Shown piece by piece: positions 1-64,000 of a DNA stretch of 64,000 nucleotides. The notes beneath the pieces are model-generated. The model saw nothing but the letters and a program-made list of their open reading frames with translations, was not told the DNA's origin and did no database searches. The stretch spans positions 292,683 through 356,682 of the forward strand of contig CAVXHI010000001.1 of assembly GCA_963761655.1 (NCBI GenBank), read 5' to 3'. The translations under genes were made by a program, and so were the position numbers. This DNA is from an uncultured Actinomycetota bacterium. Its GTDB lineage: Bacteria > Actinomycetota > Actinomycetes > Mycobacteriales > SCTD01. The number at the start of each line of letters is the position of its first letter. Position 1 is the first letter of the stretch.

Positions 1-1211
1 ACCGGGCGGAGCTCATGCGCCGCCTGCAGGGCGCCCTCCCGCAGGACACCGCCCAGGGCCTGCTGACCGTCGTGTTCTTCTGCGACCTCGACAAGCTCAA
101 GACGGTCAACGACCTGCACGGCCACGCGGCCGGGGACGCCTACCTGCGCGGGGTCGCCGAGCGGCTCTCGGCGTCGATGCGGGCCGGCGACGTCGTCGGG
201 CGGATCGGCGGCGACGAGTTCGTGGCGGTGCTGTCCGGGATCGAGACGCCCACCGAGGCGGTAGGGCTGGCCGGCCGCCTGCTGGAGCGGGTGCGCGAGC
301 CGCTCGAGGTCGAGGGCGCCGTCCTGCACCCGTCCGTGTCGCTGGGCATCAGCATGAGCAGCTCGCCGAGGACCGACGCCGACGCGCTGCTGGCACAGGC
401 CGACACCGCGATGTACCGGGCGAAGAGCGAGGAGCCCGGCAGCTGGCGGGTCTACGACCCCGGCATGCGCAACACCAGCGCCGGCCAGCTCGCCCTGCGC
501 GCCGACCTGCCCGAGGCCCTCGCCCAGGGCCAGTTCCTCCTGCACTACCAGCCGGTCGTGCGCCTGTCGGACGGCGCGACGCTGCTCCACGAGGCGCTCC
601 TGCGCTGGCAGCACCCCCGGCGCGGCCTGCTCGAGCCGGACGACTTCCTGCCCGTGGTGCTCGGCAGCCAGCACGAGTCCGCCGTGACCGAGCTGGTCCT
701 CCTGCAGGCCTGCCGCGACGCCGCCGCCCGCCCCGAGGGCGCCCGCCGGACGTCGGTGAACGTCAGCTCCACCCAGGTCGGCCGCCGGGACCTGCCCGAC
801 GTCGTCCGCCGCGTGCTCGCCACCACCGGGCTGGCCGCCGCGGACCTCCTCCTCGAGATCACCGACGACCGGCTGCTCACCCGCGACGACGGCCCGGTCC
901 GGCTCGCCGAGCTGCACGCCCTCGGCGTCGGGCTCGCCCTCGACGACTACGGCACCGGCAGCTCCGGCCCCGGCTACCTCCTGCGCTTCCGCACGCTGAG
1001 CCTGCTCAAGCTCGCCCCCGCCTTCGCCGCCGCGCTCGGGGAGGACGCCGTCGCGGCGCACCTCGTCGCCTCGACGCTCTCGCTGGCCCGCGCCTGCGGG
1101 ATGGACCTCGTGGTCGAGGGCGTCGAGACGCAGGAGCAGGCCGACGCGCTGCGCGACCTCGGGGTCGAGCAGGTGCAGGGCCACCTGTTCGGGGAGCCCG
1201 CCCCGCTGTAG
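1..1211 (+). CDS. GGDEF/EAL-domain c-di-GMP signalling protein (5' end outside window)
   Basis: The frame of ORF 15..1211 stays open to base 3 (upstream codons read RAEL-M...). GGDEF motif RIGGDEFVAV is followed by EAL-domain motifs EALLRW, DDYGTG and EGVE..QG. Confidence 0.85.
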   Translation, partial: RAELMRRLQGALPQDTAQGLLTVVFFCDLDKLKTVNDLHGHAAGDAYLRGVAERLSASMRAGDVVGRIGGDEFVAVLSGIETPTEAVGLAGRLLERVREPLEVEGAVLHPSVSLGISMSSSPRTDADALLAQADTAMYRAKSEEPGSWRVYDPGMRNTSAGQLALRADLPEALAQGQFLLHYQPVVRLSDGATLLHEALLRWQHPRRGLLEPDDFLPVVLGSQHESAVTELVLLQACRDAAARPEGARRTSVNVSSTQVGRRDLPDVVRRVLATTGLAAADLLLEITDDRLLTRDDGPVRLAELHALGVGLALDDYGTGSSGPGYLLRFRTLSLLKLAPAFAAALGEDAVAAHLVASTLSLARACGMDLVVEGVETQEQADALRDLGVEQVQGHLFGEPAPL

Positions 1212-1218
1212 CGGCGCC

Positions 1219-3333
1219 CTACCGGGTCTGCAGGGCGTCGGTCAGCAGCCCGACCAGGGCCTCGAGCTGGACGTCCGCGGACGAGCCGGCCTCCTCGTCC
1301 GAGCCGTCCAGGGCCCGCGCCGCGAGGCCGGCCTTGCTGTCCAGCAGCTCGGCGATCCGCGCGTCCAGCGTGCCGGCCGCGATGATCCGCCACGCCGTCA
1401 CCGGCTGGTCCTGCCCGATGCGGTGCACCCGGTCGATCGCCTGGGTCTGCTCGGCGTCGGTCCAGGACAGCTCGGCCAGGACGACGTCGGACGCCACCTG
1501 CAGGTTCAGCCCGACCCCGGCCGCGGTGAGCGAGCAGACGGCCACCGCGACGTCGGGGTCCTTGACGAAGGCGTCGATGCTGCGCTGGCGCACGGTGCTG
1601 CTCTGGTTGCCGCGGATCGAGGTGTGGCCGATGCCGCGCTGCGTGAACAGCTCCTCGCAGGCGTCCATGACGTCGACGTGCTTGGCGAACAGCACCACCT
1701 TGCCGACGTTGCGGGCCAGCTGCGCGGTGTAGTCGGCCGCGAGCACCGCCTTCGCCTGGCCGATCCGCCGCAGCATGCTGAACACGTTCTCGCCGCTGCT
1801 CTCGCCGTCGCCCTGCGAGTCCTGGCGCTCCCAGCCGGCGACCTTGCGCACGAGCTCCGCGTCGATCCCGGTGTGGACGACGCCCGGCTCGCGGGCCTCG
1901 AGCGCGCTGTCGTAGCGCTTGACCAGCTTGCGGGCGAGCGCCCGCTCGGCCTCGCGGATGGACCGGCCGAGGGCGCCGTCGAGCTCGACGGGCAGGTCGG
2001 CGATCCGGCGGGCCGGGATGTCCTTGGCGACCTCGACCTTGCGGCGCCGGACGATGCCCATGTCGATGACGGCGGCCCGGGCGGCCGGGTAGAAGTCGGG
2101 GTCGCTCGGGACCAGCTCGCTCTTCTCCAGCCGCGCCACCAGCTCGAGCGAGGGGTCGTCGTCGTCGACCCAGCCGAGGAACTCCCAGATGGCCAGGAAG
2201 TCCTCGACGTCGTTGATCAGCGGCGTGCCGGTGAGCGCCATCATCAGCGGCCGGACCGTCCGCGAGCGGATCCGGTCGGCGAGCTCCAGCACCAGGCGGG
2301 ACCGCTGCGAGGTCTTGTTCTTGATGAAGTGCGCCTCGTCGACGATCATCCCGCGGAACCCGAAGGTGGCCAGCCAGCCGGCGTGCCGGTCCAGGACGTC
2401 GTAGTTGACGACGACGACGTCGGCGAAGGCGTCGAGGTCGTGACCGTCCCCGTGCACGACCGCGGCCGGGTGGTGGGGCGTCCAACGGGCGGTCTCCCGG
2501 GCCCAGTTGGTCTTGACGACGTTCGGGACGACGACGAGCAGCGGGTAGGCCTCGGCGGCCTGCGCGGCGAGCAGCGCCTGGGCGGTCTTGCCCAGGCCCG
2601 GCTCGTCGGCGAGCAGGAACGTCCGGTGCCCGTCCTCCGCGGCGGCCACGACCTGCGCCTGGTGCGGCATCAGCAGCACGCCCGACGCCGACCGCGTGGT
2701 CGGGGCGGGGAGGTCCATGCAGGAGACGGCGCCGCCGGAGGCCTCCGCGAACGACCGCAGCAGCGGCTGCAGCAGCTCCCACCCGGCCAGCAGGCGGGGC
2801 CGCTGCGGGGGCGGCGCGGCCGAGTAGTCCGGCGCGAGGAACGGGTTCGCCAGCTGCCGGGCCACCACCGAGCGCGGCACCACCGGCGGGTCCTTCTTCG
2901 CGGTCGTGCCGGAGAACAGGGCGGTCGTCGCCCGGGCCGGTGCGGGCGGCTCCCACGGCTCGGCCACGCCCGCGGCCCGCTGCAGCTCGGCCACCACCGA
3001 GCGCGTCTCGGGCTGCAGCTCGGCGTCGTCGGTGAGCAGGGTCAGCAGGGTGCCGTCGCGGGCGGCGGTGCGGGCGAGGACGGTGGCGACGGCGTCGAGG
3101 CCCTTGAGCTGGTCGCCCCGGCGGCTCTCGGAGACGTCGGCAGCCTGGATGCGGGCCCGCTCCTGGCGGACCAGCAGGGCGAGGGCCTGGAAGGTGCTGC
3201 GCGTGGTGGACCGGCGGCGCCCGGACTGGACGGCCTGGTCGACCTCGCGGACCGCGCGCTCGAGCACGGGCAGGAGCCCGCGCGGCGCGGGCCGGCGCTT
3301 CTGGGTCGCGGTGGACCGCGGACCTGGGGCCAT
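1219..3333 (-). CDS. SNF2-family DEAD/DEAH helicase
   Basis: ORF 1219..3417. Motifs LLADEPGLGKTAQAL (motif I), DEAHFIKN (motif II), LTAAGVGLNLQ and QAIDRVHRIGQ. ATG at 3333 (MAPGPRS...) is preferred because the 3417 start abuts the tRNA. Confidence 0.85.
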   Translation of the reverse strand: MAPGPRSTATQKRRPAPRGLLPVLERAVREVDQAVQSGRRRSTTRSTFQALALLVRQERARIQAADVSESRRGDQLKGLDAVATVLARTAARDGTLLTLLTDDAELQPETRSVVAELQRAAGVAEPWEPPAPARATTALFSGTTAKKDPPVVPRSVVARQLANPFLAPDYSAAPPPQRPRLLAGWELLQPLLRSFAEASGGAVSCMDLPAPTTRSASGVLLMPHQAQVVAAAEDGHRTFLLADEPGLGKTAQALLAAQAAEAYPLLVVVPNVVKTNWARETARWTPHHPAAVVHGDGHDLDAFADVVVVNYDVLDRHAGWLATFGFRGMIVDEAHFIKNKTSQRSRLVLELADRIRSRTVRPLMMALTGTPLINDVEDFLAIWEFLGWVDDDDPSLELVARLEKSELVPSDPDFYPAARAAVIDMGIVRRRKVEVAKDIPARRIADLPVELDGALGRSIREAERALARKLVKRYDSALEAREPGVVHTGIDAELVRKVAGWERQDSQGDGESSGENVFSMLRRIGQAKAVLAADYTAQLARNVGKVVLFAKHVDVMDACEELFTQRGIGHTSIRGNQSSTVRQRSIDAFVKDPDVAVAVCSLTAAGVGLNLQVASDVVLAELSWTDAEQTQAIDRVHRIGQDQPVTAWRIIAAGTLDARIAELLDSKAGLAARALDGSDEEAGSSADVQLEALVGLLTDALQTR

Positions 3334-3433
3334 GCGTGGACCTCTCCCGTCGGGACCCAGCAGGGCCGTCCTCCCGGGAGCGCACCGCGACGAGGCGGGC
3401 GGGGGGCGGCGGCGCACACGTGTGCGGCTGCTG

Positions 3434-3507
3434 TGGAGCGGGCGACGAGAATCGAACTCGCGTGTCTTGCTTGGGAAGCAAGCGCACTACCATTGTGCTA
3501 CGCCCGC
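3434..3507 (-). tRNA. tRNA-Gly (anticodon CCC), CCA encoded
   Basis: The reverse complement reads GCGGGCG-TA-GCAC..GTGC-CTTGC-TTCCCAA-GCAAG-ACAC-GCGAG-TTCGATT-CTCGT-CGCCCGC-T-CCA. This is a full cloverleaf with a GTTCGATTC T-loop and anticodon CCC. Confidence 0.93.
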
Positions 3508-3564
3508 GTGCTGGTCGTGCCGGGTCGAGCCTAGGTGCTGATCCTAGGGCACTAGCGTGGCGCC

Positions 3565-4158
3565 GTGCTGCTCTCCGACCGCGACCTCAAGGCCGCCCTC
3601 GCCTCCGGGCGCCTGGGACTGGCGCCGTACGACGAGGCGATGGTCCAGCCGAGCAGCATCGACGTCCGCCTGGACCGGTGGTTCCGGGTGTTCGCCAACC
3701 ACCGGTACACCCACATCGACCCGGCCGTCGCGCAGGACGACCTCACCGAGCTGGTCGAGGCCGTGGGCGACGAGCCGTTCGTGCTGCACCCGGGCGAGTT
3801 CGTGCTGGGCAGCACCCTCGAGGTGATCAGCCTCGGCGACGACCTCGCCGCAAGACTAGAAGGAAAATCAAGTCTGGGGCGCCTCGGGCTGCTCACGCAC
3901 TCCACGGCGGGCTTCATCGACCCGGGCTTCTCCGGGCACGTGACCCTCGAGCTGTCCAACGTCGCGAACCTGCCGATCAAGCTCTACCCCGGGATGAAGA
4001 TCGGCCAGGTCTGCGTCCTGCCGCTGAGCTCCCCGGCGGAGAGCCCGTACGGCAGCGAGCGCTACGGCAGCCGGTACCAGGGCCAGCGCGGCCCGACGGC
4101 GAGCAAGTCGCACCTGCGCTTCAACGTGGCGTCGACGCGAGACCCTCAGGAGTCCTGA
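3565..4158 (+). CDS. dcd: dCTP deaminase
   Basis: 197 aa: MLLSDRDL..., [42 protein letters not shown] -10-like hexamer (3553-3558) lies 6 nt before the GTG, so the mRNA may be leaderless. Confidence 0.93.
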
Positions 4159-5332
4159 ACCCCCGCACCCCGGGCACCCGCAGCACCGACAGCGGCAGGG
4201 CGACCGCGAGCACCGTGGCGGCGGCCAGCACCGGTCCGCGTCCGGCGGCCCGCACCAGGGGTCCCGTCAGGGCGAGGCCCAGCGGGTAGAGCGCGAACGT
4301 CATCATCCAGTCGAGGGACACGACCCGGGCGAGGAGCGCCCGCGGGACGTCGGTCTGCAGCGAGCTCTCCCACACGACGACGAACAGCCCGATCCCGCCC
4401 GAGGCCAGCGCCCACGCCGCGCACAGCACGGGCAGCGGAGCCTCGAGCAGGAGCGCCAGCGGCTGGACGGCGCAGAGGGCGGTCGTGAGCACGGCCCAGC
4501 GGCCCTTCGAGGCGGGACCCAGCCGGGTGGCCGCCGCCGCACCGAGCAGGCCGCCGAGGGCGCCGACGGCCAGGACGATCCCGTACGTCGCCGTCTCGCC
4601 CGTGGTGTCGCGGACCGTGACGGGCAGCAGCACCTGCACGGGCGCCCCCACCAGCAGCATGTAGAGGCTGAACATGCCGAGGCAGGACGCGATCCAGGCG
4701 CGCTCCCGGACGGCCCGGACCCCGGCCGCGACCTCGCCGAGGACGCGCTGGCGCGGAGCGGGGACGTGCGGCTCCTCGTGCACCCGCAGCAGGGTCGCGG
4801 CGCTCGTGGCGAAGGTGGCGGCGTCGAACAGGAACCCCGCCCGCACGCCGGCCGCGGCCACCAGCAGCCCGGCGAGGCCCGGCCCGACCACCTGGGCGAG
4901 CTGCTGCGTGCTCGAGGCGAGGGCGTTGCCCGCGGGCAGGAGCGGACCGGGCAGGACCGACGGCAGCAGCGCCCCGAAGGCGGGCCGGAAGAACGCCTCC
5001 CCGGCGCCGACGACGAAGACCAGGGCGGCGAGCACGGGCACGCTGGCGGTCCCGGCGACGACGAGCCCCAGCACGGCCACGAGGCGGAGCAGGTCGGCCG
5101 ACACCATGACCCGACGGCGCGGCAGCCGGTCGGCCCACACCCCGCCGAGCAGGCTGAACAGGACGAGCGCGGCGAAGCGGGCGGCGAGCACGAGGCCCAG
5201 CTCGCCGGCGGAGCCCCCGGAGTCCAGGACCAGGACGGCGACCGTCACGGGGAAGACCTGGTCGCCGACGGCGCTGACCGCCTGGCCCGCGTACAGCCAC
5301 CGGAAGGCCGGCACCTGCAGGGCGGCCTTCAC
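4121..5332 (-). CDS. MFS transporter (12-TMS type)
   Basis: ORF 4121..5479. The body is hydrophobic and multi-helical ([16 protein letters not shown]..., WADRLPRRR loop). GTG at 5332 (VKAALQ...) is the likely start. The 3' end overlaps dcd convergently. Confidence 0.75.
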
Positions 5333-5530
5333 GCGGGCGCCCCGACGCCGACGTGGCGCCGCGTCCTCGGGGTCCGCCGTGCGCGGGAGCGGCGCTCCTG
5401 CCCGTCGCGGTGCTGCACCGCCCACCCCCCGCGAGTCGTCGGGGAGCCTAGGCGCCCCGGCCTGGAGCACCGCCCGCACGACGACGCCCCGCCCTCCGAC
5501 GGGGGGAGGACGGGGCGTCGAGGAGGGCGA

Positions 5531-8152
5531 CTAGCTGTGCGGGCGCTCCGGGCCGCCGGCGGTGCCGGCGCTGCCGCCCTCGCTCGCGCCGCCGGGCGCG
5601 TCACCCGCGACGCTGCCGGTCGGGGCCGCGGTGACGTCCGGGCCGTGGCCCTCCGCCGTCCGGGCCGGGGCCTGGTCGCCCTGCCCGGCGTCGGAGGCCT
5701 GCGTCGTGATGCCGGGGCCGGTGGTCGCCGGAGCAGTGACGCCCGACGTCGCGGTGTCCTGCGTCGGCTGCGAGCCGCCGTCGCCGCCGCCCGCGCCCGA
5801 CGTGCCGTGGGTCTGGGCGAGCTGCGGGTAGTCCGCGACCTCGGTCTTGGCCGGGTCGGGGTCGACCGGCTTGGGGGCCTCGACGGTGACGTCCTCGGTG
5901 ACGACGTTCTCGCCGGCCTGCGCGGGGGCACCCGCACCGACCAGGGCGGGGGCGCCGACGAGCGACTTCGCCAGGATCTGGCTGACGTCGAGGACCTGCA
6001 CGCCGTCCTTGGCCTCGCCGGACTGCTGCTTGGCGGTGACGGCGTCGGACAGCATGACCATGCAGAACGGGCAGGCCGTGGAGATGAGGTCGGGGTCGAC
6101 GCCCAGGGCCTCGTCGGTGCGCTCCACGTTGATGTGCTTGCCGATCTTCTCCTCCATCCACATGCGGGCGCCGCCGGCGCCGCAGCAGAAGCCGCGCTCC
6201 TTGCAGCGGGGCATCTCCTGGCTGGTGAGGCCGGGGATGCTGGCGAGGACCTCGCGCGGCGGGCTGTAGATGCGGTTGTGCCGGCCCAGGTAGCAGGGGT
6301 CGTGGTAGGTGACCTTCTCGTCGACCGGGGTGATCGGCACGAGCCGGCCCGTCTCGACGAGGTGCCCCAGCAGCTGGGTGTGGTGGACGACCTCGTAGTT
6401 CCCGCCGAGCTGGCTGTACTCGTTCGCCAGCGTGTTGAAGCAGTGCGGGCAGGTCGCGACGATCTTCATGCCGGGCCGGTCCGCCCCGACGCCGTTGAGG
6501 ACCTCGACGTTCTGCTGCGCGAGCGCCTGGAAGACGAACTCGTTGCCGAGGCGGCGGGCCGGGTCACCGGTGCACGCCTCGTTGGACCCGAGGACGGCGA
6601 ACGTCACGTCGGCGGTGTGGAGCAGCTCGGCGAACGCCCGCGTGACCTTCTTGCTGCGGTCCTCGAGGGCGCCGGCGCAGCCGACCCAGAACAGGTACTC
6701 GGTCCCCTCGGGGATCGCGTCCTCGACGACCGTGACCTCGAACGGGAGGTTCGCGTACCACTCGTCGCGCATCGTCTCCTTGAGGCCCCAGGGGTTGCCG
6801 TTCTTCTCGAGGTTGCGCAGCATCACGCCGGCCTCGCTCGGGAACGCGCTCTCGATCAGCACCTGGTAGCGGCGCATGTCGAGGATGTGGTCGACGTGCT
6901 CGATGTCGACGGGGCACTGCTCGACGCAGGCGCCGCAGGTGGTGCAGCTCCACAGGACGTCGGGGTCGATGACCCCGCCCTCCTCGGCGGTGCCGACGAG
7001 CGGGCGCACGGCCTGGTCGGGGGTGGTGCCCTCGACGCGGGCGTAGCCGTCCTCCGGGACGTGGTTGCCCGTGTGGGTCCCGGCGTCGTGGAAGTTCGGG
7101 ACGTGGTCCTCGGGGTGGTCCTTGTCGCCGAGGATGTACGGCGCCTTGGCGAACAGGTGGTCGCGCAGGTTCATGATCAGCAGCTTGGGGCTGAGCGGCT
7201 TGCCCGTGTTCCACGCCGGGCACTGGCTCTGGCAGCGGCCGCACTCGGTGCAGGTGGCCATGTCGAGCATCGCGGTCCACTTGAAGTCCTCGACCTTGGC
7301 GACGCCGAAGGTGTCGACCTCGGGGTCGGCCTCCTCGAAGTCGAGGACCTTGCCGCCGCTCATCATCGGCATCAGCGGGCCGAGCGCGGTGCGCTCCGGG
7401 TAGCGCTTCGTGAGGACGTTCAGCGGTGCGGTGAAGATGTGCAGGTGCTTGGAGTAGGTCACCAGCACGAGGAAGCCCATGATCACGCCGACCTGCCCGA
7501 GGACCATGACGTCCTCGATGACCTCGTTGGCGCGCACGCCGAGCGGGTCGATGGCCTTGGCGATGAGGTTGGAGAAGAAGACCGCGCCGGGCACGTCCTG
7601 CCAGGGGCTGACGCCGTTGTTGAGCTGCGCGGCGCGGATCCCGAACATCGTGAACAGCACGAAGAAGATCAGCGTCAGGACGACCCAGGCGGCACCCGTG
7701 TGCGAGCCGTAGAAGCGGCTGTCGCGCTGCTGGCGGGTCGGGTCCTGGCGCAGGCGCAGGAACGCGAAGGTCAGGATGCCGAGGAGCACGGCGACGCCGA
7801 AGAAGTCCTCCAGGAACCCGAACCAGCCGAACCGGCCGACGAACGGGATCGCGAAGTTCTCGTCGAACATGGCGCCGAAGGCCTCGAGGACGGTGAAGCC
7901 CAGGACGATGAAGCCCCAGAACGTCATGAAGTGGGCGACGCCGGGGACGCTCCACTTCAGCAGGCGCCGCTGCCCGAAGACCTCGACGACCTGGGCGACG
8001 GCGCGCTTCTGCCAGTCGTCCAGCCGCCCCGGGGAGGCCTGGCCGGAGGCCACCATCCGGTAGAGGAAGAACACACGGCGCGCGGCGATGGCGCCGGCGA
8101 TGAGGGTGATCGTCAGACCGACGACCAGGCGCACGATCATGTGCGTTTCCAC
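5531..8152 (-). CDS. Membrane-anchored (Fe-S)-binding oxidoreductase with cysteine-rich CCG domains (heterodisulfide-reductase-like)
   Basis: ORF 5531..8221. N-terminal TM helices, two 4Fe-4S motifs (CTECGRCQSQCP, CTTCGACVEQCP) and CCG motifs (CPHCFNTL, CPFCMVML). The last ~150 aa are a Pro/Ala/Gly/Thr-rich low-complexity tail. GTG at 8152 follows GGAGGA. Confidence 0.85.
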   Translation of the reverse strand: METHMIVRLVVGLTITLIAGAIAARRVFFLYRMVASGQASPGRLDDWQKRAVAQVVEVFGQRRLLKWSVPGVAHFMTFWGFIVLGFTVLEAFGAMFDENFAIPFVGRFGWFGFLEDFFGVAVLLGILTFAFLRLRQDPTRQQRDSRFYGSHTGAAWVVLTLIFFVLFTMFGIRAAQLNNGVSPWQDVPGAVFFSNLIAKAIDPLGVRANEVIEDVMVLGQVGVIMGFLVLVTYSKHLHIFTAPLNVLTKRYPERTALGPLMPMMSGGKVLDFEEADPEVDTFGVAKVEDFKWTAMLDMATCTECGRCQSQCPAWNTGKPLSPKLLIMNLRDHLFAKAPYILGDKDHPEDHVPNFHDAGTHTGNHVPEDGYARVEGTTPDQAVRPLVGTAEEGGVIDPDVLWSCTTCGACVEQCPVDIEHVDHILDMRRYQVLIESAFPSEAGVMLRNLEKNGNPWGLKETMRDEWYANLPFEVTVVEDAIPEGTEYLFWVGCAGALEDRSKKVTRAFAELLHTADVTFAVLGSNEACTGDPARRLGNEFVFQALAQQNVEVLNGVGADRPGMKIVATCPHCFNTLANEYSQLGGNYEVVHHTQLLGHLVETGRLVPITPVDEKVTYHDPCYLGRHNRIYSPPREVLASIPGLTSQEMPRCKERGFCCGAGGARMWMEEKIGKHINVERTDEALGVDPDLISTACPFCMVMLSDAVTAKQQSGEAKDGVQVLDVSQILAKSLVGAPALVGAGAPAQAGENVVTEDVTVEAPKPVDPDPAKTEVADYPQLAQTHGTSGAGGGDGGSQPTQDTATSGVTAPATTGPGITTQASDAGQGDQAPARTAEGHGPDVTAAPTGSVAGDAPGGASEGGSAGTAGGPERPHS

Positions 8153-8412
8153 GGGTCCTCCAGGTACAGGGCGGAACAGCGTCCGCACGCGCGCGCAGAG
8201 CGTACGTCGCGCCCGGGTCAAGGGCTACCGGCGAGTAACTTCCGGACGACGCACTCCTGCTGCCGCCATCGTCCCGCGCAGCCTCCCGCGCCCGCACGCC
8301 GGGGGTCGGTCCGCGGCCGCCACAGGTCCTGTGTCGCGCTGCGCCCCTCCTGCGGAGCCCGGGCCGGGGCGCACCGCGACACGAGGCCGGGCGGGAGCCT
8401 CCGACGGCCGGC

Positions 8413-8619
8413 CTACAGGGCCAGGCGCACGGCCGCGGCCGCCCCTCGGAACATCGCCACCGTCAGCGGTCCGGCGAGCAGCAGCGCGACCACGAGGGCG
8501 AGCACCCGGACGAGCAGGCTCGGTCCACCGGAGGGGCCACGCAGGGAGCTGAGCACGCGACGAGGGTGGCACAGCCGCCGGGTGCAGCAGGAGGAGCAGG
8601 AGACCTGAGCCGGGAACAC
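8413..8619 (-). CDS. Possible small membrane protein (hypothetical)
   Basis: 68 codons, almost all ending in G or C, with one clear hydrophobic helix (LLVRVLALVVALLLAGPLTVAMF). I recognised no homology. Its start lies inside the first dnaK HAIR site. Confidence 0.35.
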   Translation of the reverse strand: MFPAQVSCSSCCTRRLCHPRRVLSSLRGPSGGPSLLVRVLALVVALLLAGPLTVAMFRGAAAAVRLAL

Positions 8620-8624
8620 TCAGG
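8604..8624. promoter_or_regulatory. HAIR-like HspR operator 1 upstream of dnaK
   Basis: CCTGAGC-CGGGAAC-ACTCAGG, compared with the HAIR consensus CTTGAGT-N7-ACTCAAG. It is an inverted repeat with an N7 spacer. Confidence 0.65.
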
Positions 8625-8629
8625 TCGAC

Positions 8630-8658
8630 TCGACAGTTGTCCGGGGCGTGCCTAGGGT
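8630..8658 (+). promoter_or_regulatory. Putative dnaK promoter (-35 TCGACA, 17-nt spacer, -10 TAGGGT)
   Basis: The hexamers were read directly from the sequence. The site is flanked and overlapped by the two HAIR-like sites, the arrangement known for HspR-repressed promoters. Confidence 0.4.
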
Positions 8659-8676
8659 GAGTCCCAGGCAGTCAAC
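8656..8676. promoter_or_regulatory. HAIR-like HspR operator 2 (degenerate)
   Basis: GGTGAGT-CCCAGGC-AGTCAAC overlaps the -10 region. Its right half is imperfect. Confidence 0.45.
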
Positions 8677-8694
8677 TACTGAAGGAGCACCACC

Positions 8695-10515
8695 GTGGCA
8701 CGCGCTGTCGGCATCGACCTCGGCACCACCAACTCCTGCGTCGCCGTCCTCGAGGGCGGCGAGCCCACCGTGATCGCCAACGCGGAGGGCGCCCGCACCA
8801 CCCCGTCGATCGTGGCCTTCGCCAAGAACGGCGAGGTCCTCGTCGGCGAGGTGGCCAAGCGCCAGGCGGTCACCAACGTCGAGCGCACCATCCGCTCGGT
8901 CAAGCGCCACATGGGCACCGACTGGAAGCAGTCGCTCGACGGCAAGGACTTCACGCCGCAGCAGATCAGCGCGTTCGTCCTGCAGAAGCTCAAGCGCGAC
9001 GCCGAGAGCTACCTCGGGGACACCGTCACCGACGCCGTCATCACGGTGCCGGCGTACTTCTCCGACGCCGAGCGCCAGGCCACCAAGGAGGCCGGCGAGG
9101 TCGCGGGCCTGAACGTCCTGCGGATCGTCAACGAGCCCACCGCGGCCGCCCTGGCCTACGGCCTCGACAAGGGCGACAAGGAGCAGACGATCCTCGTCTT
9201 CGACCTCGGCGGCGGCACGTTCGACGTGTCCCTGCTCGAGATCGGCGACGGCGTCATCGAGGTCAAGGCGACCTCGGGCGACAACAAGCTCGGCGGCGAC
9301 GACTGGGACCAGCGGGTCGTCGAGCACCTCGTCAAGCAGTTCGCCCTGTCCAACAACGGCCACGACCTGTCCAAGGACAAGATGGCCCTGCAGCGCCTGC
9401 GCGAGGCGGCCGAGAAGGCCAAGATCGAGCTCTCGGCGTCGCAGCAGACCAGCATCAACCTGCCGTACATCACCGCGAGCCCCGAGGGCCCGCTGCACCT
9501 CGACGTCTCCATGACGCGGGCCGAGTTCCAGCGGCTCACCCAGGACCTGCTCGACCGGTGCAAGAAGCCGTTCAACCAGGCCGTCAAGGACGCCGGCATC
9601 TCCGTCGGCGCGATCGACCACGTGGTGCTCGTCGGCGGTTCCACCCGCATGCCGGCCGTGTCCGACCTGGTCCGCGAGCTCACCGGCGGCAAGGAGCCCA
9701 ACAAGGGCGTCAACCCCGACGAGGTCGTCGCCATCGGCGCGGCCCTGCAGGCCGGCGTCCTCAAGGGCGAGGTCAAGGACGTCCTGCTGCTCGACGTCAC
9801 CCCGCTGTCCCTCGGCATCGAGACCAAGGGCGGGATCATGACCAAGCTCATCGAGCGCAACACCACGATCCCGACCAAGCGCTCCGAGGTCTTCACGACG
9901 GCGGACGACAACCAGCCGTCGGTGCAGATCCAGGTGTTCCAGGGCGAGCGCGAGATGGCCGCCTACAACAAGAAGCTCGGCATGTTCGAGCTCACCGGTC
10001 TGCCGCCCGCCCCCCGCGGCGTCCCGCAGATCGAGGTCGTCTTCGACATCGACGCCAACGGCATCGTGCACGTCTCCGCCAAGGACCTCGGCACCGGCAA
10101 GGAGCAGCGCATGACCATCTCCGGCGGCAGCGCGCTGCCCAAGGACGAGGTCGAGCGGATGATGAAGGAGGCCGAGCAGTACGCCGAGGAGGACGCCAAG
10201 CGCAAGGAGGAGGCGGAGACCCGCAACTCCGCCGAGGCGCTCGTCTTCCAGACCGAGAAGTTCCTCGGCGAGAACGGCGACAAGGTCCCTGCCGAGGGCA
10301 AGGCCGAGGTCGAGGAGGCGCTCTCCACGCTGAAGAGCGCCCTGGGCGGCAGCGACACCGCGGCCGTCAAGACCGCCGCCGAGGACCTCTCGCAGAAGAG
10401 CTCCGCGCTGGGCGGTGCGCTCTACGCCCAGCAGGCCGAGGCCGGTGACGGCGGGTCCGCGTCGCCCGAGGACGACGGCGTCGTCGACGCCGAGATCGTC
10501 GACGAGGACAAGTAG
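8695..10515 (+). CDS. dnaK: Molecular chaperone DnaK (Hsp70)
   Basis: 606 aa: [45 protein letters not shown] lies 7 nt upstream of the GTG. Confidence 0.98.
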
Positions 10516-10518
10516 TCG

Positions 10519-11106
10519 ATGACCGGTCCTGACACGGAGTTCGACCCGGACCGGGTCGTGGTGCGCGACAAGCGCCGCCTCGACCCGGAGACGGGCGAGG
10601 TCAAGGCGCCCGAGGTCCTGGAGCAGGAGCCGGCGGCGGACGAGCCGCCGGCCCCGGACCCCCTCGCCGAGCTCACCGAGACCCTCCAGCGGGTCCAGGC
10701 GGAGTACGCCAACTACCGCAAGCGGGTCGAGCGCGACCGCGTCGCCATGGTCGAGCAGGCCACCGGCACGCTGCTCGCGCAGCTGCTGCCCCTGCTCGAC
10801 GACGTCAGCCGCGCGCGGCAGCACGACGACCTCACCGGCGCGTTCAAGACGGTCGGCGAGGGCCTCGAGCAGGTCGCCCAGCGGCTGGGCCTCGAGACCT
10901 ACGGCCAGCCCGGCGAGCCGTTCGACCCGCAGGTGCACGAGGCCGTCATGCAGGCCGAGCCCGACCCGGCGTTCAGCGTGGCGACCTGCGCGCAGGTCTT
11001 CCGCCCGGGCTTCCGGGTCGGCGGGCGGGTCCTGCGTCCGGCCCAGGTCGCGGTGGCCGAGCCCGGGGCCGACGCCGCGGCTCCGGCCACCGACACGAAG
11101 CTCTAG
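10519..11106 (+). CDS. grpE: Nucleotide exchange factor GrpE
   Basis: 195 aa. It sits between dnaK and dnaJ and carries YANYRKRVERD and the GrpE C-terminal beta domain (VLRPAQVAV). Confidence 0.93.
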   Translation: MTGPDTEFDPDRVVVRDKRRLDPETGEVKAPEVLEQEPAADEPPAPDPLAELTETLQRVQAEYANYRKRVERDRVAMVEQATGTLLAQLLPLLDDVSRARQHDDLTGAFKTVGEGLEQVAQRLGLETYGQPGEPFDPQVHEAVMQAEPDPAFSVATCAQVFRPGFRVGGRVLRPAQVAVAEPGADAAAPATDTKL

Positions 11107-11121
11107 GGAGGAGGGGACGCC

Positions 11122-12249
11122 GTGAGTGCACGTGACGTGGAGAAGGACTACTACGCCGCTCTCGGCGTCCCCGCGGACGCCCCGACGGCGGACATCAAGA
11201 AGGCCTACCGCAAGCTCGCGACCGAGCTGCACCCGGACAAGAACCCGGGCGACACGAAGGCCGAGGAGCGCTTCAAGAGCGTCTCGGAGGCCTACGACGT
11301 CCTGTCCGACGACGCCAAGCGCCGCGAGTACGACGAGCAGCGCCGGTACTTCGGCAGCGGCGGCCGCGCCGGTGGCGGCGGCTTCTCCTTCGACGTCAAC
11401 GACCTGTTCGGGCAGGGCGGCGCGGGCGGTCTCGGCGACGTCTTCAGCGGCCTGTTCGGCCAGGGCGGCGGACGGCGCGGGCCGGGGCAGCGGCAGCCCC
11501 GCAAGGGCGCCGACGTCGAGACGACCGTGACGCTGTCGTTCGTCGACGCGCTCCGCGGCTGCACGGTCCCGCTGCGGCTCTCGACCAGGGGCACGTGCGA
11601 GACCTGCCGGGGCGACGGCGCGGCTCCCGGCACGTCGCCGCGGGCCTGCGGCGTGTGCGGCGGACAGGGCGTCGTCAGCCGCAACCAGGGCGGGTTCGCG
11701 TTCGCCGAGCCGTGCACCGCCTGCCGCGGCTCGGGCCGCGTGGTCGAGACGCCCTGCCCGACCTGCCGCGGCACGGGCGAGACCTCGAGCGAGCGCACCC
11801 TGCAGGTGCGGGTGCCGACCGGGATCGAGGACGGGCAGCGCATCCGGCTGGCCGGTCGTGGGGGCGCCGGCGAGCGGGGAGGGACAGCGGGCGACCTCCT
11901 GGTCACGGTCGTCGTCACGCCCCACCCGGTCTTCTCGCGCCGCGGCACCGACCTCGTCCTCACCCTCCCGGTCACCTACCCGGAGGCGGCGCTCGGGGCG
12001 CAGGTCTCCGTCCCGACGACGGAGGGCCCCGTCACCCTCAAGGTCCCGCCCGGCACCACCACCGGCCGGACGTTCCGGGTGCGCGGCCGCGGGGTGAAGA
12101 AGAAGGACGGCAGCTCCGGCGACCTCCTCGTCACCGTGGAGGTCGCGGTCCCCAAGGACATGACGCCCGAGGCCCGGGAGGCGCTGGAGCGGTACGCCGT
12201 CGCCGCGCCCCAGGACCCGCGGGCCCACCTGCGGGAGGTGCAGCTGTGA
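11122..12249 (+). CDS. dnaJ: Co-chaperone DnaJ
   Basis: J domain (DYYAALGV...HPDKNP), G/F-rich linker, four CxxCxGxG zinc-finger repeats and a C-terminal domain. Confidence 0.96.
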
Positions 12250-12647
12250 GCATCAACGACGACGCCCCGGTCTTCGTCATCTCGGTCGCGGCCGAGCTGT
12301 CCGGCATGCACCCCCAGACGCTCCGCCAGTACGACCGCCTCGGGCTCGTCACGCCCGGGCGCTCCGGCGGCGGGGGGCGCCGGTACTCCGCCCGCGACGT
12401 CGGCAAGCTCCGCGAGGTGCAGCGCCTCTCCCAGGAGGAGGGGGTCAACCTCGCCGGCGTGAAGCGGATCATCGAGCTGGAGAACCAGGTCGAGGCCCTG
12501 CAGGCGCGGCTGCTCGAGGTGGCCGCCGAGCTGGACCAGGCGGTGCGGGCGGCGGCGTCCGCACAGCAGACCGCGGCGGCGAGCCTGCGCCGCGACCTCG
12601 TGCCCCTGCGCGACAGCGCCCTGGTGGTGTGGAAGCCCCGCCGGTGA
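12246..12647 (+). CDS. hspR: MerR-family heat-shock repressor HspR
   Basis: The GTG overlaps the dnaJ stop (GTGA). [43 protein letters not shown] is the MerR HTH, followed by a coiled coil. It is the fourth gene of the dnaK operon. Confidence 0.9.
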
Positions 12648-12649
12648 TG

Positions 12650-12665
12650 CTGTGCACGTGCACAG
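12650..12665. terminator. Perfect 16-bp palindrome CTGTGCACGTGCACAG 3 nt after the hspR stop (terminator or operator)
   Basis: Read directly from the sequence. A second small hairpin, GTGAC-ACCG-GTCAC, follows at about 12675-12688. Confidence 0.4.
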
Positions 12666-12807
12666 TCCGGCAGCGTGACACCGGTCACCAGTCCGATTGA
12701 CCGGAAAGGCGGCTTGTCGGACTCTGGACCGGTACGCCCGACCTGTCCGTGCCGTCACTGCGGGAGCCCCCGCGGGAACGGCCGGTCGCGTGCCCCGAGG
12801 AGTCCGC

Positions 12808-15186
12808 GTGAGCAGCCCGACGATCCCTGCCCCGACCGACAGCCTGCCCGAGGACGGCAGCGGCACCAGCCGGCGCCGCTTCCTGGCCTACCTCGTGGCC
12901 GCCCCCACGCTCGCCGTGGCCGTCAGCTACGTCGGCCTGCCGGCCGGTGTCGCCAACGCGCTCCCCGGCACACCGGAGATGGCCGACGCCGAGGACCTCG
13001 GTGACTTCCTCATCCAGGTGCAGAAGCCGACCGAGAGCCAGCTCATCCTGCTCGAGTCGCACACCGACGGCAGCGTCTCGTGCGCCCTCCCCCGGATGGA
13101 GGTCGGGCAGGGCCTCACGACGTCGGTGGCCATGCTCATCGCCGACGAGCTCGCGCTGCCGCTCAGCAAGGTGAAGGTCACCCTCGCCGACGCCCGGCCC
13201 GAGCTCCTGTTCGCGCAGATCACCGGCGGGTCCAACACCATCCGCTCGGTCTACGACCCCATCAAGGCCGCCGGGGCGGCGTTCCGCGGCCAGATGGCGG
13301 CTGCGGCGGCCGCGCAGCTGGGGGTCCCGGTCGACCGCCTCCGCATCCAGGACGGCGGGGTGCTCGCCCCCGACGGCCGCTCGCTGAGCTACGGCGAGCT
13401 CGCCGTGAAGGCCGCCGACCGTCGCCTGGTCGCCCCGTCCGACACCGCACTGGCCACCGGCGCGAAGCTCGTCGGGACGGAGCAGCGCCGCGTCGACGCC
13501 CTGGCCATGGTCACCGGCGCGTTCAAGTACACCAACGACCTCGACCCCGTGCCGGGCGCGCTGCGCTCGATGGTCCGCCGGGCGCCGTACATCCGCGGGT
13601 CGGTCAAGAGCATCGACAACCTCGCCGCGGTCAAGGCCATGCCGGGTGTCGTCGACGTGTTCGAGGTCGAGCTCAGCCGCATCGCCTACGACCAGGAGGA
13701 CGTGGTCGAGACCGGCGTCGCCGTCGTCGCGGCGACCTTCGGTCAGGCGCTCGACGGCAAGGAGGCCCTCCAGGTCACCTGGAACCCGGGCCCGCTGGCC
13801 GGCAAGGACGACGACGACATCAAGGCCGGCCTGCGGGGCATCAACCCGGGCCTCCCCGCCGCCGCGCTGCCCGCCCTGCCGGGGTCCCCGGTCAAGGTGG
13901 TCGAGGGCGAGTTCGACTTCGCCTTCGTCAGCCACGCCCCGCTCGAGAGCAACACCGCCATCGCCCACGTCCGCGACGGCAAGTGCGACGTGTGGTCGGG
14001 CATGAAGATCCCGATCGTCGCCGCCCAGACCATCGCCGACGAGCTCGGCCTGGACGCCGGGAACGTCAAGGCGCACGTCGTGCAGGGCGGTGGCTCGTTC
14101 GGCCGCCGGCTGTTCTTCGACGGCGCCCTCGAGGCCGCCCGCATCTCGCAGAAGGCCGGCAAGCCGGTCAAGCACATGTTCACCCGCATCGACGACATGC
14201 GGCACGGCCGGGCCCGCTCGGCGTCGCACCACCGGGTCCGCCTGGTCGCCGTCGGCAAGGAGGTCACGGCGCTGCAGCACAACGCCGCGTTCGTCGAGAC
14301 CGACTGGCGCCACGGGCTCGGCGAGATCTTCTCGGCGTACAGCGTCCAGCTGAACGCCCCGCAGCTGCTCCCCGCGTCGGTCGGCGGCAACCTGACCTTC
14401 TCGGAGTCGGTCTTCTACACGACGGTCAAGTCCCCCTACGACTTCGGCGCCACCGTCCAGTCGATCCAGGAGCTCGCGCTCCCGTTCAACACCGCCGCCT
14501 GGCGCTCGGTCTACTCGCCCAACACCCGCGGCGCCGAGGAGGTCCTGGTCGACGAGCTGGCCGCCGCGCTCGGCGAGGACGCCGGCCAGTTCCGGCTCGA
14601 CCGCCTGCCGACCGCCCGGCAGAAGGCGGTGCTGCAGAAGGCCCTGGACATGTCGCAGTACGGCAAGAAGACGCTGCCGAAGGGGGTCGCGATGGGCATC
14701 GGCTTCCACGACGAGTACAAGTCGCTGGCCGCGACCGTCGTGCAGATCGACGCCCGCGACCCGCAGAAGCCCCGGGTCACGCACGCCTGGACCGCCGCGG
14801 ACTACGGCGTGCCGGTCAACCCGCTGGGCCTGAAGTCCCAGCTGCTCGGCGGCCTGACCGACGGCATCGCCACCACGCTGCGGGCCGGCCTGCACCTGCG
14901 CGACGGCCTGTTCCTCGAGGGCAGCTACTCGCAGTTCCACTTCCCGCGGGTGCGCGACATCCCGAGCCAGGTCGAGATCCACATCTTCCCGGCGACCACC
15001 GACGTGCCCGGCGGTGCCGGCGAGCTCGGCGTCACGCCCGCCGTCGGCGCCGTGGCCAACGCCTACGCCCGGGCCACCGGGACGAAGGTGCGCAGCTTCC
15101 CGTTGATCTTCCCGGTCGACTTCGAGCCCATCACCAAGGGCACCGGGACGACCCGCCGCCCCAGCAACCTGCCCTCGAAGAAGTAG
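12808..15186 (+). CDS. Molybdopterin-binding oxidoreductase, large subunit (xanthine dehydrogenase family, IorB-like), Tat-exported
   Basis: ORF 12697..15186. GTG at 12808 follows GAGGAG. Twin-arginine signal SRRRFLAYLVAAPTLAVA, then aldehyde-oxidase/XDH-type domains. It is followed by the 2Fe-2S subunit gene. Confidence 0.8.
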   Translation: MSSPTIPAPTDSLPEDGSGTSRRRFLAYLVAAPTLAVAVSYVGLPAGVANALPGTPEMADAEDLGDFLIQVQKPTESQLILLESHTDGSVSCALPRMEVGQGLTTSVAMLIADELALPLSKVKVTLADARPELLFAQITGGSNTIRSVYDPIKAAGAAFRGQMAAAAAAQLGVPVDRLRIQDGGVLAPDGRSLSYGELAVKAADRRLVAPSDTALATGAKLVGTEQRRVDALAMVTGAFKYTNDLDPVPGALRSMVRRAPYIRGSVKSIDNLAAVKAMPGVVDVFEVELSRIAYDQEDVVETGVAVVAATFGQALDGKEALQVTWNPGPLAGKDDDDIKAGLRGINPGLPAAALPALPGSPVKVVEGEFDFAFVSHAPLESNTAIAHVRDGKCDVWSGMKIPIVAAQTIADELGLDAGNVKAHVVQGGGSFGRRLFFDGALEAARISQKAGKPVKHMFTRIDDMRHGRARSASHHRVRLVAVGKEVTALQHNAAFVETDWRHGLGEIFSAYSVQLNAPQLLPASVGGNLTFSESVFYTTVKSPYDFGATVQSIQELALPFNTAAWRSVYSPNTRGAEEVLVDELAAALGEDAGQFRLDRLPTARQKAVLQKALDMSQYGKKTLPKGVAMGIGFHDEYKSLAATVVQIDARDPQKPRVTHAWTAADYGVPVNPLGLKSQLLGGLTDGIATTLRAGLHLRDGLFLEGSYSQFHFPRVRDIPSQVEIHIFPATTDVPGGAGELGVTPAVGAVANAYARATGTKVRSFPLIFPVDFEPITKGTGTTRRPSNLPSKK

Positions 15187-15195
15187 GAGACCGTC

Positions 15196-15885
15196 GTGCC
15201 GATCCACACGTTCGAGCTCAACGGCAAGAAGGTCTCCGTCGACGCGCCGGACGACCTGTCCGTGCTCTGGACGCTGCGCGACAAGCTCGGCGTCACGGGA
15301 CCGAAGTACGGCTGCGGCATCAACGTCTGCAAGGCGTGCACCAGCCACGTCGACGACGCCCAGCCGTTCAACCCGTGCGTCACCGACCTGTCCCAGATCG
15401 ACGGTCGCAAGATCACGACCATCGAGGGCCTCGCCAAGGACGGGAAGCTCACCCCGGTGCAGCGGGCCTGGCTCGAGGAGGACGTCGCCCAGTGCGGCTA
15501 CTGCCAGCCGGGCCAGATCATGTACGCGACGTCGCTGCTGAAGACCACGCGGACGCCCACCGACGCCGACATCGACACCCTCGACAACGTCTGCCGCTGC
15601 GGCTCGTACTTCCGCATCCGCCAGGCCATCAAGCGAGCGGTGCAGATCATGGACGACGAGGGCGTCGACGCGCTCGGCGTCCCGGTCCGCGGCGGGAAGG
15701 GCACCCGCCCGGCCGCCACCACGACGACGACGGCCGCCGCCGCGCCCCCTGCCGGGACGGCTGGCGTGGCCACCGGGAGCCTGCCCACCACCGGCGTCTC
15801 CTCGAGCGTGGCGGCCGGCGCAGGCGTCCTCGTCGCCGGCGCGGCCGCGGCCGCCAAGGCCGCGCAGTCCCCCGAGACCGTCTAG
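15196..15885 (+). CDS. (2Fe-2S)-binding small subunit (IorA-like) with C-terminal Thr/Ala-rich extension and hydrophobic anchor
   Basis: Cys clusters GCGINVCKACT and CGYCQPGQIM...CRCGSY. The C-terminus reads TTTTAAAAPPAG...LPTTG-VSSSVAAGAGVLVAGAAAAA-KAAQSPETV. Confidence 0.85.
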   Translation: MPIHTFELNGKKVSVDAPDDLSVLWTLRDKLGVTGPKYGCGINVCKACTSHVDDAQPFNPCVTDLSQIDGRKITTIEGLAKDGKLTPVQRAWLEEDVAQCGYCQPGQIMYATSLLKTTRTPTDADIDTLDNVCRCGSYFRIRQAIKRAVQIMDDEGVDALGVPVRGGKGTRPAATTTTTAAAAPPAGTAGVATGSLPTTGVSSSVAAGAGVLVAGAAAAAKAAQSPETV

Positions 15886-15906
15886 GCGCGAGCACGCTCG
15901 ACCCGT

Positions 15907-15941
15907 CGGGCGGTCCTGGGGCACGACCCCGGGGCCGCCCG
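15907..15941 (+). terminator. Stem-loop terminator candidate after the iorAB-like pair
   Basis: CGGGCGG pairs with CCGCCCG as the outer stem. The inner stem is CCTGGGG / CCCCGGG(G) around the loop CACGA. TCGTCGTGT follows. Confidence 0.55.
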
Positions 15942-15957
15942 TCGTCGTGTCCGGGCC

Positions 15958-16006
15958 GCGCTGTCCCGACGCGCGCGCTGTCCCGACGCGCGTGGTCCCG
16001 ACGCGC
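15958..16006. repeat. Tandem direct repeat, 3 copies of GCGCTGTCCCGACGCGC (17, 17 and 15 nt)
   Basis: Copies at 15958-15974, 15975-15991 and 15992-16006. The third is GTGGTCCCGACGCGC. Confidence 0.9.
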
Positions 16007-16070
16007 TTGATCAACGGAGTCTGAGACAGCGTCCGGCCCGGCGGGGGCTGTCTCAGACTCCGTTGATCAA
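16007..16070. repeat. Perfect 24-bp inverted repeat with 16-nt loop
   Basis: TTGATCAACGGAGTCTGAGACAGC (16007-16030) is the exact reverse complement of GCTGTCTCAGACTCCGTTGATCAA (16047-16070). Confidence 0.95.
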
Positions 16071-16088
16071 AGAGGCGGCGCCGTGCAG

Positions 16089-16111
16089 AGTTGAGCGGAA
16101 CACTGTCAACT
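16089..16111. promoter_or_regulatory. HAIR-like inverted repeat upstream of clpB
   Basis: AGTTGA-GCGGAACACTG-TCAACT. It shares the core GAGC(C)GGAACACT with dnaK operator 1. Confidence 0.5.
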
Positions 16112-16163
16112 CCTGCGGCGTTCTGGGGTGCAGACTCCGCACTCCCGCACGAGAGGAACACCC

Positions 16164-18762
16164 GTGGACGCCGACCGCCTCACCACCAGGAGCCAGGAGG
16201 CCGTCTCGACGGCCGTGCGCCGGGCCAGCACCGAGGGGCACCCCGAGGTCGCGCCCGTGCACCTGCTGCTCGCCCTGCTCGACCAGGACGACGGGATCGC
16301 CGCCCCGCTGCTGACCGCCGTCGGCGCCGCCCCGGCGTCGGTCCGCACCCGGGCGCTCGCCCTGCTCGAGCGGCTGCCGAAGGCCCAGGGCGCCAACGTC
16401 GCCGCCCCGGGCCTGTCCCGGTCCCTGATGGCCGTCCTGTCGGTCGCCCAGCACAAGGCCACCGAGGTCGGCGACGACTACGTGTCCACCGAGCACCTGC
16501 TGGTGGGGCTGGCCGACTCGGGCGGCGACGTCGCCGAGCTGCTCAAGGGTGAGCGCGCTCTGCCCAAGACGCTCATGGACGCCTTCTCCAAGGTCCGCGG
16601 CGCGGCCCGCCGCGTCACCACGCAGGACCCCGAGTCGACCTACAAGGCGCTCGAGAAGTACGGCGTCGACCTGACCGACCGGGCCCGGCGCGGCGAGCTC
16701 GACCCCGTGATCGGGCGGGACACCGAGATCCGCCGGGTCGTGCAGGTGCTGTCGCGCCGCACCAAGAACAACCCGGTGCTGATCGGCGAGCCCGGCGTCG
16801 GCAAGACCGCCGTCGTCGAGGGGCTCGCGCAGCGCGTCGTCGACGGCGACGTCCCGGAGAGCCTGCGCGGCAAGCGCATCGTCGTCGCTGGACATGGCCG
16901 CCCTGGTCGCCGGCGCGCAGTACCGCGGGCAGTTCGAGGAGCGGCTCAAGGCGGTCCTGCAGGAGATCACGGAGTCCGACGGCGAGGTCATCACGTTCGT
17001 CGACGAGCTGCACACCGTCGTCGGCGCGGGCAAGGCCGAGGGCAGCATGGACGCCGGCAACATGCTCAAGCCGATGCTGGCCCGAGGCCAGCTGCGGATG
17101 GTCGGCGCGACGACGCTCGACGAGTACCGCCAGCACGTCGAGAAGGACCCCGCGCTCGAGCGGCGGTTCCAGCAGGTGCTGGTCGGGGAGCCGTCCGTCG
17201 AGGACACCATCGCCATCCTGCGCGGCCTCAAGGGCCGCTACGAGAGCCACCACAAGGTCGACATCAGCGACAGCGCCCTCGTCGCCGCGGCCTCCCTGTC
17301 CGACCGCTACATCACCTCGCGCTTCCTGCCCGACAAGGCGATCGACCTCGTCGACGAGGCGGCGTCGCGGCTGCGCATGGAGATCGACAGCCGGCCGGTC
17401 GAGATCGACGAGCTGCAGCGTGCCGTCGACCGCGCCCGGATGGAGATGCTCGCGCTCGAGCGCGAGACCGACGCCGCCTCGCAGGAGCGCCTCGCGACCC
17501 TGCGGCGCGACACCGCCGACCGCGAGGAGCAGCTGCAGGCGCTGCTCGCCCGGTGGGAGCGCGAGAAGGGCGGCCTGAACCGGGTCGGCGAGCTCAAGCA
17601 GCAGCTCGACGAGCTGCAGACCCAGATGGAGCGCGCCCAGCGCGAGGGCGACCTCGAGACGGCGTCCCGGCTGCGCTACGCCGACGTCCCTGCCGTCGAG
17701 AAGGAGCTGGCCGGGCTGGCCGGCTCGACCGGGGCCCGGATGGTCGAGGAGCAGGTCGGGGCCGACGACGTCGCCGAGGTCGTCAGCGCCTGGACCGGCA
17801 TCCCGGCCGGCCGCATGCTCGAGGGCGAGACGAGCAAGCTGCTGCGCATGGAGGCCTCCCTCGGGGAGCGACTCGTCGGGCAGCGGACCGCCGTCGAGGC
17901 CGTGTCCGACGCCGTCCGCCGCGCCCGCGCCGGGATCTCCGACCCCGACCGCCCCACCGGCTCGTTCCTGTTCCTCGGGCCGACCGGTGTCGGCAAGACC
18001 GAGCTGGCCAAGGCGCTGGCCGCGTTCCTGTTCGACGACGAGCGCGCCATGACCCGCATCGACATGAGCGAGTACGGCGAGAAGCACTCGGTGGCCCGCC
18101 TGGTCGGGGCGCCTCCCGGCTACGTCGGCTACGAGAGCGGCGGCCAGCTGACCGAGGCCGTCCGGCGCCGGCCCTACAACGTCGTGCTGCTCGACGAGGT
18201 CGAGAAGGCCCACCCCGACGTGTTCGACGTGCTCCTGCAGGTGCTGGACGACGGCCGCCTCACCGACGGCCAGGGCCGCACGGTCGACTTCCGCAACACG
18301 ATCCTGGTGCTGACCAGCAACCTCGGCAGCCAGTACGTCAGCGACCCGCTGCTCGACCCCGAGCAGCGGCGCGACAAGGTCCTGCAGGTCGTGCAGGGGG
18401 CGTTCAAGCCCGAGTTCCTCAACCGGCTCGACGACGTCGTCGTGTTCGACGCCCTGTCCACCGAGGACCTCGCCCGGATCGTCGACCTGCAGGTCACCGC
18501 CCTCGCGGAGCGGCTGCGGGAGCGGCGCCTCACCCTCGAGGTCACCGCTGCCGCCCGCGACTGGCTCACGCTCACCGGCTACGACCCGGCGTACGGCGCG
18601 CGGCCGCTGCGGCGCCTGGTGCAGAAGGCCGTGGGCGACACGCTGGCCCGGTCCCTGCTGTCCGGGGCGGTCCGGGACGGCGACGAGGTCGTGGTGGACG
18701 TCAAGGACGACCGGAGCGGCCTGACGGTGGCGCCGGCGGTGTCGCTCGCGAAGCAGGTCTAG
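16164..18762 (+). pseudogene. clpB: ClpB disaggregase interrupted by a +1 frameshift (one extra base near 16881-16887)
   Basis: The N-terminal part ([13 protein letters not shown]...[10 protein letters not shown]) is in the frame of ORF 16128.. . The rest ([24 protein letters not shown]... to the stop at 18762) is in the frame of ORF 16894..18762. The span is 2599 nt, which is 3n+1. Confidence 0.9.
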
Positions 18763-18789
18763 CGGCACGCCACGGCCTACGGTGACCGC

Positions 18790-19563
18790 ATGAGCCGCCC
18801 CGTCGCCCTCGTCACCGGCGCGACCGCGGGGATCGGGGCCGAGTTCGCCCGCCAGCTCGCCGCCCGCGGGCACGACCTGGTGCTCGTCGCCCGCGACACC
18901 GGGCGCCTCGAGGCGATGGCGCGGGAGCTGCGGGACGTCCACGTCGAGCTGCTCGCCGCCGACCTCGCCACCGACGACGGCTGCGCCCGCGTCGAGTGGC
19001 GGCTCGGTGAGGGCGTCGACCTGCTGGTGAACAACGCCGGGCTCGGCAACCCCGGGGCGTTCCACGAGGTCACGCGCGACTCCGAGGAGCACATGCTCCG
19101 GGTCAACGTCCGGGCGGTGCTGCGGCTGACGCACGCCGCCCTGCCGCCGATGGTCGCCCGCGGCAGCGGCCGGGTCCTGAACGTCAGCAGCGTGGCGGGG
19201 TTCGCCCCGGGCGCCCGCGGCGCGACGTACAGCGCCAGCAAGGCCTGGGTGACGAACTTCAGCGAGTCGCTGCACCTGCAGTACGCGCCCCGGGGCGTCA
19301 CGGTGACGGCGCTCTGCCCCGGCTTCACGCGCACGGAGTTCCACAGCCGGGCCGAGATGGACGTCAGCGGGGTCCCCGGCGCCCTGTGGCTGTCGGCCCG
19401 CCGGGTGGTCCGGGACGCCCTGGACGACCTCGACGCCGGCAAGCCCCTGTCCGTGCCGGGCCTGCAGTACAAGGCGATCGTCGGGATCAGCCGCGTCATC
19501 CCGAGCGGGCTGCGGTCGGGTGTGCTGAAGCGGATCGGCGGCCGGATGCCAGGGAAGCGGTAG
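18790..19563 (+). CDS. SDR-family oxidoreductase
   Basis: TGATAGIG, NNAG and a YSASK catalytic motif; 257 aa. Confidence 0.85.
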   Translation: MSRPVALVTGATAGIGAEFARQLAARGHDLVLVARDTGRLEAMARELRDVHVELLAADLATDDGCARVEWRLGEGVDLLVNNAGLGNPGAFHEVTRDSEEHMLRVNVRAVLRLTHAALPPMVARGSGRVLNVSSVAGFAPGARGATYSASKAWVTNFSESLHLQYAPRGVTVTALCPGFTRTEFHSRAEMDVSGVPGALWLSARRVVRDALDDLDAGKPLSVPGLQYKAIVGISRVIPSGLRSGVLKRIGGRMPGKR

Positions 19564-19573
19564 GAGTTCCCGC

Positions 19574-20515
19574 ATGAGGCTGCTGGTGCTGGGCGGGACG
19601 CGGTTCGTCGGGCGGGCCCTCGTCGCCGAGGCACTGTCCAGGAACCACGACGTCGTGGCGCTGAACCGCGGGACGACGCCGCTGCCGGACGGCGCGCGGC
19701 TGCTGCAGGCCGACCGCACCGACGTCGGGCAGCTGGAGCAGGTGCTGGCGGGGGAGCAGTTCGACGCCGTCGTCGACACCTGGGCCGGTGCGCCGAGCGT
19801 CGCCCGGGACGCCGCTCGCCTGGTGCGGGCCGACCGGAAGGCGTACGTGTCGAGCGTGTCGGTCTACGCGTGGGGCCAGCACGCCGACGAGTGCAGCCCG
19901 CTCACGACGGACGCCGACGGGTACGCCGCCGACAAGCTCGGCGGCGAGCGAGCCTGGGGCGACGACGCCGTGCACCTGCGGGCGGGGATGGTCCTCGGAC
20001 CGCACGAGGACGTCGGCCGGCTGCCGTGGTGGCTGGACCGGTGCAGCCGCGGGGGACGCGTCGTCGCGCCGGGGCGCCCGGACCGGCCCCTGCAGTACGT
20101 CGACGCCCGCGACCTCGCCGCGTTCGGCCTGGACCTCCTCGAGCGCGACGCCCGGGGCCCGGTCGACGTCGTCTCCAGGAGCGGCCACGCCACCACGCGC
20201 ACCCTGCTCGAGGCCTGCGTCCAGGTCACGGGCGGCGGGGCGCAGCTGGTCTGGGTCGGCGAGGAGGCGCTGGGGGAGGCGCAGCCGTGGACGCAGCTGC
20301 CGTGCTGGGTGCCCGAGGCCGGCGAGCACGCCGGGTTCATGGAGAGCGACGTCTCCCGGGCCCTCGAGCTCGGGCTGGTGTGCCGCCCGGTGGAGGAGAC
20401 CGTCGCCGACACCTGGGCCTGGCTGCAGCGCGAGGGCGTGCCGCCGCAGCGTCCGGACCGGCCCGCGCACGGCCTGCCCGAGGAGCTGGAGCGGGCCCTA
20501 CTGTCGGGCGCATGA
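19574..20515 (+). CDS. NAD-dependent epimerase/dehydratase-family protein
   Basis: N-terminal Rossmann segment MRLLVLGGTRFVGRAL; 313 aa. Confidence 0.7.
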   Translation: MRLLVLGGTRFVGRALVAEALSRNHDVVALNRGTTPLPDGARLLQADRTDVGQLEQVLAGEQFDAVVDTWAGAPSVARDAARLVRADRKAYVSSVSVYAWGQHADECSPLTTDADGYAADKLGGERAWGDDAVHLRAGMVLGPHEDVGRLPWWLDRCSRGGRVVAPGRPDRPLQYVDARDLAAFGLDLLERDARGPVDVVSRSGHATTRTLLEACVQVTGGGAQLVWVGEEALGEAQPWTQLPCWVPEAGEHAGFMESDVSRALELGLVCRPVEETVADTWAWLQREGVPPQRPDRPAHGLPEELERALLSGA

Positions 20516-21054
20516 CCGACCGCGAGCAGCTGCTGTCCCTCGTCCGCGACCTCGCGGTCGTCCACGGGAAGGTCACCCTCAGCTCCGGCCGGGAGGCCGA
20601 CTACTACGTCGACCTGCGCCGCATCACGCTCCACGGCGTGGCCGCCCCGCTGGTCGGCCGGATCATGCTCGAGCTGACGAAGGATCTCGCGTTCGACGCC
20701 GTCGGGGGGCTGACCATGGGCGCCGACCCGGTGGCCGCCGCGATGCTGCACGCCGCCCACGGCCAGGGCGACCGCCTGGACGCCTTCGTCGTCCGCAAGG
20801 CGGCCAAGGCCCACGGGCTGCAGCGCCGGGTCGAGGGTCCGGACATCGCGGGCCGGCGGGTGCTGGTCGTCGAGGACACCTCCACCACCGGGGGCTCACC
20901 GCTCGAGGCGCTCGCCGCCGTGCGCGAGGCCGGCGCGATCCCGGTCGGCGTCGCGACGATCGCCGACCGCGACACGGGCGCCGGCGCGAAGATCGAGGCC
21001 GAGGGCGTGCCCTACCTGTACGCGTACTCGCTCGACGACCTCGGCCTGCGCTAG
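20512..21054 (+). CDS. pyrE: Orotate phosphoribosyltransferase
   Basis: The ATG overlaps the previous stop (ATGA). GKVTLSSGREADYYVDLR and the PRPP loop VLVVEDTSTTGGS. Confidence 0.92.
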   Translation: MTDREQLLSLVRDLAVVHGKVTLSSGREADYYVDLRRITLHGVAAPLVGRIMLELTKDLAFDAVGGLTMGADPVAAAMLHAAHGQGDRLDAFVVRKAAKAHGLQRRVEGPDIAGRRVLVVEDTSTTGGSPLEALAAVREAGAIPVGVATIADRDTGAGAKIEAEGVPYLYAYSLDDLGLR

Positions 21055-21057
21055 CCC

Positions 21058-21711
21058 GTGGAGGGGCCGCTGCTGGTCTTCGCCGCAGGCATGGCCGGCG
21101 TCGTCGCCCTGGGCGGCTTCTCGGTCCGGGCGCAGCGCCGCCGCACCGCCCGGCTGCTCGCCTTCGCCGCGCAGCAGGGCTGGACGCTGACCCGCCGCGA
21201 CGACGTCTGGGCGCGCACGCTCGAGGGCGAGCCGTTCGGGCACGGGACGGGTCGGCGCTGCGAGACCGTGCTGACCGGCCGCCACCGTGACCGCGACGTC
21301 GTCGCCTTCGACTACAGCTACCGCACGACGACGACGGACAGCAACGGCCAGGCGCAGCAGCAGGTCCACCGGTACGCCGTCGCGGTGCTGCCCCTGCCCG
21401 CGCCGGTGCCCCGGGTCGAGCTGCGGCCGGCGGGACTGCTGTCGTTCGGGGGCCTGCAGTTCGAGAGCGAGGCGTTCAACGACCGCTACCGGGTCCGTGC
21501 CGACGACCCCCGCCTCGCCTACGACGTCCTGCCCGCGCGCAGCCTGCAGCTGCTCCTGGACCGGCCGGACGTGTCGGTGCGCCTGCTGGGAGGCTGCGCC
21601 GTGACCTGGCGCCGCGGACAGCTCGACCCGCCCGAGCTGCTCGAGCGGCTGGGCACCGTCTGCGACCTGCTCGACGGCGTCCCCTCCTTCGTGTGGACGG
21701 ACCGGGCATGA
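21058..21711 (+). CDS. Membrane-associated hypothetical protein (DUF3137-like LemA partner)
   Basis: N-terminal TM helix. It is translationally coupled (ATGA) to the LemA gene. The family assignment is from memory. Confidence 0.6.
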   Translation: MEGPLLVFAAGMAGVVALGGFSVRAQRRRTARLLAFAAQQGWTLTRRDDVWARTLEGEPFGHGTGRRCETVLTGRHRDRDVVAFDYSYRTTTTDSNGQAQQQVHRYAVAVLPLPAPVPRVELRPAGLLSFGGLQFESEAFNDRYRVRADDPRLAYDVLPARSLQLLLDRPDVSVRLLGGCAVTWRRGQLDPPELLERLGTVCDLLDGVPSFVWTDRA

Positions 21712-22235
21712 CGGTCGCGCTGCTGCTCCTGCTGGCCGCCCTGGTCGCGGTCTACGCCGTCGTCGCGAGCAACCGGTTCGTGCGCCAGCGGCACCTGGTC
21801 GAGGAGTCGGCCCGGCAGGTCGAGGTCGAGCTCAGGCGCCGGCAGGACCTCGTCCCGGCCCTGGTCGAGACGGTCCGGGCGTACGAGCAGCACGAGAGCG
21901 GCCTGCTGCGCGAGCTGGTCAGCGCCCGGGACGAGGCGGTCGCGGCCAGCGGCCCGGACGTCGGTCCGGCGGAGGAGCGGCTGACCCGGGCCCTGCACGC
22001 CCTGCCGCCGCTGCAGACCGGGCCGGTGCAGCAGCTGCAGGCGCAGCTGGCCGAGACCGAGGACCGGATCGCCGCGGCCCGGCGCTTCCACACCGCGAAC
22101 GTCCGGGCGCTCGACGTCCGGCTCGACACGTTCCCCAGCTCGGCCGTCGCCCGGCTCACCGGCGTGGAGCGGCCGGACACCGACGAGCTCACCGAGCTCG
22201 AGCGCGCGTCGCTCGAGCAGTACCCGGAGGTCTGA
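21708..22235 (+). CDS. LemA-family protein
   Basis: N-terminal TM helix, then NRFVRQRHLVEESARQVEVELRRRQDLVPALVETVRAYEQHE, the LemA signature region. Confidence 0.8.
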   Translation: MTVALLLLLAALVAVYAVVASNRFVRQRHLVEESARQVEVELRRRQDLVPALVETVRAYEQHESGLLRELVSARDEAVAASGPDVGPAEERLTRALHALPPLQTGPVQQLQAQLAETEDRIAAARRFHTANVRALDVRLDTFPSSAVARLTGVERPDTDELTELERASLEQYPEV

Positions 22236-22236
22236 G

Positions 22237-23439
22237 ATGCGTGCCCTGGTGGCCGACCTGTCCGACCTGCGCGCGGTCTCGACCGTCGTCCGGGGCCGCT
22301 TCCAGCCTGATGCCGCCTGGCGCCGGACGGGGGTGCTCCGGATGCGGGACGTCCCGACCCCGCAGGTCCGCCCGGGCTTCGTCCGCGTCCGCCCGACGTC
22401 GTCCGGCATCTGCGGCAGCGACCTCAAGCTGCTGCACGTGACCGGCCTGTCACCGGTGCTGACGGCCTACAGCCCGGCCCGCCGGGCGGTGCTCGGGCAC
22501 GAGGTCACCGGGGTGGTCGAGGCCGTGGGGGCGGGGGTGACCCGGGTGCGCGAGGGCGACGCCGTCCTCGTCGAGCCCACCCTGCGCTGCCTGCACAAGG
22601 GGCTGCCGGACTGCCGCCGGTGCGCGGCCGGGGAGGGGCACCTGTGCGAGCGGCTCGACGTCGCGGGCGACCTCTGCGTGGGGCAGGGCGTGGGCTTCAG
22701 CGACGTCGTCGGGGGCGGCTGGAGCGAAGGGCTGCTCGCCCACGAGACGATGCTGCAGAGCGCGGCGGGCCTCGCGCCGGACCGCGCCGTGCTGGCCGAG
22801 CCGGCCGCCGTCGCCCTGCACGCGGTGCTGCGGTGGCAGCGCTCCGGCGACCGGGTCGTCGTCGTCGGGCCGGGGACGATCGGGCTGCTGGTCACGGCGA
22901 CGCTGCGGGCGCTGCACCCCGACCTGGACATCACCGTCGTCTGCGCGGGCACCGGTGCGGACCGTGCGCTGGCTGCCGGAGCCGACCGGACGGTGCAGCA
23001 GCCGAGCGCCGGCGTCCTCGAGCAGGTGGCCGCCCAGCTGGGGGCCCGCCTGCTCAGGCCCCGCCTCGGCGCGCTGCCCGTGCTCGACACGGGGGTGGAC
23101 GCGGTCTTCGACTGCGTGGCGAACTCCGCCACCATCGACCTCGGGCTGCGACTGCTCCGGGCCCGCGGCAGCTACGTCATGGTCGGGACGGCGGGCAAGG
23201 CCGCCGTCGACTGGTCGCTCGTGTGGTTCCGCGAGCTCACCCTGCTGGGCACCGTGGTCTACGGCGAGCAGGACGGCGTCCGCGACTTCGCCCGAGTCCG
23301 CGACCTGCTGGCCGACGACGCCTACCGGGTCGACGGCCTCGTGACCCACCGGTTCGGGCTGGGCGACTACGCCGAGGCCCTGACGACGGCGTCCCGCGGA
23401 CCGGCCGCCGGGGCGGTCAAGGTGGTCCTTCAGCCCTGA
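22237..23439 (+). CDS. Zinc-dependent alcohol dehydrogenase-family (MDR) protein
   Basis: GICGSDL, GHEVTGVV, the structural-Zn Cys cluster CRRCAAGEGHLC and the Rossmann segment VVVVGPGTIG. Confidence 0.8.
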   Translation: MRALVADLSDLRAVSTVVRGRFQPDAAWRRTGVLRMRDVPTPQVRPGFVRVRPTSSGICGSDLKLLHVTGLSPVLTAYSPARRAVLGHEVTGVVEAVGAGVTRVREGDAVLVEPTLRCLHKGLPDCRRCAAGEGHLCERLDVAGDLCVGQGVGFSDVVGGGWSEGLLAHETMLQSAAGLAPDRAVLAEPAAVALHAVLRWQRSGDRVVVVGPGTIGLLVTATLRALHPDLDITVVCAGTGADRALAAGADRTVQQPSAGVLEQVAAQLGARLLRPRLGALPVLDTGVDAVFDCVANSATIDLGLRLLRARGSYVMVGTAGKAAVDWSLVWFRELTLLGTVVYGEQDGVRDFARVRDLLADDAYRVDGLVTHRFGLGDYAEALTTASRGPAAGAVKVVLQP

Positions 23440-24077
23440 CGGGCGGCCTTGCGGGCCTTCAGCAGCTCGAAGGCGATCGGCAGGACGCTGATCCCGATGA
23501 TGATCAGCGCGAACAGCTCGAGGTTCTTGCCGATGACCTCGACGTCGCCCAGGAAGTAGCCGAGCAGGGGCACGCCGACGCCCCACAGCACCGCCCCGAC
23601 GGCGTTCCAGGTGACGAAGGTGCGGGTCGTCATGTCGGTGGCGCCGGCGATCGGGTTGAGGAAGGTGCGGACGATCGGGATGAAGCGGGCCAGCACGATC
23701 GCCTTGGCCTCGCCGTAGCGCTCGATCACCTCGTCGGCCTGCGTGACGTACTTCTTCTTGAACAGCCGGGAGTCGTCGCGGTCGAACAGGGCGGGGCCGG
23801 CCGTGCGGCCGATGAGGAAGCCGCACTGCGCACCGAGGAAGGCGACCAGCGGGACGAGGACGAGCACCAGGCCGAGCGACGGCTGCACGCCCGGGAGGCC
23901 GCCCGCGGCCGCGAACCCGGCGGCGAACAGCAGGCTGTCGCCCGGGAGGAAGAAGCCGACCAGCAGGCCGGTCTCGGCGAAGATGACCAGCAGCATGCCG
24001 GCCAGCCCGAACGTCTCGATCAGGTGCTGTCCGTCGAGGATCGCGGGCAGGGCCACCGTCGTCACCTGTGCAGACAC
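23430..24077 (-). CDS. DedA/VTT-family membrane protein
   Basis: 215 aa: ETGLLVGFFLPGDSLLF, RFIPIVRTF. Confidence 0.85.
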   Translation of the reverse strand: MSAQVTTVALPAILDGQHLIETFGLAGMLLVIFAETGLLVGFFLPGDSLLFAAGFAAAGGLPGVQPSLGLVLVLVPLVAFLGAQCGFLIGRTAGPALFDRDDSRLFKKKYVTQADEVIERYGEAKAIVLARFIPIVRTFLNPIAGATDMTTRTFVTWNAVGAVLWGVGVPLLGYFLGDVEVIGKNLELFALIIIGISVLPIAFELLKARKAARQG

Positions 24078-24099
24078 CGCCCCAGGCTACGGTCCGCCG

Positions 24100-25470
24100 G
24101 TGACTGAGCGGCTGGTCGTCATCGGCGGTGATGCCGCCGGGATGAGCGCGGCCAGCCAGGCGCGGAAGCGCCGCGGGTCCGACGACCTGTCGATCGTGGC
24201 CTTCGAGAAGGGTCGCGCGACCTCCTACAGCGCCTGCGGGATCCCGTACTGGATCGGCGGTGCCGTCGACAGCGAGCAGGACCTCGTGGCCCGCACGCCG
24301 GACCAGCACCGGGCGGCCGGCATCGACCTCCGCACCTGCACGGAGGTCACCGCCATCGACCTCGCGGCCCGGACCGTCCACTGGCGCGGACCCGACGGCG
24401 AGGGCGACGAGCCGTTCGACTCCCTCGTCTACGCGACCGGCAGCGTGCCCATGCGCCCACCGGTCCCGGGCATCGACGCCGAGGGCGTCCACGGCGTGCA
24501 GACGCTCGACGACGGCGTCGACCTGCGGGCCGAGCTCGACAGCGGGCGGGTCCGGCGGGTGGTCGTCGTCGGGGGCGGCTACATCGGGCTCGAGATCGCC
24601 GAGGCCTGCCAGGTGCGCGGGTTCGACGTCACCGTCGTCGACCGGTCCGCCACGCCGGTGGGCACGTTCGACCCCGACATCGGGGAGTTCATCGCCGACG
24701 CCGTCCGGCGCATGGGCATCGCCCTCGTCATGTCCGACGGCGTCGCATCGATCGAGACCGGTCCGGACGGGCGGGTGCGGGCCGTCGTCACGGCGTCCGG
24801 GCGGGAGCTGCCGGCCGACCTCGTCGTCCTCGGGCTCGGCGTGCGGCCGAACGTGCGCCTGGCGCAGGAGGCCGGGATCCCGCTCGGCGTCAGCGGGGGG
24901 ATCGCGGTCGACCGCAGGATGCGTACCGAGGTGGACGGGGTCTGGGCGGCCGGCGACTGCGTCGAGAGCGTGCACCGGCTGTCGGGCCAGCGGCTCGTCG
25001 TCGCCCTGGGCACCCACGCGAACAAGCAGGGGCGCGTCGCGGGGGTGAACCTCGGCGGCGGCTACGCGACCTTCCCCGGCGTCATCGGCACGGCGATCAC
25101 CAAGGTGTGCGACCTCGAGGCGGCCCGCACCGGGCTGTCGAGCGTCGAGGCCGAGGCCGCCGGCTACGACTTCGTGACGGCGAGCGTCGACTCCACGACC
25201 AAGGCCGGCTACTTCCCGGGGGCGAAGCCGATCCGGGTCAAGATGATCGCCGAGCGCCGGAGCGGCCGGCTGCTGGGGGCGCAGGTCGTGGGGCGCGAGG
25301 CGGCGGCCAAGCGGATCGACGCGCTGGCGATCGCGGTCTGGAACGAGATGAGCGTCGACGAGGTGCTCTCGCTCGACCTGTCCTACGCCCCGCCGTTCTC
25401 GCCCGTGTGGGACCCCGTGCTGATCGCCGCCAGGAAGGCCTTCGAGGCCGTGGAGGCGGACGCTCGCTAG
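24100..25470 (+). CDS. FAD-dependent pyridine nucleotide-disulfide oxidoreductase (CoA-disulfide reductase / NADH oxidase type)
   Basis: GTG at 24100 within ORF 23743..25470. VVIGGDAAGMSAA, active-site SYSACGIPY, a second Rossmann VVVVGGGYIGLE and AAGDC. Confidence 0.85.
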   Translation: MTERLVVIGGDAAGMSAASQARKRRGSDDLSIVAFEKGRATSYSACGIPYWIGGAVDSEQDLVARTPDQHRAAGIDLRTCTEVTAIDLAARTVHWRGPDGEGDEPFDSLVYATGSVPMRPPVPGIDAEGVHGVQTLDDGVDLRAELDSGRVRRVVVVGGGYIGLEIAEACQVRGFDVTVVDRSATPVGTFDPDIGEFIADAVRRMGIALVMSDGVASIETGPDGRVRAVVTASGRELPADLVVLGLGVRPNVRLAQEAGIPLGVSGGIAVDRRMRTEVDGVWAAGDCVESVHRLSGQRLVVALGTHANKQGRVAGVNLGGGYATFPGVIGTAITKVCDLEAARTGLSSVEAEAAGYDFVTASVDSTTKAGYFPGAKPIRVKMIAERRSGRLLGAQVVGREAAAKRIDALAIAVWNEMSVDEVLSLDLSYAPPFSPVWDPVLIAARKAFEAVEADAR

Positions 25471-25506
25471 GGTCCGGGCACCGCCCGTACGAGCCAGGAG
25501 CCCACC

Positions 25507-26526
25507 GTGCCGATCGCCACCCCCGACAGCTACGCCGCGATGCTCGACCGCGCGAAGGAGGGGCGGTTCGCCTACCCGGCGATCAACGTCACGAGCAGCT
25601 CGACCCTGGTCGCGGCCCTGCGCGGGTTCGCCGAGGCCGAGAGCGACGGCATCGTGCAGGTCAGCACCGGCGGTGCGGAGTTCCTGTCCGGCAGCACCGT
25701 CAAGGACATGGTCCTCGGGGCGACCGCGCTGGCCGAGTACGCCCACCACGTCGCCAAGGCCTACGACGTCACGATCGCCCTGCACACCGACCACTGCCCG
25801 AAGGACAAGCTCGACGGGTACATGCGCCCGCTCATCGCGCTCAGCCAGGAGCGCGTCGACGCCGGCCGCGACCCGCTGTTCCAGTCGCACATGTGGGACG
25901 GCTCGGCGGTCGAGCTCGACGAGAACCTGCAGATCGCCCAGGAGCTGCTCGAGAAGTGCGGCAACGCCAAGATCGTCATGGAGATGGAGATCGGCGTCGT
26001 CGGCGGCGAGGAGGACGGCGTCGAGAACGCCATCAACGAGAAGCTCTACACGACGACCGAGGACGCCCTCAGGACCGCCGAGGCGCTCGGCACCACGAAC
26101 GGCCGCTACCTGCTGGCCGCCACGTTCGGGAACGTCCACGGCGTCTACAAGCCGGGCAACGTCAAGCTCAAGCCGACCATCCTCAAGGAGATCCAGGACG
26201 CCGTCGGCGCGAAGACCGGCGTCGACCGGCCCTTCGACCTCGTCTTCCACGGCGGCAGCGGCTCGCTGCTCGAGGAGATCCGCGAGACCCTCGACTACGG
26301 CGTCGTGAAGATGAACGTCGACACCGACACGCAGTACGCCTACTCCCGCCCGGTCGTCGACCACATGTTCAGCAACTACGCCGGCGTGCTCAAGGTCGAC
26401 GGCGAGGTCGGCAACAAGAAGCAGTACGACCCGCGTGCGTGGGGCAAGGCCGCCGAGGCCGGGATGGCCGCCCGCGTCGTCCAGGCCTGCGAGGACCTGC
26501 GCAGCACCGGCACCCGCCTGCGGTAG
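25507..26526 (+). CDS. fbaA: Class II fructose-bisphosphate aldolase
   Basis: 339 aa: PAINVTSSST, LHTDHC, EMEIGVVGGEEDG, FGNVHGVYK. Confidence 0.95.
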   Translation: MPIATPDSYAAMLDRAKEGRFAYPAINVTSSSTLVAALRGFAEAESDGIVQVSTGGAEFLSGSTVKDMVLGATALAEYAHHVAKAYDVTIALHTDHCPKDKLDGYMRPLIALSQERVDAGRDPLFQSHMWDGSAVELDENLQIAQELLEKCGNAKIVMEMEIGVVGGEEDGVENAINEKLYTTTEDALRTAEALGTTNGRYLLAATFGNVHGVYKPGNVKLKPTILKEIQDAVGAKTGVDRPFDLVFHGGSGSLLEEIRETLDYGVVKMNVDTDTQYAYSRPVVDHMFSNYAGVLKVDGEVGNKKQYDPRAWGKAAEAGMAARVVQACEDLRSTGTRLR

Positions 26527-26536
26527 GCCTCCTGCA

Positions 26537-26554
26537 GACAGGTCGTGACCTGTC
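26537..26554 (+). terminator. Short GC hairpin after fbaA (GACAGGTC-GT-GACCTGTC)
   Basis: A palindrome lies 11 nt after the stop. A second 9-bp hairpin, CCACCGGCC-CGCG-GGCCGGTGG, is at 26582-26603. There is no U-tract. Confidence 0.4.
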
Positions 26555-26629
26555 CGTTACTCTCCCTGCGACCACACACCTCCACCGGCCCGCGGGCCGG
26601 TGGTCTTCGCGCTCGCCCGCCGAGTCCCG

Positions 26630-26790
26630 TCCCCGGGCGCGAAGAAGACCTCTCCCGGGACGGGAGCGGGGGACCCACACGTCCCACCGGCCGGTCGCGT
26701 CCAGCGTCGGGCCTCGGGGTGAAGCGCTGCTGCCGCAGAGCGCCGGGCGACCTCCTCGTCCGAACCCGACAGCTCACCCCGCAGGCGTCA
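26630..26790 (+). ncRNA. c-di-AMP riboswitch (ydaO/yuaA class) in the rpf leader
   Basis: Conserved segments GAGCGGGGGACCCA, CGGGGUGAAGC and CCGAACCCGACAGCUCACCCCGCAGGCGU lie immediately 5' of the RBS GGGAAGGA. The boundaries are approximate. Confidence 0.8.
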
Positions 26791-26804
26791 GGGAAGGACC
26801 CGCT

Positions 26805-27608
26805 GTGCCCCTGTTCCGTCCTGCCGGCAAGCACGCCAAGCCCAGCGCGGCTGCTCCCGCCGCGATCGCCGGCGGCATGACCGCCGCGTTCCTCCTCGGC
26901 GACGGCACCGCGGCGCACGCCTCGGCGGCGAACTCCCAGTGGGACCGGCTCGCGCAGTGCGAGTCCGGGGGCAACTGGTCGATCAACACCGGCAACGGCT
27001 ACTACGGCGGCCTGCAGTTCGACGTCAGCACCTGGCGCGCCTACGGCGGCAGCGGCCGGCCCGACCAGAACAGCCGCGGCGAGCAGATCCGCGTCGCGAA
27101 CAACCTGCACGACGCCCGCGGCTGGTCGCCCTGGCCGTCCTGCTCCCGCAAGCTCGGGCTGCGCGGCGGCTCGCCCCGCGAGGCCGTGCAGGAGACCGCG
27201 CCGGTCGCGAAGGCCGAGACGGTCCAGGCGGCGCCCCGCCGCGAGGTGCAGCGCGCCAGCCGCACCCGCCGCGCGGTGCTGCCGCCCAAGCCCGCCGTGC
27301 CGATGCTCGGCAAGTACCAGGCCAGCGCCCGCAGGAGCGTCGTCGTCGGCCTGGCGACGGTGAAGGCCCCGAACTTCGACGGTCGCGTCATGACCGCCGC
27401 CGACCGCGACGTCTACCGCCTCGCGACCAAGCAGTGGCAGCGCCGGATGGCGGCCCGCGGCTGGGACGTCGTCGTCGACGGCAAGTTCGGCCCGCAGTCG
27501 GCCTCGGTCGCGAAGCGCTTCGCCACGCAGAAGGGCCTGGAGCCCGCGGTCGCCGGCACGGTCGACGCCCCCGTCTGGGCCGCCGCCTGGACGACCGCCG
27601 TCAGCTGA
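26805..27608 (+). CDS. rpf: Resuscitation-promoting factor (Rpf transglycosylase domain plus C-terminal peptidoglycan-binding domain)
   Basis: Signal peptide, WDRLAQCESGGNWSINTGNGYYGGLQF, and a C-terminal DGKFGPQSASVAKRFATQKGL PG_binding-like motif. Confidence 0.9.
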   Translation: MPLFRPAGKHAKPSAAAPAAIAGGMTAAFLLGDGTAAHASAANSQWDRLAQCESGGNWSINTGNGYYGGLQFDVSTWRAYGGSGRPDQNSRGEQIRVANNLHDARGWSPWPSCSRKLGLRGGSPREAVQETAPVAKAETVQAAPRREVQRASRTRRAVLPPKPAVPMLGKYQASARRSVVVGLATVKAPNFDGRVMTAADRDVYRLATKQWQRRMAARGWDVVVDGKFGPQSASVAKRFATQKGLEPAVAGTVDAPVWAAAWTTAVS

Positions 27609-28275
27609 CGGGCGCCTTCACCGCCAGCAGCAGCAGGTAGCTCAGCGCGCCGTCCCGGACGGCCCGCTCACAGGCCCGGGCCGTGCGGGCGTGCCGCGGG
27701 CTGACGAAGGTCAGCACCCGGCGCACACGTCGCAGCAGGGCGCGGGCGTCGTCGGCGCGGTCCTCGGAGGCCGTCACGACGAAGCCGGCCCGCGCGAGCA
27801 GCGCCCGGTAGCCGTCGGCCGTCCAGGCCGAGGTCAGCGCGTCGACGGCCGCCACCACCTCGGGCTGCGCGGTGTCGCGGTCGAGCACGACGTCGGTCAG
27901 GACCAGGACGCCGTCCGGCCGGAGCACCCGGGCCGCCTCGGCGAGGGCCTGCAGGGGGTCGTCGAAGGTCGACAGCGCGCACTCGAGCAGGACGCCGTCG
28001 AGCACGCCGTCGGGCAGGGGGAGCGCCTGCGCGTCCGCCACCACGGCCCGCCCCGCGCACCGCTCCACCGCCCGCGGCTCGACGTCGACCCCGAGGGCGG
28101 TCGCGCCCCGGTCCTGCAGGACCCGCAGCGTCGCGCCGTCCCCGCAGGCGACGTCCAGGATCCGGTCGCCCCCGCCGAGGCCGGCGAGCACCAGGGCGTG
28201 CACGGTGAGGTCGGTGCCCCCGGGGTGCGCCGTGGCCCCGAGCAGGGCCCGGGCGGTGCGCGTCGCGTAGTCCAC
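27601..28275 (-). CDS. Class I SAM-dependent methyltransferase
   Basis: Real part of ORF 27601..28947, with GTG at 28275. ILDVACGDG motif I and LRPDGVLVLTD. Confidence 0.8.
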   Translation of the reverse strand: MDYATRTARALLGATAHPGGTDLTVHALVLAGLGGGDRILDVACGDGATLRVLQDRGATALGVDVEPRAVERCAGRAVVADAQALPLPDGVLDGVLLECALSTFDDPLQALAEAARVLRPDGVLVLTDVVLDRDTAQPEVVAAVDALTSAWTADGYRALLARAGFVVTASEDRADDARALLRRVRRVLTFVSPRHARTARACERAVRDGALSYLLLLAVKAPVS

Positions 28276-28292
28276 GGCCCCATCATGGTCGG

Positions 28293-28962
28293 GTGACCGC
28301 TGTGCTCGTCCTCGACCGCGTCGACGTGGCCGTCGGGGAGGCGCTGCTCCTGCAGAGACGTCAGTGCGGAGATCGCCTCCGGCCGGTGCACGGCCCTCGT
28401 CGGCCCGAGCGGGGCCGGCAAGAGCACGCTGCTGCGACTGCTCGACCGGCTGGAGGAGCCGACGTCGGGGCAGGTGCTGTTCCACGGGCGGGCGCTGGCG
28501 TCCTACGACGTCCGTGACCTCCGCCGCCGGGTGGGGCTGGTCCAGCAGGCCCCGGTGCTGCTGGGCGCGACCGTGCTCGAGGACCTGCGCACGGGCGAGC
28601 CGGTCTCCGAGCCGGAGGCGGCGTCGCTGCTGGAACGGGCCGGCCTGCCCGGGATGCCGCTGGACCGGACGACGTCGGGACTGTCCGGCGGCGAGGCGCA
28701 GCGGCTGTGCCTGGCCCGGGCGCTCGCCGTCCGGCCGGAGGTCCTGCTGCTCGACGAGCCGACGAGCGCCCTCGACGGCGCAGCCACCACGGCGGTCGAG
28801 CGGGTGGTGCGGGCCCTGGTGGCCGACGGGCTGACGGCGGTGCTGGTCACGCACGACCTCGCGCAGGCAGCCCGGCTCGCCGACGACGTCGTCGTGCTCG
28901 AACGCGGTCGCGTCGTCGAGACCGGCCCGGCGTCGCGCAGCACCCACCTGGCGCGCGCATGA
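28293..28962 (+). pseudogene. ABC transporter ATP-binding protein (FetA-like) with a +1 frameshift near 28356
   Basis: MTAVLVLDRVDVAVGEALLLQ is in one frame. DVSAEIASGRCTALVGPSGAGKSTLL...LSGGEAQR...LLLDEPTSALD is in the +1 frame. The span is 670 nt, which is 3n+1. Confidence 0.85.
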
Positions 28963-29726
28963 GCCAGCAGGTCCCCTCCTGGCTGGGCGTCCTGACCAGT
29001 GCGCTGCTCGTCGGGCTCTGCCTGGCGCTCGTCGTCCGGGAGCAGCTCGGGCTCGGGCGGGACGTCGTCGTCGCGGCCGTCCGGGCGGCGGTGCAGCTGG
29101 TCGCCGTCGGGGCGGTCCTCGGAGTGCTGTTCGACCGGGCCGGGTCGCCGGGCTCGGTGCTGTGGGTCACGGGGATGGTGCTGGTGGCCGGCCGGGTCTC
29201 GGGCGGACGGGTCCCCGGGCTGGCCCACGCCCAGCGCACGGCCACCACGGCCGTGGCGTCCGGGGTCGTCGTGACGCTGGGGCTGCTCGTGGTGGCGCGG
29301 GTGGTCGACGTCGAGCCGCGGGTGGTCGTCCCGATCGGCGGGATGGTGGTGTCGGCGGCCCTGCGCGGGACGACCGTGGTGCTGCGGCGGCTGCAGGAGG
29401 AGGCCGTCAGCGGCCGTGCCCAGGTGGACGCCCGGCTGGCCCTCGGGCTGTCGACCACGGAGGCGTTCGCGCCGCACCGGCGGCTCGCCCTGCGGACCGC
29501 CCTGGTCACCGACATCGACGCCGTCCGGACGGTCGGGCTGATCAGCCTCCCGGGCGCGATGACCGGCCTGCTCCTGGCGGGGGTCCCACCGCTCACGGCG
29601 ATCCGCTTCCAGGTCGTCGTCATGTTCATGCTGCTCGGAGCGGTGTCGGTGGCGGCTGTGGTCGCGGCCCGGCTGGCCGAGCGCGAGCTGTTCACCTCGC
29701 ACGGCTCGCTGGCCCGGGTGCCGTGA
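28959..29726 (+). CDS. ABC transporter permease, FetB/YbbM (UPF0014) family
   Basis: The ATG overlaps the ATPase stop (ATGA). 255 aa, multi-TM, with ISLPGAMTG. Confidence 0.75.
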   Translation: MSQQVPSWLGVLTSALLVGLCLALVVREQLGLGRDVVVAAVRAAVQLVAVGAVLGVLFDRAGSPGSVLWVTGMVLVAGRVSGGRVPGLAHAQRTATTAVASGVVVTLGLLVVARVVDVEPRVVVPIGGMVVSAALRGTTVVLRRLQEEAVSGRAQVDARLALGLSTTEAFAPHRRLALRTALVTDIDAVRTVGLISLPGAMTGLLLAGVPPLTAIRFQVVVMFMLLGAVSVAAVVAARLAERELFTSHGSLARVP

Positions 29727-29748
29727 CGACGGGTGGGAGACTGACGGC

Positions 29749-30162
29749 ATGAGCCTCGCTGGCAAGGACCTCCTCGGCGGACCGCCGCCCACCCTGCTCC
29801 CCGACGAGCCCGGCGCCGCCCTGGTCGCCTCCGGGACGGACCCCGTCCTGGTGGCGGCGCAGCACCCGACGTCGTCCGCCGCCTGGGCCGCCCTCGCCGA
29901 CGCCGCCTTCGCCCGGGACGCCGTCGTCGAGTCCTACGCCTACGCCCGCACCGGCTACCACCGCGGGCTCGACAGCCTGCGCCGGGCCGGCTGGAAGGGC
30001 TACGGCCCGGTGCCGTGGGCGCACGAGGCCAACCGCGGGTTCCTCCGCGCCCTGCACGCCCTGGGCCGGGCCGCCGGGGCCATCGAGGAGACCGAGGAGG
30101 CCGACCGCATCCGGCAGTTCCTCGACGACAGCGACCCGGCCGCCCGCGAGGCCCTGGCCTAG
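29749..30162 (+). CDS. DUF3151-family protein
   Basis: 137 aa: [22 protein letters not shown]...[14 protein letters not shown]. The family assignment is from memory; it is typically found near fba and purA in actinobacteria. Confidence 0.7.
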
Positions 30163-30620
30163 TCCCTGCGGGGCTCCATCACGATGGCCGGGCGGGCCGG
30201 GGGCTGCGGACGGCGTCGCCCGAGCAGCCCGACGCCGGGCAGCCCGTCCATGAGCCCCATCAGGCGCTCGACCTGGTCGTGCGTGTCGGCCACGGTCCGC
30301 AGCACCGGCAGGACGTCGGTCTGCACCGTGCGCAGGGTCGTGGGCAGGTCGCTCACGACGTCGTCGTCGAGCACCACCGCGAGCTTGCGCAGACCGGGGG
30401 CGAGCTCGCGCAGCGGCTCCTCGAGCTCGGCGACGATGCTGTCCATCCGGGCGGTCAGCCGCTGCACCGACGCGAGGGTCTCGCGGGCCTGCGACACGGT
30501 CTCGCCGAGCCCGCGGACCGCCCTGGTGAGGCTGCTGACGACGTCGGGCAGCTGGGCGAGCGCCTCGGTCTGCGCCTGCAGCAGCGCGTAGGCGGTGTCG
30601 AGACCGGGGAGGCGAGCCAC
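30159..30620 (-). CDS. Hypothetical coiled-coil protein
   Basis: 153 aa with strong G/C third-position bias. I recognised no family. Confidence 0.6.
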
Positions 30621-30653
30621 CTCGCGAGGGTACGGCGGTCGCGCTGGTGTCCC

Positions 30654-31530
30654 CTAGGGGCGGACCAGGCTCCAGGCACCCGGCTCGACCGTCCAGGTGC
30701 GTCGGGTCGCCTCGGGACCGAGCTCGCCGTCGGCGTTCACGCCGACCGGCTCGCCGCTGACCGTGACCGACCGGCCGCGGGCCCACCGGACGTCGCGGTC
30801 GCGCAGGTGCGTCCCCGCCGTGAGCGCCCGGCCGTAGCGGGCCCGCGCCCAGGGCCCGGTCGCGTAGGAGACGAGGACGTCGAGCAGGCCGTCGTCGGGG
30901 GAGGCCGTGGGCATGACCGGTGTGCCGCCGCCGATGCCGCGCCCGTTGCCCACCGCGACCATCAGCGAGCGCCGGTGCCCGTCCGCGACCACCCGCCCGT
31001 CGACCTCCACCCACAGCCGCCAGCCCGTGCTCCGCAGCCCGGCGGCGACGGCGCCCACCGGGTACGCCAGCGGGCCCAGACGCGGCTTGAGCCGGCCTGC
31101 CGCCGCGGCCGCCTCCGCCCCGACGCCGACGTGCACGGCGTTCACGACGACGTCGCCCTCGGCGTCGACCAGCAGGTCCAGCGGCCGGGGCGGGAAGGAC
31201 TGCACGACGTGCGCGGCCTCGACCGGGTCGAGGGGGAGGCCGAGGGCACGGGCGAGGTCGTTGCCGGTGCCGAGCGGGACGAGGGCGAGCGGGAGCTCCA
31301 GGCCGAGCGCCCGGAGCCGGGCGACCGCGAGGTGCAGCGAGCCGTCGCCGCCGGCCAGCACGACCTGGCGCCCGTCGGCGGCGTGCAGGGCGGCGTCCAG
31401 CTCGTCGACCGTCCCGGTGCGGACGAGCTCGGCTCCCAGGACCTCCTGGGCCGCGTGGACGGCGTCGTCGTCGGTGCTGCCGGCGTGCGCGCTGGCGACG
31501 AGCAGGAACCCGGACGTGATGGCGGTAACC
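30654..31530 (-). CDS. Diacylglycerol-kinase-family lipid kinase (start codon unresolved)
   Basis: 3' part of ORF 30654..34901. [28 protein letters not shown]. No ATG, GTG or TTG is in frame near the N-terminus (see findings). Confidence 0.8.
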
Positions 31531-31583
31531 TCTTCCTGTCCCCGGGCGGAGCGCCTGGGGCATCCGCCTGTCTGGAGTCGAGC

Positions 31584-32866
<1,283 letters not shown>

Positions 32867-32870
<4 letters not shown>

Positions 32871-34267
32871 TCCCTGCCGGGCATCGCCGCGATCGCCCCG
32901 ACCATCAGCACCGCGACGACGGCGACGCCGACGAAGACCGCGTGCGAGGCGTCGGCGAGGGCGGGGCCCTGCGGGTCGCGGCCGTCGAGGACCGCGTTGG
33001 CGACCGCCCCGAAGGCCGCGACGGCCAGCGCGCTGCCCATCGACCGGGCGAACAGGTTGTTGCCCGTGACGACGCCCCGCTCCGCCCACTCGACGCTGCT
33101 CTGTGCCGCGATGAGGGTGGGGCTGGCGATCAGGCCGAGACCGGCCCCGACGACGAAGCAGGCGCCCGCCAGCGGGACCAGCCCGCGCTCGGCGACCAGG
33201 GCGACGAGCGCCGTCCCGGCGACGACGAGCACGACCCCGACCAGCGCGGTCGCCCGGAAGCCGATCCGCAGGTAGAGCCGGCCGGACAGCGCGGCCGCGA
33301 TCGGCCAGCCGACGGTGAGCGTGGCGAGGGTGAAGCCCGCAGCGATGGGGCCGGCGCCGAGGGTGCCCTGCGCGAAGGTCGGGACGTAGGACGTCAGGCC
33401 GAGGACGACCGCCCCGACGGCGACGGCGACCAGGGAGCTGGCGAGCAGGACCCGGCGGGTGAACACCCAGAGCGGGAGCACGGGGGCGGCCACCCGGCGC
33501 TCGACCGCGACGAAGCCCGCCACCAGCGCGGCACCGCCGAGCAGGGTGACGAACGACGGCAGGGACCCCCACGCCCACGCCTCGCCGCCCTCGAGCAGCC
33601 CGAGGATGAGCAGCGTGCAGCCGCCGCTGAGCAGCCCGGCGCCGGTGTAGTCGATGACGCCCCGGGACGCCGGCGGCTGCTCGGTGAACCGCCTCCGCAG
33701 GACGAGCAGGGCGACGGCGCCGAGCGGGAGGTTGACCCAGAAGATCCACCGCCAGGACACGTACTCCGAGAACACGCCGCCGAGGGTCGGCCCGACGACG
33801 GCGCTGATGCCCCAGACGCTCGCCAGGTAGCCCTGCACCTTCGCGCGCTCGGCCAGGCTGTAGACGTCGCCGGCGATGGTGTTGCTCATGGGCAGGACCG
33901 CGCCGGCGCCGAGACCCTGCACGGCGCGGAACACGATGAGGGCCGGCATCGACCAGGCGACCGCGCAGAGCACCGACCCGACGAGGAACAGCGAGATGCC
34001 GGCGAGCATCACCGGCTTGCGCCCGAGGACGTCGGCCAGCCGGCCGTAGACGGGGGTGCTCACGGCCTGCGCGAGCAGGTAGACCGAGAACAGCCACGGG
34101 AACTGCGCGAACCCGCCGAGGTCGTCGACGACGGACGGCACCGCGGTCGCGATGATCGTCGAGTCCAGGGCGACCAGCGCCGTCGAGAGCATGAGCGCCA
34201 GCAGCAGTGGGCCGCGTTCGCTCCGCAGGCCGACGGAGGCGCGGGTCGGGGCGGCGGTGGTGGTCAT
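32867..34267 (-). CDS. MFS transporter, 14-TMS DHA2 (EmrB/QacA-like) type
   Basis: 466 aa: [25 protein letters not shown]. Confidence 0.85.
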
Positions 34268-34307
34268 CGGCTGGTGACAACCGGGCCCGGCCCCCTAGGC
34301 TTCCCGT

Positions 34308-34601
34308 GTGATCTTCAAGCGGGTGGCCGACGGGCGCCCGTACCCCGAGCACGACACCGCGACCAGGCAGTGGCTGGCGCTGCCGCCGTCGCAGGTCTCG
34401 CTCAAGGACCTCGTCACCACCAAGGCGGTGCTGCGCCTCGACGTCCTGCTCGACGACGACTCCACCTACTACGGCGACATGTTCGCCCACGTCGTCGAGT
34501 GGCAGGGGGAGCTCTACCTCGAGGACGGCCTGCACCGGGCGCTGCGGGCCGCGCTGCACCAGCGGCACGTGCTGCACGCGCGGGTGCTCCGCCTCCCGTG
34601 A
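34308..34601 (+). CDS. Hypothetical protein
   Basis: 97 aa with coding-like codon bias. Its stop overlaps the next gene's start (GTGA). Confidence 0.55.
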   Translation: MIFKRVADGRPYPEHDTATRQWLALPPSQVSLKDLVTTKAVLRLDVLLDDDSTYYGDMFAHVVEWQGELYLEDGLHRALRAALHQRHVLHARVLRLP

Positions 34602-35677
34602 TCGCCGTCGTCGGGGCCGGTGCCGGCGGCCTCGCGCTCGCCTGCCGGCTCGCCGCCCAGGGCACGCCCGACGTCGTCCTCGTCTCCTCCCCGACGCCGC
34701 CCGCCCCCCGCACCTGGTGCTCCTGGCAGAGCGGAGCCACGTGGTGGGACGACGCCGTCTCGCACGCCTGGGACCGGATCGCCCTCTCCGGTCCGGACGG
34801 GGTGCGGCAGGTGCACGCGCTCGCCCCGCTGCGGTACGTCGTCGTCCGGTCTCCCGACTACGAGGCCCTCGCCGACCGGCTGCTCGAGGGCCGGGTCGCA
34901 CGGGTCACGGCCGACGTCGTCTCCGTCGAGGGCGGGCACGTCGTCGGCGACGGCGTGGACCTGCGGGCCGACCTCGTGTTCGACACCCGGCCCGTGCCGG
35001 TCCCGCCAGGACTGCTGCAGCACTTCCGCGGCTGGTACGTCCGGACGGCCGCACCCCGCTTCGACCCCGGGGTGGCCGGGTTCATGGACTTCGGCGTGCC
35101 GCAGCCGCCCCGGGGCGTGGCCTTCACCTACGTGCTCCCGACCTCGCCCACCGAGGCCCTCGTCGAGCACACCCTGTTCTCCCGGGACGTCTGGACGACC
35201 GGGCAGTACGACGACGCCCTGCGGGAGACCTGCGCGGGGCTCGGCGCCTACGAGGTGGTCGACGTCGAGCAGGGCGTCATCCCCATGACGTCCACGCCGT
35301 TCGTGCGTCGGGTGTCGGAGCGGGTCTACCGGCTCGGTGCGGCCGGGGGCGCGACCCGGCCGTCCACCGGCTACACGTTCTCCGGCGCCCAGCGCCAGGC
35401 CGACGCCGTCGCGCGCGCCGTGCTCGAGGGACGGGACCCCACCCCGCCGCTGCCCTACCCGCGACGGCACCTCGCGATGGACGCCCTGCTGCTGCGGGCG
35501 CTCGAGGGCGGCCACGTCGACGGTGCCCGCTTCTTCAGCGACCTGTTCGCGCAGCAGCCGGCCGAGCGGGTCCTCCGGTTCCTGGACGGTGCGACGACGC
35601 CGCGCGAGGACCTGGCCATCATGCGTGCGGCTCCGGCCCTGTCGATGGTCCGGGCAGCGCTACCGTCCCGCGCGTGA
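34598..35677 (+). CDS. Lycopene cyclase-family flavoprotein
   Basis: VIAVVGAGAGGLALA dinucleotide-binding segment and FTYVLPTSPTEALVEHTLFS, a family signature. GTG at 34598. Confidence 0.75.
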   Translation: MIAVVGAGAGGLALACRLAAQGTPDVVLVSSPTPPAPRTWCSWQSGATWWDDAVSHAWDRIALSGPDGVRQVHALAPLRYVVVRSPDYEALADRLLEGRVARVTADVVSVEGGHVVGDGVDLRADLVFDTRPVPVPPGLLQHFRGWYVRTAAPRFDPGVAGFMDFGVPQPPRGVAFTYVLPTSPTEALVEHTLFSRDVWTTGQYDDALRETCAGLGAYEVVDVEQGVIPMTSTPFVRRVSERVYRLGAAGGATRPSTGYTFSGAQRQADAVARAVLEGRDPTPPLPYPRRHLAMDALLLRALEGGHVDGARFFSDLFAQQPAERVLRFLDGATTPREDLAIMRAAPALSMVRAALPSRA

Positions 35678-36936
35678 AGGTCCTCGTCCTCGGCTCCGGT
35701 GCCCGCGAGCACGCCCTCGTCCTGGCGCTCACCCGCGACCCGTCCGTCACCTCGGTCGTCTGCGCGCCCGGCAACGCCGGCACCTCCGACCGTGTCGCCG
35801 TCGACGTGCTGGACGCCGACGCCGTGGTCGCCCTCGCGCAGGGCTTCGACCTCGTCGTCGTCGGGCCGGAGGGGCCGCTGGTGGCCGGGGTCGCCGACGC
35901 GGTCCGCGCGTCCGGGGTCGCCTGCTTCGGGCCGTCCGCCGCGGCCGCGGAGCTCGAGGGCAGCAAGGCCTTCGCCAAGCAGGTCATGGCCGACGCCGGT
36001 GTCCCGACGGCGGCCGCGCAGGTGTTCGAGGACGCCGACCTCGCTGCCGAGCACCTCGCCTCGACCGCCCCGCCGTACGTGGTCAAGGCCGACGGGCTCG
36101 CTGCCGGCAAGGGCGTCCACGTCGGGAGCGACCTCGCCGTCGCCCAGGAGTTCGCCCGCGACGCGCTGGCCGACCTCGGTGGCCGCCTCGTCGTCGAGGA
36201 CTACCTCGACGGACCCGAGGTGTCGCTGTTCGCGGTCACCGACGGCACCACCGTCGTCCCGCTGCTGCCCGCGCAGGACCACAAGCGGGTCGGCGACGAC
36301 GACGAGGGCCCGAACACGGGGGGCATGGGGGCGTACGCGCCGCTGCCGTGGCTGCCGTCGTCGGCCGTGCCCCTCATCGAGCGCACCGTGCTGCAGCCGG
36401 TCGTCGACACGATGCGCCAGCGCGGGACGCCGTTCGCCGGGCTGCTGTACGCCGGCCTCGCCATGACCTCGCGCGGCCCGCAGGTCGTGGAGTTCAACTG
36501 CCGGTTCGGCGACCCCGAGACGCAGGCAGTGCTCGCCCTGCTCGAGACGCCGCTGGCCGGACTGCTGCACGCGGCCGCCACCGGCACCCTCGCCGACCTG
36601 CCGCCGCTGCAGTGGCGGGACGGCGCAGCCGTGACCGTCGTGGTCGCCGCCGAGGGCTACCCGGCGTCCCCCGCCACCGGGGACCCGGTCACCGTCGGCG
36701 CCCTCCCCGACGCCGTCACCGTCCTGCACGCCGGCACCCGCGACGACGGCGACCGCGTGGTCAGCAGCGGCGGCCGCGTCCTGTCGGTGACGGCCGTCGG
36801 ACCGGACCTCGAGCAGGCACGCGCCGCGGCGTACGTCGGGGTGGCGGCGGTGACGCTGCGCGGCTCGCACTGGCGCACCGACATCGGGCAGAAGGCCTCC
36901 CGCGGCGAGATCGCGGTGCCCGCGGCCTCGACCTGA
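35674..36936 (+). CDS. purD: Phosphoribosylamine-glycine ligase
   Basis: VKVLVLGSGAREHAL, VVKADGLAAGKGV, NTGGMGAY, EFNCRFGDPE. Confidence 0.96.
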   Translation: MKVLVLGSGAREHALVLALTRDPSVTSVVCAPGNAGTSDRVAVDVLDADAVVALAQGFDLVVVGPEGPLVAGVADAVRASGVACFGPSAAAAELEGSKAFAKQVMADAGVPTAAAQVFEDADLAAEHLASTAPPYVVKADGLAAGKGVHVGSDLAVAQEFARDALADLGGRLVVEDYLDGPEVSLFAVTDGTTVVPLLPAQDHKRVGDDDEGPNTGGMGAYAPLPWLPSSAVPLIERTVLQPVVDTMRQRGTPFAGLLYAGLAMTSRGPQVVEFNCRFGDPETQAVLALLETPLAGLLHAAATGTLADLPPLQWRDGAAVTVVVAAEGYPASPATGDPVTVGALPDAVTVLHAGTRDDGDRVVSSGGRVLSVTAVGPDLEQARAAAYVGVAAVTLRGSHWRTDIGQKASRGEIAVPAAST

Positions 36937-36950
36937 AGCGCCCGCACCTG

Positions 36951-38321
36951 TCAGCGGCGCTGCAGTGCAGCCCGCGCCAGCAGGCGGCGCGCGTCGTCCG
37001 GGCGTCGCCGCACCCCCACGACGTCCAGCGCCTCGACGACGTCGGCGGCCGCGTGCCGGACCGCCCAGGGGTCGACGGGTCCGCCGCCGCGGGTGCCCCA
37101 GCCGGCCGCGGTGAGCAGCGAGGCGCTCAGCTGGTGGTCCCGTCGACCCGCTGCAGCAGTGACCAGCGCCAGTACCTGGGCCGTGCGCTGGACCGTCGAG
37201 CCGCGCCGTGCGCCCAGTCGCTGCACGACGTGGGACCAGAGGAGCTGCGGCTCCTGCCTGCCCGCCTGCCCGGCCTTCGTGACAGACAGCCTGCCCTTGG
37301 CGACGCGCAGCAGCCCGAGCCGCACGGCGGACGCGCGCAGGGCCCGGACGGGCTCGGTCAGGTCCTCCCGGTTGCCCTTGCCGATCCAGTGGTCGTCCGA
37401 CCAGAGCGCCTCCATCGCCGCCGTCACCACGGCCGGGGGCAGCCACCCGGCCTGCGTGAGCGTCAGGCCGTCGCCCACCCGGTCGAGCAGCCAGGTGTAG
37501 CGCCGCAGGGCGTCCGAGGCGGTCAGGTCGTCGACCACCACCGGCTCCCCGAGCGCGGCAGCGTCGAGCAGCGCCCGGAGCTGGACCTCCTGCGGCGACC
37601 GGGCGACGTGCTGCAGCAGCTGCGCCAGCTCAGGCGGAAGCCCTGCCTCGGCGGACCAGGCGGTCAGCGCCTCCTGGGCCTCGGCGAGGTCGAAGGGCAG
37701 GGCCTGCCCCGCGTCCCCGTCGTGCACGCCCCCGCTGTCCTCCGGCGGGGCCGCCCCGCCGCCGTCGACCACCCGCACGTCCCCGCCGGCGCCGACCTCC
37801 TCGACGACCATCCGGTGGTCCCACTGGTCGCCGTAGTCGTAGGTGTAGAGCAGGGCGTCCCCGACGTCGCGGAGGACCTCGTCGAGCCGGACGTCGCTCG
37901 CGGGCACGCCGTCGTCGTCGCCCTCCTCGACGTCGTACGGGCAGAGGAAGTGCTCCTCGTCGTCGAAGGCGCTGTCACCCAGGGAGAAGCGGTGCAGGTG
38001 GCTGTCGGTCCAGCCGAACACGGCCTGCAGGACGCCGTGCAGCTGGTCGAGCTGCAACGTCGAGGGCAGGACCAGCCGGCGCCACACCGCAGGTCGGGCG
38101 TCGACGAGGTCGACCCGCACGGTGACGGCGTACGCGTTGCGGCTGCGGGCACGGCGTCGTCGCGTGGGAACGGGGGCGAGCCGGCGTCGGGCCCGCTCGC
38201 CGGCGAGGTCCAGCACCTGGGCCGTGGCAGCACGCAGCTCCTCGACGGTCGCTCCCGCCAGGAACTCGTCCAGGCCGGGTGGCAGGTCGACGGGCGGACG
38301 GGGCGGCGGTCGGCGCGGCAC
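36951..38321 (-). CDS. pRiA4b ORF-3-family (MM3350-like) domain protein with long C-terminal extension
   Basis: VTVRVDLVDARPAVWRRLVLPSTLQLDQLHGVLQAVFGWTDSHLHRF...YTYDYGDQWDH. Confidence 0.7.
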   Translation of the reverse strand: MPRRPPPRPPVDLPPGLDEFLAGATVEELRAATAQVLDLAGERARRRLAPVPTRRRRARSRNAYAVTVRVDLVDARPAVWRRLVLPSTLQLDQLHGVLQAVFGWTDSHLHRFSLGDSAFDDEEHFLCPYDVEEGDDDGVPASDVRLDEVLRDVGDALLYTYDYGDQWDHRMVVEEVGAGGDVRVVDGGGAAPPEDSGGVHDGDAGQALPFDLAEAQEALTAWSAEAGLPPELAQLLQHVARSPQEVQLRALLDAAALGEPVVVDDLTASDALRRYTWLLDRVGDGLTLTQAGWLPPAVVTAAMEALWSDDHWIGKGNREDLTEPVRALRASAVRLGLLRVAKGRLSVTKAGQAGRQEPQLLWSHVVQRLGARRGSTVQRTAQVLALVTAAAGRRDHQLSASLLTAAGWGTRGGGPVDPWAVRHAAADVVEALDVVGVRRRPDDARRLLARAALQRR

Positions 38322-38556
38322 GAGCTCGAACCTACGACGCGACGGCCCTCGTCCCGCCCGAGTGGTGATGACCCCGCTGACTCACGCCCATCAGGCTCCT
38401 GCCGGTCGCTTCTGATCGTGAACTGCGGCGTGGAAACGCCTCTCTCACCACTCCGGGCGGGACGAGCGACGGCGTGTGGACGACGGCGCCTGCTGTGGAG
38501 GACGCTGATCGGGCACCCTCGGCACACCTACCGTCCCCCGCGTGGCAGGAGCAGCG

Positions 38557-39078
38557 ATGACGACGATCGTCCGCGGGCCCCGCCCGCCGGAGCTCGAGCA
38601 GCTGCTCGCGCGCCGCAAGCGCTCCGGTGCGGACCGGTTCGACGAGGTGTGGGAGGGGCGGTACGTCGTGGCACCCGACCCGCACAGCCGGCACGGCGTG
38701 GTGCAGATCGAGCTGGGGGTCCTGCTCAAGCCGGTGGCCCGCAGGCTGGGCGCCCGCGCGGCCCTGACCTTCAACCTGGGGACGCCGAGCGACTTCCGCA
38801 TCCCGGACGCCGGGCTCATCAGCGGCCCGCACGCCGTGTGGCACGCCACCGCGCTGCTCGTCGTCGAGGTGCTGTCCCCCGACGACGCCACCTTCGAGAA
38901 GCTCGACTTCTACACCGCCCACGGCGTGCGGGAGCTCCTCGTCGTCGACCCGGAGGAGCGGACCGTCCGGTGCTTCGCCCTGCAGGACGGCCAGGCCGAG
39001 CGCGACCGCTCCGAGCTGCTCGACATGACGACGACCGAGGTGACCGGGGCCATCGACTGGCCCGACCTCGACGAGTGA
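38557..39078 (+). CDS. Uma2-family (DUF820) PD-(D/E)xK putative endonuclease
   Basis: PDAGLI...LVVEVLSPDD...K..FYTAHGVRELLVVDPEERTV. ATG at 38557 follows AGGAG; the ORF opens at 38542. Confidence 0.75.
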   Translation: MTTIVRGPRPPELEQLLARRKRSGADRFDEVWEGRYVVAPDPHSRHGVVQIELGVLLKPVARRLGARAALTFNLGTPSDFRIPDAGLISGPHAVWHATALLVVEVLSPDDATFEKLDFYTAHGVRELLVVDPEERTVRCFALQDGQAERDRSELLDMTTTEVTGAIDWPDLDE

Positions 39079-39122
39079 CCCGTCTGGGAGGATGGCGGCT
39101 CCGCTGACGAAGGAGCACCGCT

Positions 39123-40430
39123 GTGATCGAGCGCTACACCCTGCCCGAGATGGGGCGGGTCTGGAGCGAGGCCCACAAGTACGAGCTGTGGTGCCAGGTC
39201 GAGGTGCTCGTGCTCGAGGCCCATGCGGAGGCCGGTGTCGTGCCCGCCGACTGCGTCGAGCCCGTCCGGAGGGCCACACCGCCCACGCCGGAGGCGGTCG
39301 CCGAGATCGAGGCCGTGACGCAGCACGACGTCATCGCGTTCCTGTCGGCGTGGGCCGACAACACCGAGCCGCGCGAGGCCGCCGCGTTCGTTCACTTCGG
39401 GATGACCAGCAGCGACCTGCTCGACACCGCGCTCGCGCTGCAGCTCGTGGACGCCACCGACATCCTGCTGGCCAAGTGCGACACCCTCGTCGCGGCCATG
39501 CGCGACCTCGGCATGACGCACAAGGACACGGTCAAGGTCGGGCGCACGCACGGCATCCACGCCGAGCCCACGACGTTCGGGCACCGCATGGCCGACCTCG
39601 CCTTCGCGATGGCCCGCAGCCGCGACCGGCTGCGCCGGGCCCGCGAGGCGGTCGCCGTCGCCAAGATCAGCGGCGCCGTCGGGACGTACTCGAACATCGA
39701 CCCCGCCGTCGAGCAGGCGCTCGCGGCCAAGCTGGGCCTCACCGCGGCGCCGGCAGCGACGCAGGTCGTCATCCGCGACGGCATCAGCGAGTGGGTCAGC
39801 GCGCTGGCCGTCATCGCGACGGTCTGCGAGGCGTTCGCCCTCGAGGTCCGGCACGGGCAGCGCACCGAGGTCCGCGAGCTCTGGGAGCCGTTCGGCAAGG
39901 GCCAGAAGGGCTCGTCGGCGATGCCCCACAAGAAGAACCCGATCGCCAGCGAGCGCATCGCCGGGATGGCCCGCATCGTGCGTGCGCAGGTCGTCCCCGT
40001 CATGGAGGGCATCCCGCTCTGGCACGAGCGCGACATCAGCCACAGCAGCACCGAGCGGGTCGCCCTGCCCGACGCGTCCATCGCCACGGACTACCTGCTG
40101 CACCTCACCACCCGCCTGGTCACCGGCCTCGTCGTCGACGCCGACCGCATGCGCGTGAACCTGGAGAGCAGCGGCGGCCTCATCTACACGAGCACCGTCC
40201 TGCTCGAGCTGGTCGAGTCGGGGCTCAGCAGGGAGGACGCGTACGCCTTCGTGCAGGCGGCCGCGATGGAGACCTGGGAGACCGGGACGCCGTTCCGCCA
40301 GACCCTCACCGCGCAGGCGGCGGCCAAGGGGCAGACCCTCGACGAGGCGCGGCTGGACGAGGTGTGCCGGCCCGAGCGGTACCTCGAGCGGCTCGCTCCG
40401 GTCTTCGAGCGGCTGGCCGCACTCAGGTAG
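39123..40430 (+). CDS. purB: Adenylosuccinate lyase
   Basis: 435 aa: GMTSSDLLDT, GRTHGIHAEPTTFG, SSAMPHKKNP. Confidence 0.96.
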   Translation: MIERYTLPEMGRVWSEAHKYELWCQVEVLVLEAHAEAGVVPADCVEPVRRATPPTPEAVAEIEAVTQHDVIAFLSAWADNTEPREAAAFVHFGMTSSDLLDTALALQLVDATDILLAKCDTLVAAMRDLGMTHKDTVKVGRTHGIHAEPTTFGHRMADLAFAMARSRDRLRRAREAVAVAKISGAVGTYSNIDPAVEQALAAKLGLTAAPAATQVVIRDGISEWVSALAVIATVCEAFALEVRHGQRTEVRELWEPFGKGQKGSSAMPHKKNPIASERIAGMARIVRAQVVPVMEGIPLWHERDISHSSTERVALPDASIATDYLLHLTTRLVTGLVVDADRMRVNLESSGGLIYTSTVLLELVESGLSREDAYAFVQAAAMETWETGTPFRQTLTAQAAAKGQTLDEARLDEVCRPERYLERLAPVFERLAALR

Positions 40431-40473
40431 TCCTGCTCAGGCCCCGTGGCCCGTCCGGCGACAGCCTGGCCGC

Positions 40474-40762
40474 ATGACCTCCTGGCGCACTCCGCTCGTC
40501 CTGCTCGTCGCGGCGCTCTCCGTCCCCTGCGCCGCCGTCGCGGCGCTGGTCGGCACCGTGGAGTGGAGCGGCTGCTTCCTGTCCTGCGACGCCGAGCCGC
40601 ACCACCTGTCCGGCGGCCTGCTGTGGCTGCTCGCCGTCGTGCTGCTGGCCGTCGGCCCGGCGCCTCGGCTGGCGGCTGCTGCGCGGTGCGGGCGTCGCGG
40701 CGGCGATGCTGGGTGCGGGCTTCGGCGTGCTGGGGCTGCTGATCGTGTTCGGCAGCCGCTGA
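40474..40762 (+). CDS. Small membrane protein, probably +1-frameshifted near 40657-40664
   Basis: The N-terminal signal/TM segment and a second TM are in the frame of ORF 40474.. . A third TM (LLRGAGVAAAMLGAGFGVLGLLIVFGSR*) with good G/C third-position bias is in the +1 frame and ends at 40762. The track ORF instead reads on across purC. Confidence 0.4.
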
Positions 40763-40774
40763 CAGACTGTCCGC

Positions 40775-41641
40775 ATGACCGACCTCGACCTGCCCCTGCT
40801 CGCGCGTGGCAAGGTCCGCGACGTCTACGAGGTCGACGCCGGCACCCTGCTGCTCGTCGCCAGCGACCGGCTCTCCGCCTACGACGTCGTCCTGCCGTCG
40901 GTCGTGCCCGACAAGGGCGCCGTCCTCACCGGGCTGTCGCACTGGTGGTTCGCCCAGCTCGAGGACGTCGTCCCGAACCACCTCGTCGCCGGACCGCTGC
41001 CCGCCGGTGCGGACCCGGCGCGGTCGATGCTCGTCGCGCGCCTGACGATGGTGCAGGTCGAGTGCGTGGCCCGCGGCTACCTCACCGGCTCCGGCCTCAC
41101 GGACTACGCGGAGACCCGGAGCGTCTGCGGGGTGGAGCTGCCGCCCGGCCTGGTCGACGGCAGCCGCCTGCCCGAGCCGGTCTTCACCCCGACGACGAAG
41201 GCCGCCGTCGGGGACCACGACCTCCCCATGACGTACGCCGAGGTCGTCGAGCAGGTCGGGGCGGAGCTGGCCGCCGAGCTCCGCGACACCACCCTGCGGA
41301 TCTACCGGCGAGGCGTCGAGGTGGCCGAGCGGGCCGGCATCCTGCTGGCCGACACCAAGGTGGAGCTGGGCCACGACGCCGCCGGCGTCCTGACCCTCGG
41401 CGACGAGGTCCTCACCCCCGACAGCAGCCGCTACTGGCCGGCCGACACCTGGCAGCCCGGCCGGGCACAGCCGAGCTTCGACAAGCAGTTCGTCCGCGAC
41501 TGGCTGACGAGCTCGGGCTGGGACAGGCAGGCGCCGGGTCCCGAGCTGCCCGAGGAGGTCGTCGAGCGGACGCGGGCGAAGTACGTCGAGGCCTACGAGC
41601 GCATCACCGGGTCCTCCTTCGACAGCTGGCTGCGCCGGTAG
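40775..41641 (+). CDS. purC: SAICAR synthase
   Basis: GKVRDVYEV, ASDRLSAYDV, LADTKVELG. Confidence 0.96.
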   Translation: MTDLDLPLLARGKVRDVYEVDAGTLLLVASDRLSAYDVVLPSVVPDKGAVLTGLSHWWFAQLEDVVPNHLVAGPLPAGADPARSMLVARLTMVQVECVARGYLTGSGLTDYAETRSVCGVELPPGLVDGSRLPEPVFTPTTKAAVGDHDLPMTYAEVVEQVGAELAAELRDTTLRIYRRGVEVAERAGILLADTKVELGHDAAGVLTLGDEVLTPDSSRYWPADTWQPGRAQPSFDKQFVRDWLTSSGWDRQAPGPELPEEVVERTRAKYVEAYERITGSSFDSWLRR

Positions 41642-41651
41642 CCTTCGCCGC

Positions 41652-41900
41652 GTGCCCGTCCACAAGGTGATCGTCGACGTCCTGCTCAAGCCCGAGATCC
41701 TCGACCCGCAGGGGCAGGCGGTGGCCAACGCGCTGCCCTCGCTCGGCTTCCCCGCGCCGGTGAGCGTCCGGATCGGGAAGCACGTCGAGGTCGAGGTCGA
41801 CACCGCGACGCCGGACGAGGCCCTGGAGCAGGTCGGGGGGATGGCCGAGGTCCTGCTCGCCAACCCCGTGATCGAGGACTTCCGGGTGCGCCTCGCCTGA
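41652..41900 (+). CDS. purS: FGAM synthase subunit PurS
   Basis: 82 aa: VDVLLKPEILDPQGQAV, NPVIEDF. Confidence 0.93.
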   Translation: MPVHKVIVDVLLKPEILDPQGQAVANALPSLGFPAPVSVRIGKHVEVEVDTATPDEALEQVGGMAEVLLANPVIEDFRVRLA

Positions 41901-41918
41901 CCGGGTAGGGCACCCCGC

Positions 41919-42425
41919 GTGGAGATCAAGCTGACGCTGGCGCTGCCCCGCGACGCCCTCAGCGTGCCGGTCGTGCGGCGGGTCCTGCGCGGGGCGATGG
42001 AGACCCTCGGCGTCGTCGAGGACGTCATCGCCTCGATCGAGCTGGCCCTCACCGAGGCCGCCACCAACGTCCTCGACCACGCCCTCGAGAGCGACCAGTA
42101 CGAGGTCTCGGCCGGGATCGACGGCGACCTGTGCGTCATCGAGGTCGTCGACCGCGAGGCGGTGCTGTTCGACGGGGACGAGATGGGCCTGGCGGACGCG
42201 GCGGACGCCGCCGAGGAGGGTCGCGGCATCCAGCTCATGCGTGCCCTCGTCGACCGGGTCGAGTTCACCAGCCGCCCCCAGACCGGCACCGTCGTCCACC
42301 TCGAGAAGGCCATCGAGTGGGTCGACGGCGCCCCCGGTCGCAGCCTGGCCGAGCTCATGCCGGACGAGCGCCACGGCCCGTGGTCCGACGACGAGAACCT
42401 CGAGGACGCCCCCGACCCCCGGTAG
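41919..42425 (+). CDS. RsbW-like HATPase-domain protein (anti-sigma-factor / Ser kinase type)
   Basis: N-box [15 protein letters not shown] and G2-like [12 protein letters not shown], with an acidic C-terminal tail. It sits between purS and purQ. Confidence 0.7.
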
Positions 42426-42435
42426 CGTCGACCCC

Positions 42436-43104
42436 ATGCGCATCGGCGTCGTGACCTTCCCGGGCAGCCTCGACGACCGCGACGCGCAGCGTGCCGTCCG
42501 CCTCGCGGGGGGCGAGGCCGTCGCGCTCTGGCACGGCGACGCCGACCTGCAGGGCGTCGACGCCGTCGTCCTGCCCGGGGGCTTCTCCTACGGCGACCAC
42601 CTGCGTGCCGGCGCCATCGCCCGCTTCGCGCCGGCCATGGGCGCCGTCGTCGACGCGGCGAACGGCGGCATGCCGGTCCTCGGGATCTGCAACGGGTTCC
42701 AGGTGCTGTGCGAGTCCCACCTGCTGCCCGGGGCCCTGACGCGCAACCAGCACCTGCACTTCGTCAACCGCGACCAGCGCCTGCGCGTCGCGCAGAAGCA
42801 GACCGCGTGGACCGCCGACCTCGCCGACGAGATCGTCGTCCCGGTCAAGAACGGCGAGGGCTCCTACGTCGCCGACGAGCGCACCCTCGACGCGCTCGAG
42901 GCCGAGGGCCGCGTGGTGGCGTACTACGCGGGCGGCAACCCGAACGGCTCGCTGCGGGACATCGCCGGGATCACGAACGAGCGCGGCAACGTCGTCGGCG
43001 TCATGCCGCACCCCGAGCACGCGGTCGAGCACCTCACGGGCCCGGGGACCGACGGGCTCGGCTTCTTCACCAGCGTGCTGAAGGCCGTCCTCTCCACAGC
43101 CTGA
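42436..43104 (+). CDS. purQ: FGAM synthase glutaminase subunit PurQ
   Basis: [30 protein letters not shown]. Confidence 0.96.
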
Positions 43105-43171
43105 CGGCTGCTCCTGGCGCCTACCCCCGAGGGACGCCACCGTCGTGACATGCCGAGCACGAGGGAGCACC

Positions 43172-43723
43172 ATGAGCGCTGTGACGACCCTGCCGTTCCG
43201 CCGGCTCGACGGCTGGACCGTCGATGACCTCGACGAGCTCTCCGACGAGGACTGCCAGGACCTCGAGCTGGTCGACGGGGCGCTGCTCATGACCCCGCCT
43301 CCCGTCCTTCAGCACTCGTACGCCTCGGGCCAGCTCCTCGCGCTGATGTCTCCCGTGGTGCCGGCCGGTCACGTCGCCCTGCTCGAGGGCGGCGTGCAGT
43401 TCGACGTCAGGAACTGGCGCAAGCCCGACGTCGTCGTGATCCGCCGTGCCGCGCTCGTGCAGAAGTACGCGACCCCCGCAGACGTCCTGCTCGCCGTCGA
43501 GGTGATGAGCCCCGGCACCGTCAGCACCGACCGGGTCGCCAAGCCGGCGCAGTACGCCGCCGCCGGCATCCCCGCCTTCTGGCGGCTCGAGCTCGACGAC
43601 CGCGTGCTGGTCACCCACGTCCTCGACGGCGACGCCTACCGCGAGACCGGCCGCCACACCGGTGTCGCCGTCGTCGAGGAGCCGTTCCGGGTGGAGCTGG
43701 ACGTCCGCGATCTGCTCGTCTGA
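43172..43723 (+). CDS. Uma2-family (DUF820) PD-(D/E)xK putative endonuclease, second divergent copy
   Basis: [29 protein letters not shown]...K...[16 protein letters not shown] at 43172 follows GAGGGAG. Confidence 0.75.
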
Positions 43724-43743
43724 CCCCCGGTAGCCTCGCGGCC

Positions 43744-46050
43744 GTGAGCGCCGACGAGACGAACCTGGGCACGAGCAGCCTCGACACGGTCGCGAGGGCG
43801 GCCGGGTCGGCCGAGCAGGAGATGCCGTTCGCCGAGCTCGGGCTCAAGGACGACGAGTACGCGCGGATCGTCGAGGTCCTCGGCCGGCGCCCCACCGGCA
43901 CCGAGCTCGCCATGTACTCGATCATGTGGAGCGAGCACTGCTCGTACAAGAGCAGCAAGGTCCACCTCCGGCAGTTCGGCCAGATCCCCGCCGGCGACCG
44001 GATGCTCGTCGGGATGGGCGAGAACGCGGGCGTCGTCGACGTCGGGGAGGGCCTCGCCGTCACGTTCAAGGTGGAGAGCCACAACCACCCCAGCTACGTC
44101 GAGCCGTACCAGGGCGCGGCCACCGGCATCGGCGGCATCGTGCGCGACATCCTCACCATGGGCGCCCGCCCGGTCCTCGTCATGGACCCGCTCCGCTTCG
44201 GCGACGCCGACCACCCCGACACCAAGCGCGTGCTGCCCGGCATCGTCGCGGGCATCGGCGGCTACGGGAACTGCCTCGGCCTGCCCAACGTCGGCGGCGA
44301 GGTCGTGTTCGACCCCAGCTACAACGGCAACCCGCTGGTGAACGCGCTCTGCCTCGGTGTGCTCAAGAAGGACCGCATCCAGCTGTCCGCGGCCCGCGGC
44401 GTCGGGAACGTCGTCGTGCTGCTCGGCGCGAAGACCGGCCGCGACGGCATCGGCGGCGTCAGCGTCCTCGCCAGCGCCTCCTTCGACGACGACGGCCCCG
44501 CCCGGCGGCCGAGCGTGCAGGTCGGCGACCCGTTCACCGAGAAGCTGCTCATCGAGGCGTGCCTGGAGATGTTCGACGCCGACCTCGTGGCCGGCATCCA
44601 GGACCTCGGCGGCGCCGGCCTCACCTGCGCGCTGACCGAGACCGCCGCGGCCGGACGCTCCGGCATGCGTGCGCACCTGGACCGCGTGCCGCTCCGCGAG
44701 GCGTCGATGGAGCCGCACGAGGTGCTGGCCAGCGAGTCGCAGGAGCGCATGCTCGCGATCGTCGAGCCGGGGAAGCTGCAGGCCGTGCTCGACCTCGCGG
44801 CCAAGTGGGGCGTGCTGGCCACCGCGATCGGCGAGGTCGTCGAGGGCGACCGGCTCGAGGTGCTCTGGCACGGCGAGACCGTCGTCGACGTGCCGCCCGC
44901 GTCGCTCGCCGACGAGGGCCCGGTCTACGAGCGGCCGATGAGCCGGCCCGCCGACCTCGACGCGCTCCGGGACCTCCCGCTGCCGGCGTACCCGACGGTC
45001 GACAAGGACCTCCTGCTCGACATGGCCTCGAGCCCGAACCTCTGCAGCCGGCGCTGGGTGGTCGAGCAGTACGACCGCATCGTGCTCGGCAACAGCGTGC
45101 TGGCCTGGCCGGAGGACGCGGGCGTCGTGCGGCTGTCGGAGGAGACCGGCCTCGGGGTCGCCCTGGCCACCGACGGCAACGGCCGCTACACCCGCCTCGA
45201 CCCGTACGCCGGGGCGCAGCTGGCGCTGGCCGAGGCGTACCGGAACGTCGTCGCCACCGGCGCCGTGCCGATCGCCGTCACGAACTGCCTGAACTTCGGC
45301 AGCCCCGAGGACCCCGAGGTGATGTGGCAGTTCGCCGAGGCGACCCGCGGTCTCGCCGACGCCTGCACCGCACTCGGCATCCCGGTCACGGGCGGCAACG
45401 TCAGCTTCTACAACCAGACCGGCAGCACGGCCATCAACCCGACGCCGGTCGTCGGCGTGCTCGGACTGTTCGACGACGTCGCCCGGCGCGTGCCCATGGG
45501 CCTGGTCGAGCCCGGCGACAGCCTGCTGCTGCTCGGCGACACGAAGGACGAGCTCGGCGGCAGCGAGTGGGCCTGGGCCCTGCACCGGCACCTCGGCGGC
45601 ACGCCCCCGCAGGTCGACCTCGACCGCGAGCGGCTGCTCGGTGAGGTCCTCGTCGCGGGCAGCCGCGACGGCATGCTCAACAGCGCCCACGACCTCTCCG
45701 ACGGCGGCCTCGCGCAGGCGCTCGTCGAGATGACGCTCGCCAAGGGCTTCGGCGCGCGCGTGGTCCTGCCCGCCGGTCTCGAGCCGTTCGTGCAGCTCTA
45801 CAGCGAGTCGGCCGGGCGGGCCGTCGTCGCGGTCCCGCGCTCGGAGGAGCTCCGCTTCACCGAGATGTGCAGCGCCCGGGGCCTCCCCGTCGTCCGGATC
45901 GGCGTCGTGGACGGCACGTCGCTGGACGTGCAGGACGTCGTGACGGTCGAGCTCGACGAGCTGCGCGAGGCCTACGAGGCGACGCTCCCCGCGCTGTTCG
46001 GCCCGCTCGCCGGCGGCACTGCGGCGCAGCCGCACGGCCCGGCTCTGTAG
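43744..46050 (+). CDS. purL: FGAM synthase subunit PurL
   Basis: 768 aa: [25 protein letters not shown]. Confidence 0.97.
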
Positions 46051-46658
46051 TGCGTGGGCTGGTCGCCGCCCAGGGCGAGCTCGTCGTCCGGGCGCTGGCC
46101 CTGGCCGACCCGGCCGCCCCGACGCGGTGCGCCGGCTGGACCGTCGCGGACCTCGACCGGCACCTGGGGCACGCGCTCGCCAGCCTGACCCGGCTGCTGC
46201 CCGGCGCCCCGGGGGAGCCGGACGCCGGGCTCGCGGGCTGGGGCGACGCCCTGCCCGCGCTCGCGGGGTCGATCGACGAGGCCGCGCAGTCGTCCGGCCG
46301 GGGCCTCGCCGCGGAGCTGCCCGACCTGCTCGGGGCGCTGTCGTCGGCCGACCCGGGGCACGTCGTCCAGCAGCGGACCGGCCGGCACACCGTCGCCGAC
46401 GCCGCCCTGTTCCGGCTGGTCGAGCTGGTGGTCCACGGCCGCGACCTGCCGACGCCGGTCGAGCCCGACGGGCACGCCCTCGGGGCCGTGGTGCTCGCCG
46501 TCGTCGCGGCGCTGCCGCCCGGCCTGTCGGTGCCGCCGTACGTCGACGGCAACGGTCCGCAGCTGGACCCGCTGGACCTGCTCGACCTCGCCGCCGGCCG
46601 CGTGCCGGTGCCGCCGGGGCTGGGGACGTACGGCGACGCCCTGCCGCTGCTCGGCTGA
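46050..46658 (+). CDS. DinB/MDMPI-like (mycothiol-dependent maleylpyruvate isomerase N-terminal domain) protein
   Basis: GTG at 46050 overlaps the purL stop by 1 nt. CAGWTVADLDRHLGHA. The family assignment is from memory. Confidence 0.55.
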   Translation: MRGLVAAQGELVVRALALADPAAPTRCAGWTVADLDRHLGHALASLTRLLPGAPGEPDAGLAGWGDALPALAGSIDEAAQSSGRGLAAELPDLLGALSSADPGHVVQQRTGRHTVADAALFRLVELVVHGRDLPTPVEPDGHALGAVVLAVVAALPPGLSVPPYVDGNGPQLDPLDLLDLAAGRVPVPPGLGTYGDALPLLG

Positions 46659-46672
46659 GCCGGGCGCCGGCG

Positions 46673-47642
46673 TCAGAGCAACGGGCCCGGCCCGCCCACG
46701 CCGAAGACGACGGAGTCGGTCTCCGTCACGTCGGCCGTCGGTCGTGCAGGCACCGGAGGGCAGGTCGCAGACCGCGATCACGCCGGTGGTCCGGTCGGGC
46801 CCGAGCGGACGGGGCTCGGGCTGTCCGGCCCGGGCCAGGACGGCGTAGCTGTCGTCGTCGACCCAGCCTCCGAACCGCACGTCGGGTGCCGGGTAGCGAG
46901 GGGTGACCGAGGCCGAGGTGCGGCAGTCCTCGACGGGCAGCGTCCCCCGCTCCCCGACCGTGACGCACCAGTGCCCGTCCGGCGAGACGATGCCCGAGAC
47001 GCCGCCGCCGGTCCTCCCGCGGCCGATGAGCAGGTCGTACGGCGTGCCTGCACGCTGCTCGCTGCGTCCGGGTCGTCGCGCCGAAGGACCGCCGTCCGCG
47101 GTCGGGAGCTCCGCCCGACGCTGCAGGGCCCTCCCCTTCACCACTCTCCAGTACGCGGCGGTGTCGTCGAAGCCGAGGAACGTGGGCTCGCCGTCCTCGT
47201 ACAGGTCCGCCAGGTCGTCCGACTCGTCCCCCATCCCGTCGTCGTCGCGGAGCACCGCGGCGCCGGTCCGCAGGTCGACGACGACGGCGGCGGCGAGGCG
47301 GTCCGCCCGGCTGCGCTCCGGCCCGTCGTCGATCCAGCCGGCGAAGCGCCCGTCGGGCGAGACGTGGACCGTGCGCTGCTCGCCGGGCAGCGGCGTCGAC
47401 TGCTGCCCGTCGAAGAGGACCACGGGGCCGGCGCCGAGCTGCAGCAGGAAGCCGTAGGGAGTGGGCCAGACCCTCTGCACCTGGCCCGGCACCTCGAAGG
47501 TCTCGCTCCCGGCGTGCAGCGTCGTCCCCTGCGCCCACACGACCTCGCGCCCGAAGACGGCGGGCCGGTCGAGCAGCGGCGCCGACGGCGTCCCGCACGC
47601 GGCCAGCAGGCAGGCGCCGAGCAGGAGCGGCAGGCGCGTCAC
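46673..47642 (-). pseudogene. Lipoprotein (beta-propeller-like, unknown function) with a probable +1 frameshift near 46733-46738
   Basis: Lipobox VTRLPLLLGACLLAACG at the start (47642). After ...CDLPSGACTTD, the G/C third-position bias moves to the +1 frame (ADVTETDSVVFGVGGPGPLL*, stop at 46673). The track ORF runs on antisense into the neighbouring gene. The span is 970 nt, which is 3n+1. Confidence 0.6.
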
Positions 47643-47676
47643 CGCCCGAGCGTAGGGCCGTCCTAGCCTGCTGGTC

Positions 47677-48030
47677 GTGCCGCGCAAGCCCCGAGACTCC
47701 GCAGAGGTCGACGCCGCCGTCCGGTCCGTCCTGGCCGGTGAGCGCGCCCGGACGGCGGTCGCCCTCGCGGTCCGCGGCCTGGCCGAGCGGCTGGCCGAGC
47801 TCGCCCCCGGCCACCACGTCGAGCTCCGGGTGCCGCCGTACGCCGCGGTGCAGTGCGTCGAGGGGCCGCGGCACACGCGGGGGACGCCGCCCAACGTCGT
47901 CGAGGTCGAGCCGCTGGCGTGGGTGCAGCTCTGCATGGGGGAGCTGAGCTGGGCCGAGGCCGCGGCGGACGGCCGGGTGCGCACCTGGGGCGACCGTGCG
48001 GACCTGTCTGCCTGGCTGCCCCTGCCCTAG
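47677..48030 (+). CDS. SCP2/sterol-carrier-like small protein
   Basis: 117 aa with coding bias. The family assignment is from memory and uncertain. Confidence 0.5.
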   Translation: MPRKPRDSAEVDAAVRSVLAGERARTAVALAVRGLAERLAELAPGHHVELRVPPYAAVQCVEGPRHTRGTPPNVVEVEPLAWVQLCMGELSWAEAAADGRVRTWGDRADLSAWLPLP

Positions 48031-48554
48031 GACCCGTCGACGGGCAGCAGCATCGCCACCTGCGCGTCGTCGGAGTCGATCCGCCGGGCGATGTCCTTCG
48101 CCGCCTCCTGCCGGACGATCTGCTCGACCCCCGCCACCTTGGACAGCAGCCGCGCCTGCAGCCCACGCGGCCGCAGCACGACGTCCATGTCGTCCGGCCG
48201 CGGCGGCGTGACCGCGGTGCGCACCGCCTCCGGTGTCGCACCGACCGCCGTGACGCGCAGGGGGACGAGCAGCTCGAGGTCGAACCCGTGCTTCCCTCCG
48301 GCGACGACCTCGAGGTCGAGCGCCAGGTCCAGCAGCGTCAGGTAGGACACGAGCCCGTCGACGTCGTCCCGCTCCGCCGTGCACGCCCGGATCGGACCCC
48401 GGATGGTGGCGCGGGCCGTACCTCCGGGACCCGTCGCGAGCGGTCCGAGGACGACGGGGTCGCCGGCGACCCGGCGGACGGCGGCGGCGACCCGCGGCCC
48501 GGTCACCGTGCGGGCGACCTCGTCGACGGTGAGCGCGCCGTACGGGTGGGTCAT
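48027..48554 (-). CDS. Hypothetical protein
   Basis: 175 aa (MTHPYGALTVDEV...). It is the 3' part of ORF 48027..49436. Its ATG overlaps the upstream SDR stop (ATGA). Confidence 0.6.
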   Translation of the reverse strand: MTHPYGALTVDEVARTVTGPRVAAAVRRVAGDPVVLGPLATGPGGTARATIRGPIRACTAERDDVDGLVSYLTLLDLALDLEVVAGGKHGFDLELLVPLRVTAVGATPEAVRTAVTPPRPDDMDVVLRPRGLQARLLSKVAGVEQIVRQEAAKDIARRIDSDDAQVAMLLPVDGS

Positions 48555-49387
48555 CCGCCGGCCCTGCGGGTGGCGGGCGCGGTGAGCCGGGCGTACGACG
48601 CGCCGAGCAGGCGGGGCAGAGCGGCCAGCGCGTAGGCGTCCGGCCCGACCAGGATCCGGGCCTTGTCGCGCTCCAGGCCGCGCAGCACCGCCCGCGCCGC
48701 GCCGGCCGGCGTCGTCCGGGCGATCCGCTCGAACACCCCGGCCAGCTGCTGCCCGTCCTCCGACGCCGTCGTGCGTGCGTTGCGGGCGATGGCGGTGCGC
48801 ACGCCGCCCGGGTGGATGCAGCTCACCGACACGGGGACGCCGTCGTTGAGGCACTCCTGGCGCAGCGCCTCCGTCCAGCCGCGCACCGCGAACTTGCTCG
48901 CGTTGTAGATCGCCTGCTTCGGCACGGCGATCAGCCCGAACAGGCTCGACACGTTGGCCAGCTGCCCGTCGCCCGAGGCCGCGAGGTGCGGCAGGAACGC
49001 CTGCGTCCCGTGCACCACGCCCCAGAAGTTGACGTCCATCAGCCAGGTCATGTCGGCGGCCGACAGCTCCCGGACCGGGCCGTGCACCGCGACCCCCGCG
49101 TTGTTGACCACGAGGTGCACGGCGCCGCACGTGGTCGCCACGTGCTCGGCGTGCGCGAAGACCGCCTCGCGGTCGCGGACGTCGAGCACGACGCCCTCCG
49201 CGGCCGCGCCGAGCGCCCGGCACTGCGCGGCGGTGTCGGCGACGGCCGCCCCGTCGACGTCGGACAGCGCGAGCACCGCCCCGCGGGCCGCGAGGTCGAG
49301 CGCCAGCGCCCGGCCGATGCCGGAACCGGCCCCGGTGACGACGGCGGTCTTCCCGCGGTAGGTGCGTGGTGCGGCGCGGCGGCTCAT
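48551..49387 (-). CDS. SDR-family oxidoreductase
   Basis: TGAGSGIGRA, NNAG, YNASK. It is the real part of ORF 48551..51193. Confidence 0.85.
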   Translation of the reverse strand: MSRRAAPRTYRGKTAVVTGAGSGIGRALALDLAARGAVLALSDVDGAAVADTAAQCRALGAAAEGVVLDVRDREAVFAHAEHVATTCGAVHLVVNNAGVAVHGPVRELSAADMTWLMDVNFWGVVHGTQAFLPHLAASGDGQLANVSSLFGLIAVPKQAIYNASKFAVRGWTEALRQECLNDGVPVSVSCIHPGGVRTAIARNARTTASEDGQQLAGVFERIARTTPAGAARAVLRGLERDKARILVGPDAYALAALPRLLGASYARLTAPATRRAGG

Positions 49388-49450
49388 GACGGCGCATCCT
49401 GCACCAGCCCCTAGGGTCCTGCGTGTGACCCAGCACACAGGAGGACGTCC

Positions 49451-51010
49451 GTGAAGGAGCTCGTCTACACCCGGCAGCTGCTGCCCGCCGTCGGCCGGCA
49501 CGCCACCGCGCCGTTCCTCACCGACACGGGCACGGGGACGACGACGACGTACGGCGAGCACGGGGCCCGCGTCCTGCGGCTGGCCAGTGCGCTCCGGACC
49601 GAGCTGGGGGTGCAGCCCGGGGACCGGGTCGCGGTGATGATGCTCAACGGGGCCGCCTACGAGGAGCTGTACCACGCGGGGCTGCTCGGAGCGGCGGTCC
49701 TCAACCCGCTGAACCTGCGCTTCGCCGCCCGCGAGCTGACCCACGTGCTGGCCGACTCCGCGACGAAGGTGGTCTTCGTCGACGCCTGGTTCGCCGGCGT
49801 CGTCGACCAGGTCCGCGAGGCCACCGGGGTCACCACGGTGGTGCTCGTCGGCGAGGGGGACGCGCCCCACGACGTCCGCTACGAGGACCTGCTCGCGGCC
49901 GGTGAGGAGGTCGTGCCGGCCGAGCCGGAGGAGGACGACGCCGCCCTGCTGATGTACACGGGCGGGACCACGGGGCTGCCCAAGGGCGTGCTCCTGACCC
50001 AGCGCAACCTCGTGCTCACGGCGTACCACATCGGGCTCACCGTCCGGGTGGAGCAGGACGACCGCTACCTCGTGCAGGTGCCGATGTTCCACGCCGCGTC
50101 CATGGGCGCGATCATCGCGATGCCGACCACGGGCGGGCAGCTGGTGACCGTGCCGGTCTTCGACGCCGGCGCCGTCATGACCGCCTGCGAGACGCACGCC
50201 TGCACCAACACGATCATGGTCCCGACGATGCTGGCGATGACGTTCGCCCACGCCGACTACGCGCCGGCCCGGCTCGGGAGCCTGACCCGCCTGACCTACG
50301 GCGCCTCCCCGATGCCGCGCCCGGTGCTGGAGCGGCTGCGCAAGGACCTCCCCGACCTGCAGCTCTTCCAGGGCTACGGCATGACCGAGAGCGCGGCGCT
50401 GGTCAGCTGCCTGCTGCCCGAGGACCACGCCCGCGAGGAGAAGCTGGCGTCCGCGGGGCGGCCGGTGCAGGGGACGGTGGTCAGCGTCCGGGACGCCGCC
50501 GACGTCGAGGTTGCCGTCGGCGAGGTCGGCGAGGTCTGCGTCCAGGGCGGGCAGTTCATGCGCGAGTACTGGCGGCGCCCGGAGGAGACCGCCGAGGCGT
50601 TCCGGGGCGGCTGGTACCGCACGGGCGACGCCGGCCGGGTCGACGACGAGGGCTACCTCTACCTCGTCGACCGCACCAAGGACATGATCGTCACGGGCGG
50701 CGAGAACGTGTACTCGACCGAGGTCGAGCAGGCCCTGGCCGCGCACCCCGCCGTCGCGCAGGTCGCCGTCATCGGCGTCCCGGACGACGTCTACGGCGAG
50801 GCGGTCCACGCCGTCGTCGTGCTCCTGCCCGGAGCGGCCGCGACCGAGGCCGAGCTGATCACGCACGCGAAGGGGCTGATCGCCGGCTACAAGGCGCCGC
50901 GGTCGGTGTCGTTCCGGGACGAGCCGCTGCCGCTGTCGGGCGCCATGAAGGTGCTCAAGCGCGAGCTGCGGGCCCCGTTCTGGGAGGGCCGCGAGCGCTC
51001 GGTCAACTGA
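49451..51010 (+). CDS. AMP-dependent acyl-CoA synthetase/ligase
   Basis: YTGGTTGLPKGV, GYGMTE, YRTGD, GGENVYSTEVE. Confidence 0.9.
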   Translation: MKELVYTRQLLPAVGRHATAPFLTDTGTGTTTTYGEHGARVLRLASALRTELGVQPGDRVAVMMLNGAAYEELYHAGLLGAAVLNPLNLRFAARELTHVLADSATKVVFVDAWFAGVVDQVREATGVTTVVLVGEGDAPHDVRYEDLLAAGEEVVPAEPEEDDAALLMYTGGTTGLPKGVLLTQRNLVLTAYHIGLTVRVEQDDRYLVQVPMFHAASMGAIIAMPTTGGQLVTVPVFDAGAVMTACETHACTNTIMVPTMLAMTFAHADYAPARLGSLTRLTYGASPMPRPVLERLRKDLPDLQLFQGYGMTESAALVSCLLPEDHAREEKLASAGRPVQGTVVSVRDAADVEVAVGEVGEVCVQGGQFMREYWRRPEETAEAFRGGWYRTGDAGRVDDEGYLYLVDRTKDMIVTGGENVYSTEVEQALAAHPAVAQVAVIGVPDDVYGEAVHAVVVLLPGAAATEAELITHAKGLIAGYKAPRSVSFRDEPLPLSGAMKVLKRELRAPFWEGRERSVN

Positions 51011-51065
51011 GCGCCTCGGTAGGCTCAGGCCGCCTTCCCCCCGCATCGTCTCGAGGAGTCCCCGC

Positions 51066-52664
51066 GTGCCCGTCCCCGACGGACCGAGCGACCACCTGCG
51101 GAGCACGAGCCGCACCCCGGACGAGGACGAGAGGGCGGTCGGCGAGGAGTGCGGCGTCTTCGGCGTCTGGGCGCCGGGCGAGGACGTCGCCAAGCTGACG
51201 TACTACGGCCTCTACGCCCTGCAGCACCGCGGGCAGGAGGCGGCCGGCATGGCGGTCTCCGACGGCAGCGGCATGCTCGTCTACAAGGAGCTCGGCCTCG
51301 TGCCGCAGGTCTTCGACGAGCCGACCCTGGCCGGCCTCAAGGGCCATCTCGCGATCGGCCACTGCCGGTACTCCACCACCGGCTCGTGCACCTGGGAGAA
51401 CGCCCAGCCCAGCTTCCGCACGCTGCCGGGCGGCGGCAGCCTCGCGCTCGGCCACAACGGCAACCTCACGAACACCAGCGACCTCGCCCGGCGGGTCGCC
51501 GCGATCGAGCCGAAGATCGAGTCGTACGGGTCGACGACCGACAGCGACCTCGTCACCGCCCTGCTCGCGAGCGCCGACACGAGCCCCGACGCCGCCGCGA
51601 TGCAGCTGCTCCCGACCCTGCAGGGCGCGTTCTCGCTGGTCTTCATGGACGAGCACACCCTGTACGCCGCCCGCGACCCCCACGGCGTCCGCCCGCTGGT
51701 GCTCGGCCGGCTGGAGCGCGGCTGGGTCGTGGCGTCCGAGACGGCGGCGCTGGACATCGTCGGCGCCGCCTTCGTCCGCGAGGTCGAGCCGGGCGAGCTG
51801 CTGTCCATCGACGAGCACGGCGTCCGCAGCCAGCGCTTCGCGGAGGCCACCCCCAAGGGCTGCCTGTTCGAGTACGTCTACCTGGCCCGCCCGGACACCA
51901 CGATCGCCGGCCGCTCGGTGCACGAGACCCGGGTGCAGATCGGCCGCGTGCTCGCCGCCGAGGCCCCGGCCGACGCCGACCTCGTCATCCCGGTGCCCGA
52001 GTCCGGCACGCCCGCGGCCATCGGGTACGCCGAGGCCAGCGGCATCCCGTACGGGCAGGGGCTGGTGAAGAACGCCTACGTCGGGCGCACCTTCATCCAG
52101 CCCTCCCAGACGATCCGCCAGCTCGGGATCCGGCTCAAGCTCAACCCGCTGCGCGAGGTCATCAAGGGCAAGCGCCTCGTGGTCGTCGACGACTCCATCG
52201 TCCGCGGCAACACGCAGCGCGCGCTCGTGCGGATGCTCCGCGAGTACGGCGCGGCCGAGATCCACGTCCGGATCTCCAGCCCGCCCGTGGCCTGGCCGTG
52301 CTTCTACGGGATCGACTTCGCCAGCCGCTCCGAGCTGGTCGCGAGCAGCCTGGGGGTGGAGGAGATCCGGCGCAACATCGGCGCGGACTCGCTGTCCTAC
52401 GTCTCCCTCGAGGGCCTCACCGGCGCCTCGATGCAGCCCGCCGAGAGCCTGTGCCGGGCCTGCTTCACGGGCGACTACCCGATCGAGATCCCCGAGGCCG
52501 ACCTCATCGGCAAGCACGTCCTCGAGGGCATCAGCAACAGGGTGAGCCGCGCGCTCGAGGCGCCGGTCGACCACGGCCACACCCCGGAGGGCGTCACCGT
52601 CGTGCACAACGGCCAGCAGAGCGTCGACTCCTTCGACGCCGTCCTCCCCGGGGCGGACGCGTGA
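51066..52664 (+). CDS. purF: Amidophosphoribosyltransferase
   Basis: A propeptide precedes the nucleophile CGVFGVW. PRPP loop VVVDDSIVRGNT and C-terminal Fe-S cysteines. Confidence 0.96.
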   Translation: MPVPDGPSDHLRSTSRTPDEDERAVGEECGVFGVWAPGEDVAKLTYYGLYALQHRGQEAAGMAVSDGSGMLVYKELGLVPQVFDEPTLAGLKGHLAIGHCRYSTTGSCTWENAQPSFRTLPGGGSLALGHNGNLTNTSDLARRVAAIEPKIESYGSTTDSDLVTALLASADTSPDAAAMQLLPTLQGAFSLVFMDEHTLYAARDPHGVRPLVLGRLERGWVVASETAALDIVGAAFVREVEPGELLSIDEHGVRSQRFAEATPKGCLFEYVYLARPDTTIAGRSVHETRVQIGRVLAAEAPADADLVIPVPESGTPAAIGYAEASGIPYGQGLVKNAYVGRTFIQPSQTIRQLGIRLKLNPLREVIKGKRLVVVDDSIVRGNTQRALVRMLREYGAAEIHVRISSPPVAWPCFYGIDFASRSELVASSLGVEEIRRNIGADSLSYVSLEGLTGASMQPAESLCRACFTGDYPIEIPEADLIGKHVLEGISNRVSRALEAPVDHGHTPEGVTVVHNGQQSVDSFDAVLPGADA

Positions 52665-53701
52665 GCTCCTACGCCGCCGCGGGCGTCGACATCGAGGCGG
52701 GCGACCGCGCGGTCGAGCTGATGAAGAGCAAGGTCGCCCGGGCCAGCCGCCCGGAGGTCGTCGGGGGGCTCGGCGGGTTCGCCGGGCTGTTCCGCCTGGA
52801 CCTCAAGAAGTACCGCGACCCCCTGCTGGCCAGCAGCACCGACGGCGTCGGCACCAAGCTCGCCATCGCGCAGGCCATGGACCGCCACGACACCGTGGGG
52901 ATCGACCTCGTCGGCATGGTCGTCGACGACCTCGTCGTCTGCGGCGCCGAGCCCCTGTTCATGCAGGACTACGTCGCCGTCGGCCGGGTCGTGCCGGAGC
53001 GGGTCGCCGAGATCGTCGGCGGCATCGCGGCGGGCTGCGAGCTGGCCGGGTGCGCCCTCGTCGGCGGCGAGACCGCCGAGCACCCCGGCGTCATGCCCGA
53101 CGACCACTACGACATCGCGGGCACCGGCGTCGGCGTGGTCGAGGCCGACGCGCTCCTCGGCGCCGAGCGGATCGAGGCGGGCGACGTCGTCGTCGCGATG
53201 GGCAGCTCGGGCGTGCACTCCAACGGGTTCAGCCTCGTCCGCCACGTGCTGCTCAGCGGCGCCCGGATGCGCCTGGACGGCGTCGTCGACGAGCTCGGGA
53301 AGCCGCTCGGCGAGGAGCTGCTCACCCCCACCCGGATCTACGCCAAGGACTGCCTCGCCGTCATCGAGGAGACCGGCGTGCACGCCTTCGCCCACATCAC
53401 CGGTGGCGGGCTCGCCGCGAACCTCGCCCGGGTGCTGCCCGACCACCTGTCGGCCGTGCTCGAGCGCTCCTCGTGGAGTCCGGCGCCGGTCTTCGGGCTC
53501 GTGCAGGCCAAGGGCAAGGTCGAGCAGGCCGAGATGGAGCGCACCTTCAACATGGGGGTCGGCATGGTCGCCGTCGTCCCGGCCGCCGACGTCGACCGGA
53601 CGCTCGCGCTGCTGACCGCGCGGCACGTCCCCGCGTGGGTCCTCGGTGAGGTCCGCGAGGGCGACGGCCACGCCGAGCTCGTCGGGACGCACAGCGCCTG
53701 A
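52661..53701 (+). CDS. purM: AIR synthase
   Basis: The GTG overlaps the purF stop (GTGA). YAAAGVDI, STDGVGTK, SSGVHSNGFS. Confidence 0.96.
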   Translation: MSSYAAAGVDIEAGDRAVELMKSKVARASRPEVVGGLGGFAGLFRLDLKKYRDPLLASSTDGVGTKLAIAQAMDRHDTVGIDLVGMVVDDLVVCGAEPLFMQDYVAVGRVVPERVAEIVGGIAAGCELAGCALVGGETAEHPGVMPDDHYDIAGTGVGVVEADALLGAERIEAGDVVVAMGSSGVHSNGFSLVRHVLLSGARMRLDGVVDELGKPLGEELLTPTRIYAKDCLAVIEETGVHAFAHITGGGLAANLARVLPDHLSAVLERSSWSPAPVFGLVQAKGKVEQAEMERTFNMGVGMVAVVPAADVDRTLALLTARHVPAWVLGEVREGDGHAELVGTHSA

Positions 53702-53714
53702 CCCCGCGGACACG

Positions 53715-53750
53715 ACGGAGGGCCGGCCCCCGTGGGGACCGGCCCTCCGT
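53715..53750. terminator. Bidirectional stem-loop between convergent purM and the DUF3073 gene
   Basis: ACGGAGGGCCGG (53715-53726) pairs perfectly with CCGGCCCTCCGT (53739-53750). The loop can pair further (CCCC/GGGG). Confidence 0.65.
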
Positions 53751-53759
53751 CATGCCGGG

Positions 53760-53954
53760 CTAGCGCTCGTCGTCGTCCGGGAGCGCGTAGGGGTCGTCCT
53801 CGTCCTCGTCGTCCTCCGCGACCGCGGGGCTGAACGGCGAGGGCGTGATGCCCGCCAGCTCGGCCTTCAGCCGCTCGGGGTCGAGGCTGCCGCCGCTGTA
53901 CTTCAGCTCGCGAGCGACCTTCGTCTGCTTTGCCTTTGCACGGCCGCGCCCCAT
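53760..53954 (-). CDS. DUF3073-family small protein
   Basis: MGRGRAKAKQTKVARELKY followed by an acidic tail. It is the conserved actinobacterial neighbour of purM. Confidence 0.85.
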   Translation of the reverse strand: MGRGRAKAKQTKVARELKYSGGSLDPERLKAELAGITPSPFSPAVAEDDEDEDDPYALPDDDER

Positions 53955-54189
53955 GGCTCGACCCCCTCATGCGACGGGGCCGACGGCGAGGCGTCGGCCC
54001 GGAGACTGGTGACAGCGCGTGCACGTGACGGAGCCGCAGCCGCTCTGTCATGGCCGGTGCTCCTGGCCACACGGTACAGGGTCCCCGCGCTCCCCACACG
54101 GCGTCGGGCAGGCTGCACCCGGACGGGTCAGCAGGTGAGGGCGCCGACGTGTCGAAGACAGGTCGGGACGACGACAGGACGGGGGGCAC

Positions 54190-54624
54190 GTGAAGGTCGC
54201 AGGCACGGTGGTGCTGCTCGCGGTGGGAGCGGCGAGCACGCTGGGCGCGGTCGTCCCGGCCGGAGCGGCGCAGGCGGCCCCGCGGGTCACGAAGGGCGCG
54301 TGGACGACCACGGCGACGGTGCCCGACCCGACCACGGGAGGCGCCCCCTCCGACACGTGCGAGGGCCTGGCCTCGGCCCGGTACCGGCGCGCGCTGGCCC
54401 TTCCCGGGCCCGGCGTCCTGCGCCTCACCCTCACCAGCACCGGCGACTGGGGGCTCGCGGTCCGGGACGCCCGCGGCCGCGCGCTCGGACGCGCCGACAG
54501 CCAGGTCTCCCAGCCCGAGCGGCTCGCCCTGCGCGTCCGCGCCGCCAGCAGGGTGCTGGTCGACGCGTGCAACTTCGCCGGCGCCCCGACCGCCCGGGTG
54601 TCCTGGACGTTCACCCGGACCTGA
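54190..54624 (+). CDS. Secreted hypothetical protein
   Basis: Signal peptide MKVAGTVVLLAVGAASTLGAVVPAGAAQA, then a beta-rich body with two Cys residues. Confidence 0.6.
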   Translation: MKVAGTVVLLAVGAASTLGAVVPAGAAQAAPRVTKGAWTTTATVPDPTTGGAPSDTCEGLASARYRRALALPGPGVLRLTLTSTGDWGLAVRDARGRALGRADSQVSQPERLALRVRAASRVLVDACNFAGAPTARVSWTFTRT

Positions 54625-54740
54625 GCGGCCGGACGACCGCGGGCACCCGCACCTGAGCGGCCGGACGTCCGCGGGCACCCGCACCTGAGCGGCCAGCCCG
54701 ACCGCGGGCACCCGGACCTGACCGTCCGGGCACCCGCGCC
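54612..54740. repeat. Tandem ~32-nt repeat, about 3.5 copies (CACCCGSACCTGAGCGGCCGGACGWCCGCGGG)
   Basis: Copies at 54612-54643, 54644-54675 and 54676-54708, with a degenerate remainder to about 54740. Copy 1 contains the stop codon of the preceding gene. Confidence 0.9.
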
Positions 54741-54761
54741 GCGCTGCGAGCCCGTGCCCCG

Positions 54762-55841
54762 CTACAGCCCTCGCGCCGCCGCCATGCGGCGCTCGCCGAG
54801 CCGGTCGGCCGCGACCGCCGGCGGCACGCCCTCGGACTCCGCCAGCGCGAACACCTCGAGCGTCGTGTCGAAGATCCTCGACGCCCCCTGCTTCGCCCGG
54901 TCGAAGGAGAACCCGCCCTCGCCGATCGCCTCGTCGCCGACCTGCACGACGCCGCCCGCGTTGGCGACGTAGTCCGGGGCGTAGAGGACCCCGGCGTCGG
55001 CGAGCAGCTTCTCCACCCCGGGGTGGGCGAGCTGGTTGTTGGCCGCTCCGCACACCACCCGGGCCTGCAGCCGCGGGACGACCTCGTCGGTGAGCGAGCC
55101 GCCCAGCGCGCAGGGCGCGTAGACGTCGAGGGCGAGCCCCGGCAGCTCCTGCACCGTCGAGGCCTCGGCGCCGAGCGCGGTCGCCCGGGCCACGGCGGCG
55201 TCCGCGACGTCGCTCACGACCACGGACGCGCCGTCCTGCAGGAGGTGCTCGACGAGGTGCAGGCCGACCTTGCCGACCCCCTCGACGCCCACCCGCCTGC
55301 CGGCCAGGGTCGGCTCGCCCCAGACCTGCTGCGCCGCCGCCCGCATCGCCTGGAACACGCCGTACGCCGTGAGGACGGCGCTGTCGCCGGCGCCGCCGCG
55401 CTCGGGCGAGCGCCCGGTCACGAAGCGGCTGGTCTCGGAGACGACGTCCATGTCGGGGACGAAGGTGCCGACGTCGCACGCCGTGTAGTAGCGGCCGCCG
55501 AGGGCCTCGACCATGCGCCCGTAGGCGCGCAGGAGGTCGTCGGTCTTGTCGCGGGCGGGGTCGCCGAGGATCACGGCCTTGCCGCCACCGAGGGCGAGGC
55601 CGGCGCAGGCCGCCTTGTAGGCCATCGCGCGGGACAGCGCCAGGACGTCGGTGAGGGCGGCGTCCTCGGAGGCGTACGGGTAGAACCGCGTGCCGCCGAG
55701 GGCCGGCCCGAGGGCGGTGCTGTAGACGGCGATGATCGCCTTGAGGCCCGAGGCGCGGTCCTGGCAGAAGACCACCTGCTCGTGGCCGGCGTCCTGCAGG
55801 TGGTCGGTGCGGTCGAAGACGCCCACGGCGTGCTCCTTCAT
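54762..55841 (-). CDS. Glu/Leu/Phe/Val dehydrogenase-family enzyme (valine/leucine dehydrogenase type)
   Basis: [23 protein letters not shown] and the Rossmann segment GVEGVGKVG. Confidence 0.9.
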
Positions 55842-55960
55842 CAGTGCCGGGGCCCACGCACGTGATCGACGCTGCGGGCCGTGCGGCGGACGGCGGGGGA
55901 GGTGTGCCCCAGATCACGGCCGAGCCTAGCGACGGCCTCCCCCGTGCCACGATCTGACCC

Positions 55961-56791
55961 ATGACCGCTCCGGCGCAGCTGCGCGTCTACGAGCCGCTCG
56001 CGGCCTTCCCGGACGGCGAGCGGGAGCACTGGAGCGCCTACGCCGCGGAGGGCCGGGCGCCGGAGCGTGCCCGCAGCGCCGTCCTGGAGCGGGCCGCCGT
56101 CGTCCGGGCCCTGGCCGGGCTGCCCCCCGGGCTGGTCGACGAGCCGGGGCAGGCCCTCGTCACCGACCTCGACGGCGTCACGCTGGTCTGCCCGCTCCGC
56201 ACCCGGGTCCGGGCCGCCGAGGCGCTGGTCGAGTGGCGCGGGACCCTGCACGAGGACCTCGTGGACGCCTTCCTGCCGCGGGCCGTCGCCGACGCCGCCG
56301 TCGAGGAGCTGCACGCCTGGCAGGAGGCCCACCCCGACCTCCGCACCGCGGTCCTGACCAGCACCTGGTCGGTGCCGCTGACCTGGTTCGTCCTGGTCGA
56401 CGCCGACGAGCGGACCGTCAGCCTGGGTGAGGGCAGCGTGCGCACGGGCCGGGAGCTCGTCTACCGGACGGCGATGTCGCGGGCCCGGCGGCGGACCGCC
56501 CGCACCCTGTCGGTGCTCCGCCGGACGCTCGGCGACGAGGGCGTCGTCGGGCAGGTGGAGGACCTCGGCCGCTGGCTGGAGGAGTTCCACCCGCGGTCGC
56601 TCGTCGAGCTCGACTACGGCGGTCTGGTGCACCTGCTGGGCGACGACGAGCTGGTCGCCGACGAGAGCGCCCGCGACGTCGCCGAGGCGGTCACGGCCCT
56701 CGGCGAGGCCGACGGCGACCGGGCCGGGGCGGCGTACGCGCGGGTGGTCGAGCGCATGAAGGCGCTGCAGGCCGTGGAGAGCGCGAACTAG
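55961..56791 (+). CDS. Conserved hypothetical protein
   Basis: 276 aa with strong coding bias. I recognised no family. Confidence 0.6.
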   Translation: MTAPAQLRVYEPLAAFPDGEREHWSAYAAEGRAPERARSAVLERAAVVRALAGLPPGLVDEPGQALVTDLDGVTLVCPLRTRVRAAEALVEWRGTLHEDLVDAFLPRAVADAAVEELHAWQEAHPDLRTAVLTSTWSVPLTWFVLVDADERTVSLGEGSVRTGRELVYRTAMSRARRRTARTLSVLRRTLGDEGVVGQVEDLGRWLEEFHPRSLVELDYGGLVHLLGDDELVADESARDVAEAVTALGEADGDRAGAAYARVVERMKALQAVESAN

Positions 56792-56903
56792 GGCGCTCTA
56801 GTCCCGAGATGGCTCCAACGGGCCATACCGCCGAAGGCGGACATCGCGCACGATCGGCGTCCGGGACAGGCGAGCGCCCGTCCCGCACCCGAGAGGACCC
56901 GAC

Positions 56904-57110
56904 ATGAGCACCCGCACCCACGAGGCCGAGGCCCTGCTGACCCCTGCCGAGGTCGCGTCGATGTTCCGCGTGGACCCCAAGACGGTCACCCGCTGGGCGA
57001 AGTCGGGCAAGCTCACCAGCATCCGCACCCTCGGCGGCCACCGCCGCTACCGCGAGGCCGAGGTCAAGGGCCTGCTCGCCGGCATCCCCGCGCCGCGCGC
57101 CGAGGGCTGA
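56904..57110 (+). CDS. bldC: BldC-family small MerR-like/excisionase-type DNA-binding protein
   Basis: LLTPAEVASMFRVDPKTVTRWAKSGKLTSIRTLGGHRRYREAEV. Confidence 0.9.
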   Translation: MSTRTHEAEALLTPAEVASMFRVDPKTVTRWAKSGKLTSIRTLGGHRRYREAEVKGLLAGIPAPRAEG

Positions 57111-57190
57111 CCCTCCCGCACCTGCTCGTCCCGACGGCGCCGCTCCCCACCGGGGACCGGCGCCGCCGGCGTGTCTGGGAGACTCGCGGC

Positions 57191-57712
57191 GTGGGCGTGT
57201 TCTGCGTGGACCGCGCGGGGGTGCAGGTCTTCGGCACGTCCCACCGCCTGTGGGGGCTGCTCGGGGACGTGCTGGCCGCGCTGCAGGCCGAGCAGGTGGC
57301 CGCGGCCTGGACCTTCGACGGGTACGTCCCGTCCTGGCTGGCGCGGTCCTGGGGCGACCTGCTGTTCCGCGACCTCGGTGAGGTCGTGCTCGTGTGCCGG
57401 CCCCTCCCCGGGCACAGCAGCGAGCTCCAGCCGGTCGGGACCTACCGCCGCGGGAGCCCGGCGGCTGCTGCCCTGACCCGGGCGGGCGAGCACCTCAGCG
57501 TCTACGACACGCCGGTCGCCACCGCACTGCTCGCCTTCGCCCAGACCTGCACGGCCACGGCCGGCTTCAGCGTCACCACCCTGCGGCCGCCCGCGCCCGG
57601 CAGCCCCCGCAGCGAGGTCGCCGTCCGCCGTCTGCTGGCGCGGAGCGGCATGCTGGGGGTGACCGGGCGCGGTTCGGGCAGGCTGGTCGGAGCTCCCCGC
57701 CGACGACGATGA
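57191..57712 (+). CDS. Hypothetical protein
   Basis: 173 aa with G/C third-position bias. I recognised no family. Confidence 0.5.
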   Translation: MGVFCVDRAGVQVFGTSHRLWGLLGDVLAALQAEQVAAAWTFDGYVPSWLARSWGDLLFRDLGEVVLVCRPLPGHSSELQPVGTYRRGSPAAAALTRAGEHLSVYDTPVATALLAFAQTCTATAGFSVTTLRPPAPGSPRSEVAVRRLLARSGMLGVTGRGSGRLVGAPRRRR

Positions 57713-57722
57713 AGGACGACGC

Positions 57723-58808
57723 ATGCTGATCCGCAACTTCGGGTGGGCCGCGGCCCTGACGGTGGCCGCGGTCGTCGTCGCCGCCGTCACGGGCGGGATC
57801 GGCACCGCGCTGATCGTGCTGCTGCTCGGCGTCCTCGAGATCTCGCTGTCGTTCGACAACGCGGTGGTCAACGCCAAGGTGCTCGAGCGCATGCACCCGG
57901 TCTGGCAGCGGCTGTTCCTGACCGTCGGCATCCTCATCGCCGTCTTCGGGATGCGCCTGGTGCTGCCGATCCTCATCGTCTCGATCACCGCGGGCCTCGG
58001 GTTCGGCGAGGTCATCGACCTGGCGCTCAACGACTCCCAGCGGTACGGCGAGGAGCTGGCCGCCTCCGAGGCGCTCATCTACGCCTTCGGCGGGACCTTC
58101 CTGCTCATGATCTTCCTGGACTTCGTGCTCGACCCCGAGCGCGAGATCCTGTGGCTGACGCCGGTCGAGAAGGCGCTGCAGAAGATCGGCAAGCTCGACC
58201 AGCTCTCGGTGCTGCTCGCCCTCGGCGGGATCTACCTCATGTCGCGGCTCGCGCCCGAGGACGAGGTCACGAAGGTCCTGCTCGCCGGCATCGCCGGCCT
58301 GGTCACCTACCTCGCGGTCAACGGCCTGGACGCCCTGTTCGAGGAGTCCATGGAGAACCGCGAGGGCGAGGACACCGGCCCGGCCGGCGGCAAGATGACG
58401 ATGGCCGTCTTCAAGGCGGGCGTCTTCTCCTTCCTCTACCTCGAGGTCCTCGACGCGTCGTTCTCCTTCGACGGCGTCATCGGCGCGTTCGCCATCTCCG
58501 ACGAGGTCCTCGTCATCGCCCTCGGCCTCGGCATCGGCGCCTTCTGGATCCGCTCGCTGACCATCTACCTGGTCCGGGCCGGGACGCTGTCGGAGTACGT
58601 GTACCTCGAGCACGGCGCCCACTGGGCGATCGGCGTGCTCGCCGGCATCATGCTGTTCTCGGTGAAGTACCACATCAGCGAGGTCGTCACGGGCCTCACC
58701 GGCGTCGCGTTCATCCTGCTGTCGCTGTACAGCTCGGTGCGCGAGCGTCGGGAGCGCGACGTCGACGTGCAGGACAGCGAGAAGGTCCTCGGCACGACGC
58801 AGCGGTAG
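57723..58808 (+). CDS. DUF475-family integral membrane protein (TerC-related)
   Basis: LEISLSFDNAVVNA and a second LEVLDASFSFDGVIGAF half. Multi-TM. GAAGGA RBS. Confidence 0.8.
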   Translation: MLIRNFGWAAALTVAAVVVAAVTGGIGTALIVLLLGVLEISLSFDNAVVNAKVLERMHPVWQRLFLTVGILIAVFGMRLVLPILIVSITAGLGFGEVIDLALNDSQRYGEELAASEALIYAFGGTFLLMIFLDFVLDPEREILWLTPVEKALQKIGKLDQLSVLLALGGIYLMSRLAPEDEVTKVLLAGIAGLVTYLAVNGLDALFEESMENREGEDTGPAGGKMTMAVFKAGVFSFLYLEVLDASFSFDGVIGAFAISDEVLVIALGLGIGAFWIRSLTIYLVRAGTLSEYVYLEHGAHWAIGVLAGIMLFSVKYHISEVVTGLTGVAFILLSLYSSVRERRERDVDVQDSEKVLGTTQR

Positions 58809-58811
58809 GGG

Positions 58812-59516
58812 TCAGCTCCCGGCCCGGCCCAGGGAGGCGAGCAGCGCGCCGAAGCCGTCCGCAGCCCGGGGCTGGCGCCGGGAGGACGTGACGACGGGGT
58901 GCGCCGCGACCCGGGCGACCCGCAGGCCGTGGAGCTCCAGGGCGGCGACGAGGGCGTGGTCCTCCGCGAGGGCCAGCGGCGGGAACCCGCCGACCCGGGC
59001 GTAGGCGGCGGCGGACAGGCTCAGGTTCGCCCCGTGCACGTGCGGGTGGTCCGGCCCGGTCCAGGCGTAGCGCTCGGCGAAGCGCCGGACGACGGCGTCG
59101 TCGTGCCCGGACCAGTCGGCGACGGCGACCGTCCCCGCGACGGCGTCCCACCCGTCGGCCCGCCAGCGCAGCTGGTCCGCCAGCCAGGAGGCCGGGACGC
59201 GGCTGTCGGCGTCGGTGGTGGCGAGCCAGAGCTGGTCCAGGGGCACGCCGGACTCCTCGACGACGCGACCGAGGCCGAGCCGGCGGGCCGCCCCCGCGTT
59301 GCGCAGGTCGACCTCCAGGACCTCGGCGCCGGCGGCGCGGGCGACGTCCGCGGTGGCGTCCCCGCAGCGGTCGGCCACCACCACGAGCCGCACGGGAGGC
59401 ACCCCCGGGTGCTGGGCGGCCAGGTGCAGCGAAGCCAGGCACGCCGGCAGCAGCTCCTGCTCGTCGTGCGCGGGGACGACGACGGCGACGGCCAGCGGGA
59501 GGGGGACGCTCAGCAC
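58812..59516 (-). CDS. Family-2 glycosyltransferase
   Basis: AVVVPAHDEQELL and TDADS (DxD). GTG at 59516. It is the 3' part of ORF 58812..60272. Confidence 0.8.
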   Translation of the reverse strand: MLSVPLPLAVAVVVPAHDEQELLPACLASLHLAAQHPGVPPVRLVVVADRCGDATADVARAAGAEVLEVDLRNAGAARRLGLGRVVEESGVPLDQLWLATTDADSRVPASWLADQLRWRADGWDAVAGTVAVADWSGHDDAVVRRFAERYAWTGPDHPHVHGANLSLSAAAYARVGGFPPLALAEDHALVAALELHGLRVARVAAHPVVTSSRRQPRAADGFGALLASLGRAGS

Positions 59517-60133
59517 AGGCCCTCCCGGGCGGCCACCGACACGTGCCCGCCCTCGCCCGGCCGGGGCCGGACGTGGACGGACAGGGCGAGGTCGGCCTCG
59601 ACGTGGTGCACCGTCCGGACCAGCTCTCCGGCGGCCGCCTCCGCCACGGCGTCCTGGACGGCGTCGCCGGTCTGCGGGTAGTCCGCGACCGGGTGCCGCC
59701 AGTGGACGGACAGCAGCGTGCCGCCGGGCTCGACCGCCGCGACGGCCGCGGCCGCGACGGCGACCAGGTCGGCGTCGCCGAGGTAGTAGAGGAGCTCGGA
59801 CAGCACGACGAGGTCGAACGTCCCCGCCGGCCAGCCCGCGGGGAGGGCGGCCTGCGCGAGCCGGACGTGCGGCGCTCCGGCCAGCCGGGCCGCGGCCCGG
59901 GACAGCGCCTCCGACGAGACGTCGGTGGCGAGCAGGGTGTCGCAGCGGCCGGCCAGGTCCAGGGTCAGGACGCCGAGGGAGCAGCCCGGCTCGAAGCCGC
60001 TGCGGTAGCGGCGCTGCGGCAGGGCGGCGAGCGTGAGGGCCCGCTTGCGCTCCTCGTACCAGCGGTCGACGAACCCCCAGGGGTCGTCCGCGCCGGCGTA
60101 GACCCCGGTGAAGTACTCCTCGGGCAGCGTCAT
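59510..60133 (-). CDS. SAM-dependent methyltransferase (NodS-like)
   Basis: MTLPEEYFTGVYAGADDPWGF...EPGCSLGVLT...LSELLYYL. It is the 3' part of ORF 59510..62242. Confidence 0.8.
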   Translation of the reverse strand: MTLPEEYFTGVYAGADDPWGFVDRWYEERKRALTLAALPQRRYRSGFEPGCSLGVLTLDLAGRCDTLLATDVSSEALSRAAARLAGAPHVRLAQAALPAGWPAGTFDLVVLSELLYYLGDADLVAVAAAAVAAVEPGGTLLSVHWRHPVADYPQTGDAVQDAVAEAAAGELVRTVHHVEADLALSVHVRPRPGEGGHVSVAAREGLC

Positions 60134-60862
60134 GCCAGCAGCACCTCCTCGGGACGCTGGAAGTGCGCCAGGACCGCGGGAGGGACGACGGCGGCGTCCT
60201 CGGGCGCCGGGCCGAGGGGCGCCGTCTGGCTCGGGTAGCAGGCGAGGGCGGCCTGCTTCCGCGCGAGGGCACCCGCGGGCAGCGGCAGGCGCACGGCGCG
60301 GTCCCACGGGACGCGCGGGTCGCCGGGCGAGGCCCAGTGCCAGGCCCAGAGCGGGTAGGACACCAGCCGCGCCCCCGTGAGGGCGCAGGCCGACGCGGCG
60401 GCCCGCCCCGCGGCGTCGTGGTCGGGATGGCCGTCGGCCTCGAACGGGGCGACGCACCAGTCGTGCGGCCCCAGCAGCGGTGCCAGGGCCTCGGCGAGAG
60501 GCTGCTCGCCCGCGGTCAGGCCGCCGTCCGGCAGGTGCAGCCGGAGGTGCTCCGGTCCGCCGAGGGCCTCGAGGGCCGCGTGGGTCTCCGCGGTCCGCAG
60601 CGCGCGCAGCTGGTCGGGCGTCGCCGCCGTGCTGCCCGGGTGGGACGCCTCGCCGTCGGTGGCGGCCACCAGGACGACCTCCGCTGCCGGCGTCGAGGAG
60701 CAGGGCCATCAGGCCCCCGACCGCGAGCGTCTCGTCGTCGGGGTGGGGGGCGACGACGACGGCGCGACGGCAGGCGGTGACGTCCAGCACCGGCAGCTGC
60801 GCGAGCACGGGCCAGGCCCGCCAGAGCTGCTCGTCCGTGCCCTCGCCCGGCACGAAGGTCAC
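60130..60862 (-). pseudogene. PIG-L/LmbE-family deacetylase with a +1 frameshift near 60681-60683
   Basis: VVVAPHPDDETLAVGG...LLLDAGS is in one frame. EVVLVAATDGEASHPGS...DGHPDHDAAG continues in the +1 frame (ORF 60130..60669). The span is 733 nt, which is 3n+1. Confidence 0.8.
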
Positions 60863-61818
60863 CACCCCGGGTCCTGCAGGAGCGCGAGCTCGCCGAGCTG
60901 GGCGAGGTCGGTCTCGGCGTGGCTCTGCCGCAGGTAGACCGGGAGGTCGGCGGCCAGGGCCGCGTGCTGGGCGTCGCGGCACAGCGGCCCGGCGCCGAGG
61001 GCCCGTCCGACCCGGTCGAGCACCTCGGTGGCGGCCCGCTCGGTCTGGGCGCGCACCCGGGCGGCCCGCCGGTGCTGGTCGGCCTGCGGGTCGGCGTCGA
61101 CCGCGGCGGCGGCCTCCTGCAGGGCGACGGCGACGGCCGACAGCGCAGCGTCGACCGCGCCGAGGTGGGCCAGCGCGTGCGGGCCCCGACGGGCGGCCGA
61201 CGTCCGCAGCGCCCGCCCGAGCCCGACCGCCCCGCCGTGCCAGCAGGCGGCGACGGCCACCGCGCCGTGCCAGAAGCCGGGCCGGTCGAGGTAGCTGCCC
61301 GGGCCCCCGACGGCGACGGCCGGGGTGTCGGGGAAGACGACGTCGAGGCTGTCGCTGCCGGCCATGCCCACGGCGGGCCAGGTGCCGGGCACGGCGCGGG
61401 TGCCGGCGAGGTCGACGGCGAACAGCCGGTACCCGTCCGGCGCGTCGGCGGTGACGAGGGCGTGGGTGAGGGCGCGGGCCCCGGAGCACCAGGGCTTCGT
61501 GCCGGACAGCCGCCAGCCGTCCGGGACGGGGCGGGCGGTGAGGGCGGGCTCCGGCGGGTGCGCCGCCCAGACCCCCCAGCGGGACCCCGCGGGGGCCGGC
61601 GGACCGGCCAGCTCGGCCAGGACCGCGAGCGCGTCGAGGTGCGCCTCGGCCAGCCGGGCGACGCAGAGGTCGACGGCGGCGAGCTCCACCAGGGCCCGCC
61701 AGCGCTGCAGGGTGCCCCCGCTGCCGGGCAGCGGCAGGTCCAGCCGTCCCTCGTCGACGCAGGCCCGGAAGGCGGCGGTCACGGCGGCGACCCGGGGCGG
61801 CAGGTCCTCGGGCGGCAC
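60859..61818 (-). CDS. Acyl-CoA dehydrogenase-fold flavoprotein
   Basis: 319 aa: WRLSGTKPWCSGA, MAGSDS. The stop overlaps the PIG-L start (GTGA). Confidence 0.7.
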   Translation of the reverse strand: MPPEDLPPRVAAVTAAFRACVDEGRLDLPLPGSGGTLQRWRALVELAAVDLCVARLAEAHLDALAVLAELAGPPAPAGSRWGVWAAHPPEPALTARPVPDGWRLSGTKPWCSGARALTHALVTADAPDGYRLFAVDLAGTRAVPGTWPAVGMAGSDSLDVVFPDTPAVAVGGPGSYLDRPGFWHGAVAVAACWHGGAVGLGRALRTSAARRGPHALAHLGAVDAALSAVAVALQEAAAAVDADPQADQHRRAARVRAQTERAATEVLDRVGRALGAGPLCRDAQHAALAADLPVYLRQSHAETDLAQLGELALLQDPGW

Positions 61819-61841
61819 CCCCGGACCCTACGGGCGCCCGC

Positions 61842-62264
61842 TCAGCCGTGCCCGACGGTGGCCCCGCCGCAGGTCGCCAGCCAGCCCGCGACGTGCAGCA
61901 GCAGCGGCCCGAGCGGGTCGTCCATGACACCGGTCCGCTCGGCCAGCGGCGGCAGGCCGGCCCACGGGTCGGGGGCGGTCCGGCGTCGTCCGCGCTGCAG
62001 GCTGACCGGCGCGGCCACCAGCCCCCGGGGGCGCAGCTGGGCGCGGCGGTCGTCCCAGACCGACACCAGGACGAGGTCGGGCAGGTGGTCGAACAGGGCC
62101 TGCGACCAGGCCGCGCAGACCTGGCTCGGGACGTACGCCGCCGGAGCGAGCAGGTCGCGGTCGGGCGCCTCGCAGGCGAGGAACGCCGAGGCGAGCAGCT
62201 GCACCTGCAGGGTCGACAGCCGGAGCGCGTCGATCCGGGCACGACCCACCAGCTGGACGCTCAC
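61842..62264 (-). CDS. Hypothetical protein (operon member)
   Basis: 140 aa. GTG at 62264 overlaps the HAD stop (GTGA). Coding bias is present. Confidence 0.5.
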   Translation of the reverse strand: MSVQLVGRARIDALRLSTLQVQLLASAFLACEAPDRDLLAPAAYVPSQVCAAWSQALFDHLPDLVLVSVWDDRRAQLRPRGLVAAPVSLQRGRRRTAPDPWAGLPPLAERTGVMDDPLGPLLLHVAGWLATCGGATVGHG

Positions 62265-63047
62265 CCCGCCAGTCTGCCGCCGAGCCACCCCAGCAGCTCC
62301 TCGCCGGCCCGGGCGCCCGACGCCGTGGTGACGTGCAGCCCCGGCGGCGCCCACCCGAGGTCGTGCAGCTCGCCGTGCGCGGGCCGGACCGCTCCGCCCG
62401 AGGCCAGGCCCAGCTCGAGCAGGGGGGCGTCGAGCAGGGAGTCGCCCGCGGCCAGCACCGGGTCCGCGCCGGCGAGCCGGGCGACGGCCGCCCCCTTGGT
62501 CAGCCCGGCGGGGACGGCGTAGGCCTTGCGGCCCTGCACGGAGACCGACCAGCCGCGGGGCTCGAGGGCGGCGCCCAGCTCCTCGAGCCAGCCCGGGGGG
62601 AACGCCTCCCGCGACTGCGCGACCAGGTAGACGAACAGGTCCTCCGCGGTCCGGACCAGCCGGACCCAGTCCTGCCCCTCCCAGGTCCCGAGCAGGGCGC
62701 GGACCTCCTCGACGGGCGCCGCCCCGGCCAGCAGGCCCTGCACCCAGGTGTCCCAGGCGGGGTCGCGGGCGCCGTCGACGAGCAGGACGCCGCCGTTGGC
62801 GCAGACGGCCTGGCGGCGCGGGCACGGGCAGGGCGATCCGGGAGTACTGGGCGACCGTCCGGGTGGTCACCGGGACGACCCGGGCGCGGGCCGCCAGGGA
62901 CCGGTAGGCCTGCACCGCGCCGACGGTCATCGACGACAGCGGGGCACCGTCGAGGTGCTCGACGACGACGGAGGGGCCGGCCGCGCCGGCGGAGCGCTCG
63001 CTGAAGACGACGGTCTGGTCCAGGTCGAGGGCGACGAGCGCCGTCAC
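62261..63047 (-). pseudogene. HAD-IIB-type hydrolase with a +1 frameshift near 62808-62812
   Basis: Motif I ALDLDQT and motif II VPVTTRT are in one frame. CANGGVLLVDG..., GLTKG and AAGDSLLD (motifs III and IV) are in the +1 frame (ORF 62261..62743). The span is 787 nt, which is 3n+1. Confidence 0.8.
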
Positions 63048-64000
63048 AGGGGCCTGATCAGGCCGATGCACGAGTACGCGAGGTCCTCGACCTCCACCAC
63101 GGGCACCCCGCGGGCCGCGGCGAGCAGCCGGACGTGCTCGAGCTCGCCCGCCCGGTCCGGCCGCACCAGCACCTGCCACGGCACCCGGCGCAGCAGCACC
63201 CGGGTGGTCTCGCCGACGCCGGGCTTCACGAGGTTCACGTCCCCGATCCCGTACCGCTCCGCGACGTCGACGACGGACGCCCAGCCCGACCACGTCGGCG
63301 TCCGGTCGGAGGCGAGCAGCGGGGCGACGTCGACCGGGGCGAAGGCGGCGCTGACGGCGTCGAGGAAGACGCCGGAGACGTCGACGGGGGCGAGCTCCGG
63401 GTAGGCCTTGGCGCCGTGGAACATGCCGGGACCGATGAGGTCGTCGCGCAGGACGGTCCGGGAGACGAGGCCGGAGACGGTCGAGTTGAGGCAGGCGCTC
63501 GGGATGAGGAAGTCGTCGCGGGTGCCGTACAGGTCGGTGCAGGAGCCGGGGTCGGCCAGGACGGCGAGCCGGGGGTCGAGGCCGTCGTAGGCCCGGACCG
63601 CTGCGGCCAGCTCCCGGGCGATCGCGCCCTTGCCGGTCCAGCCGTCGACGAACCGCACCTGCTCCGCGGCGTGCCGGGACAGGACGTGCCGGACGGCGAC
63701 GTCGTCGATGCCCTTCCCGCGCACGATGCTGACGGCGTAGTGCGGGACGTCCAGGCCGTGCGCCCAGGCGAACCACCGGCGCAGCAGGATCGCGACCGGG
63801 GTGCCGGCCCGGGCGAGCGACACCAGGACGGGCGCCTGCCCGTGCTCGGCCAGCAGCAGCTCCCCGACCAGCCCGACCGCCTGGGCGAGGCGCCCCGCCG
63901 ACTCCGCCAGCGACCGGTGGAACAGCGCCGTGTAGGCCTCGTCGGGCTGGAACTCGACGGGGAGCATCTCGGCGTAGTGCCGCCCGCCCTGGATGAGCTC
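63044..64000 (-). CDS. ter-associated PRTase-like / StiP-family protein (5' end outside window)
   Basis: The frame stays open to the window edge (...ELIQGGRHYAEMLPVEF...). VLVSLARAGTPVAILL, SIVRGKGID, FVDGWTGKGAI. The family was recognised from memory, not searched. Confidence 0.5.
   Translation of the reverse strand, partial: ELIQGGRHYAEMLPVEFQPDEAYTALFHRSLAESAGRLAQAVGLVGELLLAEHGQAPVLVSLARAGTPVAILLRRWFAWAHGLDVPHYAVSIVRGKGIDDVAVRHVLSRHAAEQVRFVDGWTGKGAIARELAAAVRAYDGLDPRLAVLADPGSCTDLYGTRDDFLIPSACLNSTVSGLVSRTVLRDDLIGPGMFHGAKAYPELAPVDVSGVFLDAVSAAFAPVDVAPLLASDRTPTWSGWASVVDVAERYGIGDVNLVKPGVGETTRVLLRRVPWQVLVRPDRAGELEHVRLLAAARGVPVVEVEDLAYSCIGLIRPL

Follow-up and report, generated by a model that had tools for sequence, protein, structure and literature searches.

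A private run of rare, A/T-ending codons at the invariant motif of a GC-rich dCTP deaminase gene

Position-conserved clusters of rare codons have reportedly been described by Clarke and Clark, as cited in PMC13072593. Their presumed effect is a local slowing of translation, and brakes made of rare codons are usually placed near the 5' ends of genes. In bldA control, single TTA codons are combined with a developmentally regulated tRNA. Synonymous tags may also be put into reading frames by design, as in the PCRTags of synthetic yeast chromosomes or in CRISPR-immunising silent edits. In the Actinomycetota, rare codons are enriched at gene termini (PMC13072593). Short patches of clustered substitutions can further arise by SPDIR, in which 3 to ~100 bp of native sequence are replaced via ectopic or foreign single-stranded DNA annealed at extended microhomology; the measured frequency is 1e-13 to 1e-12. 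Finally, a conserved motif of dCTP deaminases has served as target of a mobile element: the enzyme of cyanophage vB_AphaS-CL131 carries a self-splicing HNH intein, inserted between GKSTYAR and CG (PMC6293099).

Here we describe an island of eight successive A/T-ending codons in the dCTP deaminase gene (dcd) of a GC-rich stretch of 64 kb (the window, i.e. the whole stretch of DNA that was analysed). The nearest known concept is the position-conserved rare-codon cluster, with which the island shares a local run of codons that the genome itself seldom uses and, within its own clade, an apparent enrichment at a homologous position of orthologs, the codons themselves being different. The dcd island is, however, far more extreme (8/8, with several codons practically never used otherwise), it sits in the middle of the gene, over an invariant catalytic motif, instead of at the 5' or 3' terminus, and it belongs to one shallow clade with rapid turnover, being absent even from sister lineages. 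As in the bldA/TTA and AGA regulation of Streptomyces and other Actinomycetota (PMC13072593), near-forbidden A/T-rich codons could tie one gene to scarce tRNAs; unlike in the bldA system, there is no TTA (the entire window dcd has none, Leu98 being CTA), seven different rare codons stand in a row, and the gene serves housekeeping nucleotide metabolism. With SPDIR products the island has in common that a short patch of clustered substitutions replaces the native sequence, but it contains no indel and is perfectly in frame, and a donor was not found. A silent, codon-aligned block of ~20-28 nt inside an ORF is also what designed recoding tags look like; here, in contrast, nothing points to an engineered strain, and natural metagenomic relatives have analogous islands in the motif. 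The site belongs to the same conserved GK(S/T)xxxR motif, in the same enzyme family, as the intein target in CL131.

The codon island and its gene

Dcd diverts dCTP toward dTTP. The window dcd is an uninterrupted reading frame neighboured by a tRNA-Gly gene and an MFS transporter gene, and no second dcd copy that could act as an ectopic template was found in the 64-kb window. Its product reaches 205 bits with the NCBIfam equivalog TIGR02274, for which the cut-off is 92.8. With the enzyme of Mycobacterium tuberculosis (PDB 2QXX; E = 4e-92), it can be aligned residue by residue over positions 1-186 of the two proteins. The proportion of codons ending in G or C (GC3) is 0.94 for the gene with the island and 0.98 without it.

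The codon map bears out what the initial annotation had described: eight consecutive codons of dcd end in A or T, the 24 nt contain 9 G+C, and the flanks are GC-ending, which applies to all 77 codons 5' and all 88 codons 3' of the island. Four other A/T-ending codons occur in dcd outside the island. The bases that truly differ from those of relatives span positions 3852-3873. Within the window, which has a G+C content of 74.4%, the island site is the sole place where a 24-mer holds at most 10 G+C (minimum 8; the next lowest value elsewhere is 11). As a codon usage reference we took 14,135 codons from 36 window genes, in which AAA accounts for 0 of 314 Lys codons and the usage of CTA (2/1526), GAA (7/839), AGA (6/1149), TCA (6/732) and AGT (6/732) is hardly higher; each island codon represents 3.6% or less of its own synonymous family. 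Under the window's own codon usage, the probability that all eight codons of ARLEGKSS end in A or T is ~1e-14. The island is hereby confirmed as a true observation that goes far beyond chance. It is a run of genome-rare codons exceeding chance expectation, as demanded of a rare-codon cluster, and it also displays the abrupt compositional switch and sharp boundaries by which a horizontally derived micro-tract would be recognised. None of the other 35 window genes (e.g. dnaK) was found to have a comparable patch in its invariant motifs. The idea that this peptide is simply the easiest spot for an AT-rich run was rejected, since ARLEGKSS ranks only 104th of 190 in this respect.

According to the initial annotation, the island encodes the most conserved motif of the enzyme. 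This holds in part: of the invariant block R97-L110, only the first half is covered by the island, and the first island residue, A96, varies (A/S/G) among relatives. The features discussed here are listed in Table 1.

Table 1. Positions of the dcd gene, the codon island and the elements considered within it (window coordinates)
Feature	Position	Strand	Basis and remarks
dcd	3565..4158	+	ORF call; GTG start, 197 codons/aa; product a bifunctional-type dCTP deaminase
Island, codons 96-103, GCA AGA CTA GAA GGA AAA TCA AGT (ARLEGKSS)	3850..3873	+	Codon map, codon usage
Invariant protein block R97-L110	3853..3894	+	Conservation among relatives, clade codon table, shuffle tests
SD-like GAAGGA	3859..3864	+	Read from sequence; judged not to be an internal ribosome-binding site
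Predicted hairpin, 11 pairs, loop AGGAAAA	3847..3880	+	-11.8 kcal/mol, z = -3.7 versus shuffles; judged incidental

Several local elements had been proposed within the island. The SD-like GAAGGA is present, but an internal ribosome-binding site finds no support, as no ATG, GTG or TTG follows 5-12 nt past GAAGGA in any frame and the only candidate is the in-frame CTG at 3874. AGACT (3853-3857) and AGTCT (3871-3875) indeed lie 13 nt apart and are part of the predicted hairpin. Among the 324 A/T-ending recodings of the same peptide, however, this hairpin ranks 56th, i.e. 55 others fold equally well or better; a functional hairpin was rejected on these grounds, and we regard it as a by-product of the codons for the R-L...S-S-L peptide. 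The suggestion of an antisense promoter was not borne out, as no sigma-70-type hexamer pair was detected between 3400 and 4300 on either strand. A lone TANNNT (TAGTCT, minus strand, 3858-3853) is present; such hexamers are expected by chance. The same region contains no intrinsic terminator (a hairpin followed by a T-run) on either strand. No Rfam family was found over the island, the sole Rfam match being the tRNA-Gly(CCC) at 3434-3507, which adjoins dcd.

Related dcd genes and recurrence at the motif

Three sets of relatives were compared: 80 dcd loci from species-representative genomes (74-87% protein identity), 80 dcd loci from metagenomes and 15 loci of the closest proteins from a collection of 5.8 billion proteins. 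The 24-mer was found in none of the ~170 dcd loci examined; the best match reached 18/24 and came from low-GC genomes. The initial annotation had suggested aligning dcd from related high-GC genomes and had named, as an outcome speaking against a nucleotide-level element, ordinary GC-rich codons lacking synonymous-site conservation, together with no transcript or ribosome feature at the site. The alignment gave the sequence half of this outcome: the codons of the relatives are ordinary GC-rich ones, and their synonymous sites show no sequence conservation, which excludes a conserved element such as a binding site, an sRNA target or a structured RNA. This candidate was accordingly rejected, the island sequence being absent from all 80 genome, 80 metagenome and 15 closest-protein loci. 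The island is probably a real, fast-evolving feature at the level of translation rather than a conserved sequence element.

The two closest sisters illustrate how private the change is. One of them (L081, P0001; 96% amino acid identity) reads GCC CGG CTG GAG GGC AAG AGC TCG at the site, the other (L082, P0002; 92%) GCG CGG CTG GAG GGC AAG TCC AGC, and their GC3 is equally high (0.98-1.00) without an island. Outside the island, 45-46 of 184 third positions differ between the window dcd and these sisters, only 2 of them toward A/T, whereas inside it all eight third positions differ and, in addition, the first base of the Arg codon. Elsewhere, at least five A/T-ending codons at the site were seen only in dcd genes with a flanking GC3 of 0.35-0.57, and low-GC actinobacterial dcd genes (L130, L152) have CTA GAA GGA AAA TCx at the same place. 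Across high-GC dcd outside the clade defined below, the island codons show no excess of A/T at third positions (0.074 vs a gene mean of 0.068).

Within what we call the Frankiales-like clade (at least 80% nucleotide identity to the window dcd), two further lineages carry islands over the motif. A JGI metagenome locus (L168, P0006; 91% identity) with a GC3 of 0.97-0.98 (0.978 outside the site) has, at codons 97-104, the sequence agg CTC gaa gga aaa AGC tca ttg, rare codons being given here in lower case. At codons 104-110, three contigs from three independent ENA assemblies (L171-L173, P0005; GC3 ~0.96) have ttg GGG cgt tta GGG ctt ttg; the TTA at L107 is a codon never used among the window's 1,526 other Leu codons. 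The sister of the latter group (L177, 95% protein identity to L171) has a GC3 of 1.00 and no island. Both islands are interrupted by common GC-ending codons, and the strand bias is unlike, the window and L168 islands being A-rich and that of L171 T-rich. Within R97-L110, a private run of rare AT-rich codons is present in each of the window, L168 and L171-L173.

When every 8-codon stretch was scored for rarity in 113 dcd genes with a GC3 of at least 0.90, the window island came out as the single most extreme one, and the five most extreme stretches were those of the window, L171-L173 and L168. In a gene-wide scan with synonymous shuffles, only these same loci reached the permutation floor. For a test restricted to codons 96-110, the p-values over the whole data set are uniform. 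In the clade, however, 8 of 18 sequences have p < 0.05 (~6 of 14 lineages, with kinship ignored) compared to 4% of the 121 other high-GC dcd genes, a difference with a Mann-Whitney p of 8e-5 that is uncorrected for phylogeny. The clade members concerned are L168, the L171 group, L001, L003, L083 and L170. In the milder cases, rare codons such as agg, aga, gaa, cgt, cga, ggt, ctt and ttg stand singly and dispersed, and this milder excess looks like scattered substitution in situ, not like imported tracts. Judged from these alignments, the exact island sequence is private, yet its position appears to be special within the clade. The initial annotation had listed a pause site among the possible explanations, and the recurrence of rare AT-rich codons at one position, with differing sequences, lends this idea indirect support.

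Explanations for the island

How could such a patch have come about? One possibility, which we consider unlikely, is that a tract of 22-26 nt from a lower-GC dcd of a bacterium or phage was swapped in by micro gene conversion or SPDIR-type annealing and persists as a neutral scar; on the SPDIR-type route, no likelier in our estimate, foreign single-stranded DNA would have annealed at the replication fork and the tract would have survived since it changed no amino acid of an invariant motif. The codon-sharp edges and the change of all synonymous sites inside them fit a single event, which is more parsimonious than nine, and the longest invariant block is where a filter for protein neutrality would leave such a tract. 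AGA, CTA, AAA, GGA and TCA are choices of low-GC genomes, the L130 and L152 genes mentioned above come close to the required sequence, replacement by SPDIR is documented with foreign DNA included, and phages often carry dcd (260 phage records). The gene-conversion patch invoked by the initial annotation thus has a conceivable type of source in low-GC dcd, but the donor itself was not found in metagenome, viral, phage or plasmid collections: neither 241 million metagenome records nor IMG/VR contain the exact 24-mer, IMG/VR also lacks an 18-nt core and a degenerate 21-mer of the island, and when the 48-nt island context was compared by BLAST with phages (50,697 records) and plasmids (72,556 records), chance matches alone emerged (E >= 0.3). 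Searches with the L168 and L171 islands were negative in the same way. The phage Dcd that comes nearest (Saccharomonospora phage PIS 136, 72% identity) has GC-rich codons at the site, and the best agreement among the ~170 dcd loci stops at the 18/24 given above. Moreover, homologous recombination would find no flanking identity in a low-GC donor, SPDIR seems much too infrequent to account for three independently fixed events in ~14 lineages and one gene, and the other 35 window genes have no like patch in their invariant motifs. The interruption of the L168 and L171 islands by GC-ending codons, and the merely single, scattered rare codons in several clade members, also speak against imported tracts. 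A local mutation hotspot is a further candidate. In this case, AT-biased error-prone repair or deamination in a segment of ~45 nt would be followed by purifying selection that leaves only silent GC-to-AT changes. GC-to-AT changes, for the most part transitions, suffice to derive every island codon, the recurrence concerns a single site, and the differing strand bias looks as if different strands had been hit. Nevertheless, we regard a hotspot as quite improbable: no process is known that would stay within ~24 nt and leave such sharp edges, adjoining silent G/C sites are intact (CTG GGG CGC CTC GGG directly 3'), nothing singles out the GC-rich sequence, and the structure predicted for it, though strong, is not unique in this.

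There is only a small chance, in our view, that the island is not natural at all, be it an artefact of assembly, polishing or contamination or the outcome of synonymous editing on purpose, whether at the bench or in silico; of these, deliberate recoding had also been considered by the initial annotation. Its exact codon alignment, wholly synonymous nature and oligonucleotide-like size (24 nt) would suit an edit, and it is unique to one record. Ordinary assembly or polishing errors, on the other hand, do not yield nine in-frame silent changes, and the choice of CTA instead of the most AT-rich TTA for Leu, together with two different Ser codons, argues against a simple deterministic recoding. 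Comparable motif islands are present in independent natural metagenome assemblies, so that a planted or accidental patch would have to coincide with them by chance; as one of these islands was found in three independent assemblies, such islands occur in nature, which makes an artefact or a planted edit unlikely. Very unlikely, finally, is that the island represents an escape allele, the invariant motif being recurrently hit by an intein- or phage-derived homing endonuclease or a nucleic-acid-guided system and resistant alleles being multiply recoded; also improbable to the same degree is the corollary that recoding was the response since the motif allows synonymous changes only. Escape would explain the location on the motif, the size of ~20-24 nt, the recurrence and the rapid turnover. 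In the CL131 dCTP deaminase, homing into this motif is proven (PMC6293099); its intein insertion point corresponds to the junction of R106 and L107 in the window (3882/3883), and the L171 island spans the equivalent point. Silent recoding is, however, a poor route of escape, as homing endonucleases tolerate all-wobble changes: for PI-SceI and PI-PspI, simultaneous silent changes at all wobble positions were tolerated (PMC3159444). Unlike CL131, the window dcd has no intein or endonuclease gene in or beside it, the island stops 10 nt upstream of the insertion-equivalent point, the +1 residue is Leu and not Cys, Ser or Thr, so that no intein could splice, and escape would not require changes to A/T only. 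The candidate is weakened by this 10-nt offset, the Leu at +1 and the published all-wobble tolerance.

The best reading, to which we give somewhat less than an even chance, is a clade- and position-specific preference for rare, AT-rich codons over the catalytic-loop block (codons 96-110). On this basis, we tentatively take the island for the real sequence of the source genome and for the extreme case of a clade-specific trend, without holding this to be the probable outcome. A gradual origin in situ is readily drawn: from a putative ancestor GCG AGG CTG GAG GGG AAG TCG AGC, each island codon is reached by one GC-to-AT transition, and each of these ancestral codons is seen at its position in some relative (AGG in the clade, TCG AGC in Streptomyces). 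The two closest sisters instead have CGG, GGC and TCC at the respective positions.

A possible role in translation

If the island was shaped by such a codon preference, it would most likely act on the mRNA during translation, as a brake, by melting local structure, or both. Eight successive codons read by the scarcest tRNAs may hold the ribosome for about one footprint length, and this hold could lower or time the synthesis of Dcd. Concerning structure, the predicted folding energy of a 153-nt context is -63.7 kcal/mol with the island and -77 to -80 when it is reverted to the codons of relatives; in island-free relatives, the strongest predicted folding is over codons 55-125. The island changes would thereby take away ~14-16 kcal/mol of predicted structure where the message folds most strongly. 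We also considered that a uniquely stable mRNA hairpin might need relief; this is no more than suggestive, as the site lies in a broad, strongly folded zone and is not a unique optimum. We infer that selection rather than a template made the island, that ribosomes slow down on it and that a benefit results. As to the latter, one may speculate that Dcd, which draws on dCTP to supply dTTP, is being tuned in a genome whose need for C is three times that for T.

Some observations run counter to a brake. Sisters that are equally GC-rich lack the island, which is hence dispensable. The edges are abrupt (8/8, then 0/88 and 0/77), and a single templated event is simpler than nine fixations. Nor does a brake predict the location on the motif, given the usual placement of such brakes near 5' ends and the rank of 104/190 for ARLEGKSS; outside the clade, moreover, the excess of A/T at third positions is lacking. 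A far more elaborate version, in which the island is a self-referential throttle on nucleotide pools that ties Dcd output, the dCTP/dTTP ratio and feedback on genomic GC to the rarest tRNAs, with independent equivalents in related lineages, strikes us as very far-fetched.

Should the tract have been imported, it would be one of the rare cases in nature in which sequence was replaced horizontally on a micro scale between genomes that differ widely in base composition. If it is real and selected, it would offer an unusually clean natural experiment on the function of synonymous rare-codon runs, with three independent, sequence-different islands on one invariant motif, each having an island-free sister for comparison. 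Either way, privately recoded patches can hide in perfectly conserved protein motifs, where they are invisible to comparison at the protein level.

Rare-codon runs in related dcd genes

Rare-codon runs were also found in dcd genes of related lineages. In three loci (L171-L173) related to the window dcd, the residues LGRLGLL (dcd codons 104-110) are encoded by the rare run TTG GGG CGT TTA GGG CTT TTG, of which a TTA codon is part, within a high-GC gene whose G+C share at third codon positions (GC3) is ~0.96. The run is the same in three independent assemblies (ENA ERZ27272696, ERZ28593289 and ERZ28593309) and private to these loci, being absent from the sister locus L177 (GC3 1.00). A second related dcd, L168, reads AGG CTC GAA GGA AAA AGC TCA TTG at codons 97-104, and the 9-mer GAAGGAAAA is common to this gene, the window and a further locus, L109.

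Coordinates of the features discussed
Feature	Location	Strand	Remarks
MFS-transporter ORF	window 4121-5479	-	convergent with dcd
Gene with early A/T-ending codon run	window 5531-8224	-	
dnaK-grpE-dnaJ cluster, then hspR-like ORF	window 8695-12650		
Perfect inverted repeat arms	window 16006-16030 and 16047-16071		intergenic
Gene with early A/T-ending codon run	window 38509-39078	+	
Gene with early A/T-ending codon run	window 54762-55913	-	
Gene with early A/T-ending codon run	window 57663-58808	+	
Intein-bearing dCTP deaminase	L164 38325-39992		Aphanizomenon phage vB_AphaS-CL131, MG209611
Second related dcd with rare codons (L168)	JGI 3300064040, Ga0604922_0283184		GC3 0.97-0.98

Phage intein and variation in Dcd

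An HNH intein interrupts the dCTP deaminase of Aphanizomenon phage vB_AphaS-CL131 at GKSTYAR|CG, in the same conserved motif as the A/T-ending codon island of the window dcd and 10 nt downstream of the equivalent of the island end. At its 3' end, the window dcd overlaps the MFS-transporter ORF by 38 nt (window 4121-4158), a convergent overlap of dcd and MFS genes also present in L081, and the window Dcd has a C-terminal extension of five residues compared with its closest relatives. The 258-aa 'Dcd' P0003, from a 1,111-nt ENA contig, gave two overlapping alignments to the query (residues 1-144 and 51-187) and resembles either a dcd that is partially duplicated in tandem or a chimera created in assembly.

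Other features of the window

By position and sequence, the ORF following dnaK-grpE-dnaJ looks like a putative hspR-type MerR regulator. Proteins identical to the window's DnaK, GrpE and DnaJ are recorded together on one contig of 444,345 nt. Near 16 kb, a tandem array of a ~17-nt unit (GCGCTGTCCCGACGCGC..., two to three copies, window 15958-16005) lies immediately upstream of a perfect inverted repeat (window 16006-16071) with arms of ~25 bp (CTTGATCAACGGAGTCTGAGACAGC and GCTGTCTCAGACTCCGTTGATCAA) and a spacer of ~16 nt, which is followed by a smaller inverted repeat, GAGTTGA-N11-TCAACTC (window ~16089-16113).

Several window genes carry runs of three to five A/T-ending codons inside their first ~25 codons. 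In some cases the actual start codon may be located downstream of the run. The early runs agree with the enrichment of rare codons at the 5' termini of genes described for Actinomycetota (PMC13072593).

Follow-up and report, generated by a model that had tools for sequence, protein, structure and literature searches.

The window analysed here is a stretch of 64 kb, and all coordinates are positions within it. By "the locus" we mean the row of minus-strand genes between 58812 and 64000, which comprises seven gene-like units. It is listed below with its spacers and with the two genes beyond its 3' end.

63044..64000, minus strand: 3' 318 codons of a StiP (PF11202) and PELOTA_1 gene (Pfam; full-length P0001)
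62261..63047, minus strand: HAD-superfamily phosphatase gene, frameshifted (frames; indel against six intact relatives; profile match to 6CJ0)
61842..62264, minus strand: 140-aa conserved hypothetical (homologs; alignment; paralogy; AF2)
61819..61841, no strand: 23-nt spacer, left boundary of the putative 3.02-kb insertion and collinearity break with L086-L088
60859..61818, minus strand: ACAD-fold protein, 319 aa (sub-cut-off Pfam; PDB sequence matches; AF2 model and Foldseek)
60130..60862, minus strand: PIG-L/LmbE-family de-N-acetylase gene, frameshifted (Pfam; frames; indel)
59510..60133, minus strand: class I SAM methyltransferase, NodS-like (Pfam, NCBIfam and PDB matches)
58812..59516, minus strand: small soluble GT2 (GT-A) glycosyltransferase, 234 aa (Pfam PF13641/PF00535)
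58809..58811, no strand: 3-nt spacer separating the stops of GT2 and the convergent DUF475 gene, at the right edge of the putative insertion
57723..58808, plus strand: DUF475/TerC-related membrane protein (Pfam 1.8e-111; synteny, the gene converging on the ter module in every relative)
57191..57712, plus strand: 173-aa hypothetical immediately preceding DUF475, distantly paralogous to the 140-aa gene

The seven-gene row is genuine as a set of tightly packed genes. Our analysis confirmed the layout reported in the first-pass annotation, including the junction strings GTGA at 63044-63047, 62261-62264 and 60859-60862 and ATGA at 60130-60133, the 7-nt overlap at 59510-59516, the 23-nt gap at 61819-61841, and the convergent end of DUF475 at 58808, 3 nt from the GT2 stop. 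The row does continue past the window edge. The StiP frame is open to that edge, and the full-length protein (P0001, 349 aa, 100% identical) has 31 more codons than the window portion, which places the start at ~64093. All domain calls of that annotation were upheld (StiP/PRTase with PELOTA, HAD phosphatase, ACAD fold, PIG-L, NodS-like methyltransferase, GT2 and DUF475). The HAD and PIG-L genes thus kept their families but not their status as intact ORFs, as each is broken by a single-base insertion that had been overlooked.

These two genes span 787 nt (HAD) and 733 nt (PIG-L), neither of which is a multiple of three, and their starts and stops are in different frames. Alignment with intact relatives placed the extra base of PIG-L at ~60685 ('GGC[A]GCGGAGGTC') and that of HAD at ~62813 ('CCG[C]CAGGCC' versus 'CCG-CACGCC' in six intact relatives). 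A one-base deletion restored a PIG-L of 243 aa (Pfam 1.2e-26, profile positions 1-128 of 129) and a HAD of 261 aa, both full length and with intact catalytic motifs. The frameshifts are most likely assembly indels, because clpB, in the same window, carries a +1 frameshift of identical type. If they were genuine, the locus would be decaying, and the ter module and the new cassette would be non-functional pseudogene arrays. Two frameshifts indeed fall within 5.2 kb, against a clear one (clpB) and an ambiguous one in the other 58.8 kb, and neither insertion is inside a long homopolymer. Such a concentration of two of the three clear frameshifts would occur by chance in ~2% of cases if they were uniform over the 64 kb, but detection is more sensitive in this region. 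Decay nevertheless seems unlikely: clpB is a conserved housekeeping gene, the related metagenome assemblies L085, L089 and L109 are full of split genes compared with sister assemblies, and, apart from the shifts, HAD and PIG-L have no premature stops, a GC3 of 0.95-0.99, and intact catalytic motifs in both of their halves. Frame-checking matters here, since this assembly interrupts the reading frames of two of the seven "genes".

The first protein of the row matched PF11202 (3.8e-92) and PELOTA_1 (PF15608, 4e-34) in Pfam. PF11202 is now named StiP, PRTase being its former name, and its homologs carry database names such as 'Phosphoribosyl transferase (PRTase)/PELOTA'. The PRTase call has profile support. 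The HAD gene lies directly downstream, with a 4-nt overlap. Its product matched none of the Pfam HAD models, and was called by a PDB profile search in which the match to the trehalose phosphatase 6CJ0 (2.7e-18) spans the DxD...GDSxxD motifs. The assignment of the StiP-HAD pair to a ter-linked module held, and the pair forms its 3' end: in relatives, TerD, C-C_Bond_Lyase and PRTase_2/TRSP precede it. PRTase_2/TRSP and the TIM-barrel C-C lyase were upstream in all relatives with enough sequence, a region that lies beyond the window here. This module was predicted by comparative genomics to make a ribonucleoside-like metabolite (Anantharaman, Iyer & Aravind 2012, summarised in PMC11994780). As in that module, a HAD phosphatase comes after a StiP/PRTase (PF11202) with PELOTA, the PRTase_2/TRSP and C-C lyase of the relatives are next to TerD, and a TerC-family gene (DUF475) adjoins the module, here within the window. 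A difference is that Pfam revealed no ATP-grasp gene in the actinobacterial relatives. The comparison concerns the last two genes of the module, which are those inside the window, and the HAD frameshift among them is probably artefactual.

The 140-aa gene has 52 homologs, at 58-91% identity, within a narrow Frankiales-like clade only. Its product matched no known domain or fold, and its AF2 model (pLDDT 87) had no significant match in the PDB. The 173-aa gene preceding DUF475 is distantly paralogous to it. Among deeper relatives, the gene order is TerD...C-C lyase-PRTase_2/TRSP-StiP-HAD, followed by a convergent AIM24, the 140-aa gene and a convergent DUF475. Judging from this synteny, the 140-aa gene appears to be an ancestrally separate unit, located between AIM24 and DUF475.

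The four remaining genes form a cassette of distinct families. The ACAD-fold protein scored under the gathering thresholds of Acyl-CoA_dh_N/M/1 (Acyl-CoA_dh_M: 1e-5, 26 bits, cut-off 33.3 bits), and we rejected its assignment as a classical acyl-CoA dehydrogenase, the fold being nevertheless ACAD-like. Its best PDB sequence matches (5z8t/5gj7, 2e-7) are 'ACAD type 2'/monooxygenase entries, and its AF2 model (pLDDT 92.5) matched TdsC/DszC/KijD3/DnmZ/ACADs in Foldseek (~1e-12). As modelled, it appears closest to group-D flavin monooxygenase-type structures. The amino-sugar N-oxygenases KijD3 (rank 12) and DnmZ (rank 14), which are also ACAD-fold flavoenzymes, are among its top structural neighbours, but at ~1e-12 they were indistinguishable from TdsC/DszC, HsaA, MsuC and true ACADs, and the cassette protein is ~70 aa shorter than they and than canonical ACADs. 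The PIG-L protein has HPDD and HPDH metal motifs, and shares its fold and such motifs with the mycothiol and bacillithiol deacetylases (MshB, BshB). In contrast to those systems, its partner glycosyltransferase is a GT2 and not a GT4. A role as BshB1 or BshB2 thiol-biosynthesis deacetylase was rejected, the scores being far below the cut-offs of TIGR04001/TIGR04000 (33 bits versus 182 for BshB1, 21 versus 195 for BshB2). The methyltransferase matched NodS in Pfam (PF05401, 3.9e-10) and in the PDB (3OFJ, 1.2e-13), as well as the PDB entry 4ISC (4.7e-45); with 60 bits for a 300-bit cut-off (NCBIfam NF041650) it is a homolog of NodS, not an equivalog. Besides PF13641/PF00535, the GT2 had weak TIGR04283/GpgS-type matches.

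The closest relatives (89-92% StiP identity) encode TRSP-StiP-HAD-140aa and then the convergent DUF475, without the cassette. The window is collinear with L086/L087/L088 from 64000 to 61832 and from 58809 to 55500, and its extra DNA, 3.02 kb, corresponds exactly to ACAD/PIG-L/MT/GT2. The only non-overlapping junction of the row, the 23-nt gap, is exactly at this boundary. From these comparisons, the cassette appears to be a recent, lineage-specific, one-off insertion behind the ter-type module. We found no IS element, target-site duplication, tRNA or att site at the insertion, and GC3 is saturated everywhere. The source is a metagenome-assembled contig with indel errors, and the cassette might have been wrongly joined into the locus during assembly. 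Yet, the 3.02-kb block is flanked left and right by the same syntenic locus, with boundaries precise within one short spacer, and collinearity would not return after a chimeric join. One and the same source contig, of 444,345 bp, is also on record for both StiP and ACAD. We therefore regard a chimera as extremely improbable.

Elsewhere the cassette appears to be an operon of its own, located in genomes and on plasmids where the neighbouring genes are unrelated. The gene set is conserved in ~75 of 80 ACAD loci, where the genes are adjacent, co-directional, in the same order and tightly joined. There are thousands of homologs, and the cassette is spread over hundreds of Actinomycetota and also occurs in Proteobacteria. 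The same order occurs in a Kitasatospora plasmid, a Pandoraea conjugative plasmid (where CsbD/YqjD are neighbours) and Acinetobacter baumannii, at 35-57% identity to the window copy. Its closest homologs (78-81%) are in unrelated contexts, and no flanking family is common to more than ~15 of the 80 loci. L110, a relative at 78% identity, has exactly the same 4/4/7-nt overlaps inside its cassette, which marks them as inherited features. In A. baumannii the four families, again in this order (ACAD-like/LmbE(PIG-L)/SAM-MT/GT2), are ACICU_02432-02435, which are listed as a single operon, change in parallel by 31-62-fold and are co-regulated with stress genes (PMC5660220); the methyltransferase ortholog has a structural-genomics structure (4ISC). 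The window copy differs from operons of this type in its position, with an unrelated gene 23 nt upstream, a convergent one 3 nt away and apparently no promoter region of its own, and in its frameshifted PIG-L.

The first-pass annotation had read the seven genes as one pathway, in which PRTase/HAD would make a nucleoside-like core that GT2, PIG-L, methyltransferase and ACAD glycosylate, de-N-acetylate, methylate and oxidise. A novel seven-enzyme pathway of this kind would have suggested that a new natural product is made. The genes are indeed on one strand, with an overlap or the 23-nt gap at every junction, and both halves have stress associations (the ter module; the A. baumannii co-regulation and the Pandoraea neighbours for the cassette). 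We detected no terminator or promoter between them in a scan that is uninformative at 75-80% GC. However, StiP, HAD, the 140-aa gene and DUF475 were absent within 10 kb of the cassette in all 80 ACAD loci, GT2, PIG-L, methyltransferase and ACAD were absent from all ~25 StiP/HAD/140-aa loci, the single non-overlapping junction coincides with the insertion boundary, and the gene between the two halves was separate ancestrally. Co-occurrence in related genomes had been proposed as the test of this pathway; the halves co-occurred in none of the >100 related loci examined, so the reading is unsupported and we consider it very unlikely. As two independent modules abut in one lineage, the claim of a seven-enzyme pathway should not be propagated.

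We favour, with a probability of about 0.78, a composite of three evolutionary layers over one dedicated pathway. The first would be the 3' end of the ter-linked module (C-C lyase, PRTase_2/TRSP, StiP with PELOTA, HAD), with its ancestral end at HAD. The second would be the clade-specific 140-aa gene, which would have adjoined HAD only after the loss of AIM24. The third would be the autonomous cassette, which in this lineage would have entered the spacer, 16-90 nt long, that separates the 140-aa gene from DUF475. If so, the locus is a clean, dated case of a 3-kb operon cassette placed precisely in the spacer behind another operon. With only 23 nt before it and 3 nt after it, the cassette is probably transcribed by read-through from upstream genes. 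Co-expression and some functional coupling of the layers may thus exist in this organism, as the genes are co-directional without a detectable terminator or promoter between layers. A stronger version, which we find rather improbable, puts a promoterless cassette under ter-operon control, so that its amino-sugar-type product and the nucleoside-like metabolite of the ter module would be produced side by side, with the cassette either tailoring that metabolite or contributing to a joint stress protection linked to DUF475/TerC. In that event, a cryptic stress pathway would have recently recruited a mobile tailoring cassette, and the locus would amount to a natural experiment.

The cassette deserves attention of its own, being very widespread, from Actinomycetota to A. 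baumannii, expressed and co-regulated in that pathogen, and having a crystal structure for one component. We found no product or phenotype assigned to any of its members. Family knowledge suggests that its chemistry is likely HexNAc transfer, de-N-acetylation, N-methylation and flavin-dependent oxidation. The GT2 would put a HexNAc on a soluble or membrane-peripheral acceptor, PIG-L would then remove the N-acetyl group, the NodS-like enzyme would methylate the freed amine, and the ACAD-fold flavoenzyme would oxidise the product. This resembles Nod-factor tailoring (NodC GT2/NodB deacetylase/NodS N-methyltransferase), where a GT2 makes a GlcNAc conjugate whose amine is freed and then methylated. 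The cassette lacks a NodA acyltransferase, its deacetylase is a PIG-L whereas NodB belongs to the CE4 family, and its GT2 is a small soluble GT-A enzyme whereas NodC is a processive membrane protein. Its methyltransferase, although under the equivalog cut-off, is truly homologous to NodS.

The minus-strand row at 58812-64000, described in the first-pass annotation as seven genes, consists of seven co-directional gene-like units, but two of them carry frameshifts that had been missed. The row and its neighbours on the plus strand are the following:

63044 to beyond 64000 (-), StiP
62261-63047 (-), HAD, frameshifted
61842-62264 (-), 140-aa gene
60859-61818 (-), ACAD-like protein
60130-60862 (-), PIG-L, frameshifted
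59510-60133 (-), methyltransferase (MT)
58812-59516 (-), GT2
57723-58808 (+), DUF475, TerC-related membrane protein
57191-57712 (+), 173-aa ORF directly upstream of DUF475

The junctions were found in the sequence as they had been reported, i.e., GTGA at 63044-63047, 62261-62264 and 60859-60862, ATGA at 60130-60133, an overlap of 7 nt at 59510-59516, and a 23-nt gap at 61819-61841. DUF475 (Pfam match, 1.8e-111) does end convergently at 58808, 3 nt from the stop of GT2. The StiP frame stays open up to the edge of the window and continues for 31 codons beyond 64000, as judged from the full-length protein P0001 (349 aa, 100% identical).

The closest relatives are Frankiales MAGs with 89-92% StiP identity (L086-L088). 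They encode TRSP, StiP, an intact HAD of 262-272 aa and an ORF of 140-144 aa, followed directly by the convergent DUF475. Window positions 64000 to 61832 and 58809 to 55500 are collinear with these loci (BLASTN), where the two blocks are separated by only ~16-90 nt. The additional 3.02 kb in the window corresponds exactly to the ACAD-like, PIG-L, MT and GT2 genes, and its left boundary is the 23-nt gap, the sole non-overlapping junction. This shows that an autonomous four-gene unit was precisely inserted, in a lineage-specific manner, between the 140-aa gene and DUF475. If the join were instead an assembly chimera, collinearity with the relatives would not be expected to resume on both sides of the insert, as it does, and the StiP and ACAD-like proteins are recorded on the same 444-kb contig. 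Scans for repeats, tRNA and Rfam families revealed no IS element, target-site duplication, tRNA or att site at the insertion borders. GC3 is saturated, and comparing GC and GC3 therefore gave no sign of horizontal transfer. The cassette has only 23 nt before it and 3 nt after it, which would leave no room for a promoter or terminator of its own; a scan for consensus promoters and terminators returned nothing relevant, and such a scan is uninformative at the GC content of the window. Expression of the cassette in this organism probably depends on read-through from the genes upstream or on a promoter within the 140-aa gene; copies elsewhere are preceded by an intergenic region of their own.

The four genes are common elsewhere. 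Relatives of the ACAD-like protein number at least 263 in GTDB representative genomes and run into the thousands in the protein database, and the four genes are adjacent in ~75 of the 80 loci that we fetched, in the order GT2-ACAD-PIG-L-MT in Rhodococcus, Nocardia and Mycobacterium. The nearest homologs (78-81%) adjoin an MFS transporter and DUF2254, or a canonical ACAD; they encode an intact PIG-L of 246 aa and have 4/4/7-nt overlaps identical to those of the window. The cassette is also found in order on a Kitasatospora plasmid, where it has its own upstream intergenic region of 615 nt, on a conjugative Pandoraea plasmid, and in Acinetobacter baumannii. In the latter, a table of expression data lists ACICU_02432-02435 as a single operon whose genes change in parallel by 31-62-fold (PMC5660220). 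When the flanking ORFs were clustered all against all, no real family was common to more than ~15 of the 80 loci. On the plasmids (L094, Kitasatospora plasmid 2; L095, Pandoraea pPV15) the cassette lies near genes for CsbD, YqjD and a ferritin-like protein, and these general-stress-type neighbours weakly hint at a role in stress or dormancy. Our literature search for the four-gene cassette returned no functional study and no assigned product, only the transcriptome table (PMC5660220); a paper on desiccation and DtpC proved unrelated. The cassette is of a known kind, a widespread, annotated and uncharacterised operon.

The row had been proposed to encode a single pathway, a proposal that was to be given up if, among other outcomes, its two halves were never found together in related genomes. 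No homolog of StiP, HAD, the 140-aa gene or DUF475 lies within 10 kb of the cassette in any of the 80 loci. Conversely, among ~25 loci with StiP/HAD and/or the 140-aa gene (metagenome scan included), none has the cassette, and DUF475 always comes next after the 140-aa ORF. The halves never occur together in these loci and the cassette is autonomous, so a seven-enzyme pathway is not supported, and the ter module beside the cassette is a one-off adjacency. What is most worth following is the uncharacterised cassette itself, together with this clean example of operon capture.

The domain identities proposed for these proteins all hold in Pfam, profile, PDB and structure comparisons. StiP matches PF11202 (3.8e-92) and PELOTA_1 (4e-34), and its homologs are named 'Phosphoribosyl transferase (PRTase)/PELOTA' in several sources. 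The HAD protein has no Pfam match, as found or repaired; a profile of seven sequences matches HAD-type trehalose phosphatase structures (6CJ0, 2.7e-18, residues 3-216). The ACAD-like protein has a weak match to Acyl-CoA_dh_M (26 bits, under the cut-off), and its top sequence matches are 'ACAD type 2' or monooxygenase entries. Its AF2 model (pLDDT 92.5) matches ACAD-fold enzymes: TdsC/DszC, KijD3, DnmZ, XiaF, HsaA, MsuC and classical ACADs (E ~1e-12, TM 0.7-0.8). This confirms the ACAD fold, within which the protein may be an oxygenase or a dehydrogenase. The MT is NodS-like (Pfam 3.9e-10; NodS in the PDB, 1.2e-13), with a score far under the NodS equivalog cut-off, and has an ortholog-level match to the structural-genomics entry 4ISC (4.7e-45). 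GT2 is a small soluble GT-A. Assignments of the cassette to a NodC/NodB/NodS type or to a mycothiol type were rejected, as scores were under the cut-offs. From family knowledge, GT2 may transfer a HexNAc that PIG-L would de-N-acetylate; the NodS-like MT could then N-methylate the amine and the putative ACAD-fold flavoenzyme oxidise the product.

StiP and HAD had rightly been assigned to a ter module, as indicated by gene order in StiP relatives at 80-84% identity (L081/82, L084/85, L090), from which the ter genes beyond 64000 were inferred. These loci encode TerD, a ~230-aa ORF, C-C_Bond_Lyase, PRTase_2/TRSP, StiP/PELOTA and HAD, the gene set summarised as the ter-linked biosynthetic module in PMC11994780, a kind already known from prediction. 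The module ends at HAD, followed by convergent AIM24 and DUF475, then HTH_17 and DUF8083. No ATP-grasp gene was seen in the actinobacterial ter modules of the relatives (L081, L090). No Pfam domain is confidently found in the ~230-aa ORF between TerD and the lyase (L081:4442-5143, L090:1278-1955), of which one copy has a sub-threshold match to TerD (E 0.0016).

The locus has a third layer, the 140-aa gene. All 52 homologs of this gene belong to a narrow clade, and in deeper relatives it lies between an AIM24 gene of opposite orientation and DUF475, away from HAD. Its protein gave a confident model with no significant PDB match. Distant paralogy (29% identity, E 8e-5) connects it to the 173-aa ORF, whose versions in relatives have 158-181 aa. 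The pair flanks DUF475 in many relatives (L088, L090, L098-L100, L102, L105, L106, L108), which suggests that the two are functionally linked to the TerC-like membrane protein and not to the biosynthetic enzymes.

HAD and PIG-L had been taken as intact, but their spans (787 nt and 733 nt) are not divisible by three, and each gene switches frame between its N-terminal and C-terminal parts. The PIG-L pieces cover positions 1-25 and 26-128 of the Pfam profile. When aligned with intact relatives at the nucleotide level, PIG-L has one extra base at ~60685, GGC[A]GCGGAGGTC, and HAD has one at ~62813, CCG[C]CAGGCC vs CCG-CACGCC in six intact relatives. Without them, PIG-L has 243 aa and the full Pfam profile (1.2e-26), and HAD has 261 aa. 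Across the whole window, few other frame breaks appeared in a GC3 frame plot. In clpB (16840-16920, +) there is an unambiguous +1 insertion at ~16880, ATCGTC[G]TCGCTGGAC, after which '...GKRIVV' continues in the other frame, indicating that the assembly carries indel errors. Related metagenome assemblies (ENA ERZ25039498; L085, L089, L109) have many genes split relative to sister assemblies such as L084 (C-C lyase, DUF475, HAD, GDH and the ACAD-like gene), as is usual in long-read assemblies rich in indels. In HAD and in PIG-L alike, both halves remain near-saturated in GC3 and keep their catalytic motifs (DxD...GDSxxD in HAD, HPDD...HPDH in PIG-L). Given the clpB insertion, the split genes, and the intact GC3 and motifs, the two frameshifts are probably assembly errors. 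That two of the three clear shifts of the window fall within 5.2 kb would fit true pseudogenes, a minority reading, yet this is also the most closely examined region.

The candidate break at 40.7 kb was an ordinary gene junction (purC start), and the one at 46.75 kb was ambiguous in the plot. A lipoprotein-like gene ('VTRLPLLLGACLLAACG...', 45972-48029, -) has its first in-frame stop only at 45972 and extends ~700 nt into the opposite-strand gene at 46095-46680; a fourth indel is possible near its 3' end. The window is otherwise densely coding, except for ~1.1 kb (~53700-54800) without a clear coding-frame signal in the GC3 plot. It also contains a c-di-AMP riboswitch (RF00379, 26637-26801, +, 46.8 bits, above the gathering score).
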